This document shows positions 1 to 64,000 of a stretch of DNA of 64,000 nt, in pieces. The notes under the pieces were generated by a model. The model was given only the letters and a program-made list of their open reading frames with translations. It was not told the DNA's origin and did no database searches. The position numbers and the translations under genes were made by a program. Numbering within the stretch: the first letter of the stretch is position 1; every line of letters begins with the position of its first letter. Origin of the DNA: Carcharhinus amblyrhynchos (Eukaryota); contig OZ336876.1 in NCBI GenBank assembly GCA_965287045.1, forward strand, positions 49,476,001 through 49,540,000. Reading direction: 5' to 3'.

Positions 1-129
1 CACTCACAATATTGGCAGCCATTGAACAGCCACTACCCGTTCCATAGCCCTTCAAACACATATGCGCTTGTGGCAATAGCTGATGATGTTCTGGTGAGAC
101 AAAGAATCGAGGAGATCTCAGCATCCTAT

Positions 130-1110
130 GAAGAGACTTTGAGGGCCATCAATAATTATCTCAGCTCTAAGATGAATCAGATATTGAACAGGTGCAACCC
201 AATGAAATGGGCCAAAGACTGCATGAACCCAGCTATTAATCTATTCATGATTACTATAGAACTGACCAGCAGCTGCTGCTACAAGCTTTAAAACATGAGT
301 TAATTTGTGAGCGCATTGTAGACACCATGTTCAACAAGACATCTTGTAAACCAGGGATATTAGTGAAGGTCAAACAGTTTGCAAGACAAGTAGAGTTGCA
401 AAGCAGGATTGGGTTTATTTTGGAATGATGTCGAGGGTTGATCCAGTACGTAAGCCCAAAGTCAGGAGACCCACCAAAAAGCCCATGAGAAAGGCAGCCA
501 AAACCACCGAAAGGGTGGAGAAGAACCATCCGACTATTTTAAATTGTTCCAAATGCAGCACCAGAAAGCAGCATTGTCGTGAAAAATGTCCAGTTTTTCA
601 CTGGCCAGTAGCTTTTCCTGCGGCAAGATCAGACATTTTAAACAATTCTGCAGATCAAAAGCACAATTTAAAGGAAGAAAGCTGGAATGTGCTTCCAACC
701 ATTTTGAAGTCCAGGAAATTGGAAATACTGCATTTCAACCAATCTATTTTAAAGAGAAATCAACGATCCTAGTAGAAATTCTGGCCTATTGAGCTGGAAG
801 TCCAAGGATACAGAACAGAATTTAAACTATACACCAGGGCTGAGGTCACAGCTACAAGTTCCAGGATGCACAGATCTCAAAGTGAAGGGTCAGTTCATTG
901 CAACCCTTAGGCATGAAGATAAAAGAAATTCATGAAATTCTTCATAACTTACAAAAGCAACCAGTTTTGAATCTCTGCACCACAGCATGCTCCAGACTTA
1001 GTCTTTAAAAAGAAGCAGATGAGCTATCAATAGATGACGGCAGAGAAATTTTCAGAACTGAATTTCCAAAGTTATTCCAAGGACTGGGAAAGCTGAAAAC
1101 TGCAGCAGAA
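130..1110 (+). mobile_element. Degenerate Ty3/Gypsy LTR-retrotransposon gag-protease remnant
   Basis: Frameshifted fragments in gag-pro order: KHELICERIV (~291), zinc-knuckle-like CSKCSTRKQHCREKCP (~545) and FSCGKIRHFKQFCRSK (~612), decayed protease motif FKLYT-GAEVT (~820, cf. LDTGAEVT), FRTEFPKLFQGLGKLK (~1050). Confidence 0.75.
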
Positions 1111-3249
1111 ATTGAAGTCGATTCATTACACCGTGAGCTGGTACTTGTCCATTGGTGACAGGCTAGAGGAGGTGGAAACATTAACGAAGATGGTGAGCAT
1201 CCACGAGATGAGATTCTAGACCTTGGTTTATGCTTTTGGGACAAAGTTCAAGACAGTTAAATTGCTCCAGAAGAAGAAGACCTGTTGAAGGAAGAGGTCC
1301 AAGATCTTACTACCCTCTTTGACTTCACTGTCAACGATCATCAAGTCTTTGTTGTCTGTTTTAAAGAGAATCACTTTTTGTTGAAGAAGGTAATAAAGAA
1401 GTGAATCTGTCTACTCATTCCACCAATGACAGGCAATAATAATTGCAAACAGCAAAAAGCTATCCAGGGAGAACGAGACACTCAACTCCAAATTGGATCA
1501 AACCAAAAATGAAATTTCAGAGTTTATTAATTGGTACAAATCTAAGCTGCAGCTCACATTTGGATCTCATCAGCAAGTTGTGTATGCACTCAAGCTTTCT
1601 TTCAGTAAAGAAGCAGAGACCGAAACCACAGGGCATCTCCAGCTGAAAAATACTACTCAGGGACTTGCTGTTGCTCTTGCTCCAAAGGTTTATTCCATTG
1701 ATAACGATGGCGCAGTTCTACTTTCTCCTGCTGACTCCGACATCCCATTGTCTGCATTGAAACAGCTCATGCTGAAGCAAGTACAAATGTTATTACCAGC
1801 TATAGGAAATGAAATTCCTACTCTAAGAGTAGTAGGGAAGTCTTCCTTTCCTTGTTTTCTGCAATGTCTTCAGGGTGTTTATTGTTCTTCATTTCATCTA
1901 CCAAATTCATTCATGGCTCAGTGTGCGACACAGAAGAAGAAGATAGCAGAGAGAATTGGAGTTGTTTGTTTTTTTTCCAATGAATTTTGATCATCAAATC
2001 CTGGAGGGTTGTGTCTTGAACCAGATTTCCATTGATTGGTTCTCACTGCCTTCACATTCAAATCATCATAAGAGTTATAGTCCAGGAGTTAGCTGTCACA
2101 AGAAGCTACTTTGCCACTCCATCGTGTTTACCTCCCAAGGAAAAGATAAGGGAACGCACACTTTACATGTCCTCCAATAGAGCCGAGTGTGCTACTGGGG
2201 ATTGATGCCTTTGGAAGAAGTGACTTAGAGTGGGATGAAGTAGGAGTTAGATAGAAAGTATAAACAGTATATGAGACTTACAGATAGTGGGAATGTAAAG
2301 TAAGTAGTTTAACAAAATAATATCACAGTTCTCAGATCATATTTGGGAAGAGATTTAAGTAAAGGGTTAATCATTTATGAGATAATGATAGTTATGTTGA
2401 TGTATCATGACATCAGCATCAAATGACCAGGAAACATCATGGGAACAAGACACAGAACAGTCTGTGTCCGGAAAATAATGTACAAAGTCTTGGATGTAAA
2501 TGGTTCTAAATAAATCATTTTGGAAAAAAAACTAAGTACTGACTCTCTCCAAGTCACTCACAAAGTGAAGCCTCTTCGAGCCAGAATGCCAAGCCAAACA
2601 ATGGTAGCAAACCAAAACATAAATCAGGCATTTCACCACTTTCATTTGATAATGAGCAATTACATGGATCCTCTGAGAAACTGGGTTGACTTGAGCAGAG
2701 CAGCATTGTGCATTAAACAGCAGATTTTTCAATAATTCTACACTTTACTACAGTTCACAGATTATGGCGGACAGATTTTTTTTTTAAGATAGGTCTATAT
2801 AAACCTGTAGCTCCAAATACATGCTGATTAGTGTTGTGCAGTGATTTACTAACTTGACTTGCTCCTAACCCTGACGGCTTAAGACTGACCACTGAGCTGA
2901 AGGAAGTCAGTCTCAGAACCATTTAAAATTAAAATTTCAAGAGATATTGGTAGAAACAAAATTCATATCTGAAGTAAGTGGTGTATCATTCACATGATAC
3001 ACTTAAGTGCAACTGTCAATCACACATAATTTAAAAAGAGATCCACTTGGCTCCACACTAAGAAAATGCTGCTATAGTAATCCAATGGTGACAAGTGGAC
3101 ACATTACCAGTTTATAACAGTATTTTGGAACAAAATGAACCAGCCAGTATGCCAGAGAATTTCCAATGATATAAGCAAGCACAATCAAACCTGTCTAAAC
3201 AACCACCTGGGTTACATGTAGTGACTAAATACTGTAAGTTAACCTGTGT

Positions 3250-3301
3250 ATTGAACCCGGGTCCCTGTTGCTGTGAGGCAGCAACGCTAACCACTGTGCC
3301 A
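3250..3301 (-). mobile_element. HE1/V-SINE tRNA-derived head fragment
   Basis: Reverse complement GGCACAGTGGTTAGCGTTGCTGCCTCACAGCAACAGGGACCCGGGTTCAA has Pol III A/B boxes and matches the fuller copies in this window. Confidence 0.8.
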
Positions 3302-3916
3302 TAGTTCTACATGTCTCAGTATTCCTAGGTAACAGTCATTAGGATTTCTGATCCCTTCGATGTGTGGCTATTGAGCAAAGACAGAACTGAGCTCACCATT
3401 GACATTCGCATTGCCATATCGCCAAAACTACACCATCTGGGCTCACGTAACTAGATGAGGTCCATTGCCCTAGCAATGCTCACTAGTTTCAGAGGTAGAA
3501 AGGAAAGAATAGTGTAATCATTGGCATAACCCAACGCCCTTGCTGCAGTACGTGTGTCCTCCAATTTTCACTACTTCTTAAATAACTTTACAGAAAAAGC
3601 ACATCCACTCTGTGCAAATAAAAATGTTGTCTTATTTTAAAAAAAATTGTTTTGGGAAGCATCTGATGGTTAAGTATAAAAGGAACAAATAAGAAAGAAG
3701 GAATGCTGCAGCAAGATTAAATTTGGTGATTCACGATGAATTCAAATGTTATGTTAATTGTGGTGAATTCTTTCAAAGTAAGAGTGATTTTAGCTTTCAA
3801 AAAGAAAGCTGCTCTATTTGGCACAATTTATTACACAATAATGCAGAAAAAGTGCCAATTTAGTTTTCAGCAAGGGTGTCCTAAACTGAGAAAACTAATC
3901 ATACATACCCAAAGGT

Positions 3917-4225
3917 AGGGGAGTCTAAAACTAGAGGGCATAGGTTTAAGGTGAAAGGGGAGAGATACAAAAGTGTCCAGAGGGGCAATTTTTTTACACA
4001 GAGGGTGGTGAGTGTCTGGAACAAACTGCCAGAGGTAGTAGTAGAAGCGGGTACAATTTTATCTTTTAAAAAGCATTTAGACAGTTACATGGGTACAATG
4101 GGTGTAGAGGGATATCGGCCAAATGCGGGCAACTGGGATTAGTTTAGGGGTTTAAAAAATAGGGCGGCATGGACAAGTTGGGCCAAAGGGCCTGTTTCCA
4201 TGCTGTAAACCTCTATGACTCTATG
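3917..4225 (+). mobile_element. CR1/HER1 LINE 3' end
   Basis: Encodes RGNFFTQRVVSVWNKLPEVVVEAG (CR1 ORF2 C-terminus), then GGGCCAAAGGGCCTGTTTCCATGCTG and a CTCTATGA repeat tail. Confidence 0.9.
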
Positions 4226-4339
4226 TGGTTGATGGACCTCCATGCTGGTTATATTGGAAGAATAAACTCACTGCAGGGTTGTGAAACAAACAGCTTAAAT
4301 GCGCTACTACGGAAAATTTAACATTGACCTGTGCAGGAC

Positions 4340-4722
4340 AGATTTATACAGCGTCCTGCATGACCAAAATGCTTTACAGCCGACTAAATACATTTGAAAT
4401 GTAGTGACTGGTCTAATGGAGGATAAGTGGCAGCCAAATTAAGCACAGCAAAGTCACACAAACAGCATTCACGTGATCTGTTTTTGGAATGTTGATTGAA
4501 GGATAAATATTGGCCAGGGGATAGCTGCCCTACTCTTCTTCAGAATAGTGCTATGGAAGCCTTTATGTCCATCTGAAAGAATAGATGGGGCCTTGTCTGA
4601 AAGAGGACATGTCTGGAAGTGCAGCACTTCCCCCAAACTTCATTTTTGTGCTCAAGTCCAGGAATGGGACTTGAACCAAAAACATTCTGACCTAGAAGCA
4701 AGAGTTCATTGAGCCATAGCTA
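4340..4722 (-). mobile_element. SacSINE1-like Deu-SINE
   Basis: tRNA-like head at ~4650-4720 (GGTTCAAGTCCCA on minus strand) and body homologous to the copy at 39650-40050. Confidence 0.7.
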
Positions 4723-5290
4723 ACATTGCAAGTATGCAAATACCTTCTCAGAAAGATCCAGCTGAGTTTCTGCTTCACTAATAATTGTGTGTACAGAGTC
4801 TTCAGAAGTACATTTCAGTGCCGATGGAGTCAAGGTCATTGCAGAACAATCCAATATACTACCTGCCAAGACAGGGGAAACATGAATTATTTTCCTGTCA
4901 TATCCCTGGTCAAATTAGGAACAAACCATTTTGTAAATATTTTAATTCCAAGCTGCTACTTCTTCAATATTTGAACCTAAAATTCTAAAAATGAATGTTG
5001 TGAAGGTAATCTTTATCAAGTTTTACTTCATTCCTCTTCATTCATTTCAAACTCCCCAATGTTTGCATTTTCACTGAATTAATGAAAAGATAATAATTAT
5101 ATAAGAGAATTGAATTTATATAGTGTCTCATCACACATCAAGAACTATCCCAAAAGACTTAAGCATGCAATGAATTATGGTGAAGCGCAGACATCATTAA
5201 CTAGTTAAACATAGCAAAATGTATGAAGAAATCAGAATTCCAAATTTGGAAGACACATTTTTCACTGTATGGTTCATTTAGAGATGAGTT

Positions 5291-5296
5291 TTTAAT
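5291..5296 (-). terminator. Candidate ATTAAA polyadenylation signal after the putative last AGBL5 stop
   Basis: TTTAAT on plus = ATTAAA on minus, ~40 nt downstream of TAA at 5336-5338. Confidence 0.25.
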
Positions 5297-5335
5297 TGAA
5301 TTAAGGCAAGTGTTGCAAATGAGCTCCAATGCAGT

Positions 5336-5700
5336 TTATGTCCACTTCAGTCTTCTGTCTCTGTCCATTCTTCTGTCCACTGCAGCTCTTGTTGTGGCGG
5401 TAATGGGAGAACAGCCAGTTGCTCTGATTAAGGGGCCGAACTCCCAACTGCAACCAGCTGATGCTGATTGAGCATGAAGTGGTTGCAGGACACAGGGATG
5501 GCAGGAAGGGAAATCCCCACCATCTGAAAAGTTCAGGCCATGAAGTTGATTATACATGTCGCTGGTAGATTCTCCATGCTTGATTGGATGAATAAATCTG
5601 ACACCATAGGGTTGCAAAGTGAGCATTTTATTTTCAGTCAGCAAAACTGGGTGATTCTCATTGTGGATACAGAAAACTGCAACCACCATGATTCCTCTGC
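5336..5700 (-). CDS. AGBL5: Candidate terminal coding exon of the long AGBL5 isoform
   Basis: Acceptor TCTGATTTTATCATTCAG|GC. Phase-1 entry from the 9903 donor gives CRGIMVVAVFCIHNENHP...RRLKWT*, an open frame to TAA at 5336. No recognisable homology. Confidence 0.35.
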
Positions 5701-6163
5701 CTGAATGATAAAATCAGATGCCTGTGCTTCTCCAGCTATAAAAGAACTGCAAATATAGTGAAATCAATAAATCCAACTCCATGTGCCCCATTTTGAGCTA
5801 CACATGCATTTGAATACAGATCAGGGAACACTCAGGTTAATTTTGTGATATGAGGAGATAACTTTGGTTGAGAAATCCATTCTGCGATGCCATAGATCCA
5901 TGTCGGAGCTGCTTTCCCTTTGTGTAGTTTTCTAAGTTTAGTCTCAGAATTATCCTGGCTCTATAAGCAGAGTCAATCTTAGTGGATTCAGATTGCAATG
6001 ATGACACCACGTCCCTGAATGAAGGTTAACAATCACACAAGTTTAAAAGCTGCAAGCTGCTATAAGAGAAACCACAGATCTTGATTAAAGCAGACCTAGA
6101 CAAGCATCAAAGTCCATAAAACTCCTACTTCCAAGGGAAGTTGTAGTCACATACTATGCATGA

Positions 6164-6382
6164 AAGAATTTAATTGAATGAAGTGCAGCCTCAGCTCATT
6201 GGTGCCCATTAGAGCAAGGAACAGTGGAAATGGGAGGACTTAAGAGTTTGCTATAGCATTGATCAGATATGTAGCCATCATTGCTTGATAATATTATGAT
6301 TAGGTAGACAAGTAAACCTAATCAATAGTTGTGAATGCATATAGATAACGTCTATACGAATGAACATCTCTGATTGGTATAT
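6164..6382. repeat. Source/partner copy of the inverted duplication at 8811-9060
   Basis: AAGAATTTAATTGAATGAAGTGCAGCCTCAGCTCATT...CTATACGAATGAACATCTCTGATTGGTATAT aligns along its length with the reverse complement of 8811-9060. Confidence 0.9.
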
Positions 6383-6714
6383 GCTAATTAATTGCAATCG
6401 AATCTGGAGGTGTATGTGTTTGTGTACAAACTGTATCTGGTGCTCTGGACTGTGTCACCATGGCATACTAGGGCCCTTGCTATAGCTGATTTTAAACAGC
6501 CGATTTTACAGTCTGAAATTCTTCATCTGTCTACTTAAAGGGAACAAAGTCTGTAATAAGTTGAACATCAAAAGCCCCACAACAAACCTGATGACATCAC
6601 GGCGAAGGGTGGGGAAGATCCGAAATCGTGTTCTCACCGGTGAGGTTTGCAACTTCCAGATCTTGAGCCCCTGCTGGTATTTGCAAAGATGGCAAGCATG
6701 GGTTCAAGATCCCC

Positions 6715-7035
6715 CACTTTGTATGGAGTTTAGAAAAATGAATGGTAATCTCAGTGAAATATACAAGATCTGAAGAGTCTTGCCATGGCGGACACAGAGG
6801 TTGTTTTCCCTGGCTGGGGACACTAGGACACAAGGGTTCAGTCTCGGAATAAGGGGCATTTACCTCATTTAGGATGGAGCTACAAAATGTCTCCACTAAG
6901 AAGGTTGTGAATCTCCAGAATTCTCTACTCCAGAGGGTTGTGGATGCTCCAACATTGAACATAGTTAAAGCTGAGATAAATAAGAGTTTTGTTTCTCAGG
7001 GAATCGAGGGATATTGGGTGTGGATGTGGAGGGTG
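6715..7035 (+). mobile_element. Degenerate CR1 LINE 3' fragment
   Basis: EFRKMNGNLSEIYKI, AAGGTTGTGAATCTCCAGAATTCTCTACTCCAGAGGGTTGTGGATGC; similar to 44670-45000. Confidence 0.8.
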
Positions 7036-7599
7036 TAAGTGGTGGAAGATCAGCAATATAGCCAGAAGTGCAATAATTATAAGGAATTCAATGGCTACAA
7101 ATGTTAAGCACACTTTTGCTGATCAAACAGAAACTTCTAAATGCTTTCCTTTGTTGAGGTAAGGAAATATCCAATAGACTGAAAAATATTGTGTGAAAGA
7201 AGGGAGAGTGGTTACCATTATCCATGGTAAACTCACTAATTGAGGTAAAGAAAGACTTGAAGTATTGTAAAATAAAATTAGGAGATTGGAAAACAAGTTT
7301 AATGCAGGATTGTACCCCCAGCTATGCATTACAATAGGAAAGGACAGAAAGATTTGCAAAATTAATGAATGGCTAGAGAGGAAATACACTAGGGTGATTT
7401 TTACATCTCCCAACATATTTGGATCAGGTGAAATGTGAAATAAAGTCAATGGCCGGCCCACTCACTGCCCACCAGCTAACCCCATAATACTGTGAATGGA
7501 GAAGATGCCAGGCAACCTGGCTGTCCTGAGGTCTATTGAGAGCCTTAAGTTGTCATTTAAGGACTTAATTCCACCTCTGCCACAAAAATACACACAACC

Positions 7600-7805
7600 A
7601 GGGAACATACAAAATCCAGCATTCAATAAGATCGGGGCCGATCTGCATGAGTTGAGCTCACATTCCCAACTACCCTCAATAACACTTGATTCTCTTGTGC
7701 AACAAGAATCTATGCACCTGTCTCTTAAAAGTATTCAGTGACCCCCACCTCCACTGCCTTCTGAGGCAGATTTCCAAAGCCTCAAAACCTTCTGAGTGAA
7801 AAGGA
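7600..7805 (-). mobile_element. Degenerate CR1 LINE 3' fragment
   Basis: CATTCAATAAGATC...TCTATGCACCTGTCTCTTAAAAGTATTCAGTGAC, antisense to a CR1 3' end; similar to 11478-11790. Confidence 0.7.
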
Positions 7806-8021
7806 AAGTGGCCAGCCAATAACCTTAATAGCTCGGCCAAAAAGGCAGGAAGGAAGGGAAGGGGCCAATCCCCACGCACACCCAATTGTGGCACTTTTGC
7901 TTTTCTGTTTCCCATGATGTAGAGATGCTGGCGTTGGACTGGGGTAAGCACAATAAGAAGTCTCACAACACAAGGTTGAAGTGCAACAGGTTTATTTGGG
8001 AGCACAAGCCGCAAATTTTCA

Positions 8022-8205
8022 AAGAACATAGAACATTACAGCGCAGTACAGGCCCTTCGGCCTTCAATGTTGCGCCAACCTGTGAAACCAATCTAAAGCC
8101 CATCTAACCTACACTATTCCAATATCATCCATTATTATCCAATGACCATTTAAATGCCCTTAATGTTGGCAAATCCACTACTGTTGCAGGCAGGGCATTC
8201 CATGC
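8022..8205 (-). mobile_element. CR1/HER1 3' end inserted at the centre of the first Penelope palindrome
   Basis: AGAACATAGAACATTACAGCGCAGTACAGGCCCTTCGGCC tail; antisense WNALPATVVDLPTLRAFK. Confidence 0.9.
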
Positions 8206-8483
8206 ACTGAAAACTTGTGGCTTGTGATACCAAATAAACCTGTTAGACTTGAACTTTAAGTGTTGTGAGACTTCTTTTTGTGTTTTCCTCCAGCCTCTAA
8301 ACCCTCCCCACCAGCCCACCTTCCCACTCCCACACACATCGCAATTGTGGGTACCCCCGTATTATAGCACTTCTGCTTTTCTGTTTCCCATGATGTGGAA
8401 ATGCTGGCATTGGACTGCAGTAAGTACAATAACAAGTCTCACAACACCAGGTTAAAGTCCACAGGTTTGTTTGGTAGCACAAG

Positions 8484-8520
8484 CCACAAGCTTTCAGAGC
8501 GCTGCTTTTTCATCAGGTGA
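8484..8520 (-). ncRNA. Minimal type I hammerhead-ribozyme-like motif (Penelope-associated, partly decayed)
   Basis: TCAC-CTGATGA-A-AAAGC-AGC-GCTCT-GAAA-GCTT-GTGG: intact CUGAUGA and GAAA cores, short stem I, palindromic AAGCTT in the stem III position, one stem II mismatch. Confidence 0.6.
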
Positions 8521-8810
8521 GTGGGAGTTGTGTTCACAAACAGGGCACATAAAGACACAAACTTAATTTACAAGGTAATGGTTGGAATGTGAGTCTTTAC
8601 AGGTAATCAAGTCTCAAAGGTACAAACAATGTGAGTGGAGAGAGCGTTAAGCGCAGATTAAAGAGATGTGTATGTCTCCAGCCACATCAGTTAGTGAGAT
8701 TTTGCAAGCCCAGGCAAATCATGGGGGTTACACAGATAGTGTGACATGAACCCAAGATCCCAACTGAGGCCGAGAGACTGTAGACAATACAGAGAGTTTA
8801 CCAGTCCGTG

Positions 8811-9060
8811 ATATACCAGTCAGAGATGTTCATTCGTATAGAGGTTATTTATATCCATTGATCCACTTTTGATTAGGTTTACATAAGGGTATAGTTCTCC
8901 AATTGCAACTTGTGCATGTCTACCTAATTATGTTATCAAGCAATGATGGCTATATGTCTGACCAATGGTATATCAAACTCCCAAGTCCTCCTATTTCCAA
9001 TGTTCCTTATTCTAATGGGCACAAATGAGCTGAGGCTGCACATCATTTAATTAAATTCTT
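8811..9060. repeat. Inverted copy of 6164-6382, flanked by ~117-bp direct repeats (8673-8791 and 9060-9176)
   Basis: Direct comparison by eye. This copy carries ~30 extra nt (TGCACAAGTTGCAATTGGAGAACTATACCCTT in minus sense) absent from the 6.2 kb copy. Confidence 0.9.
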
Positions 9061-9322
9061 GTCTCCAGCCAGGACAGTTAGTGAGATTTTGCAAGCCCAG
9101 GCAAATCATGGGGATTACAGATAGTGTGACATGAACCCAAGATCCCAGTTGAGGCTGAGAGGTTGGAGACAATACACATTTCCTTAACCTGTGCTTAACC
9201 TTCTCTCCACTCACATTGTCTATACCTTTAAGACTTGATTACCTGTAAAGACGCACACTCCAATCATTATTCTGTAAATTGACTCTGTCTTTATATGCCC
9301 TGTTTGTGAACACAACTTCCAC

Positions 9323-9359
9323 TCACCTGATGAAGGAGCGGTGCTCCAAAAACTTGTGA
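9323..9359 (+). ncRNA. Decayed hammerhead-like motif (GAAA mutated to AAAA)
   Basis: TCAC-CTGATGA-A-GGAGC-GGT-GCTCC-AAAA-ACTT-GTGA: perfect stem II and stem I, core G lost (CpG-type change). Confidence 0.55.
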
Positions 9360-9585
9360 CTTGTGCAACAAATAAATCTGTTGGACTTTAATTTTAAGCG
9401 CTGTGAGACTTCTTGTGTTTTTCTCCAGCCTCTAAACCCTCCCCACCACCCCACCCCCACACACCCTCCTATCTCCTCACTGAGGTTTCTGAACTTTTGC
9501 TGACTATAATGCCTGGACTCACCCTTAAGGTAATTCTCAGCAGTGGCCACTACTTGCCTCTGGCGCTGCTGGGGCTACAAGAACT

Positions 9586-9748
9586 CAGTAAAAAGTCTGA
9601 CAACACCAGGTTTTAGTCCAACCGATTTATTTGATAATAGACTCACAAGCTTTCGGGGTTAGCCCCTTTGTCAGGTTGGACTAAAACCTGGTGTTGTCAG
9701 ACTTTTTACTGTGTTTACGCCAGTCCAACGTCGGCATACCCACATCAT
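9586..9748. mobile_element. Short Penelope-like insertion with perfect 38-bp inverted repeat and 13-bp flanking direct repeat
   Basis: IR 9586-9623 / 9674-9711 is exact; GGCTACAAGAACT at 9573-9585 and 9749-9761; hammerhead-like CTGACAA-A-GGGG-CTAA-CCCC-GAAA on minus strand in the loop. Confidence 0.85.
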
Positions 9749-9902
9749 GGCTACAAGAACTGCCAGCCAATCTGACAGAAAGCAGTGTGTAGGGGTTAAG
9801 GGTGGTTTTTCAAAGTGATACTGAAACAGATAGTGGTGTGGCACAAAGTTCAATGCTGCCACTTCTGTTCATGCTGATTCAAACAAGGATTCTCGCACTT
9901 AC

Positions 9903-10063
9903 ATCCTTTGGATTCTTGTGTAACATTTGGCTGCACACTTTTCAACACTTTCAGCACAGGATTATGACTGACTGGGCGGGAGGTCAGGCGCAGATTTCTC
10001 TGGGATGTAAGCACGTCACTCTTTCTCACTGGGATTCTACTGGGCCTTGGCTGTTGTTCAGAA
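9903..10063 (-). CDS. AGBL5: Candidate AGBL5 C-terminal exon (phase 2 to 1) with SxIP motif
   Basis: Strong acceptor GTTTTGTTTTCACTCACAG|T and donor GGAT|GTAAGT; 161 bp; SEQQPRPSRIPVRKSDVLTSQRNLRLTSRPVSHNPVLKVLKSVQPNVTQESKG. Without splicing the frame reads on to a stop at 9850. Confidence 0.65.
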
Positions 10064-10704
10064 CTGTGAGTGAAAACAAAACAGAAACCCAGCATTTGTT
10101 TTGTGACTACTGACCAGAAACAGACAAAAGATTGCAAAATTTATAATTTAAATTCTGAAAAATACTATTGCTGGGGAAATAAAAATAAACTCTAGGATGG
10201 GGTTTTATGGTCTCACTCATCCCAAAATCGTAAAATTCTACCTGAGGTCTACGGACCTTTCCATGCTCCACACCTCACCTACTCTGATTCCCACAGTAGG
10301 CAGAACAGTAAAATTCCAGCCTATGTATGCCTTTATATAGATAAGCTGCATATAGTGTCTAAGATTGTAATTAAAACTGCATTTGATGTGCATCCATAGA
10401 ACAAGTGTTCGTAGATCATAGCCAACAACTGGAAGGTGTGGGATAGTATCCAATGAGCCTGTTGGCATAACGCATGCCAATTCATTTTTATGAAACTCGA
10501 CTTTCTTTCACTATTCAATTCCAAATCCAGGCTGTTCAGAGCAAAAATTGTGAGAAAATCGAACAGGGCAGTTGAGTGCCAGCCCTCCATCTTGCCTTAA
10601 ACTTTCCTTTCTCCTATTACATTCTGACAGAGAAGGCCATTGTCCCATTGGATGTAATCATCAGTGGGAAGGCAGGACCTAACAATCCAATTCCAATGCA
10701 TTAC

Positions 10705-10751
10705 CATCCCTGGAAACTGTGAAGAGGGTGAAGGTGGCAGGTTCTCAATTG
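10705..10751 (-). CDS. AGBL5: Candidate 47-bp AGBL5 exon (phase 0 to 2)
   Basis: ACTTCTCAG|CAA...GGGATG|GTAATG; QLRTCHLHPLHSFQG(C); supplies the phase shift needed between the 18819 donor and the 10063 acceptor. Confidence 0.4.
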
Positions 10752-11477
10752 CTGAGAAGTTGCATTGTTCATTACGCCATACGTGACAAAACAAAAATTC
10801 AAGTGTTTATTTTCCAAAAGAGGGCTCAAAACTAAGCTCATTTAGCATCTAAGAAGAAGTTAATGAGGACTCTCTTGGGAGAGGCGCACAGGCAAATTGT
10901 CTTGCTTTGAAGTTTTGGAAGCATTATGTGACATGTCTAGTGGTGAAAGCTGAGGGAGAAGTTAACTCTCTGTAGCCAACCTGATACCTGAACCAAGGAA
11001 GACTTCAGGATTCTAGGATGTTGCTAATTATTGGTGAGCCAGCTTGGTTCACTAACACAACCTGGGAGAGTAGCCCTCTCACTAAGGTTGAAATTCTTCT
11101 CATTCAGCTTTAGGTAACCCCACAAGCCAAAACTACTGAGCATGCAGCAGGAAATTTATATCATTCCTTATTGGTAGTTGCATGGTTTTAGCAGATTCAA
11201 ACTTCAGCAGAACTTCCTCTGAGAAGATGACGACAGATCTTCTCGGAGTGACGCTGTTGCCTTGATGATGATCCCACAAAGCTGTTTGATAGGGAAACGG
11301 AGAGCTTTCACCAAGTAACAATGAAGGAATGATTATATATATATTCAAGTCAAGGATGGTGTGTGACTTGAAAGGGAAACTCAAAACTGATGTTTTTCCC
11401 ATTCAACTCCTTTTGTCTTTCTGAGTAACGAAAGTCAATGGTTTTAGCTGCTCTCAAAGAAGCTTTACATACAAAAC

Positions 11478-11790
11478 ACATGAACATATGTATTAGGAGT
11501 AGGAGTAAGTCACTTGGCCCCTTGAGCCTGTTCCACCATTCAATAAGATCATGGCTGATCTCATTTTAACCTCAACTTCACATTCCTGCTTATCCCTGAT
11601 AACCTTTCACTCCCTTGCTTATCAATAATCTATCTACTTCTGCCTTAAAGATATTCAAACACTAGGACCCAGTCACCTTTTAAGGAAGAGAATTCCAAAG
11701 TCTCTCAGCGCTCTGAGGGAAACTGTTTTACCTCATCTTTGTCTGAAATGGGTGATACCTTGTTTTTAAACAATGGCCCCTCAAGCTTTG
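11478..11790 (-). mobile_element. CR1 LINE 3' end
   Basis: AGGAGTAGGAGTAAGTCACTTGGCCCCTTGAGCCTGTTCCACCATTCAATAAGATCATGGCTGATC is the reverse complement of the tail at 45005-45090. Confidence 0.85.
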
Positions 11791-11829
11791 CTGGGTTGCA
11801 GCATCCAACCTTTAGATCCCTTGCCACAG

Positions 11830-13025
11830 TACCAAACTACTCCTATCAAAGTCATAATTGACATCCTATGTGACTGTGATGAAGATAAACTATCCCCCCT
11901 TGTCTTTCTTGACCTATCTGCAGTCTTTGACACAGCCAATCATTCCATCCTCTTTGAATCCATTTCCACCTGAGTGGCACTGACCTTGCCTGATTTCTTT
12001 ATTATCTAATCACAGAAAGAGAATTATTTGTAATGGCTTCGCTTCTCACTTCTGCAGTTCCAGTTCTGGTGTTGCCCAAGTGTCTATTCTTGGCTCCTCC
12101 TGTTTCGCATTCATATTGTGCCCTTCAGTGACATTATCCAAAAATACAATGTCAATTTCCACATGTATGTCAATGACAACCAGCTCCACCTCACTCCCAC
12201 CCCTCTTGATCCCTGCACAGTCTCTAAACTGCCAGTCAGACATAAGCAGAAACCTACTCCAATTAATTATCGAGAAGACAGAAACCGCTCTCTTTGGTCC
12301 CCATCACAAACTCTATACCAACCCCATCTCCACCTTCTCCCTGGCAACTGTCTGAAACTGAACCAGACAGTTTGTAATATTGGTGATGAGCTTTTGACCA
12401 CACATCCACACCATCACCAAGATTGCCTATTTCCACCCCTTAACATTGCCCGACTCCACCTTTGCTTCAGCTCATTTGCTGCTGAAACCTTCATCCGTGA
12501 CTTTGTTACCTTTTGACTCCATTACTTCTAACTGGCCACCCATAGTCTACCTGCTATTAACCAGAAGTCATCCAAATCTCTGTTGTCCCATCCACCTACA
12601 CCACTTATTATTCCTGAGCTTATTACTGACCTACATTCTCGCCTGGTTAATCAATGCCTAGATTTCAAAATTCTCACCCGCCTTTTCAAATCCCTTTATT
12701 CATCCCCTTCCCTATCTTTCTAATCTGCTTGAGCCATATAGCCATGCTCCTCTCTAATTCATCCCCTTAGGCATCCTCCATTTTAATCATTCCACCATTG
12801 CTAACTATGCTGTCAGCTGCACAGACTCTGGTTCTCTCTATCTCTTTACCTCTCCTTCCTCCTTAAGGACACCCCTTAAAAATGAGGTCTTTCAGCAGGC
12901 TTTTGGCAACTGCCCAACATCTCTTCAAGAGACTGAGTGTCAAATTTCCTTTTATAATGTTCCTCTGAAGCACCCTAGGATGTAACATTATATCAGAAGG
13001 CACTATTTAAGCATAAGTAGTGTCA
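11830..13025 (+). mobile_element. Degenerate L2-clade LINE reverse-transcriptase and 3' fragment
   Basis: TTPIKVIIDILCDCD...VFLDLSAVFDTANHSIL, GVAQVSILG (cf. GVPQGSILGP), FHMYVNDNQL (cf. YADDTQL), KTE motif; many frameshifts. Confidence 0.85.
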
Positions 13026-13199
13026 ATAACTTGCTAGGCCTCATCATATCTCTGAAAATATTTTGGCAATGCATAGGAAGTACAACATCTACCCGTTTAC
13101 TTTTCACAGTAACTTAATTGCAGTGTTAATGTAAGCCTGTTTGTGACACTAATAAATAAACTTTAAAACACTACCTCACTACCACCCTTTTTCCCCTGC

Positions 13200-13405
13200 A
13201 CTAACCTTTTCATCATTTAATCTCTCCTGTCAGTAATCTCCCCTTTTGTTCTTTTCCCCTCTTCTCCCTTTTCCCTGTCTGCTTTAAAATAAGCATGCTT
13301 GTTCTGACAAAGGATCACTAACTTGAAACATTAACTCTGTTTTTCTCTCTCCATAGAAGTTGACATATCTGATAAGTATTTCCAGTATTTTCTGTTTTGT
13401 TATTG
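13200..13405 (+). mobile_element. Second Penelope-like end family (decayed)
   Basis: TTCTGACAAAGGATCACTAACTTGAAACATTAACTCTGTTT...AGTATTTCCAGTATTTTCTG; homologous to 33930-34075 and, inverted, to 60845-60960. Confidence 0.6.
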
Positions 13406-13980
13406 TGTAGGTTTACACCAATTAGTTACTTTAATAGCAATATTATCATTGTCTGTTTTACTCAGTGCTAAGTACAGAATTGCAGTAATATTACCAAAAG
13501 CAAATTTGGTGTCAAAAACATTTTTTCCCAAAGTACATGAACATTGCAAACTGCAAGATAGTCCCAAATTGTTCTTTATCTGTGAAGTTAATAATAAATT
13601 TGTTTACCTGATTATATGCATTGCCATTAAGTGAGAAGACCTTATTTTGGATTTGTCAATAATTCTTTAGTTGCAAAGTGACATCTTTCACACAGGTCAT
13701 TCTCTGGAGTGCCATGTCTAAATTTCAACATTAATTTTAAAATATGGTTATATTGTGGATTGATTCACTTCGCACTCAAAGGAGAAATGGTCACCGTGAA
13801 TCTTTACGAAAGAATTGGCTTTGAAACTCTAGCCTCAATCATATACAATTTTTTTTAACATTACCTTCCAGCATTTAGTTGCAATTATATTTATGACTCA
13901 AGACATAAGTTACACCTTTGAATGAAAGATGTTAATTAAATACTGCTAGTTTGAACTTATGGTGGTTATGTGGGGGGGGC

Positions 13981-14784
13981 GGGCGGAGATTCTCCCAGTC
14001 AGGAGACATCAGTGGAGACCAGTTAGCAGGCCTCCAGTTGGGCACCACAGCCTCTGCGTGTCTCCAGCTGCCAGATTTCCAGTATTGTCAGCTCCGCGTC
14101 AGAAATCGATGCAGAGCTGAATTTATTTAAACTGGGATTTACATTCCATTAGCGAGCCTGGTACTGAGGTCCCTGGGCCCGCTAGCATCATCCCCCCACC
14201 AGGAGTGTTTCTCTCCAGTGGGGTTTACAACAGCTCCCCACTAGCGGGGAGCAGACTGGTGGGATTGGGAGTTCCTGCTGCCACTCTGAATTTGAGACTG
14301 TAGGCAGAGGGAGGAAGGACAGCAATCAGGGCCGGCCATCGGGTTGGGGAGGGGGGTGTCGGTCTGCCGGGGTTGGGGGGGTCGGGACAGCGGGAATTGG
14401 GGGGGGGGACATGGGGGATCGGAAATGCTGGTGGGGGGACGGGGGGATTGGGGCTACGTCCGGGACTCCAGTGATTGGGGATGGGATAGCGTTGTGGGAG
14501 TCACAGGATTGGCCAGCGATCCGGAGGCCAGCAGTGCAGTGTTGCTGTACTGACAGTGTCGACAGATCGGTGCATAGGCAGTGGTTTGCTCAGTGCTATG
14601 CTGCCGGCCCCTCCAGTGGGAATAGGCCCCCATCCCCAGCTTTACAGCATGATTCATGCTTGGCCACTCTGTGATGCACAGAGTGTGGGAAATTCATTGA
14701 AAATCCCACTGAAAAAAGCGGCAGGATTTACTCCAGTTTTCACATGAATTCAGCACTTCAAATTTTTTTGGGAGAATTCCACCC
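13981..14784. mobile_element. Non-autonomous TIR element (MITE, probably PIF/Harbinger-derived), GC-rich with G-tracts
   Basis: Termini GGGCGGAGATTCTCCC and GGGAGAATTCCACCC are imperfect ~15-bp inverted repeats; abrupt GC shift against AT-rich flanks; same terminus type as 46855-47665. Confidence 0.7.
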
Positions 14785-16869
14785 ATGGTTCCCAAAGTTT
14801 TCAATTCCTTTGGCTTTCCTTTCTTCCTGTCAGGGTCTGTTGTAGATTAATTGATAGAGTTTGATTGCCATGACTAGCCATGGTACCAGGATGGGAGAAG
14901 CCATCTGAGATGGAGCTTGTTATTTCTGTCTAGCAATTTCTGAACTTCTATGCAGTTCATGTTGGGGAATGGAGCATGATGTAACAAAGCCTGGGCTTCA
15001 CTGTAACAAAAAGTAATATTTAGTTTGGAACATGTTAATGCCCAAATGCTAGAAATCTGAGTCAGAGCAGAAGTTGTAGGAAATGTACAGGTCAGACATG
15101 CTAAAGAGGAAAGACAGTTTAAAACTTTGATAAAGCCCATAGTCAGAACTGAAAACTTAAACAGTACATTTCACAGCATAATGTACAGTTCAGGAAAAGG
15201 CAGATTGTGCAGAAAGAAAGCAAGTGCAATTTGAAAACTGTAGAAGTCATTTGAACATGTCATCTGACTGTTTCTTAATTTAAACAAGTCTAAATACATA
15301 TCCAAAAATAATACTTCATGGGCATTTTAACTGTTTATTTAAGTCTGTGTTTCTTCTGTTTTGTGGAATCAAACAAAACCTTCAGATATCAAAGTTGTAG
15401 TACACAAACAAAGTTACTGTAAATGTGATAGCCTGGATTTTGGTATCAGGTGGTGAAGAAATGGCACTTGCCATTCACATCAACAAGGCTTTGTGGACTT
15501 TGGAGCAGAGACTTGCCCCAATCCGAGGTCTGAACCAATACAATGACTCCTTAGGGGACCTGTGTTACCCTCTAGAAGGTTGAGCAACAGCAAGGTTCTT
15601 AACCAATCAAAATGAAGACCCTTTGCTGAGGCACGCTGACTCTAAACCAGAAGTATAAAACAAGAAATATAAATTAGATTTAAATAAAGTACAGAAAGCA
15701 AATTAAAGATGGGGAAATATAGATGGAATTAAGGGGAGGGGGATGAAAAAGGCAGGTAGAGAAAATAAATTATTCTATGTTTTATATATTCTATACTAAG
15801 TATTTTCTAAGGGAATGATACTCATTACTTGAAAAAAGCATGTTTTATGAACCAGAGAGATTGTTCAGCAGTAATTATCTTTTAAATTCACTTACTCCTC
15901 AACGCACCAACTTGTTTTGTTGGCTTTAATATAGAACCAGTGGGCTGATAGCCCAGATTCACAGTATTACATTCATTTTAATACCAAATCTATTGGCAAA
16001 GATTGCAACAATGCAATCTGTGGAGAAGTACGACAGCAAATTCTAGATTTGTGTATTTAACTACACATGTGCTACTCAACTTAACCTGTTATAATTTATT
16101 GCTGTTAGCTTCACTGTTATTCTTTTTACAAAATTCAGTTTAATGTATGCATTAAAAATAGAGATTAGTTCTATGACACTTTGAGTGCCATAACATAGCA
16201 TGTAACTGCACACAATTGTAATGAGAACTGATGTCCTGCTAAACTGATTTTGACTGGTGTCAAGAGCCATGAGTTAGTGTGGGGACAGGGGCAGATTTTG
16301 AGAGAGAATAAATTGGTTAAGAGAAACAAAAAGTATTCTACTACCTGGTAATATCTAAAGATGTCCTTAATTTAAATTTGTTTTTCTTCAATGGATTCTA
16401 GGGAATAAAATAAAACCATTAGAAATATAAGATTGGGTTCATTAACAATTAATTCATAATCAGCTGTTCATTGCAGTTAAGAAATTAATCCACAAAAAAT
16501 TGCAATGACTGGTCCAATATTGTGAGTTTGTTTTATTTTTAACAACCTAAGATTCAATGGTTTAAGATTTTGATTATGTCCAAAAATGGGCCTTGTGCAC
16601 ACAGGATCAGGATGCCAGCTTTGTACACCTATTCATGTGGCTGTGCTGTTGCTGTGAGCTCAGGGAGCAGCCACCAATATTCATACTGGTCCCTGGCTGT
16701 GTGTTTGGAGTGGTGGAGTAGCGGGGACTGAGGGGGCCAGCAGATGAGTGGTGTGGGGGAGGAGCTTGGACTTTACTGACACCACTTAAAGCGAGCCAGC
16801 ATCTCTTCAACAAGTGGTGGGTTCTGACTGCTCACCTGAAGGAAGATTAGTAAGGAGATAAATTGTTGC

Positions 16870-17070
16870 AACAGCCACAGTCCAGGCCCAGGTTCTCCGC
16901 TGTCACTTTCGAAGCACTGGTTCAGATAACGGACAGAGCTCTGGAGACCCTGACCCCTTTGGGTAATAATTCCACCACAAGTTACCAGAGGTGGCACAGG
17001 TGGTGAACCCCTTAAGGCTTAGCTTCCGAAACATGGCTATAATAACCTCTTTTAAAGTTGTCAAGGTAAA
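16870..17070 (+). pseudogene. Harbinger-type Myb/SANT-like (trihelix) DNA-binding ORF remnant
   Basis: RPRFSAVTFEALVQITDRALETL and LPEVAQVVN resemble RAPRFS..LE.LV and W.EVA..VN of Myb/SANT-like transposon proteins; followed by a possible AAG|GTAAAA donor. Confidence 0.55.
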
Positions 17071-18818
17071 ATTCTTACCTCTCACGGCTATTACTTTCTC
17101 CTGCCACCTCCATCATCTACAGCCTCACTGCTTGCAGTAACCCCTCCTCTATCCCTCACTCTCCTGAAATCAATTCACTCCACATACTGCTCTTTGGCCC
17201 ATCTACTCACACAACTACTGCAATCATATTTTTCCACATCAAACAAACTATTCCACCATGTCAACAATATTCGTAAAAGAAGCATAACAAAGCCGTCACT
17301 AATCTGAGACACAATCTACCTGCACAGGTTGTCCTCTCTGGAGTAAAAACTGCTGGCCATCACTCTCTCTGACCCTATCAAACACCAGTTCTGAGACTTG
17401 TACTACACATACTTTAGAGGGGAGGTTGGAAGAGGTGTCTTCATGTGGTGAATTATTGGCCATGTGTGCAGGAGGTATGTCAGTGTGAGGGACATCACAC
17501 GATCCAGTTCACCAGAGAGCACAAATAATACTAGTTCTGCTGCAGAGAACTCATGCTGATTTCAAAGGTATATTCCCAGGTATACACCAGGAAATACCTG
17601 GAAAATCTGCCAGAAATGACCCTAAGTATAGAGAATTCTGGCATCAACTTGTTCTAGCATCTGGCTGAGCATGGAAACTATTCTGTCTGACGTGGAACAC
17701 GTGATCAGTGGCACCCATCACAATTGACTTAAAGCTCTAATAGTTTCCACAGTAGTCAACATGTTGACAAATAAATTCATTTAGACTCTGGGGGTAATTG
17801 TTAACACGAGCATCTGAAGCATCACCTTTGTCTGCCACTCTGGTTTCCCCTGAGTCCAGGAATGCTGAGGAGCCATCTGAGGGTGGTGATTTGACTTATG
17901 GGATAGAAACCTGGTTATCCGCTGTCATGCCAGCTTCCTCACCACCCACCACACCAGTGCCTTTGTTAGTGCTCCAGCCAGCTGGGCAATAGTGTCCAAG
18001 CCCATGTTGAGATTACACAGTCTGTAGCCAGGCTCTTGAAGTTGGTCAACACTACCATTTGGTGTCTTCATTGGGAGCTCAGCAGTCTGCTGCCTCCCCA
18101 ACTTTAGCTACTGAGGAAATACTTTGTAGGAATACCAGGATAGGTAAATAAGCACTATTTAGACAGGCACTAATGGGTTGTGCAAGAGTGACTTTTAGAA
18201 ATTCAATCTCACGGGAATTATTATTTATATTAAAATTTTACTGGATAGCCAAGAGAGAAGAATAAGTTGGAAACGGCGACCACAAGACAGATTCAATCTA
18301 AACCTACAAGAAGGATAGTTCTGGAGTTAAAGATAAGGCTACAGGACTGGCGTGCTGAAGAAAAGTAGTATGACTATAAAGTGTGCAGGGAGATGGAGAA
18401 AGAATAGCAGTGCTAAATGGAAATATCAAAACATGCATAGGTAATATAAAAGGCAATTTTGGTGGCTTTATTATGTTTATGAGAGAGGGTAAGACCACTG
18501 TGTAAAGAAATTGCGAAGCAGGAAAGAATGCAGAAATGCCAAACATTTAATAGCTATTTGCAGCAATTTTTGCAAACATTATTCTCATAATAAAGTCTGT
18601 AAGTTCTTAAAGGTAAGTATAATACTTGGCAAAAAATCTTCTAAAATTGCATTTCTTACGCTGTGAATTGAACAACTTTTCTCTCCTATGGCTAACAGTT
18701 TGAACAAACTATTTTTATCGAACAAGGTTTTGAATAAGATACTATTTTAGTTTTAATTGCAAACTTATGCAAGTATTTTTCTCATTACTCAACGGGTTAA
18801 AAAATAATTGCTTTGTAC

Positions 18819-18928
18819 CTGCTGTTGAATTTTCCTTCCAGCATCTGTACTATTTTCCAATGGCTGAGAATGTCCTAATATTTCATGAGAAATGCCATTT
18901 TTAAGTACACCAGACACGCCTTTGAACC
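18819..18928 (-). CDS. AGBL5: Candidate AGBL5 exon (phase 1 to 0)
   Basis: TTAACATTATAG|GG...CAGCAG|GTACAA; 110 bp, open, GFKGVSGVLKNGISHEILGHSQPLENSTDAGRKIQQQ; phase fits the 46404 donor. Confidence 0.55.
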
Positions 18929-19759
18929 CTATAATGTTAATAATTGTAAATATAAGCAGTCGGCATAATGCAGATTTTAATATCTTCATTTTGTTCCATA
19001 CAATTGTATTGCTCTTCAGACTTAAAGGATACTTTTCAAAAAATTAACTTGACTCTCATTTCTTGCCTTTACAATTTTTGAAGGACAATGAATTTCAGAA
19101 ACTGTCAGTAATTTCAGTTGGATCAACTCATCTACCAACAATCACACGAGATATTGTTTATTCTTTGCACAAGATTGGTAATTCCACTCAACAAATGTGT
19201 TGCTTCCAAACTGAAATTATTTTTCTGTTTGAACTCAATGAGGAAGGTCTGAACAAAAAAGTGCATAATTACATTGCCAGTCTGCATACACTGGCACATG
19301 GAGATAGTTCGTTGGTCTTGTCATATGCACTCTAAAAACTGGCTCTGAACAACAAAGGAGGTCTAGTTGTTATGCCACCATGAAAACATCAGAAAAAACG
19401 GAAAACTGGGAAGGAAATGATCTGTAAAATAACAATGGAGAATTTTTCTTCTGTAATGTTTACAGGAACATTCTTAACCAAATTGATTAGTAAATCACAA
19501 AGCTGATAATGCTGCAAAAGTCTTCGTTAAAATGACAGTTTAGGTGTAACATGACCCAGAAAATCTATCATTTTCTACCTCCTGTTCAATATTTTATGAA
19601 TTTCAATGGGACCAGGCACGCTTAGTAAAAGGGAATCATTGAAATGTTACAAACATGGATCTTAAGAGTCACAGGGCATTTTCAAAATGAAATCAACTTC
19701 CATTCAAAACATTCAAGTTCTTCCCAATTAATTAAACCCATTTGACACGAAAGATAAAA

Positions 19760-19948
19760 GATGTCCAAAGATGTCTGGGTTAGGTGGATTGGCCATGCTA
19801 AATTGCCCCTTAGTGTCAGGGGGTCTAGCAGGTTGAATATATGGGGTTACAGGGATTGGGCCTGGATGGATTGTTGTTAGTGCAGGCTCAATGGGCTGAA
19901 TGACTTCCTTCTGCACTGTAGGGATTCTATTATTCTATGACTCTATGT
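19760..19948 (+). mobile_element. HE1/V-SINE 3' half
   Basis: GTCCAAAGATGT...GTTAGGTGGATTGGCCATGCTAAATTGCCCCTTAGTGTC and (TTCTATGA)n-like tail. Confidence 0.85.
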
Positions 19949-20814
19949 TATAAACATAGTCAGTACATCAGGAAATAATAAAGGAAGTTGATTTTTAGTT
20001 ATTCAATTAGAAAGCAAGGGGAAATTTATATTTGGTGAATAACCTACTTTCCTTCATTCATTCTCCTCAGTTTATTTTACTAGGGAGGACTGGTATATTT
20101 GTCAGAGTCAGAAATGTCCTAGCAAACTGCATGTATCTATTAATAGCTTCATTAAAATTGCAATATGCAGCAAAAGTGTCAGAATTACTGCATAAAGGGA
20201 TTTCACCAGAGAAAATGAACACTTTCCATTAATCACTGTTTATTTCCATGGGACAAAGTAAGATTGTATATCCAGAAACTCCTACAATTCTTTCCACATT
20301 TAAAATTAGTTCCTGAGCAGCTCTGCAAACAACCAATATTCAATATCAATATCAGATCATGACAAATAGAAAAACATAAGAATACTAATATCTTAAGTGC
20401 AGTAAAGTGAGAGAAAAGCAATTTTTGGCATGAACAGAGTGACATACGTGCAGTTTGCCTATCAATCTAGTTGATATTAAAACCACCAGAATATTCAGTT
20501 GTCAAACTTAACTTGTGCTCCACATAGATGAGGATAGGCCATTGTCCAACATGATGTTGCTTTAAGTGTCTTGCTCAAGGAGCTTGGTAGAAATTGTGTA
20601 ATCTTCTTTAAACTTAAAAAATAAATTAATTTGGTAATTGCGATGCACAGCCTTCTAGCTCAGCATCAAACTATGAAAAATCTAGGTGACTGTCTTTAAA
20701 CACTTCATTTTGAAGAAACAGCACACGGCTGACAGCAGAGGACTTTGTTGCTTATTCATTGGACAAGTTTTTTTATAAGTAGATTCCAATGAAAGAAAAA
20801 GATTTGCATTTATA

Positions 20815-21000
20815 GAAACCAAAAGAGAAAGTGCATTTTTTGCATCTTGCATTTATAGAGCTTTACACAGCCACCAAATGTTCCCCAAAGCACTTTATAA
20901 TTATTTAAGTACTTTGAAATATAGTCACTCTTGTAAATGTAGCATGGCCAATTCCCACAAACAGCAACATGATGATGACCAATCTGTTTTGTGAAAAATG
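20815..21000 (-). mobile_element. SacSINE1-like 3' fragment
   Basis: TTGCATTTATAGAGCTTT...CCCAAAGCACTTTA...TTTGAAATATAGTCACT matches the ends of 4340-4722 and 39650-40050. Confidence 0.6.
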
Positions 21001-21339
21001 AACACAGCTCAAAGTCCAAGAAGCAGACTTCACTCCCAGACACAAACACAAGACAAATTATGATTTCATGCTGACTAGCAAATTAAGAGCCACCCAGTGT
21101 GAAATGCCCCTGACATTGGAGAGGGCTGTGGCAGTGGGCAGGGAGCATAGCAGACACCAGATCCAATGGGGAGCCAGTGGGGGTTTTAAATGTGGCTGAG
21201 GCAGCTCCCTGAGGGCTGCCAGGAGTTCTTGAGAAGCCTCAGAGATGTCCTGGAGACAATATAAACATTGTGTGGAGTTATAGTCTCAGCAATCGTTCAA
21301 CATGCCAGGTGGGAGGGCATTCTTGTAAAGGCAGAGTGC

Positions 21340-21475
21340 CAGGAGTGACGTCCTAATGACCAGGTAAAGACCACCTGGTTAGAGACGGCAGCCCAGATCA
21401 GTGGGCATGGCATGGTGCGCCACATCTGGTTCCAGTGCTGCAAAAGGTTTAATAATTTTCTGTGCTCACAAGGTA
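21340..21475 (+). pseudogene. Harbinger Myb/SANT-like ORF remnant
   Basis: TTWLETAAQISGHGMVRHIWFQCCKRFNNFL matches the W.E.A..VS......R.W.QC.K.FNDL pattern; AAG|GTAAAT donor follows. Confidence 0.75.
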
Positions 21476-21667
21476 AATACTGAGTTGGCATAGAACTGTG
21501 TGGAGAAGTCTTGAAGAGTGAACATCCTTGCTGATGCTCAGGGGCCTGTGCCAGCCAAGGCTGGGAAATCAGACTGCTAGCTCTGGGTGCATATAAGGGT
21601 GAGATATGCAAATCTGATGGGCATCTCAACATGGTTCTCGGGACAGAGGTTGTGGTGAAATTCTGGG

Positions 21668-22320
21668 ATGGTTTTGCAGGTTGAGGGTGGACTAATGAGT
21701 GTACTTTTGTCTGCACCAGCTGTAATACCATCAAGTATCCACAAATGGGTAGTGGGGTGCCCAACCTACTCATTTTTAGCAACTTTGAGATACCCTAGAG
21801 CTCAAGTGTCAGCACGCACCAACATCATCAAGTCGCAAAGAGGCAGACGTCTCGGAGGAAAGTAGATAGATGCGAGACTGACGAAGACTGCAAACAATGT
21901 AGAGTTTGCTCATCTCAACATCCTCATATTGATGGATGAGCTGCCTGTCATCTCCATGGGCTCCTCTCGCAGCACTCTGGAGATGGCAACAGTTCCTCTA
22001 CCCTTCTGCCAGTGGTCATGGCATCTTCTGAGGAGTGGACAACCATGTCGCTAGTCGTACCCTCGCTCATCTACCAATATGAGGCATTTTGAAATGAGCA
22101 AACCCTGCATTGTTTAAAGTCTTCGTCAGTCTTGCATCTATCTACTTTCCTCTGAGATGTCTGCCTCCTCTGCGACTTGATGATGTTGGTGCGCAGTCAC
22201 GTTCGAGCTCTAGGGGATCTCAAAGTTGCTAAAAATGAGCAGGTTGGGCACCCCACTACCCGTTTGTGCGTACTTAATGATATTACAGCTGGTGCAGACA
22301 CCCTCTACCTGCAAAATCAT
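21668..22320. repeat. Long inverted repeat (arms ~21708-21918 and 22089-22300, ~170-bp spacer)
   Basis: For example GGGTAGTGGGGTGCCCAACCTACTCATTTTTAGCAACTTTGAGAT vs ATCTCAAAGTTGCTAAAAATGAGCAGGTTGGGCACCCCACTACCC; extends ~20 bp outward after an indel. Confidence 0.95.
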
Positions 22321-22939
22321 ACTCTCCCAGACAGAGCCCACTCAGGCCCTGCCAGCCAGAGGATGACCACCAAGATCATCACGATAGCAGAGTCAGCAAT
22401 CTGCCTTCAATGCTGCTGCCAATAAAGCAGGAGGGTCGGGATGATCAACATGTAGCACCCACAATCATACATTTAAGGCACCGTGAACACAGGATGGGTT
22501 TTCATGGGCGTCTTTATTTCATTTTATCAAAGTAATGTTTTGTTTCTGTGCCAACCATTTTATGTTCTGTGCCTTGTTTTCTATCTGCTAGACACAAAAA
22601 AATTGTGTTGCAATGACCTGAATGTCCTTCATGTTCTCCATTTCAGGCACAGACCTCAACAGTGCTTGATGTTGGAAAGCAGAAGAAGTAAGCTTTATTA
22701 CAGAGGTTGCGAGGTCACGGTATTGTATTCCCATGTGGAGGAGCCGGTCCCTAGCATTGATATGGAAGACAACATTTGGCAGCCTTGCTGAAGGAGTGTT
22801 GAATCAAAGCCTTCCTTGTGTGCCTGCCCCGCTGAAGGTTCACCACGTCTGCCTTCTTATCCTCACCCAAGCTCCTTATCAGACCCAACAATGGCGTCTT
22901 CCTCTGAGACACATGGCGCTGCCTTGGTAAACTCATCTT

Positions 22940-23810
22940 CAAGTGGGCCCCCCTCCTTGCCAGTGCCAGGCTGTGCAGAATGCAACTGACCAGGACAATG
23001 TGACACTTGTTCTGCAAGGTATTGCAGGACCCCTCACAATGATCCAGGCAGTGGAATCTCATCTTCAGTCACCCTATTGTCCTCTCAACCACTACCCACG
23101 TACAGACATCACTATGATTGTATCTCTCTTCTGCCTCTATCCAGGGGTGATGTTATGAGCCATCTTTGCAACGGATACACTCTCACACCCAGCAACTAAC
23201 AATCCAGCTGAGCTGGAGCCATGGATAGTCCTGAAACCTGGGAGTGCCGCAGTACATATGCATCATGGGAGCTATTAGGGTCACGCAGACTTACCGATCT
23301 CAGCCCTGTGGTCGCATACTATTTGAACATTTATGGAGTTATAACTTTGCCTATTTACAAAAGTGCCCAGCTGACCTGCTGGCACCTTGATGGCCACATA
23401 GGTGCAGTCTATGGCACCCTCAATAGCTGTGAAGACTCTGGCTTGTTCAGCCTGGCTGGCTTTGTCCGTCTGATAATAGATGAATGTGGAACCACATCTG
23501 AACAGAGCAACAGTTACAAGCTGCAGCCAGCTGAAAGTGACCCTCCGTACAAATGTCTCACTAACCCCTGGAAAGAGCTGGATGCAGAAAAATTGAGGAC
23601 AACTATGACCTTCAGAGCACTGGCATTGGGTGCCTATCCATATAGTTGGAGCAATCTCTGGCCCAATCACGTAACATAACGATGTTGTTGTTTCCCAAGA
23701 GAGGCAGAGCCTCCTACGACACTGGACGTCAGACGCATTGAGATAGTTGGATCACTGCCTGTGCTCTCATGCCGCAAGCTAGTTACATCTTCTGGGGCCC
23801 ATCCTCCAGC
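22940..23810 (-). pseudogene. PIF/Harbinger (HARBI1-like, DDE_Tnp_4) transposase fossil
   Basis: GAIDCTYVAIKVP...FVNRQSYNSINVQIVCD, YPLQRWLI, EAEERYN...VVVERTIG*LKMRFHCLD...IVLVSCILHSLA; stops and frameshifts. Confidence 0.9.
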
Positions 23811-24107
23811 ATAGACTTCCTACAGTGCAGAAAGAGACCATTTGCCCCACTGGGTCTGCACTGACAACAATCCCACCCAGTTCCTATCCCCTATTTCGAC
23901 CCCCTGACACTAAGGAGCAATTTAGCTTGGCCAATCAACCCAAGCAGCACATCTTTGGACTACGGGAGGAAACTGGTGCATCCAGAGGAAACCCAAGCAT
24001 TCACAGGGAGAATGTGCAAACTCCATACAGTGGCCCAAACTGCGAATCAAACCTGAGTCCCTGCACTGTGAGGCAGCAGTGCTAACCACTGCGCTACCGT
24101 GCCACCC
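23811..24107 (-). mobile_element. HE1/V-SINE, near full length
   Basis: Reverse complement begins GGGTGGCACGGTAGCGCAGTGGTTAGCACTGCTGCCTCACAG; V-domain and CR1-derived tail present. Confidence 0.9.
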
Positions 24108-24678
24108 TCCATGACCTCCCTGCTAGCTTTGCAGCCCCTGCTACTGCCCTTCTCTTCCCAAATGTCTCTCCCCGAGATACTGGCTGTGGACATCTGGCCT
24201 CCTCTCCCTCCTGTCTCTCTCTTCCTCCTCAGAGAAGATCCCCCCACAATCCCCATCCGCTAAAATACCGGTGGCACTGCCCTGAGCACTAAAGATTCAA
24301 TGGGCAGAAAAGTTGCAACAGAATTACCAGGACAAAAGAAAATCCTCAGAACAAGGAAAACAATGCAAATACCTCACGAGAAACCAGAGTAAAAGTATTG
24401 TTACAGTAAACTCTATCCTAAGCTCACAGCCAACTCTCATGGCCAGTTCTGCTGCCTCCTTTTATCCTGCCTTTGGATGAGAAAACTGAATAAACAGGAT
24501 GACTTCCTACCTGTATTTTCTGTGCACCAACCTGAAAATTATACAGGCAACATAAAATTCAAATCAATTGGACTTTAAATCACCTGAACTGGCTGCTTGT
24601 CAACAGGCACACAGCTGGGTCCTGTTTGCACCTGTCAACTGAAGTGTCACAAAACTGTGCGGTGATGTCATGACACAT

Positions 24679-24960
24679 GGGTGGCACAGTGATTAGCACT
24701 GCTGCCTCATAGTACCAGGGACCCAGGTTCATTTCCCAGCTTGGATCAGTGTGTGTGGAGTTTGCATCTTCTCCCCATGTCTGCGTGGGTTTCATCCCAC
24801 AGTCCAAAGATGTGTGTTAGGTGGATTGGCTATGTTAAATTGCCCCTTATTGTCATGGGGACGAGCTAGGGTAAATGTTTGGAGATTGATCTGGGTGGGA
24901 TTATGGTCAGAGCAGAGTCGATGGGCCAAATGGCCTCCTTCTGCTCTGTAGGATTCTATG
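24679..24960 (+). mobile_element. HE1/V-SINE, near full length
   Basis: GGTGGCACAGTGATTAGCACTGCTGCCTC...TGTGTGGAGTTTGCA...GATGGGCCAAATGGCCTCCTTCTG...GATTCTATG. Confidence 0.9.
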
Positions 24961-27399
24961 CTCAATGTCTTCTCACACGATTTCACTCACCCACCCAAGC
25001 AATGCAAAATTCTGGCCCATGTTAACATTTATGAATAGGTTAAATGGGTGAAGGATAAGAGGAATAAATGCATTTCGTAACACATACTTGAAACAAGGCC
25101 TACCGAAGGTGTGGAGGATAAAGGTGAACAGGGATTGGTTAGCCTAAACAGCCTATTTCCATGTGTGTGCATACTGGACTGCTAAAAAACAGAGCCAATT
25201 GAAAGTTGCTTAAAGACTTCAAAAAGTACTGTTAGAACTCTGATTAGAAATGGAATTGGAAGTTGCAGTGTTATCAGAAATGATAATAAATGATGGTGTG
25301 ATGGGTTCGGATAAATATTTGATAAATATTCAGGGTTTTGCTTAATTGCCCTTGAAGGTCAGGGAAAGGCTTTGAAGAAATTCTTAGTATTTTATTCGTA
25401 CACTTCATGGCATGTGAAAGGGGCAGGCTTGATGGATCAGCAATCTTATCCAATATTTCATGTTCTCAGTGTCTAATCAGAACTGGCTCTATGTCACTGC
25501 CTTACCAACAGAGAATAAAGGAGAATCCTGTACTTTTGAAACACTCAGGTGGAACTGTGTTTTCCTGGCAATCATCCATACGTAATAAAATCCACTTTTG
25601 TCCTACATTCTTTAGAAATGGGATTGATTTCAAAAGTTGATTCAGATTATACCTCCCTCACCATTTTTCCTATCATGGCATCCATTCAATACCATTTTTG
25701 TTTTCTTATTTTATTACCGAATAAAAATTGTCCAGCATTGAAAAACTCTTTAATCTTTTTCCTGTTGTATATTGGCTCTAAAAAGATTAGTACAACATGA
25801 TATCCAAGTGATGCAGTGTTAGCTAAAAATGCCTGTGCCAAGGTTTCTTTGAAAGATGAAGGAAGTTTTACCCAGATCGTCCAATGCAATAGCTCAATTG
25901 AAGTCTCTGATATATGACATGATCCATCAAATGAGCTTAAAGCCTGTGGAACTCTACAGAGAGATACAGAAACCAAAACAAAATGCCCATTTGGTTAAGA
26001 AAAAAGGTCACAGTGATACGAATTCTATAAACCAGATTTTTGTGGACACGGGCCCAATCAGAAAATTATTAACAATGGTGAGCGGGACCAGGTTCTGGAA
26101 TTCCTATCTACATTGCCAATTCTAGCAATTCTTGCTGGCACCAGAAAAAGCTGTGAGTAGCAAGTCCACATGCTGCAGTCCCACCCTTACTGGCTCCACT
26201 GCAGGGTGTTAATGACAAAAAGCTTTTATCCACTTCAAGTCTCTTATCCTGTGCAATACCCACAGGCATTGAAAATAAACACTTCAAAGATCAGATTATT
26301 GAAAGCTGAGCGAGTATTGTCCCAAAGGCTGAGTTCTTGGAGTCAGCCAAGCATTCATAATGAGGTAACCCAGAAAAGGGATGTCTGACAATTTGTTCAG
26401 TCTGCTTTTTGATAGAGTTTCTGGATGGCATTATGAATGCCTGGCTGAGTTTCAAGAATGGCAAGTAGACTCACCCCTTAAGGTAATGTTGATATGATTT
26501 GCAGGGATGTGATAGTTGTTTGTTTGATACTTGTCATGCTTGGTAATAACCTGATAACGCTTTGAAGAGGTTTTTAAATGTGTGTCTTTATTTACACAGA
26601 TTATGAGATGTGAAGTGAATAAAAGATTTTGTAATTGATACTATAGATGGGTGTGATTGGTTGACAGCTTTTAAGAACTTGTAAGAAGAGTAGCTTTTAA
26701 GGAGATTTTGAAATGCTCCTGAAACTGAGATAACAGGCAGAATTGTGTCAGTTTCAGGAGTATTTCAGAGACTTGCAATTATTCTTTGGTTCTATACATA
26801 GTGAAGACTGGAGGAATAGAAGGCACAAGGTGAGGTGGAACATGAGAGATGAGGGGTATGAACAAGGCATAGGAGTATACTAAGGTGGGGTGAGAAACTA
26901 ACATTCACGATTAGAATTGAGTTGATGTCCTAGTAATGCACAACATTCCTTCCAGCTTGCTGACCTCATCATGTGGACTCCATTCTGCCCCAGCTTCCAC
27001 AGAATAAAAATATGGTGGAGGGAGGTCTCCTTAATGGAGATAGTTTTGTGGACTTTCATTTCCTGTCTCCTTCACGAAAATCCACACCTACAGGAGAAAG
27101 GTTGATAGAGAACAAGATTGTGGTTCGACACTTGCATCAAAGTTCATAAAAAACATGTGCTCTTCCTAAATATCAAAACTTCAGTGACAAGCTGGTCCTT
27201 AAGAGATTCCAAAAAAACTGATAGGAGTTGATTTATATCAGAATACAAACTGAAGATTAACCAAAAGATGTTGAGGAAATCACAACAAAATCAAAAACAA
27301 AATCATTTCAATTTAGCATTATAGACTTTTAAAGCAGTTTACTTGTGCTTGCTTTTCTCCTCCCCTTCTTGTCATTGTCACATCACCATTGATTCATCT

Positions 27400-28935
27400 C
27401 CTCTTGCTCCACAATCACAACCCAATACCACTACTTCCTTTACTGTTGTTCTTGTGCAGTTATCCTAGTCTTGAATTCCCCTTGAATAATCACAGATATC
27501 CCATATTCTTCTCTTGACACTCTCTAAATTGCCTATTGAGGCAACCTCTTCCTTCTTTTGAGCCATAATGCTGACTGCCCCACCCTCCTCACTCTTCACT
27601 CCTTCCCATTCAGTGTTCCGAGTAGGGGCACATTCCCTCAACAACCCCTTTTCAATTCTATTCTTCCCAGCTCCAAGTACACACCCAGCTTTGATGCTAA
27701 AAGATCAATCCACCTAAAATGCTAATTTACTCACAAACAATGCCCTTGCCTTTATGACCCTACTATGGATTAATGGGCTGATTTACTGGCTTTTAGTAAA
27801 ACTTGGCTTCTCGATTGCGGTATCTTTTCACTTGCTAAAGTCTCACCGCCTGCCTTTGTGATGATCATGTGGCTTGTATCACCATGTCACCCTTTAATTT
27901 CTTCCCTTAGAACATCTCACCTTAAAACTCCTCTCACCTTTTAAAGTGCAGGTGTATCACTCCACAAGCCTCCATCCAGATCTCTTCCCATGATATCCAC
28001 ATAGACTTTCCTACTTGTATTCACAGACACTCCCACTCCCCTTGCCTTAATCATTGATCGGTCCACTTCCTTGTAGCTACAGCTACCTACATTTCCTTCT
28101 GAACCATTCCTAGGGGGGTAAAATTGTCTCCCAAATCATTTACAATTGCAGACAAAGTCCTAACTTCTGTAGCTCTCATTCCCCCTGCCACTTTCTCACC
28201 TCCATCTTCAATGTTCCCACCACCCCCAAACAAACCTTTACTGTCTCCCATTTAGTTATTCTACTTGTATAGCTATCTTCCTTCTTTCAAATGTAAGGTA
28301 CATCAACTTGAGATCTGTCACACATAGGCAATAATCAGTCATCAACAGATCTTGTTGAACTGTCTCAAGTGCCACTGGGCTTCACTCTCTTCTGCAAACA
28401 TTGCCTAAGGCCTAAGACTTAAGGCTTCAGGATCGTCATAGAGCAAAAGTTATTTTAGTAATTTTCTTAACAGCTTCTTACTTACCCTGTCAGCTTGCCT
28501 GCCTTCCTACAAACAGCACTAGGAGCTCATGAACCTTGCCACTAAGACTAAGACATTCTATTCAGCACTCATTGATGCTCTTGCCCCCATTCCCCAGGCC
28601 AAACATTGTCCTATATGCTTAATCCATATCTCTGTCCCAATTACCCTTGTGTCCTTTTCTAGCCAAGGGTCCCAGCTCCTTGACTCTACTTCCACTGTCC
28701 CTTTTGGACTTCATGTTAGCTGATATTGTAAATGGTTCCATCATCTGAGATACCACCCCCTTCACTTAAAACAAAATCTTCGATCCATGCCAACTACTCC
28801 AGTTCCAAACTTTATTTTCTCCTTGAAGATGTCAACCTTTTTTACCCTGTGGTTATTGACCCAGTCACAGCACTGATAACCAAAGTCACAAATGATATTG
28901 TTCATGGCTGTGACATTGACTGCATTATCTTAAAA
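27400..28935 (+). mobile_element. Highly degenerate L2-type LINE fragments
   Basis: Pyrimidine-rich strand bias; TALITKVTNDIVHGCD at ~28865 is homologous to the RT motif at 11835. Confidence 0.5.
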
Positions 28936-29023
28936 AAGTCGACACTTCTTTTCTGTGATTCAAAAGTTATTTTTTCTACAATGAGGGTTATAGGCAGCAC
29001 TCTAATTGTGGCGTGACAAATAG

Positions 29024-29649
29024 AACATAGAACATAACAGCACAGAACAGGCCCTTCGGCCCACGATGTTGCGCCGACCAGTTAAAAAGCAATGACCCTC
29101 TAACCTAAACCAAACCCTTTCCATCCATAAACCTATCCACGGATCTCTTAAACGCCCCCAGACTAGGCGCATTTACAACTGCAGCAGGCAGGGCATTCCA
29201 ATCCCTCACCACCCTCTGGGTAAAGAACCTACCCCTGACATCCGTCCTATAACTACCACCCCTTAATTTAAAGCTATGCCCCCTCGTGCTAGCTTTCTCC
29301 ATCCGAGGAAAAAGGCTATCACTGTCCACCCTATCTAAACCTCTAATCATCTTATATGTTTCAATAAGGTCCCCTCTTAGCCGCCTTCTTTCTAACGAAA
29401 ACAACCTCAAATCCCTCAGTCTCTCCTCATAGGATCTCCCCACCATACCAGGCAACATCCTGGTAAACCTCCTCTGCACCCTCTCCAAAGCCTCCACATC
29501 CTTCCTATAATGTGGGGACCAGAACTGCACACAATACTCCAAGTGCGGCCGCACCAGAGTCTTGTACAGTTGCAACATGACGCTGCGGCTCCTAAATTCA
29601 ATCCCCCTACCAATAAACGCCAAGACACCGTATGCCTTCCTAACAACCT
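29024..29649 (-). mobile_element. Young 5'-truncated CR1/HER1 LINE
   Basis: Uninterrupted 172-aa ORF2 C-terminus (LYKTLVRPHLEYCVQFWSP...RFFTQRVVRDWNALP), 3' stem GGGCCGAAGGGCC and (TTCTATG)n tail; possible AAATAG duplication at 29018-29023 / 29650-29655. Confidence 0.97.
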
Positions 29650-31079
29650 AAATAGCTAGATTCATCAGTCCTCCCCTTGCTTTGGTATCCAATGCCCTAC
29701 ATGTAAAAGTCAGAATATTATTTGCCCTTTCAATGTTTCTTTTTCCTATAATCCTGCTTTTAAAAAAAAAATCTGTCGCTATATCCTGGACTTCTGTTCA
29801 TTTGTCTGATAGGAAGAAATACAATCTCCAATGAGAGGGAAATATTCCGAACACCAATTAAAAGATGTTAGGAAAGTTGGCTTTTTTGAAAAAAAAATAA
29901 ACTAAACGAATGATTGTGAATTGTAATGGATTGATCACAATGAATGGGAGATTATGTTTTTAGCCCTGGCAACTCCCAAGACACAGCAGTGGGGTTAAAA
30001 ACCTAATTCCTCAATATAGTAAAAGCAAGTGACCTCCTATCAAAGCATTACCAATGAATTTCTTTTTTTTAAAGATAGATAAATCCAAGGTAGTGATGAA
30101 AAACTATATGAAATGACCGGCCCCCACCATTCCTTGCATAATTTCTACTGACAGAAATATGAAATTCATTGCATTCTTACGCAGGAGTGCCAATTCACCA
30201 CTGTTCAGTTTTAAATTTTATGCCCCTTCAACCTTTAGGTTCCTTTCTTGGGAAATATTGTTTTGCCTCAAGGACTAATTCAGGCCTAAGCTGCATGAAT
30301 CAGCGATATAACCTTTTCATAAATCTACTTCTTTCATCAGATGGTGCAAGTGCACTTTAACAGTTACTAATGGCACAAGAAAACTGGATTTGATTCATGG
30401 AAATTCAGGCCAAAGAAGGTTCTCAATAGAATTTATTTCTTCTATGGTGTTCTTTCTCTGTCATGGACTTGATGGGGCTCCTTCTGTATTGTAATATCAC
30501 TTTAACTGTCTACTTATGACTAATACAACCATCTGCATTCAGAGCGGAGAGCCTTCCACTGGGCCCTTTAGTGGCTCACTTGGACACTGAGGTCCCTGCC
30601 ACTGGTAACGTGCCATGATGGCAGTAAGATGTTGAGTTCCCCTCCCATGTCTATCCCTGCCCTATTACCAGCTTTTCTGCCCCCCCAGCCTGTTGCCATG
30701 CGACTGGGAAAAATCAGCCAAACATTTCAAGTCAGTGACCTTGCAACAAAATTGGAAAAGTTAAAAACGTAATAACTTAAGTAGCTGAAATGGGCGAAGA
30801 GTTTAAAAAAAAGGAACAAAATGAGAAGTCTGTGATAGCATGTGGGCAGGAGAGGTTTAATGACAAAAGGGTTCATGGTGTTATGCTAAAGGGAATGGGG
30901 CAGGCAAATAAACAATGTGTATAGGAAGTGTAAATAGAAGGATGTGTAGCTGCCATGCGAAAACAAAGAATAAAAGGGAAACAAGACAGGGGAAAAAGAA
31001 CAAAATTCAATAGAAACTTAGCACTGGTCTCATTGTATGTTGTGGGAGGTTCTCCAGCAGGTGTATGTTCATTTCTGTG

Positions 31080-32720
31080 AAGCTTAGATCCTGTTGTCGG
31101 GTAAGCAATGCTCTGCATTAGTGAACTAGACAATGATCCAATACTTGACAAAGTGATAACTGCTGTCAGTCAAATGAAAAGTAACAAAGCTTCTTGAAAA
31201 GATCCCTGAGGATGTACTGAAAATGTGGAGACAACAGTGATCTCTTGGATACATGCCCTGTTTGTGAAGCTCTGTCAGAATCATTTCAAGTGACCATAGA
31301 GATGCCATGATGATCACAATCTTCAATAAAGGCAGCAAGTTTAATTGTACTCACTACAAGGGCATAGCATTGCTCTCATTGGTTGACAAAATCCAAGCTG
31401 GATTATTCCTTAATCATCTTTTGCCAATTGCAGAGAAAGAGCTCTTATGAGCCCCAGTGTGGCTTTTAACACACATTTTAACTTCAGGAAAAGTGCAGAG
31501 AGCAGAATATCCCTTTGTACACGGATTTCTTCAATCACTCAAAGCATTTATCTCAATAATTGAAGGTGCTACAGCAATATCAATACCTGGCTAATTTCAC
31601 AAGCATCATCCACTGCCTACATGGTAATATGCAAATAACAATATTATGCCATGTTCCACTGCAGACCTCTTCCTTGTTAACAGGCATCAACACAGGCATC
31701 ATTGCACCAACACTGTTATCTTTCTTGCAACAATGTTGCAACTTACTACTGACACCCTCCCCACACATGAAGATAATGTATCACATTGATAGTAAACTTT
31801 TCAACCTTAATCGGCAGAAGACCACAACCAAGATAGCAACCCCTTCTATGGCAGGACGACAAGATACTGAAGTTGTATAAGTTAGTGCTCACACTGAATA
31901 AGAATGACAGATGGTTGACATTCACCAAAGTGAATAACAGCATGAAATGTGCCCTGAACACCAGCAAGATAAAGTCCTCTGCTCTACATGGCAGCCTTCT
32001 GTCCTTTAAAACAGTGGTGGTCAACTCCGAGTTAGTGTATTATGTGGCTCAAGAGCCCCATTCTGGCATGAAAGTCTCTGCAGCAGTCTGCAAACTCACA
32101 CCAAATATATCAAATTCAGTGCCTTCAACTGAGAAGTATGAGGAAAAGGTCCCTCACTTTCCATATCTTGGAAGCTGTCCATCCCAAAAAATTGACATTG
32201 ACGAATTGGTACACCATCAAATCCAATGTGCTAGCTCAGCCTCTGGTAAATTTTGTATAGTATTCGCTTTTGCAAGAATCATGTTATCAGACCTGACACC
32301 AAACTCAAAGTCCATTAGTCAATAATTCTCCCCACACTTCTCATCCATGCTGAAGCTTGTTCAATTAATAGACACTACATCCAACCTTAGAGCAAAATTA
32401 TCAAAGCTGACTTAGAAAGATATTCCAAATCAAGGAGGACAAAAGAACAAAAACGAGCATCCTCCAAGATTAAAGAGGGCATAATCAGGTGAGATGGAAG
32501 GAACATGTATTCAGGATGCCTGTCTCAAAATTGCCCAGACAGGTGCTCTACTACTCCGGGGGGCTAAGGGAGTGTTACAAAGAACATCACAAAGCCTCCA
32601 TGAAGGTGTACTTTATTATCAACGTATGGGAAGCAGATGCCCAATAACAAAAATGACGATTCATCATAATAGAAGTGTCAAGACCTTTCAATTAACGAGT
32701 AGTGTTTAAGGATTTGGGAA
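31080..32720 (+). mobile_element. Degenerate RTE-clade LINE
   Basis: DAMMITIFNKG...THYKGIALLSLVDKI...NHLLPIAEK...QCGF, LQEKCREQNIPLY, EKVPHFPYLGS...IDELVHHQIQCASSASG. Confidence 0.85.
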
Positions 32721-33929
32721 AGTTAACATGGCTAACAATTGAACTTGAGATGCAAAAACATAAGAGAAGTAACAAACTGATAGACATCAAGAGGAATAAT
32801 ATAAGATATACCCAGCAACAAGATTAGCAAGAATTTAGAGAACTTGAGGCGCAAATTGCCATATCCTTAAAAACTGTTTAACAGCGATCAGTGGATCTGT
32901 ATAATGAATGACTTCCAAAAGCAAGGGATTTGAGAGGCAGACAGCCAAATCCAAAGCAACTAAATGGTATAATTATTCATACCCTCATTGAGAAGTTATG
33001 GCCACGGAGCCGGTTTCATCTAGCATTTAGAGTCACAGCAGAATACAGTACTCTCCTCAAAAAGGTGCAGTTTTATACCTTTGCTGAACCAGCAAAACAT
33101 GTTTTCCCAGACCTGGTTACCTAATCTGTATTGTGTGGTAACTGAGAGCTGGATTTGACATATAGCATTAATAAAGTGGATGCCATTTGGGAAAAGGGGT
33201 GTCTTAATGAGTCCAGGGAATGTAGTTATTTTCTGGGAACATGAAGTAATTTCAAATAAAAGTGCATTCAGTTATTAAATGTACTTAAGTGTCATAATGT
33301 ATATTAGTCTTTCTTGTGTGTTTACTCTTCATTAATTGTTTATATAAAGACTGGACTGTTTTCTCACTGGGTTGTACACTGCTCCTTACATTAATCCAAA
33401 CCAATATACATCACTATAAACCAGCGAGCATATAACACTAGCAGTGTTCATAACCAGTAGCCACTGAAAGAGAACAAGAGAAGCAGAAGGAGGGTAGCTG
33501 TTTAAGCTAACAATCTGCCATCAACTCTACTCACCAACAGCTGATGTTCTCACTTTTGGGCAGCCTACAAGGATAATATGTGGCTATAAGCCATCCACAA
33601 ACACAGAGCCAACATTGCCATCTCACTTCCACACAGTAATCCAATAAAAAGAATCATTGTCTGCATGAGGAATTGATGATAGAGCGCTGGTGAGTTTTTT
33701 TCTTTTATCTTCTTCTTCACATTTGGACAGCAGCTATTCATTATCCTGCCAGACACACTTCTTCATATTTTGTTTCTTTACTTGTCCCATTACCCCTAAC
33801 TTTAACCTCACATCATGAACTTGGTTACTTATTCTCTCCTACTTTCCCCTTCAAGGTATCACACATCTTCCCTTTTATCCTTTGTCATCCACTTCTCTTC
33901 ACTTGCTCAAAACCTAGAAATTATTTCTA

Positions 33930-34075
33930 ATTTTGCCCAATTCTGATGAAAGGTCCCTGTCTGTAATGTCAACTTTATTTCTCTTTCCACAGATGCTGTG
34001 TGACCTGCTGAGTATTTTCAGCATTTCCTGTTTTTACTTTAGATTTACAGCATCCACAGTATTGCAATTTTGTAT
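33930..34075 (+). mobile_element. Penelope-like end (decayed)
   Basis: TTCTGATGAAAGGTC...GTCAACTTTATTTCTCTTTCCACAGATGCTGTGTGACCTGCTGAGTATTTTCAGCATTTCCTG. Confidence 0.65.
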
Positions 34076-34178
34076 TTGTGATTTATATACTTCAATTATC
34101 ATATGTTTATGCATAATCACAAAATGAAAGAAGGGAACAATGCGAGAAAATATTTTTTTCAAAAACATACAAATAAAG

Positions 34179-34184
34179 TTTATT
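34179..34184 (-). terminator. Candidate AATAAA polyadenylation signal
   Basis: Minus strand TGTGTTTTTTTTTGGTAAATAAACTTTATTTGTATGTTTTTGA followed by U/GU-rich sequence, at the end of a TE-poor block. Confidence 0.45.
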
Positions 34185-35029
34185 TACCAAAAAAAACACA
34201 CATTTGAGGCAATTTCACAAACTCCACATGAATGACAAAAAGATAACAAGATCGTTCAAATTACACAAAAAGTAATTGGCATGAAAATGTGAACTGCTCA
34301 CAGTAAAACCCAAAGGCTCTTTTCAAACATAGCAAACTGGCACGTGGAAAAGAGGGGTAAATAAATAAATTACTGCAGACAAATGTAATGCTTCCCAACA
34401 TCAGCCTGACTGCTTTCGTACTTTTGCTGTTATAAATGATGGACCTATAACAGTAAGCTTTCTCCAATTGCAAGAGCATATTTATGTCAGTTTGGGCCAA
34501 TTTTGTTATTTGTCAGTTTTCTAATTTCGTTATATGGCCATAGTTTCCTCATTTTATGATAGGTGATATATATCTCTACCCATTTTTTGAATCGTTTCTG
34601 TGCCATAAACAATTGTGCAGTTTCATTTCGCAGTCCCCAACAATCATCCCACCCCCTAAGCAGCATACTTCATATTCTCAGATACAACACAGAGGATTAA
34701 GCATTGGTTTTGTCTGGTCTTTGTTTCACTGTGGTCCTCATATATAACTGCACTTAAACAGCTTTCAAAACTTAACAGTAATCAGCAGAATAAAAAATTT
34801 GTTTCAACGTTAACGAATACGGAATTGTTAAGCATACTCCAAAGTCTGTACAATAATGATGAAATAGCACTCTACGAATTCATCTTTTACCCACCACTGG
34901 TTCTTTCTATAGAGTCAGATGTATAAATGAAATATTTAGTATAAGAATATATTTGCTGTAAAGCTGACATTTTGTAATTAGAGACATGCTTCCAATTTTA
35001 GTTGATGTATCTGAGGGAACATACTGAAG

Positions 35030-35225
35030 TGAGACAAAGGGCAAGTCATGGGAATATTCAGCATGCCTGGTTGCATCTGTGGAAATGGAAACATAGTCAA
35101 TGTTTAAGGCCAATGACCTTGCGTCAGAATGAGAAAAAGTTTTTCTCTCTATGGATGCTGCGAGGCCTACTTAATATTTCTAACATTTTCTGTTTTATTT
35201 CAGATTTGCAATATTTTGCTTTTTA
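35030..35225. mobile_element. Small inverted Penelope-like end pair
   Basis: GGGAATATTCAGCATGCCTGGTTGCATCTGTGGA... faces ...CTATGGATGCTGCGAGGCCTACTTAATATTTC; decayed hammerhead core between them. Confidence 0.55.
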
Positions 35226-38200
35226 CTACTTCTGTGAAGGTGGGGTTAGTGGGAAGGTTTAATATCTCATTTCTCTTTTTGCCATCAGTAGCCACACATG
35301 CTGTAACAGTGGGATAATGTCACATTTGCACTCTCTAACCAGAGAATGCTAATGGAAGAAACTATTAGAAAAAATGATTTGAAACACAAAAATTAAAATG
35401 CAAAAACTACACCTACTATATGAACTCCTTTCACAGAATATCACAGTGAAATTACTGCAAACAACAAAAGCAGTGACAACATAAGTACAGATTAATTCCA
35501 GCTTTAAGGCATTTGTTTCAGCTGTTGTACAGACTGATGTCACTGAAAAGTTATAATTTGGGCATTGTTTGCAGTTACAAAAATTACTGCTTTAAAACTG
35601 ATCAGTTGCCTTCCTAAATGTGGATAATTCTGAAGTCTTATGCATGTTTACACAAGGTAAATTGCCAATTTTAGAAGAGCACTTTTAACAGAAGTGATGC
35701 CATCACAACACAAAAGTAAAAGCGTAAGTCAATAAATAAATTTCCCACAATCTGTTAAATCAAATCAATGTAATTTAGTAAATCAGACTAGCATCAAAGG
35801 GTGAAGCCAGTATCAAACACTGAAAAGGAATTAGTGAAAGACTTCACTAAAAATCCCACCTGGCTATCAGAATATTTTTGAAAAAGATTTATAAATGGTT
35901 ATCTTTAACACTACAGAGTTAAGAATACGATTACTCATTGCTTAAATGATCCCTCTGGAGGATGAATTCAACATAAGCAAATCAAAACTATTGGATTACT
36001 GTTAAGTTTGTTAATCAAAGCAACATTAGACTCCAAATGAAACAATTCAGATGTGCACACCTGCCTTTTGTATATAATAAAACTATCCCCTTATCATTAG
36101 GTTATAATTGTGTAAAAAGCTGATCCAGTTTGGTCCTGGTTCCAGTTTTCACTTGTTCAAGTTTTAATCTGTTGCTATAAAAATGTTTTTGGCCACACCA
36201 CAAAAAACAAAATGGCCTCAAGTCACACCAAGGAAATCTGGCAATCAACAGGCAAACACCATCATAAAATTATTAATGGCTTTTAGTATTAAATGTACAG
36301 GTAAAGCTTTTCTGTGCAATCTATTCAAATTTGAATGATCTCATACATGTTAGAAGTATGAAAGATGGGAATTTACAGGGACACTGACAAGAGAAAGAGT
36401 CAGTGTCCTCATTCTTTGCATTTCTAGCATATCTGATATCAGGATGAGCAAATCACGTACTTGGCCCTTCAAAGTGGAAGAATCAATTCAATTCTGGTCT
36501 TTTGAATCCTAAAGAAAATCTTTCCTCCAAAAAGGTTCATATAGTACTTAGTATCAAATAACTGCCAAATGCATGTGCATTGTAGTAGTGAAGAATTTCT
36601 AAGGTTCTACTCAAAAGAGTTTCTACAATCTCTAACACAGATCTATTTACGGCACACTGGAGTGAAATAGAGTTTATTGTTTCTAGTAAGTAATTTCAAA
36701 TTCAAATCTGTTTCTGCAACATCTATTGAAGCAGGCTTTAGGACTACAACTATTAATGAATATACATTCAATCATTATGCTCATTAGCACAACAGACTTA
36801 AAAAACTGTTGATGCTGGTTATTTCAATTCAGCCCGTTTACTCTATTCTAACTTAGTAATTTAGTGGCAATTGTTTAAAACACATGACAAATCGTTGATA
36901 GAATTCATGAAAGAGGTCTAATTCTTCACTTTCTCTGTTCAAGTGCAGATATAATAGATTAAAATGTTTCCAGATATTTATCAATAAAAACAAACAAAGT
37001 AATTCTAATATAAAGTGCAGTGTGACAGAAAGATAAAAAGTTTACTTTTCAATTAACTCCTAATGGGATGAGATTTTTAAGCAAGATAAAAATAGGCTTA
37101 TTGAATAAACTTGCAAGTTACTTCATGTCATGGGATAAATAGCTGTTATGACTCCTTTAGTTCAGTACTGAAATTGTTTTTGGATTGTTAACCACAGCAT
37201 CAAAATATAACTGCTTCCCCAGCCAGACGGACAAAAATAAGAACTGAAATGTTTTCATTAAAGTGACAAATTTTATACAGAAGTAAATTTCACATTTGAC
37301 TTTACCTTATAAGAAGGCTACTTTTCAAGTTTTTCCTATGATACTAGGCATTGTGTGCATTTCATATCACAACATGGCAACTGTACAAGTTAGTGAAACA
37401 AATACTGTTTATTTACAATTTTGGAATAGAAACCCATTCAAACTAAAATCTGACAATATGATCTAAATGAACAAAGGAGGTAAGAATAGGATTTCTTTCA
37501 AAAATCTTGCACCAAGTCCAAGATATAAGAACATAAACTACAGGAACTGAAAAGACTCCGCTGTCCATTCAGCTGGTTCCACTTCATGTGATCAGTCCCA
37601 AGAATCAGGAAAATTACATTTCCCTTGCATTTTATTCTCCATGCTAAGTAGAAGTAGAGGCAACATGAATGTGATCCCTGGGATTTGAGGCATCTATTCA
37701 GCAGGCTGACCCAATGACTCAACCAACTCTGCTGGTCATAAGTAATGTATAAATAAACTTTGTTCGTGCATTGATTAGGCCATGCTCAATATTTAGTTTT
37801 AAAAAAAGTAATTTAAAATGTAAACCATATTTGCTTACAGGTTCCAGTGACATCATCATGACAACCTGCCCTCAACTCATAATACCATACAAAGACAATT
37901 AAATGAAGATGCTTCAGTAGTGTTTGCCATAAGTGTCTACATTCTTCAGCTTGTTAGGAAATCGTAAATTGAAATTATCCAGTACTTATTTTGGAAGTCT
38001 TTTCACCCTTGCTTGATTAATTTGTACATTTTAAAAGGAAAAGGTAAAGTCTAGGATGTCTGTTTTGCTCAGACTATTCAATTTTAGACAATTCTACGTA
38101 CAAAAATATTTTGTTTTCACAAGTGAATCTTCTTAAATGAGTACTCATATTATATTTCCTTCCTGTTGAACAATTCCAATTGATTAAGAAGCCACAAGCA

Positions 38201-38951
38201 GCTTCAAAGAGAAAAACACTATCTTGAGAAACATCTCTTTCTCTCTATGTTCTGGTAACTGAAGTTTTATTGAAGTTATTGATGTAGGATTCCATATTTG
38301 GGGCAGTCTGACCGTATTAAATATGATAAATCTTTTTTAATTCGTCCTAAAAAACCTCTTTGCCACCTTGGACTTTCAAGCAAGGACAGCATTTGGCATA
38401 AGGAACTCATTCTCACTCTACAACAGGTAGTTTTAAATTTGATTTTACAGCCATATTAAATTAAATTCAAAAGGTTTACATGGTGTTTATGTAATTGATA
38501 CAGCTCAGCTGAGGCAAAGCAAATAACTAATGAAAATTTATCTTCCAGAAAGGAAAGATTTATCACTCATATTGTACATTGACATCACATCGATTCTGTT
38601 CAAAATATTAAGTTGCTATTAGAATAAATCTGGCATATATGTAGTCCCAAACATGATGGTGCCTGGACCAAGCATCAAATGAAGTTGAAAATAACCTATT
38701 CTTCCACTATATGTACTGTCCCATGCTACGCTAGCACATAAATCATGTAGAATTATGGTAACTGTAAGAGTGGGGCATTTCAGCATCTCACCAAAGTTTG
38801 ATGACTTTAATGCCACAGCAGCCAAAAATGATTCAAGTGGTTATATTTTCAAAAATAAAATTTGATGTAAATTTTAATTAACTCAAGACACTAGCTTAAG
38901 CCATTGGGCGTTTATAAATATGAAAGTTTTAAAAATAACTCCTCCTCCTCT

Positions 38952-39290
38952 GCGGCACAGTGGTTAGTATTGCTGCGCCACAGCATCAGGGGCATTCAAT
39001 TCCGACCTCAGGTGACTGTGTGGAGTTTGCATGTTCTCACTGTGTCTGCGCAAGTTTCTGCCAGGTACTCCCGTTCCCTCATACGGTCCAAAGATGTGCA
39101 GGCTAGGTGGATTACAATGCAAAATTCGAGTCCCAAGATGTCTAGGTTGGGAAGATTAGATATGATAAAAGAATGGAGCTATGCAGATAAGACAGGAGAG
39201 GGGCTGGGTAAGATACTCTGTCAAAGAGTCGGTGCAGACCCGATGGATCAAATGGCTCCCTTCCACACTGCAGGGATTCGATGAATTCTA
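38952..39290 (+). mobile_element. HE1/V-SINE
   Basis: GCGGCACAGTGGTTAGTATTGCTGC...GTGTGGAGTTTGCATGTTCTC...GTCCAAAGATGTGCAGGCTAGGTGGATT. Confidence 0.85.
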
Positions 39291-39649
39291 CGAGCTCTCA
39301 AAAATGTAAAATTCAATTTTAGTTTAAAACCAAAATGAAAGCAGCTTCTCCTGCCTGGTTAATTTTATAGTTCCACTAACAATAAACATATAAAAATAAT
39401 TTAAGTAATTACGCTACTTTTTGATCTACTTTCTGTTAAATGGTCCAACATATGTTGAAGATGTCACGAGTGACCAATTCCCTTGCTTCCTTCATTGCCA
39501 AGTGATCTACCTGTTAAGTATCATAGCAAAGGCCAGGAATAAACCAACTTTCCAATTTCCCATCAAATGTTGTGGACAGCTCCTGGTTTCTGCCACACAT
39601 ATTCACATTGGATGAAATTTAGCAAACTAAGTAGTAATTAGTAGTTTTA

Positions 39650-40050
39650 TACTGCCTTTCATGACCTTGGGAAATGCTAAAGCTCTTCAGAGCCAAGCAT
39701 TTTTGAAGTGTATTCACTGCTGTAAGGCAAGAAAAAGTGACATCCAACTTCCACACAGTGAAGTATCATAAACAATAATGAAATAAATGACCTGATAATC
39801 TGTTTTAGTAATGTTGGTTGAGGAATAATTGTTGGCCAGCACATAGGGAAAACTCCTCTGTTCGAAAGCATCACAGCATCTTTAAAGTCCATCAGAGAGG
39901 ACAGACAGGTTCTTTAATCTCTGTTCCAAATGAGCATACCTGTTGTAGTGCGGTGTTGCTCCAGATTATGTGCTCAAGTACTTGGAGTGGAGATTGAAGC
40001 CACAGCCAGCTGATTCAGAGGCAAAAGCAAGGCTACCACAGCAAGGCTGA
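39650..40050 (-). mobile_element. SacSINE1-like Deu-SINE
   Basis: Homologous along its length to 4340-4722. Confidence 0.7.
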
Positions 40051-42455
40051 GTAGATTAAATTTAACCAAACATTTGCTCCTCAAAACAAGGCACCATTCA
40101 TAAGTGTATATTTTTGATGCTAGGTTTCCTGGACTATAGACCAAGCGCCTAGTGATGATACATTAGGCTGCTTTCAGCTGTATTTTGAAAGGAAGGTAGT
40201 GGGCGAAGGTCAGGCACAACCCCACAAGAGAGGAGAAATTTCTGACGGGTTTTATCATCAGGCTGCTCCAGTATCCAGTCTAATGGATGTTCAACAAAAT
40301 TGCAATGGAAGTCTAACACTTTGCCCACCAAAGAATTAGGTTGGTTCTTACATCAGTTGCCATTTTTGTCAACAAGTTTTGATTGCTGTGCCATACTAGA
40401 GTCTGAATCCTTATTTAAAAGAAAGATCAATAAAAGAAATAAAGATAGAAAGGTGGAAAAAGAGATCATAAAGCAGGCCTCTATGAAGCACCAGTTTATA
40501 TACCACAAGATAGAAAAACACACATGAACAACTATTTGTTTTATATCCTTTATCTATACTGCCACACTTTAAACCATGCCTTATTTTTATTCATAAACTT
40601 TTCAAATTCCGCATCAGCAAACTCCTTTCAAAATTTTCACACACATCATCCACACATTTATCAACATTCTCCATTATTTCCTTCTGTAGTATGACCTACA
40701 GAAGCTTACACACTACCAACATTAGGTTGACTGGTCTGTAGCCACCTGGCTTCTCCCTTTTGGAATAGAGGCATTATAATGGCAACCCTCTAAGTCCTCT
40801 CTCACAACTTCCAGATCTAAGAATGCTACAAAGAAAATTGGAAAATTTTACAATGACTTTTGTGAAATAATCCTGAGACCAAGTTTTCAGCAGCCTATCA
40901 TAGCTAAATGAGATACCATCCTCTTATAGTTTAAAAAGTAGCAAATTATGCTGAACTTAAGCAGCACATATGCATTTAATGAAAGTCTGAATACTGCTTT
41001 CACCTTCTTGTCAAATGCATACTGATATCTCACTCATCAGTCCCTGAGGACATGCCAGCTTTATCCTGCAGAGGAGAACAAAAGCAATGTATATTAAAAC
41101 CATCAAAGGCCATTCTTTGTTTTCCCCTGCAGGTAAATGACTAGCTTCCACTTAGTCCTCCTCACAGAGCCATGACTGAAATGGAAAGCTAAGGGCAATA
41201 CAATATTAAGAGTGTTTTACCACTGCATGTTGGGGTATGGTGTTCCAACATGAACTAACAGGTCACCACCTCAATTATTTCTAAGATAACTTCCCAAACA
41301 TTATTGATAATGCTGTTACTGTCCTCATGTAAGGCAATGGAATGATGGGACACACTCTTGCAATACTTGCAACTGGTAAAATTAGAGAAAAGGGAAATCA
41401 ACTAACATCATCACTGATAAATTGTAACTTCAAAACCTATGATCTGGAGTCAATAGGGCTCAGTAGGTAAACACAAATAACTGTGGAGTCAATAAAATAG
41501 AGCGAGACACGTCACAGCTTATACTCTTGGTCTGTTTTAAGCTTGCTATTCTTATCTGGGCTGATACTTGAGGTATGACAATTGAGCTTGGTTTTCTAAA
41601 AGCAAACACAAAGTAGGAGGATAAAAAAGAACTGTAGACTACTATCCTCCAGTCACCCAACATGGAAATATGGATGAAGACTGGGTCAGATATAAGTTCC
41701 TTCCACATTCAGTCTAGTCTCAGATAAAGAATAGCTCTTCTGCAAAAGGCCAATGTGGTCAACATCACTGCAGATTATGGAAGGAAACTAAAGGAGAGGA
41801 TTTGGGGAAATAGAAAAATCACAGGAATTAAAATATAAAAATTATTGGTGAAAACATTACAATTGGATTTGGTGGAGGGAGCAGCTAAGAGTTTAAATTT
41901 CTTAGCTCTTTGATATTGATCATAAAATGTGCACAGAATTTTATGGGGCCTGCAATGGGATAGAGAATGATGGCGGTGGGGTGGGGGAAACAACAAGCAG
42001 AAGGGGTGGAATGCCCATCACCTCGCTGCCATCATGGTATTCTGCCTGCAACGGGGACATAGAGAACAGCCCATCCATCTAGCAGCCAATTGTGTTATTT
42101 CAGTGGCCTATTAGCAGTCTCTTTCTTCTGGCCTTTGCGGAGATGGACTTCGAATTAGGTGATGAGGCCCAAGCAAGGGCCTGTGATGACAACAACGCCC
42201 AGCTATCACAAACCCCACCTGCCCTTCTTCAGAGCCTGTCTGATTGATCCCCACTTCAGTCAGCCCCACTTATCTTAATTCAAAACTTCCATCCATCATT
42301 GCATTTCTTGGTTAAGTGCAGCCCCACCAATGACCAACACTCCCGATGGTCTTGCTGAGACTGAAAAGCTGCTAGCCCTCCAAATAGGCTGGCAACTCTT
42401 GATTGCAGGTCTATTGTCAACTCACAAAACCCAGTCCTTTCAGTCAATAATTAGG

Positions 42456-45091
42456 CTCTAAAGAGCAGAATGTGGAATCATTGTGGGTGGAGAAAAGGAA
42501 CAACAAGGGGAGGAAGACGCTGGTAGATGTGGTCTATAGGCCCCCAAATAATAACTTGGAGGTGGGGCGGGCTATAAACAAGCAAATAAATGATGAGTGC
42601 AGGAATGGAACGGTGATAATTATGGGGGATTTCAATCTACATATTGATTGGTTGACCCATGTCAGATGCAGTGGGCTTGAGGAAGAGTTCTTGGAATGCT
42701 GCCAGGATAGTTTCCTTGAACAGTGTGTGATGGAACTGACGAGGGAGCAAGCTATCTTAGGTCTAGTGTTATGTAACGAGGCAGGAACAATTAGGGATCC
42801 TCTTGGGACGAGCAATCATTATATGATTGAGTTTTTGATGCAGATGGAGGATGATAAAGTAGGATCCCGGACCTGTGTCCTCTGTTTGAACACAGGGGAG
42901 TACGATAGGATGAGAGGGAAATTGGCGAATGTAGATTGGGGGCGCAGATTGGTCGGTAGGACTGCTGAGGAACAGTGGAGGATCTTTAACGAGATGTTTT
43001 TCGGTGCTCAGCAGAAATATATTCCGATGGTAAAGAAGGAACGTAGGAGAAGGGATAATCAGCCGTGGTTATCGAAGGAAATAAAGGAGAGTATTAAATT
43101 AAAAGCTGATGCGTTTAGAGTGGCTAAAAGTAGTGGGCGAGTAGAAGATTGGGAGAGGTTTAAAAATCAACAAAGAATGACGAAGAAGTTGATAAAGAAA
43201 GGAAGGATAGACTATGAAGCTAAACTAGCACTAAATATAAAAAAGGACAGCAAGAGTTTTTACAAATATATAAAGGAGGAGGAGGCTGGCTAGAGTCAAT
43301 GTTGGACCCTTAGAGGATGAGAGGGGGGATTTAGTGGTGGGAGATGAGGAAATGGCTGAGGCCTTAAATAAGTTTTTTGCCTCGGTCTTCATGGAGGAGG
43401 ACGCGAATAGTTTGCCAAATATTAAAGATAGAAGGACAGTAGGAGTTGAGGGCCTGAGTGCGATTACTGTCACTAGAGAGGTAGTGCTTGATCGACTAGC
43501 AGGACTGATGGTGGACAAGTCACCAGGACCGGATGGAATGCATCCCAGGGTTCTGAAGGACATGGCAGAGGTGATAGTGGATGCCTTAGTGATTATTTAC
43601 CAAACTTTGCTGGATTCCGGGGAAGTGCCGGAAGATTGGAAAACGGCTAATGTTACGCCGCTGTTCAAAAAAGGTAGCAGGCAAAAGGCAGGGAATTATA
43701 GGCCAGTTAGTTTAACGTCTGTTGTTGGAAAAATGCTGGAATCCGTCATCAAAGAAGAAATAGCGAGGCACCTAGAGAAGAATTGTTTGATAGAGCAGAT
43801 GCAGCACGGATTCGTTAAGGGGAAGCCGTGTTTGACAAATTTATTGGAATTCTATGAGGATGTGACTAGTGCGGTAGACAGAGGGGAACCGATGGATTTT
43901 CAGAAGGCATTTGATAAGGTGCCACACAAAAGGTTGCTTCAGAAGGTTAGGGGGCATGGAGCTGGGGGTAAGGTGTTAGCGTGGATAGAGGATTGGCTGT
44001 CTAATAGGAGGCAGAGAGTTGGTATCAGTTGGTGCTATTCTGATTGGCAGTTGGCAACTAGCGGAGTGCCGCAGGGATCAGTGCTGGGGCCTCAGCTATT
44101 TACCATTTATATAGATGATCTGGAAGAGGGGGCTGAGTGTAGGGTGTCGAAATTTGCTGATGACACAAAGATGAGTGGAAAAGCAAATTGCGCGGAGGGT
44201 GTGGAAAGTCTGCAGAGGGATCTGGATAGGCTGAGCGAGTGGACGAGGACCTGGCAGATGGAGTGCAATGTTAACAAGTGTGACGTTATCCACTTTGGCA
44301 GGAATAATAGTAGGAGGGATTACTAATTAAAGGGTGAAAAGCTGCAGCATGCTACGGTGCAGGGGGACCTGGGGGTCCTTGTGCATGAGTCGCAAAAACC
44401 CAGTCTGTAGGTGCAGCAGGTGATCAAGAAGGCGAATGGAATGCTGGCCTTTATAGCAAGGGGGATAGAATATAAAAGTAGGGAGGTCTTGCTGCAACTG
44501 TACAGGGTACTGGTGAGGCCGCAGCTGGAGTACTGTGTGCAGTTTTGGTCGCCGCATTTGCACAAGGATATTTTGGCCTTGGAGGGAGTACAGAGGAGGT
44601 TCACTAGGCTGATACCAGAGATGAGGGGGTTGGACTATGAAGAGAGACTAAATAGACTGGGTCTATACTCGTTGAAGTTTAGAAGGACGAGGGGGGATCT
44701 TATAGAGACGTATAAGATAATGAAGGGGATGGATAGGATAGAGGTAGAGAGATTCTTCCCGCTCAGAAAGGATAGCAGGACTAGAGGGCACGGCCTCAAG
44801 ATAAGGGGGGAGGGGGGCAGTTTAGAACGGAGTTGAGAAGGAACTTCTTCACTCAATGGGTGGTGAATCTCTGGAATTCTCTGCCCGTTGAAGTGGTGGA
44901 GACTACCTCACTAAATATATTTAAGTCATGGGTAGATAGGTTTTTGGTAGGCAAGGGAATTAAGGGTTATGGGGAGAAAGTGGGAAAGTGGAACTGAGCC
45001 ACTTCAGATCAGCCATGATCTTACTGAATGGCGGGGCAGGCTTGAAGGGCTAGATGGCCTACTCCTGCTCCTACTTCTTATGTTCTTATCT
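42456..45091 (+). mobile_element. 5'-truncated CR1/HER1 LINE (partial endonuclease plus reverse transcriptase), non-autonomous
   Basis: VVYRPP, IMGDFN, KSPGPDG, NYRPVSLTS, QHGF, DFQKAFDKV, SGVPQGSVLGP, KFADDTK, LVRPQLEYC; frameshift near 43290, stops at 44324 and 44408; (TTCTTATG) tail; TAATTAGG at both ends. Confidence 0.98.
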
Positions 45092-46403
45092 TAATTAGGG
45101 TGACAAATGTTAATAAGTGTAGAGAGGTGCAGAAAATAGAGCCAACATTGCAATTTAAATGTTAACAAATTAATCTGTTGTAAAATTAAGTCTTGGTTAA
45201 ATTTTCTAATGCTAATGTAATTTAATCCCTGATAATATTGAAACCTGTAAGCAAATTATTATTTTCCCATTGGTAAGAATAAACATTCAAAGCATGGTTG
45301 TACTTGAAGAGAAATCAAAACTACTTCAAAATTTCCTCTGACTTGGTTAGTTGGAACACAAATTAGCACACGGGGCCACTAAAATAATAACATTTTCACA
45401 GGATGATTTGATATTTAACTCTTTCGCTTATGTTTGTTTGATGAAACTCTGTCAACAATGAAGAACAGCTCAGTTACTTTTATTGGAATATTGTTCTTGG
45501 TTAGTGTCAATGGTCCAAACCAGAAAATCGAGGGAGATGAATTTAATATTGTATTTCTTAACTGAATTGGCCTCTTACTAGCTTATGGAACTGAGTGCAC
45601 AATCAACTGTTATACTAGAAAATCCTCAAAATAATAGAATCATACTGGGCCCTCCCTTTAATAACATGAGCAATACTGAAAAAGAGAGATATGCTGTTGA
45701 ACCTTTTCATCTTGCACTCATCCAAACAGCTGCAAGAATGCCAAACTTCAAACGTAACAGCATCATACTGCATGAGAAAAGGGTTCTGATTGGTTGGTAA
45801 GTTTGCTCAAGGCATTGCCATTGAGAATACACCAAGGAACAATTGTCACTCACTCATTTGTTTAATTCAAAAAAGGCACAATGCCTGGACATGCTCCTAT
45901 TGCCTGCAGAGGACAGGTATGGATACATGTGGCTTCCAATAATCATAAGTGATGCAAATTGTTAGCCTAAATGATAATCTTATATTGGTTATTGGTGTAA
46001 TTCTTAGCACACTTAGAAAACACAGTCCAATTGCAGTATTTAATGTCACCATGTTCTGAAATTTGCAGCTTCAACATCTTTCTTTTTTTCAGCGATGCTT
46101 AAGTTCTCTATTACATATTTTAGGACAGTTCTTTTCACAATGAAAATATAAAGTTATGTATTTTATTCTGTTTACCCATACTTTTTCCTTAATTCTGATT
46201 GTCCCTTCTCTGCTGGCTATTGAGGACATATGAAGATCCCAAAATACTGTTTCTTTCACCCAGTAACCCCAGGGAAGGTAGGCCGGGGTGAAGCAGAGGT
46301 GAAAGGTGTTTGCCAAAGGCTTTGCTTAACAGGCCTGGCTTGGGCATGGATTTTAGAGATGGGTAAAACTTGGAAATGCTTGAAGTTTGGATTGCATACA
46401 AAC

Positions 46404-46610
46404 CTGCCATTTTGAAGGAGGTTGGCAGAGAGCAAGGCCTTAAGCTGGAAGGCTGGACTTGGAATGGGTCTTTGGAGAAGTTGAGGGAGACAGATGTTGG
46501 GCACTGTATGTGCCGATGCACTGAAGAGCTATGCTGGCTGCAGGGATTGTTGGCTGCTGCTGCTCTCAACACAGCCTGATGCTGACGACGCTTCTCCTGT
46601 GCTCTAGTTT
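46404..46610 (-). CDS. AGBL5: AGBL5 exon (phase 1 to 1)
   Basis: GTTCATTTAG|AA; ETRAQEKRRQHQ resembles mammalian EPRSQDRRRQQQ; donor GCAG|GTTTGT. A second in-frame donor is possible at 46260. Confidence 0.85.
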
Positions 46611-46854
46611 CTAAATGAACAAAACACAAACACTACTAAATTAATGAACAGAGAATAAAAAATTTACATGCAACTTCTACCTGAAACTGTATGCAAACTA
46701 GGTTAATGTTTACCAAATACCTTAGTGTACACATTATATAAATGTTTTATTCCAGAAATTTGCTAAGGCACCAAAACAAAACTGTATTCAACAAGTAAAC
46801 ACATACCAAAAATTCAAAATGCATAAGCCAGAAATGTACTGTGAAAAAAGTATA

Positions 46855-47665
46855 GGGCGGGATTTCACCACCTCTTTAGCGTTGGGAAAATGCTATAAAA
46901 ATCCGCCATAAAGCGGCTAGAGCGAATGGCGCTGGTTTTTGTGACCAGCACGATGTTACAACATCCGGATTTCTGGCACGGTCAGCCTCTTGCCGGAAAT
47001 GGATAAGAGGCTGGTTAATTTATTTATTAAAATCATGTTTTGCACATGTTTAGCGAGCCTGACGCTCAATCGTCCAGGCTCACTTGCCTTTATGGCCTCG
47101 CTGGGAGTGATTCTCTTCGGCAAGGAAAAGTTGCGTCGGCCTCGCTGGTGAAACCAAGGGTCATTCAAGCCCCCGGGGAAGACAAGGGCAAGGTGGGAGT
47201 GCCCCTTCGGCAGTGCCATCTTGGCATATTGGCAATGCCAGCCTGGCATCTAGACATGCGGGGCAGTAGTGGCTACATCTAAGGCTGCGGGCCCCCACGA
47301 TTGGGGGGGGTGGGGGGGGGGGGGGGGGGGGGGGGGGCGGCAGGCGGTGGGGGGGGGTGGGGGCGGCTAGTTGAGGCTGCCTGCAGAAGCAGAGCCCTGA
47401 TAGCACTGTGTGTCAGACTCCTGCTACTGTTAATGTGCATGTGCAGCATCAGAGGTCTGCACATGCACAATACCTCCTTCTACAGGCTTTCTGGCACATT
47501 AAGCCCTACACACTGACTTCTGTAGCAAGAAGCAGACTTGCCCAAAATTTAAAAGACAGAGCGAATAAAATTGGACCTGAAAACACACCCAAAAAACGGA
47601 TCTGCAACTCTCCCTGTTTCACGCCCGCCAGACACTTAGAAAAAAATTATTGTAAAATTCCACCC
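46855..47665. mobile_element. Non-autonomous TIR element (MITE) with internal G8-T-G26 run
   Basis: Termini GGGCGGGATTTCACC and TGTAAAATTCCACCC; flanks ATA / ATG; GC-rich; poly-G at 47303-47337. Confidence 0.7.
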
Positions 47666-47929
47666 ATGGTCTTTAATTTTATTTTCTGGAATTATTAAAT
47701 GATTGGCTTTGCAAAAAGACCTAGAAAGTGTCAATAACATGTTTTCAAATAGGATCACTACAGCACTGAAAACCTGGTGGTGTCAATTAAGATTCCACTT
47801 TAAATATGTTAGCTCAATGTATAGTTCAACCACTCACAATTAGTAACATCAATGCCTACAGTTGGACTAGTTGCAATCCAAGGGCCTTTTGAAACACAAT
47901 GAAGCGTTTCTGAATCAGTAACTTATTGA

Positions 47930-50035
47930 CATCTTTCTCTTTCAATTGTGGGATATGGACATTGCCAGCTAGGCCAGCATTTATTGCCCATCCCTAATTG
48001 CCCTTGGTGTTGAGCTGTCTTCATGAGCCACTGCAGTCTACGTGCTGTAGGAATACCCACAGAGTTATTAGGGAGTTCCAAGATTTTGATCCAGTGACAG
48101 TAAAGAAGTGGCAATACAGTCCTAAGTCAGGATGGTGGGTACCTTGGAAGAAAAGTTGGAGGAAAATTCACATGTGATGGTGTTCCCATGCATCTGCTGC
48201 CTTTGTCCTTCCAGATAATAGAGGTCACAGGTTTAGAAGGTGCCATTGAAGGAGCTTTGGTGAGTTGCTGCAGTGCATCTTAGATGGTATACATTGCCGC
48301 CATTCTGGGTTGGTAGCAGAGACAGTGAATGTTGAAAGTGGATGGCGCCAATCAAGCAGACTGCTTTGTTCTAGATGGTGTTAAGTTGAGTTGTTGAAGC
48401 TTCAGTCTCCAAGGCAGTTGGAGAATGATCCATCACATTGCTGACTTGTGCCTTGTAGGTGCAAAGGCTTTGGGGAGTCAGGAGATGAGTTACCCTTTGC
48501 AGAATTCCCTGCCTCTGACAGCTCTTGTGGGCAAAGTATTTGAATGGTTGGTCCAGTTTCTGATCAATGGTAACCCCCACAGGATGTTGATAATGCAAGA
48601 TTCAGCAATGGCAATGTTATTGAATGTCAAGAGGAGATGCTTAGATTCTCTCTTGTTGGAGATGGTCATTTCCCAGCACTTGTTTTCCATTAATGTTATC
48701 TTCCACTTAACAGCCCAAGCCTGAATATTGTCCAGGCCTTGTTGCATATGAATTATGGACCACTTTAATCTGAGGAGTCGTGACTAGTCGTGTTGAATAT
48801 TGTGCAATCATCCATGTACATCACTGCTTCTGACCTTATGACGAAGGAAGGTAGTTAATGAAAAAGAAAACAAAATGCTAGATAAACAGCATCTGTGGAG
48901 AAAAACATAGTTAACACTTTCGATCTAAATGAACCTTCTATTGCTGAAGCAGCTGAAGATGGTTGGGGCTAGGACATTATCCTGAGGAACTCCTGAAGTG
49001 ATGTCGTGGGACTGATTTGATGGACCTCCATCAACCACAACCATCTTCCTTTGTGCTAGGTTTAACTCCAACCAGCGGAGGGTTTTCTCCACTTCCCATT
49101 GACTCTCTGGGCTCCATGATGCCACGTTTGGTAAAATGCTGCCTTGATGTCAAAAGCAGTCAGTCACACCTCAACTCTTGGGTTTAACTCTTTTGAACAT
49201 GTTTGGACCAAGGCTATAATGAAGTCAGGATGGTGTGGCTGTGGCAGGGCCAAAACTGGGCATCAATAAGGTTGAGTAAATGCTGCTTAATAGCACTGTT
49301 GATGACAACTGCCATCAGAGTATACTGATTAAGTGACAATTGGCCAATTTGGATTTATCTGTTTTTTTGTGACAGAACATACTTGAGCAATTTTCCATAA
49401 AGCTGAGCAGATGCAAGTGTTGTAGCTGTACTGGAACAACTTGGCTAAGGGGAAAGCTAGGTCTGAGCACAAGTACTTAGTACCATTGCCCGAACCTAGT
49501 CACTGCCCAACACTTTTGCAGTATCTAGTGGCTGAAGACTAGAATCTGTGATGATAGCAATCTTAGGAAGAGGTCAAGACAGATCAGCCACTCTACACTT
49601 CTGGCTGAAGATGGCTGCAAATATTTCAGCATTGTCTTTTGCAATGATTTGCTGGATCCCACATCACTGAGGATGGAATATTTGCGGTGCCTCCTCTTCC
49701 AGTGAGTTAATTGTCCACCAGCATTCATGATTGGATGTGGCAGAACTTTGATGTGATCTGTTGGCTGTAGGATTGCTTAGATCTATCGCTTGCTCTTTCT
49801 ACTGTTTGGCATGCACCTTGTCTCATGTTGTAGCTTCACCAGGTTGACACATTTTCAGGTCTGCCTGGTGCTTCTCCTGGTTGTGTCTCCCTGCACTCTT
49901 CATTGAGCCAGGGTTGACGGTAATGGTAGTGACAGACATGCTGGGCCACGAGCAGTGCCTCATGGATGACCAGATTTGAGTTGCCAAATTTGTTTGAAAT
50001 CCATCCCATTTAGCTTGGTGGTAATGCCACACAAC
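47930..50035 (-). mobile_element. Older CR1-clade LINE (different family), degenerate
   Basis: Antisense GVPQDNVLAPTIFSCF, QQGLDNIQAWAVKW, GVTIDQKL, WHYHQAKWDGF; tail GGGCAATTAGGGATGGGCAATAAATGC is also seen at 55880 and 60580. Confidence 0.85.
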
Positions 50036-50521
50036 ATAACATTTGGTTTATCAAGAGAACAAAAGCTGTTCCAGCAATGAATCTGAAAATAGGTAACTTT
50101 AGTTTGCTCTATCCTAGTTTATCTACTCCACTTAGTCCTGCCTGAAGTGGATATATACACCAGATTCCATAGAGCAGCATGTATTTACATAATAAAAATG
50201 TTCTTTAGACTGTACACATAGGCCAGGAAAGGGTTTCACATATCTGTACTTAGCATGATTATATTTATCCACCATCAAATTTCACTTGTAATCTACATTA
50301 ATTTAAGTAACTTCACCAACTAGCTCTTTCCTTTCTCCCTTCCAAAAATAACTAGGAACTGGCTTAGTCCTAACCCAAGAACAGGGAAAGTAGTTTTATC
50401 TCCGACACACAAATAAATAATGGAGGCACTGAGGTAGCATGCACTTGATAACGGAAAATATTACAAGAACTCGCATTATTATTACTCACTTATTATTAAA
50501 TGTTAAGAGAACTCACTTAAT

Positions 50522-50812
50522 GCACGGTGGCACAATGGTTAGCACTGCTGCCTCACAATGCCAGGGACCCGCATTCAATTCCCAGCTTGGGCCACTGTCT
50601 GTGGAGTTTGCACATTCCCCGTGTCTGCGTGGGTTTCCTCCAGGAGGTCCAGTTTCCACCCACAGTCCAAAAGACACGCTGGTTAGGTGCACTGCCTGTG
50701 CTAAATTCTCCCTCCCAAACAGGCGCTACAGTGTGGCGACTAGATTTTCACAGTAATTTCATTGCAGTGGTAATGTAAGCCTACTTGTGACTAATAAATA
50801 AACTTTACTTTA
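50522..50812 (+). mobile_element. V-SINE with alternative (TAAA/CTTTA) tail
   Basis: GCACGGTGGCACAATGGTTAGCACTGCTGCCTCAC head; tail TTTTCACAGTAATTTCATTGCAGTG.TAATGTAAGCCTACTTGTGAC.AATAAATAAACTTTA, also present alone at 13100-13165. Confidence 0.85.
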
Positions 50813-52549
50813 ATACTCGTTCAATGGGTGATTCAAAGTTAAACCCCATGACAATTGTTTTGGAGGTCACCTCCATGAATAGAAAATGGAATGACAATGG
50901 AACTGTCTCCCAAGTGCAAGAATGGATAACTATATCATTGGCTTAGGGATCAGTGCCCAACTCGGTCCCCAGTAGTATTTATAATGCATGAACATGTCAA
51001 AGTCTAAACATGAATCCAATTAGGGTAAAATGTTAAGCTTATTCTTTATTATAGCTTGGTCATTTGCAAGAAATGCAAGTGAGGAACTCCAGGAAATTGA
51101 TTATGATGCAAAAACTGCAAAGATTAAACTTTTCTAAAACTTATCCAATCTGCTTCAGTCATCATTGTCACGTCCAGTATAGCAAGTCCTACTCATAACT
51201 TGAAACATGGATTGTATTCAGTATATATTTTCTGGAACAATGTTTTCATGTTTAAAGAAATGGTCATTAAAAGACTGCTGAGGGTCAGGTGATTTTTGCA
51301 ATTTCTGCAAGACTCAGAAAATTCTGAAGTCTGCAGTAAATTCCTAAATGAATGACCATGGGTGGGATGCTCCCCTTGAATGAACATGCCAAGACAAAAC
51401 CACTTGTGGAATTCAAACCTCTTTGATTGTGGATTCATCCAAAATTCAAAAGCTAAGGACATCTAAACCTATGGTCTGCGAGTCTGATCCATAAAAGGAG
51501 TACAGAAACCAGTTAATATCATAAATAGGTGTGAATGATCACTATTCATTTACCACTGTCATGGCTTTGAATGGCAATTGCTTCGAAATTCAAATTATTC
51601 TGGATGAATAATCGAAGTGCTGATCATGTGGTAATTTGACCCTAACGGATTTCAGATCATTCAACTTATTACCCCAAGAATTATGGAGAAACCAGTGAGT
51701 CTGCAAACCACACAGTAAGAATCAATATCAGAAAATGCAGCAACATCTGCGCTTTAAAACTGCAATATTGTTTCTAAGTCTGTTGCTTTTTAAATCCACC
51801 AGTACAGGAACAAAATCAAGTGCAAGAACTTGATCTCCTGGTCGGAAGACTACAAGTTATTAACTTTGAGGGGATCCTGCAATAATTCTGATACACAACT
51901 CCAAGTATTGAATCCACCTAGACTATGCTTTGGCAATGAAAATGCATTTTTTTCTGGGCCTGCAATGCATTTTTCTCTTAAGACAAGCCAAACATGTGAA
52001 TTACAAACTATTTTTTTGTTTACAACACGTACAAATGCAGTTTGTCTTTAACTGTACTTTACAAGAGAGAGAAAGAGAGCGAGGGTGTAGGTGTGTGTGC
52101 AGCTGTGTGTGAATGATGTAGCATTAGATTTTCAGAGTGAATGTGTAAATACATAATCCTCTTTGCTGTTGGTTATTCAAATTGGCCACACACTCAGGTT
52201 AAGAAACGTACACAATTTGCTTTTCCAAAACACACTGATTATGGAGAGTAAGAAAAGGTAATTAGTTATCAAAGTATTACTTTAGCCAATTTCCAACATG
52301 CAACACTTGCCATTTTTCAATATTAAATACATCCAATTTTTCACTTAAATCCTTTAGTAATACCTTAAACTATACCAAAACAAAACACTCAAAGTACATA
52401 AAACATTACAAACAAAATAGAAGAAAGAGAGGAGGGAACACGAAGCCAAAGAAGGAACAATTAGGAAGGCTGGCCATCAGCTGTGAAAAAATATTTTCTG
52501 CAGATATATCTCAGTTACGGTTTACAGTATTTACCAGAGGACATCTTAC

Positions 52550-52770
52550 CTCTCACTGGTCCGAGTGTTTTGTGGCCACCTTTTGGAGGATTATGATTTA
52601 ATCCTGGTGCACAGACCCCTTTGGTCGTTCCAGAGTTGGAACCAAATGTGAAACTGGTAGATGGTTTAATTGGAGATGGATTTTGGTGCCCATTGCTGTT
52701 TCCAGAGATGCCATTCCCATTACTCTTTGTTTTGCTGAGGGAATTTTCAGAGGCTGACGATGTTAACCCA
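52550..52770 (-). CDS. AGBL5: AGBL5 exon (phase 2 to 1)
   Basis: AACCCAG|T; NGLTSSASENSLSKTKS...QNPSPIKPSTSFTF...HKTLGPVR matches mammalian NGLPVSCSENTLSRARS...HRVLGPVR; donor AGAG|GTAAGA. Confidence 0.95.
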
Positions 52771-54156
52771 CTGGGTTCGAGTAAAGAGAGAACAAATATA
52801 TTGAAATGTCTGATAATAAAGCGCACGAATATCAACTTGGTAAATAATTAGTTCACTTTGATAGGACGATGTCACCTTAAATACTAAAGCATATAAAGTT
52901 CTCTTTGCTTCATCTGAAGACCACACTTCAAAAATTGTATACACAAATGCAAAGAAAAGATAAACACAAGAAAATTCAAATAGATCAATCACTCAGTGAG
53001 AATGGCCTCAAAATAAATTCAATTCAAAGCTCAGTTGCAAGTATACGTGGACACTTAAAATTTATTTATTTACAGAGTAGTTATCATTTTGGCATTCGGA
53101 AAATAATTTTTCATTTGGAAGCATACCAAACAATCATCGCAAAGTTTTAATTAGTTGCACTGCAATAATAATAACACCACAACAATACTTTTAAAGTAAA
53201 AAGCATAATCATCTGTAGTAGCCCTCTCCCTATGAAGTAAAGGTCAAGCAGGATTTAAGCAGAGATGCAGACACACCAGGTCAACATGAGACAGCTTTGA
53301 CAGTGCAGCCAGGAACACAGTTGCTGCTATTACAATCCCACTTTTACTTGGGATTTTGAAATTCTATGAACAATAAAGTGTTCTAATGCAAGTACCAAAC
53401 CCAATTGCATACCTTGTTGAATCATGACTAAAATTAATACGTGACTAAGATAAAATCTTCAATTCAACTCATGCAAGATGACTGCTGGAATGGGCACATC
53501 TACTGAAAACTCTGACAATGCAACTATGATGTTGTCAACGACCATTAGCACAGTGACTTCTCTTGCTGAGAGCTTCTTCCCCTTCCTCCTCCCTCTGCCA
53601 GGGGCTTGCACTGTTCTGTATGGCTTCTGCTCATTCTCCCAGCCATGTTAAATTTCAAGGGAAATGGCAGCTATTGCCTGCATACCTGGAATTAGCAAGC
53701 TTGTACAGAATTGTTTAGTCAAAAAAGTCCTTCAGCACTTGCCACACAACTTCCTGTAGACATCAGCAACTCTACAGGACTCTAGAATGCACTGAATATT
53801 TGCACAATCTTGGCAACTGCCAGCAGAAACCATTCATAAAACTAATCTGTGTTGCTGATGACCCTTTTAAATAGCGTTAATGCAGGGTCCATCATGTGCA
53901 ATTAAGAATGTACATTAACTGGAGAGCTTGTATTGTCAAATCTCTCATCCCTCTCCCAGCCACTTTGCTCCCTCTCTTTCACCACCTCTTCTTTCCTCCG
54001 ACCTCCCCCTCACTATTTCCCACTGACCATTTATCTTTGCCAGCTACCTCACTCTCTCCTGTTCACAGATTCTGTTCCTCGCTTACCACCTCCCAAATAT
54101 CTTGCTCCACTCTTTCATTGCTCTCCTGAATCCCTAGCTGCTTCCTGATTGCAAAC

Positions 54157-54480
54157 TCACTTACCACCTCTCTTCCAAGCCCCACTATGAGCAAAGAACA
54201 GGGGTAGCAAGAGGGAAGCAGTGAAGGGATGGCGAAAACAACAAGGAGCAGGAAGTGAGGGGATTGCAAAAGGGGCAGCGAGTAGAGGGAGACAAAGGAC
54301 AGTGAGTGAGGCAGTGAGTGGGGAAGCGAAGAGAGTCAGGAGAGGAAAATGCAGAAGGGAATGAGAGGGTTGGGAGAGGGGTGGTGAGCAGGTGGGAATG
54401 AGGGGTTCATGATACAGAAGCAACAAATAGTGCAAAGGGGGTTGAGTAAAGCACTTAGAAAGCAGACAGAGCATGAGTAG
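54157..54480. repeat. Purine-rich low-complexity tract
   Basis: Loosely repeated GAG/GGAAG/GTGAG words, preceded by a pyrimidine-rich block at 53940-54150. Confidence 0.5.
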
Positions 54481-54761
54481 TTACCAGTCTTAAACAAAAA
54501 TGGAGCTCAAAGCCAGCAGCACTTCTCAGGTTAAGTTTTCTCATTTGCAAACTGTGCTAAAATAAAAACATGCTATTGGAATGCACATAAATTGGGAGAT
54601 AACTGTATTGTGTCACAGGTCATTTATATATGCCAGTACTTCCATGAAATTTGATGCTGCGCTATAGATCAAAAAATGACACTTCAATGCTGAGAGCCTA
54701 AGGCGTGACTTTGTAAAATTACTGGCAAGGAATTGTTATGACTGATCAATCGGTGACTTAC

Positions 54762-54943
54762 TTGGAACCTTTAGAAATCCTTGTAATATTTTTCTTTGAC
54801 AATGCCACGCTTCTTGTATTTCGAATATGCTTTAACATCCATGCACGAAGTTTAGTCAGACAACTATATTCTGACAAAACAACTCTTGGCCAAGGATTAC
54901 AATCAGCCATATCCAAGGCTGCAATGGCTACAGCTCTTCCCAC
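54762..54943 (-). CDS. AGBL5: AGBL5 exon (phase 0 to 2)
   Basis: TTTCTCAG|GTG; [42 protein letters not shown]; donor CCAA|GTAAGT. Confidence 0.98.
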
Positions 54944-56379
54944 CTGAGAAATTGAGGGAACAGATAGCTATATAAAGATCAAATAATTCCTTTTCATACA
55001 ATGGCTACGCTTTTCCCTCATATTCCCTCTCAGAATTACTAAATATTTGTGGACCCACCCTGGTGAATAATTCTTTGACCAAATGAAAGATAACAGTACT
55101 TTAAGTCCTGGCTCAATTTATATTTTGGAACCTTTGAGCATCCAAGCTAGCCATGGCAAATTCAAGCTCTCAAAATGCATTTGCTTTTTACTTGCTTACA
55201 ATTAATTGCTATTATGTGGCTGGTTAAAATGGCTATTCAGGAAGTCACTATTTGATAATCAATTCTTTAATCTTGCAAATTTCATATTTGTTCATCAATT
55301 TTCTACAATTCAAGTTTGAAGGTTCTTGACCCGTAACACAAACTAACCCAAAACCAGAAACTGCATGCATCACAACTGAACATGCGCCTTGCCCAAGCCA
55401 TGCTAAATTTTAGCTGTACAAATTCTGATTTATTTAAATCTAACTTCCACTAGAGCATTTCAACATATTTAATAAAACAGTGAATTAAAAAGAAAACAGT
55501 ATTTATCTGATTTCACAATTTCTGAAAATACTGCATGTAAATAAAAACTGAACATCTCAGTTTGGTTTTCAAAATAGAAATTGAACCCCTCACTTCTTAC
55601 ATTCCCAATCTATCTTGGAGACCTGATAATGTAGAATATTTGTTAAAATATTTGCAGGTTTTCATCAACAATAAAGCAAATATAAGAATACAGGTTACCC
55701 AGTCTCCCATCGCCATGATAGTTATGTAACTCTGTAAATAGCGTGAACCCTATTGAACACCCATTCTGCAAATAATTTATATGATTCTCAATTTGCTGTC
55801 AATAAACTGCTGTGTCAGCCCACAGCACATGGATTGCAGCTACTCAAGAAGGCAGCTCACCATTAACTTCTCAAGAGCAACTAGGGATGGGCAATAAATG
55901 CGACGCTCATATCCCACAAATGAAAAAAAAAGAATGCACATCATCACATATACAATTAGTCACAAAAGGCAGTATTCAAAAGTATTCCTTTTATAACTAT
56001 ATTCCAGATTGCATAGCAAAATAGCACGCACCTGGAAATAAGCAAAAACTAATCCAAAAATTGTCCCTGTGCATATTTAGAATATTTGGGATTTCTTTAT
56101 TTGAAAATTAGTTGACTTACTGAGGAAAAAAAAATTGCATTTATAAAGAGCTTTTCAATACCACCAACATCTCAAACTGCTTTGCAATCAATGAAGTACT
56201 CCTACAGTTCAGTCACAGTTGTAATGGAGGAAACACGGTGGCCAATTTGCACACAGCAAAGTAGCTAGGATTCTGTGCTTTGAACATTACATGAGGTGCC
56301 AAGTGCCAAACTAACTTACAAAGAAACAATATCAACAGAGTGAGGCGCAGGTTCTGATTAATGAGGTATTAACAGCAGT

Positions 56380-57660
56380 ACTGGGCAAAGAGGGAGCTAT
56401 CCCATTAGGATGGACTCCACTAAAACCAGGCTTGGACTGATGTTCTGGCAATTCAAATAACTAGGACAGCAGGTGAAACTTTAAATTAATAAGGGAGGTT
56501 GGAGGATTCAGTAAGGGTACATTTATAAGAACGTATAACAAAGAGGCTACAGAGTAGTGAGTGACCTGGGTAAAATAAATTGTGTCATGCAGAGTTTGAC
56601 AAAGCATTTTAAGTAAACAGATGAAACAATGGCAGAAAAAGAGACCAAGGATGTCATTTAGTGGCAGTTGTAGAAAATTGGCTGCAAGATGACCAAGTTA
56701 ATAAGTATGTCAAGGCATGTAGAAAAGTTAGGTGAAGTGGAAAAGGAGGTGGAGCAGCCCTGATAATAAAGGATGGGATAAAGACAGTTAGGAGAATGGA
56801 TCTTAGACCAGAAGATCAGGATATAGAATTAATTTGGATAAAAGTAAGAATTAATAAACTGCTGAAAACACTGACATAGTTTATAGACCCTCTAAAGACA
56901 GGGTACAAATAAATAAATTAGAGAAAGGTGTTACAAAGGTAAAGCGCTAATGTAATGCAATTATATTTACATCAATATAATAGATTGGGCAAAGCAAATT
57001 GGCAAAAGTAGTTTGGAGAACAAGTTTATGCAATGCGTTTCAGACCATTTTCTAGAATAGCATGTTTAATGTATGAGGAACCCAACATCAACACCGTTCT
57101 ATAAAATAAAAATGTTTGATGATTTTGTCAAGAGTTTTTTGAGAATATAAGCAGCAGGGCAGACAAGGGGAACCAACAGATGTGGCATATTTGGATTTTT
57201 AGAAGGATAAAGTACCACAATAGATCGCTGCACAAGATTGCTCATGGGATTGAGAATAATATTCTAACAATAATTGAGGATGGATTGACAAGCAATAAAA
57301 AAATAGAAATGTTATTTTTGGTTTGTATTGTATAACTAGGAATGTTGCAAGAATCAGTGTTTGGACCTCAGCGATTTACAATCAAAGTCAATAACTTAGA
57401 TGAGAGAACTTAGTCGAAGTTTGCTGGTTATAGAAAACTAGGAAAGAAAGTACATCACAAGGGCAACTTAATAAACTGTTTAATGGACTGGCTTAGTAAT
57501 GGGAAAAGAGGTGGCAGACGTAGTATAATGGAGGTGGGGGGAGAGAAGTGTGAAAATTATCAATTTGGATAGGATGAGTGGAAAAGCAGGTATTTTGGAA
57601 AAGGTGGGATACTAGCTTATGTTCAGAAAGACCTGGGTGCCCTTGTACATGAATCACAAA
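56380..57660 (+). mobile_element. Old, internally deleted CR1 LINE
   Basis: TTTATAGACCC (VYRP), GACAAGGGGAACCAACAGATGTGGCATATTTGGATTTT, TCAGTGTTTGGACCTCAG, GAAGTTTGCTG, GACCTGGGTGCCCTTGTACATGAATCAC; collinear with 42456-44400. Confidence 0.75.
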
Positions 57661-57705
57661 TTCAAAAATACATGACACACATTATAAACTTGAAACTTTA
57701 CATAC

Positions 57706-57841
57706 TTGCTCAAAGATTTCTGTAGTATATTTAGGTGGAAAAGTAGGTAACGGTGGTGGACTAGCTCTTCCATTGTCATGACACGCAGGAGGAACTGAAT
57801 TCACACAACGGCCTGTATTATAGTTGCATTCTAAGGTATAG
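57706..57841 (-). CDS. AGBL5: AGBL5 exon with catalytic Glu (SYTLE)
   Basis: TTTTCCATAG|C; [45 protein letters not shown]; donor CAA|GTATGT; 136 bp, missed by the ORF track. Confidence 0.98.
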
Positions 57842-59520
57842 CTATGGAAAAGAAAATAGACATTTACAAATAATTCCAGGAAAAGTCTCGAATTACATTA
57901 TTAGGGTAAACATTTATGCTGACAAAAAAAATTACAAGGATATCAACTGTTCTGCTTTCCTTTGTACTATAAGGTACAACTAATACAACCGCCTTGAATC
58001 ACACCAGGCATAAGGCCTTAAACAGGAAAATAGGATTCTGGACAGCAGCAGCTAGTGCGTCACAAATTGATTGAGTCAGACTGTGCTGACCACAATTGAA
58101 AGACTGCAATGTAATTAGAAACTCAGTCAAAGGCATCACTTTTCAGATTAGAGGCGGCAGTACAATTTTCTGTTCAACAGGAAACAAAACAAACTGAAGT
58201 TACAAATAACCAGCCGTTTTTTAAAAAAATGTTCAATAATCACCATAATGCTTTACTATTTTGTCTATTTCTGAATATACATACAAAATAATTGACATTA
58301 AATAATGAGTAGACTTCAGAATTTTTTTAGATTATCAAGAGAAATGTAAATGCTATACTGGCTAACAAATACTTTTTATTAGGGTGGGTTTGTACATATA
58401 TAAGAGCAAAATAAATATAAATTAGTTTGAAAATGCATTTATTGCCACGATCAAACCTATCTTGGTATGTATTTACAAATCATAGGCTTGCTTATGAAGA
58501 CAGATGCAAGTTTTAGAAAACGTAATTTGTGTTAAAACACTACATTTGACCAGGACCTTTGGCAAGGACAGTCCAAGCAGCAGCAATTGTCGGTTTGCAT
58601 TTTGCTTGAAGATTCCACCAAGTTGACACTGCTTTATATTTCCAAGCCTTGCTTTTACAGCAATGCACTTAACAACATCTAATGGAGAACTCCACCAAAG
58701 TGAAGGAAAGTCAAGCAAAGACAGGATACAGTCACCTTTTTACATTGTTGGTTATAATATGGTAACATCCTGTCTGAATGTTAGGGAGTGAATAGATAGG
58801 TGGGTAAAATGGGTAATGGTAAAAGTGGGTAAGGGGACAATGAGGATAGGTGGAAAAGGGGTTCAGTCGATAGGGGAGTAAGGGACTGCGAATAGATGGG
58901 TGAATAGATAAGGTGGGTACAGGGGCAAGGGGGAGGTGGTCGAGATGGTAGGTGGGTGACACACAGAGGAACGGATATTCAGATTCAGGTCAGAGAGGTA
59001 GTTGGAAGTGGTTATCTGGTCTGATCAGGGTGGAGGGGGCTCAGTTGTGTAGTGACCCAAATGTTTTAATCTGGTTAACTGTTCTTGGTAAGACCCTGAT
59101 TCCACATTCACAGAGAGTCCCAGAAGCAGGGAAGTTGAATCATTCTGGGCAATTCCCACAGAGGTCAGTGTGTCAGGACTTCTAGAGTCTCTGCACACAT
59201 CTTTGATCATACATCCGGTCTCAGAGGATCCAGAGATCAAAAGATTTGATTTAATACAAAATTGTACTCATCACAAATAAAATTAATATATACAACAAAT
59301 AGGGTATTCATTTTTTTTTCAGTCAATATTTTTAAGCTGAAACATTTAAGTTTAAGATCTGAACAATTTAAAATTTTCAGATGTCAATCTCTGTATTCCC
59401 TCATACAGCATAAACAATATAAAGTATCTGAAAAATTTTATTGAAAGCTATGCAAGCAAAAGAAATGAACCAAAGAATATTTTTATGCAATCTAACTCAA
59501 AAGCTACATTAAACATTATG

Positions 59521-59547
59521 AGATATAGAGATATAGATATAGATATA
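59521..59547. repeat. (AGATAT)n microsatellite
   Basis: AGATATAGAGATATAGATATAGATATA. Confidence 0.7.
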
Positions 59548-59564
59548 GGGAGCCGGATTGCTTG

Positions 59565-59645
59565 ATCTTGGGTTCAGACATAGCTCGGCACAACATCGAG
59601 GGCCGAAGGGCCTGTACTGTGCTGTACAGTTCGATGTTCTATGTT
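59565..59645 (+). mobile_element. CR1/HER1 extreme 3' tail
   Basis: CTCGGCACAACATCGAGGGCCGAAGGGCCTGTACTGTGCTGTACAGTTCGATGTTCTATGTT. Confidence 0.85.
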
Positions 59646-59662
59646 AACACCGATCATCCCAC

Positions 59663-59832
59663 CTGTGAATAATTCCTGTAGCTTTATAAATTGCCACTCT
59701 CCCACTTCCCTCTTTAGACTGTCCATCCCTTTTGTCTTTGGCATACATGTTTCGCTCAGAGAAATTGCAAGCCGTGAAATCAAAGTGTGCTGAGTTCATG
59801 GAGATCAGTTTTGGAAACAACATATTCTCCAT
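59663..59832 (-). CDS. AGBL5: AGBL5 exon (phase 0 to 2)
   Basis: CCATATAG|ATG; [56 protein letters not shown]; donor CAG|GTGGGA. Confidence 0.98.
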
Positions 59833-60844
59833 CTATATGGATAATGAGGAAAAGTAAAATTATTGTAATGAAGAATTTACCGTATTTGTGACCGAGCAGC
59901 TGAAAAGTAAGTGACTAGCACATAAAATTAATCTTTAGACCTATGAAAGTAAAACTATTTTGAAATAACAGAGTCAAGTTAGTCATCTAATCAGAAGCTA
60001 AAATTGTTTGATTTTACTGTGTAACATTTAATGAAAATTTATAATTAAACTTACAACTTAGTAAACAATAATTGAAACAGTGTAAATATTTCACAAAACT
60101 GTAAACTATTTGGAGGCTTGAAATCTTTAAAAAGGCAACTGAAACCTCAAGCTGTTCTTCAAGTATTCCAGAGCCAATATCTATTTAGGTCAGCAGTGAA
60201 TAAATTGGCCAAGAACATCTATTGTGCTGTAACTGACAACAAAGGTGCTTTACCCAAGATTTGTGTCCCTGTTTGAAGCAGCAAATGAAGATGTGGATGG
60301 CTATGAAGTTGAAATCAAAGCTTTTAATTGCTTTTGAGAGCCATATCTTCAGCAAACATTTCCTAATATTATAGTACAGCATTGATGCAACCAGAAATTT
60401 ACGTTTGAGGTTTCTGTAAGGAGGGTCCATGTTTACAAATCTGATTTCTAGTCAAGTTGGATGATTGTACGCTAAATATGTGAATTGGCTATCTCCACTG
60501 GTCATCTCCACTTCAGCTGTTTGCAAAAATCTGAATTGTGCGTGGGTTGTTCAAAGGTGCAGCTCACCACTACCTCTGAAGGGCAATTTGGGATGCGTAA
60601 TAAATGCTGGCTGAACCAGAAAAGCTCACATCCTTTGCATTAATAGAAGAAAAACCTGGAAAGTTCCAATGATGATGGTGTTTTATTGGTTTTGCTTATA
60701 GTACCACATGTCACTGCAATAACAACAAACCTTGACAGCTTGAACTGAATGGGACACAAACCCATCAGGATTTTCCAACCATTCAGAGAATTGAACCCAA
60801 CCTCTACTTACCTAGATTTAAAAAGAAACAAAAAAAATTACTCT

Positions 60845-60960
60845 GAAAACCTGAAATAAAAACAGAAAATTATGGAAAACACAGGAGGTCAAGAAGCAGC
60901 TGTCAAGTGAGAAACAGAGTTAATGTTTCAGGTTGATGATCTTTCATCAGGACTGAAAAA
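60845..60960 (-). mobile_element. Penelope-like end with hammerhead-like core
   Basis: Minus strand CAGTC-CTGATGA-AAGATCATCAACCT-GAAA-CATT-AACTCTG followed by the family body. Confidence 0.65.
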
Positions 60961-61094
60961 AGTTAGGGATGTAGTTTTTTAAGCAAAGGGGGCGAGGAGA
61001 GGAAATGAAAGGATGGAAGGCAGCAGAGATTAAATGGCAAAAGGGATGATGAAGCACGAAACAGAAGAAGAGATGATAACAGGCTATCGCTCAG

Positions 61095-61370
61095 ATTTCT
61101 GCAGTCGCCCACTTTTGACCTCTTGTATTCCATAATTTCCATTGCTCTACTATTGGCAGCCATTCCTTTAGCTGTCTAGGCCCCAAGTTCTGGAATTCCT
61201 TCCCAATAGCCATCCACCTCCCTCTCCTTCTACACGACATTCCTTAAAATCTACCCCGGCTAGCTTTTAATCACCTGTGCTAATATTTTCTTTTGTGGCT
61301 GACTTGTCTAATTTTGTCTGATTATTCTCAGGTGAAAAGCATCTTTGGATATTTCACAATACTGACATTA
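61095..61370 (+). mobile_element. L2-type LINE 3' tail fragment
   Basis: CTACTATTGGCAGCCATTCCTTTAGCTGTCTAGGCCCCAAGTTCTGGAATTCCTTCCC; similar to 12790-12980. Confidence 0.6.
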
Positions 61371-61780
61371 CCAAACTAGTCAAATGACTAATTTTCATGT
61401 TGTATTGTGGATATTAGCTTTTTAAATAATATTAACACTTTAGAACCCTTTCAAATGTTATCTTTGTGAATAAGTGCGTGAACAAGATATTAGGGAGAAA
61501 GCAAATGTTGCACTTTTAACGTCATAGGATTCTAAGTCAGTGCACTATAATATTTTCAAATGAGCAGGTTGCAGCAACTTTGACATTTCTATCCAAAGCT
61601 TTGTGATATCAGACAACACTTGCTGTTGCGCGCTGACATCACTCTCATAAAAAAACTATTTAGTGAAGCCCATCAGTGAAGTGTAAGGAAAATATATTAG
61701 AAAAATTCAGCTACCCAAGTGCAATAAAATCACAATGTCGTTCTATGCATTTACTGAACATTAATACTCTGAATACGAAC

Positions 61781-62351
61781 CTGGTTATTTTCAGTGGGAA
61801 GAGAATTTCCATACATAAAACAGCCCCGCTTTGAAGCATGTCCATGTAGGTCCACATAGTATGCAATTCCACTCTCATGTGGAGGAATGTGCTCAGCAGT
61901 TTCTGAAGAGTCACAGTTATCAGTTGCCTTCTCACAGTGTGCACCATCGCCACTAGATGAATTAATTTTCCCATTAAGTGATTCTGAAAGCGGCTGCCCG
62001 TTGTTATCTTTGCCTTGAATTAATGCATCTGATTGGTCAAGATCTTTACAGGAAATTATGCAATCCATTTCCTCATTTTCAAAGTTTTTTAGATTTTTGC
62101 TTTTCTCCATCTCTGACAGAGTGGTTTCAGAGGAGATAGAAGTTGTATTGATGGAATGGTTCAAGTCCTTTGTGCATAAAGGACCACTGGATGTCAATGG
62201 AGAGAGCTTTCTCCAGTCACTTTTATCTGGATTCACACGATTGTTAACATGATGATAAAGGATGACTGCTCGTGCCGCATAAATTGAAGGATGCAAATTA
62301 AAATCTGGATCCAAGTACAAACGATTCAGATTCACGCCTCTAGAATCTGTC
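61781..62351 (-). CDS. AGBL5: AGBL5 exon with NLNR and DLHGH zinc-ligand motifs
   Basis: ATTTCTCAG|G; [16 protein letters not shown]...[25 protein letters not shown]; donor CAG|GTTCGT; 571 bp, phase 2 to 0. Confidence 0.99.
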
Positions 62352-62661
62352 CTGAGAAATACAAACATAGAAACAAAGAATGATACAACTCAGGAGGATG
62401 CTATTCCACCTATTATACCTGTGCTGACTCTTTGGCAAAGCTATCCAATTCATCCCATTCTCTTGCTGTTTTCGATAGCCCCGTAATTTCTTTGCATGTT
62501 ATGTAAACAAGAATTTGATACTGTTGATCTGTTAATTGGGCTGTCATGCTATATATTACATTATTTAATGATAAAATTGTCAGAAACAGGTACTCAAAGA
62601 CACAATCACAGCACTTTCCTGGCTGAATAACACAACAATAATTTAATAAATTCAGGCTTAC

Positions 62662-62840
62662 CGATAATGTCCCCTCACTACACCATCTGGATTCAACATC
62701 GGTATAAGTTTAAACACAAACATTCGTCTCAACATCCGGGCACGTAGATCATCAGCCCGCAAAATAAACTCAAGGAAACCATTAAAAACAAAACTGGAAG
62801 GAGTTTCACCAGGATGCACGCGACTGCTGAGGAAAAATAC
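62662..62840 (-). CDS. AGBL5: AGBL5 exon with HPGE zinc-binding motif
   Basis: TTGTTCTAG|GTA; [60 protein letters not shown]; donor TCG|GTAAGC; 179 bp. Confidence 0.99.
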
Positions 62841-63442
62841 CTAGAACAAGAGAAAAATATTCTGGATATAAATAATTTAATACACAATCAAATATCATAC
62901 ATGTGAATGAGTGCCATTTGACTGGGTGCCATTCCTGGGCCTGGGGATTGCAAGACCAAATATATCTGTCCTTGGGCCTTATCAGAATGAATCAACACAA
63001 CACGTAACTAAAAATTAGACCCATCATTGCAGCAGAAAATCTAGGTTTGGACTTCCCATTTGGATTATCTATGTTGCAGAACAGCTTTACATGAAGCTTG
63101 CTAAACTGGAGATAGGAATAATTTTCAAATAATGGTTTTATGTTCATTACTGGACAGTTAACACCTGACTGAATCTAGATGAATTAAAAACAAACAAAAT
63201 CAACAATGTCCAGAAAATCTAACAAGTTTTATATTTAGATTCTACATCGTCTCGCATGTGAATTAATACTTGTCTTTATAAAACCATCCACAATAAATCA
63301 AAAACAGAAATTAACCTTAAACTGCATTTGTCTACTAGCACAAATTGTTATAGTACCTGTAATTATTATAGCTTTTCATACTGAAATACTGACTGTTGGC
63401 AAAGCCTTCATGCATAGAGTAGACAGCTTTGGATTTTCTTAC

Positions 63443-63620
63443 TTGTTTTCCAGAGAACTGCTTTGGGCGAGGAGTGGAATGATCCGGAAAAAGCTTTTCA
63501 AGTCGTGGTTCACATTCTGCTGTCATCCCATCACACGATGTAATGGTAATAAGATCAATACGTCGTTTGTCCAAGGAATAACACAGAGGCTCACGGTGAT
63601 AGTAAATAGTATCTGGAGGA
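63443..63620 (-). CDS. AGBL5: AGBL5 exon (most 5' exon in the window; the gene continues beyond 64000)
   Basis: TTTTGTTTCAG|T; [59 protein letters not shown]; donor CAA|GTAAGA; 178 bp. Confidence 0.98.
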
Positions 63621-64000
63621 CTGAAACAAAATTTTCTAGTTACAAGCTGGGCTCTTCACAAAATTCAACTAATAATCCATGTAAATAAAAAGTACCAAGA
63701 ATACTCTAAGAAGGCAGCAAGAGTGCTTGTACATGCTCAACTCAAAGTACTTCCCCATGTACAAAGAAGACAGAGATACTTTCTCTGGAGGAAAATTAAT
63801 GAGAACTTCACTTTCATGTACTGGCTAGTAGTCTGTGGGAAATCCAAAATCCAGCACAAACTTCTGCATGTTTAATATCGCAGACATCTAAAAAGAGGAC
63901 TTGGTTGCACAAGGAGTTATAAATTGTCCTTTTGCTGGTGATCAGAGTTCAAATTAAGCCAAGACTGAAGGGGTACAAGATTCACGTATCTACTTGCCAC

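What the first reader, a model, noticed from the sequence alone, without database searches (positions are those of the whole stretch)
6164..9176. Locally templated inverted insertion at the turn of a Penelope palindrome
Seen: the forward Penelope arm runs to ~8775 and the inverted arm starts (8776-8791). The sequence then switches to a 250-bp reverse-complement copy of 6164-6382, jumps back to re-copy 8673-8791 (as 9060-9176), and completes the inverted arm. Inference: a serial template-switch scar, either from the Penelope reverse transcriptase capturing neighbouring host sequence or from replication-fork/microhomology repair at a hairpin. It also creates a long-range duplex in the AGBL5 pre-mRNA.
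Basis: partly seen in the sequence, partly recalled or inferred. Interest (0 to 1): 0.7.

Follow-up and report, generated by a model that had tools for sequence, protein, structure and literature searches.

The report
Penelope insertion that captured neighbouring DNA
In an intron of the shark AGBL5 gene, a mirror-image Penelope jumping-gene insertion carries at its centre a flipped 250-base copy of DNA lying 2,400 bases away, most likely a scar of strand-jumping while the insertion was being joined up, which offers a fossil clue to how these poorly understood elements integrate.

Summary
The geometry is real. A head-to-head Penelope palindrome has, at its turn, a 19-bp arm stub, a 19-bp stuttered filler, an inverted 250-bp copy of 6164-6382 and a 119-bp re-copy of the turn. 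Local copying still holds: the two local copies are reciprocal best matches (88.9% against at most 84.5%), sisters in a tree (99/96) and share 8 rare variants. Contigs from three other organisms bridge the insertion's left junction, so it is old and no assembly error. A survey found multi-switch turns in 10 of 97 other copies, one independent local inverted capture of single-copy DNA with the same polarity, and one copy of a turn pasted nearby. Best reading: serial microhomology-guided template switching while the two cDNA ends were joined, or soon after; enzyme not identified. A later hairpin break and RT capture of AGBL5 pre-mRNA remain open. LINE-1 shows the same kind of event. The scan noted a related flank-copying Penelope elsewhere in this genome (e1-9949896). 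The RNA duplex is possible but unremarkable.

The parts
6014..6584 (+). Source element: one copy of a dispersed repeat of about 570 bp with TG...CA ends (solo-LTR-like; class not determined)
   Evidence: other copies match from about 6014-6024 to 6584
6164..6382 (+). Template segment, internal to the source element; has since lost 33 bp, of which organism B keeps 27
7869..8331 (+). Tandem duplicate (copy 1) of the palindrome with both flanks; its centre is missing and holds a different dispersed repeat
   Evidence: arms cover family positions 1-116 and 117-48
8022..8203 (.). Dispersed repeat in the centre of copy 1 (looks like a CR1/L2 LINE 3' end; label recalled, not tested)
   Evidence: 92% match elsewhere in the 664-kb stretch
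8385..8772 (-). Forward Penelope arm with the one-sided ~40-bp tail (element antisense on +)
   Evidence: 92% to family majority
8773..8791 (+). Turn with a short stutter, then stub of the inverted arm (complement of 8669-8688)
8792..8810 (+). 19-bp filler repeating TACCAGTC from the first bases of the insertion at a 15-bp period
   Evidence: 8-nt match within 40 nt, reached by 3 of 300 shuffles
8811..9060 (-). Locally templated inverted insertion, 250 bp; 2-bp microhomology (TT) at its right end
9060..9176 (+). Second copy of 8673-8791, including the turn junction
9161..9414 (+). Inverted Penelope arm (family positions about 301 to 44), no tail
9415..9466 (+). Right flank, duplicated at 8276-8331; the tandem-duplication junction near 8325-8340 has CCCACAC-type microhomology
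4861..9900 (-). AGBL5 intron that holds both template and insertion

Best explanation
A Penelope head-to-head insertion holds at its turn a flipped 250-bp copy of neighbouring DNA and a second copy of the turn itself, most likely made by serial microhomology-guided template switching while the two cDNA ends were being joined or soon after. Shown: the geometry, the local origin of the copy, short repeats at two junctions, a 2-bp microhomology at the third, and an age older than the split from three other organisms. Inferred: both cut strands primed cDNA; the two 3' ends annealed through GGC/GCC and began to extend (19 nt on one strand, about 100 nt on the other); the join fell apart where each strand could fold on itself; one end then copied 250 nt from the DNA 2.4 kb upstream and re-annealed, leaving 119 bp duplicated. 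The polymerase would most likely be a host repair enzyme (MMEJ/MMBIR type). The product is a dead intronic scar with no shown function.
For: Local origin: reciprocal best matches, 88.9% against at most 84.5% and 81.4% among 35 other copies; 19 shared departures from the family majority against at most 11 for any other copy; 8 of them seen in at most 3 of 35 others; sister pair 99/96 in a 31-row tree; organism B's source keeps 27 bp of the deleted piece with the GGAGAA variant of the insertion. Early timing: the two 119-bp copies share only 2 departures from the Penelope majority, both common in the family (5 and 7 of 29), against 5 and 2 private ones; five pairwise divergences at the locus are homogeneous (p=0.32). 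Family habit: two or more switches at the turn in 9 of 39 and 1 of 58 other copies; stuttered fillers at L170, L179 and L227 (my reading of the printed junctions); a second inverted capture, 79 bp of single-copy DNA about 600 bp away, same polarity. A purified PLE protein cleaves and extends both strands (PMC11167929, parts 1-2 of 4 read). LINE-1 insertions with DNA templated from near the site (PMC11702581, passages).
Against: The insertion and re-copy are less diverged (34 of 333) than the two arms (36 of 226), p=0.051, and the pasted turn at L140 is 96% identical while its arms are 89%; both lean to a later event. The re-copy includes the turn, so the turn had to exist on both strands first. 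The locus was also tandemly duplicated, so it rearranged after insertion at least once. Direction of synthesis is not readable from the stutter. Local capture is rare: 1 among about 78 other palindromes (17 + 27 + 34), and 34 of these had only 1.5 kb of flank. No call identifies the enzyme.
Confidence: 0.5

Rival explanations
1. Later break at the hairpin tip. The finished palindrome formed a hairpin or cruciform that was cut with a 119-nt stagger; the resected left end folded back on its own strand at 6382, copied 250 nt and rejoined through TT. Penelope supplied only the fragile site.
For: The duplication ends lie within about 4 nt of symmetric positions on the two arms (family positions 290 and 286). 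Lower divergence than the arms (p=0.051). L140 shows a turn copied into a neighbouring repeat at 96% identity. The tandem duplication shows later instability.
Against: No private mutation is shared by the two 119-bp copies, so any delay was short; by my rough estimate under 40-60% of the element's age. The 84-nt loop is long for cruciform extrusion (own knowledge). Stutters also occur at the turn itself and at other simple turns. No pre-event allele appeared in 8 runs laid.
Confidence: 0.25
2. Penelope RT itself jumped. The bottom-strand end, after copying through the turn, switched to the nascent AGBL5 pre-mRNA (or to local DNA), reverse-transcribed 6164-6382 and rejoined.
For: AGBL5 is on the minus strand, so the bottom strand across the insertion reads as cDNA of the pre-mRNA. 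Jumps to Penelope segments absent from either arm (L139, L171, L172, L185) need the RNA as template, so this RT does jump. Host-DNA capture in Pen1 spacers and template jumps are proposed in PMC3846280 (passages).
Against: The orientation fits DNA fold-back equally well. The 119-bp re-copy contains a junction that no RNA holds. The gene context of the second capture was not examined. No expression data were obtained.
Confidence: 0.22
3. Two independent insertions of a dispersed repeat, one by chance into the turn.
For: The segment belongs to a family with 40 or more copies, and only 40 of 414 candidates were scored.
Against: The insert is an internal piece without the family's ends; it is sister to the neighbour with rare shared variants; the second capture uses single-copy DNA.
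Confidence: 0.03

Closest known systems
[quoted passage not shown]
   Same: Two reverse-transcribed ends joined through microhomology, with a locally templated host segment and template switches at the joint.
   Different: Here the element is a GIY-YIG Penelope with overlapping mirror arms, the event is old and shared between species, and the turn itself is re-copied over 119 bp.
EN+ Penelope-like insertions with inverted 5'-truncated copy and one-sided 30-40-bp tail (PMC8557442 passages; PMC3846280 passages; PMC11167929 parts 1-2)
   Same: Head-to-head arms, tail on one arm, both-strand priming.
   Different: The passages read describe captured host spacers (Pen1_Av) but no inverted copy of the adjacent flank at the turn with a duplicated turn.
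Polymerase-theta templated insertions and FoSTeS/MMBIR complex insertions (features recalled; PMC5120786 seen only as a search listing)
   Same: Short iterated filler, 2-3-bp microhomologies, inverted local template, flanking duplication.
   Different: 250 bp from 2.4 kb away is long for typical theta inserts (recalled); enzyme not testable from sequence.

Membership tests
EN+ Penelope-like element | RT ORF with C-terminal GIY-YIG endonuclease, two cysteines between the motifs | tested here: met
   In longer copies of the same family, not in the window's truncated arms: RVT_1 at E=1.4e-4, below the curated cut-off; VYLIRCRKGC...WYIG in L145 and L150, read against PMC8557442. GIY-YIG was not confirmed by a Pfam hit.
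EN+ Penelope-like element | Inverted 5'-truncated copy with a 30-40-bp tail on one arm only | tested here: met
   Forward arm starts at family position 4, inverted arm ends near 44; 61 of 97 other copies have an adjacent inverted arm
EN+ Penelope-like element | Target-site duplication | tested here: inconclusive
   Flanks are T-rich and loosely alike; no clean duplication
EN+ Penelope-like element | Hammerhead ribozyme in the pLTR | not tested
   No RNA search was run on the arms
Locally templated insertion | Insert derives from the nearby copy, not from a distant one | tested here: met
   tested against 35 of several hundred candidate copies
Locally templated insertion | Microhomology or iterated filler at the junctions | tested here: met
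   TT at 9059-9060; 8-nt repeat in the filler, 3 of 300 shuffles; 2 bp alone is weak
Co-insertional retrotransposon junction capture | Capture is as old as the insertion | tested here: inconclusive
   No private shared mutations, homogeneity p=0.32, but insert plus re-copy against arms p=0.051
Polymerase-theta / MMBIR repair product | Dependence on the host polymerase | not testable with these tools
   Needs genetics or biochemistry
Independent mobile-element insertion | Insert has the element's own ends and a short target-site duplication | tested here: not met
   Insert covers only 6164-6382 of an element running about 6014-6584

The most novel reading that the evidence does not exclude
Penelope integration routinely passes through two free, same-sense cDNA ends whose enzyme (possibly the telomerase-like RT itself) jumps among element RNA, nascent cDNA and nearby host DNA or pre-mRNA. 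The turn of each palindrome records these jumps, about one in a hundred captures and inverts host sequence, and the thousands of shark copies are a ready data set for solving the integration mechanism.
Probability: 0.25. Interest if true: 0.68.

Novelty: new member of a known kind. Interest (0 to 1): 0.41.

Why it matters
How Penelope-like elements finish integration and form head-to-head repeats is unresolved (PMC11167929 calls the later steps unvalidated). Turn junctions with switches, stutters and captured flank favour two cDNA ends joined by repair-type synthesis, and they can be counted genome-wide. They also show a route by which these elements duplicate and invert host DNA. This single locus is a dead intronic scar with no evidence of function.

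Tried and rejected
Copy-number test as proof of local origin: failed, the source is a repeat; replaced by alignment and tree. Six partial matches of 37 rows were left out of the tree. Pfam did not find AGBL5 here: PF18027 and PF00246 genome searches missed the locus and 78 of 137 ORFs scanned gave no peptidase hit; it was found by motif scan, homologue search and tblastn. No RNA holder listed, so expression, duplex and editing are untested. Runs of organisms D-G showed no cover at 8790-8803 and no piece across the turn; this says nothing about presence or a pre-event allele. The right junction (9060) is passed by only 24-28 letters in three contigs, below the tool's 31-letter rule. Candidates for further local captures rejected: L153 and L193 (dispersed repeats), L146 and L207 (tandem repeats), L144, L150, L162, L174 (matches outside the turn). 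Best filler matches at L167, L185, L227 were Penelope-derived; L179 and L197 had 12-point flank matches above 40 of 40 shuffles that I did not follow up. Paper searches gave no report of inverted flank capture at a Penelope turn; the library lacks most subscription papers, and the supplementary figures S9-S10 of PMC11702581 were not seen. A word search of earlier findings gave nothing.

Full report
Observation. Against the family majority of 29 other copies the forward arm runs from position 1-4 to 388 (8385-8772), the stub 8773-8791 is positions 304-286 inverted, and the final arm runs from about 301 to 44. A 19-bp filler (8792-8810) separates stub and insertion. The host gene is AGBL5 on the minus strand (closest hit a shark protein at 97%), and the locus lies in the intron 4861-9900.

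Element identity. Longer copies of the family carry RT fragments (RVT_1, E=1.4e-4, below cut-off) and a VYLIRCRKGC...WYIG stretch that fits the PLE endonuclease as described in PMC8557442 (passages). The one-sided tail and inverted truncated copy are the known PLE footprint. Of 97 other copies examined, 61 have an adjacent inverted arm.

Is the copy local? In raw bit score four distant copies beat the neighbour, but that is due to a 33-bp deletion in the neighbour. Gap-free, the pair are reciprocal best matches at 88.9%, against at most 84.5% and 81.4% for 35 others; they share 19 departures from the majority (others at most 11), 8 of them found in at most 3 of 35 copies. A tree of 31 rows (6 partial rows left out) makes them sisters at 99/96 with a stem of 0.05 and tips of 0.048 and 0.073. 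In organism B the source keeps 27 bp of the deleted piece, with the GGAGAA variant seen in the insertion and not in the aligned family rows printed. Only 35 of several hundred candidates were compared, so a closer distant copy is not formally excluded.

Assembly and age. Contigs bridge the stub-filler-insertion junction in run X3 (8737-8939, 0 differences; same study as the best holders, so not independent), X4 organism A (8743-9088), X6 organism B (8711-9086, 16 differences) and X10 organism C (8743-9040, 20 differences). The right junction is passed by only 24-28 letters. Four further runs gave no orthologous piece. The structure is therefore real and older than those splits.

Junctions. The turn carries a short stutter around GGC; the filler repeats TACCAGTC from the start of the insertion at a 15-bp period (3 of 300 shuffles reach 8 nt); the right junction has TT on both sides. 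The filler shares the insertion's own variant rather than the source's, so a later slippage could also explain it. The duplicated 119 bp end within about 4 nt of symmetric positions on the two arms, so the duplicated unit is the hairpin tip.

Timing. The two 119-bp copies share 2 departures from the majority, both common in the family, against 7 private ones in 98 columns. Divergences are 24/216 (insert), 10/117 (re-copy), 36/226 (arms), 19/139 and 17/120 (tandem duplication); homogeneity p=0.32, insert plus re-copy against arms p=0.051. The event is early, but same-moment and soon-after cannot be separated.

Survey. In 39 copies with 10 kb of context, 9 have two or more switches at the turn; in 58 copies with 3 kb, 1 has. 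Several switches go to Penelope segments absent from either arm. No local host capture appeared in these sets, but the 3-kb set could not see a source as far away as here. In 664 kb of contiguous DNA with 18 head-to-head pairs there are two captures: this one and C7:49405494-49405572, a 79-bp inverted copy (84%) of DNA about 600 bp from the tail arm, with the same polarity and exactly two genomic matches. At L140 a 90-bp copy of the turn (96%) sits 120 bp upstream of its element. All surveyed copies were picked by likeness to my queries, so the rates are rough.

Mechanism. A purified PLE protein cleaves and extends both strands (PMC11167929, parts 1-2 of 4), which gives two same-sense cDNA ends that must be joined. 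I infer annealing through GGC/GCC, partial extension on both strands, collapse, a 250-nt excursion on nearby DNA and re-annealing, most likely by host MMEJ/MMBIR-type synthesis (0.50). A later staggered break at the hairpin (0.25) fits the symmetry and the lower divergence. An RT jump (0.22) fits the orientation, since the bottom strand across the insertion reads as cDNA of the AGBL5 pre-mRNA. Independent insertion is nearly excluded (0.03).

Known context. LINE-1 insertions with sequence templated from near the site are reported (three cases; PMC11702581, passages; its supplementary figures were not seen). Host-DNA capture inside PLE insertions is reported in PMC3846280 (passages). Five searches found no report of inverted flank capture at a PLE turn. 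An earlier, unchecked note of this scan describes a Penelope insertion that mirrored 1.1 kb of flank in the same genome (e1-9949896).

RNA duplex. Both segments lie in one intron and could pair (-270 kcal/mol), but the Penelope arms pair more strongly and closer (-322), and the window holds other inverted pairs. Nothing here shows a function.

Verdict. A real, well-supported locally templated insertion; a new member of a known kind; moderate interest as a handle on Penelope integration.

Noticed in passing
window 7869-8331 / 8332-9466: The Penelope palindrome and both flanks are tandemly duplicated (about 14% diverged) with microhomology at the junction; copy 1 lost its centre almost symmetrically (positions 116/117) and holds another repeat there.
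   Followed up: partly
L111:9494-9572 (G000:C7:49405494-49405572), source L112:283-362: Second Penelope palindrome with a 79-bp inverted capture of single-copy DNA at its turn, same polarity, no duplicated turn.
   Followed up: yes
L140 (G000:C12:70449140-70459139; oriented 4291-4380): A 90-bp copy of a Penelope turn junction (96%) lies 120 bp upstream of its own element, inside a SINE-like repeat (label recalled).
   Followed up: partly
L140, L151 and window 8773/9161: The inverted arm begins at nearly the same family position (304-307) in three separate insertions, and two single arms end near it; possibly the RNA 5' end or a preferred annealing site.
   Followed up: no
L147, L167, L171, L172 (10-kb loci): Turns with three to seven Penelope pieces in alternating orientation.
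   Followed up: partly
L164 oriented 4442-4487 / 7527-7572: About 46-55 bp of flank is duplicated on both sides of a Penelope insertion (87%), longer than a usual target-site duplication.
   Followed up: partly
window 9582-9756: A separate small Penelope palindrome 160 bp downstream, with the tail on the other arm.
   Followed up: no
window 21708-22300: A 590-bp palindrome (79%) not matched by this Penelope family's majority sequence.
   Followed up: no
window 42451-44326: LINE with endonuclease (PF14529) and RT (PF00078) frames inside an AGBL5 intron; a weak DDE_Tnp_4 hit at 23284-23751.
   Followed up: no
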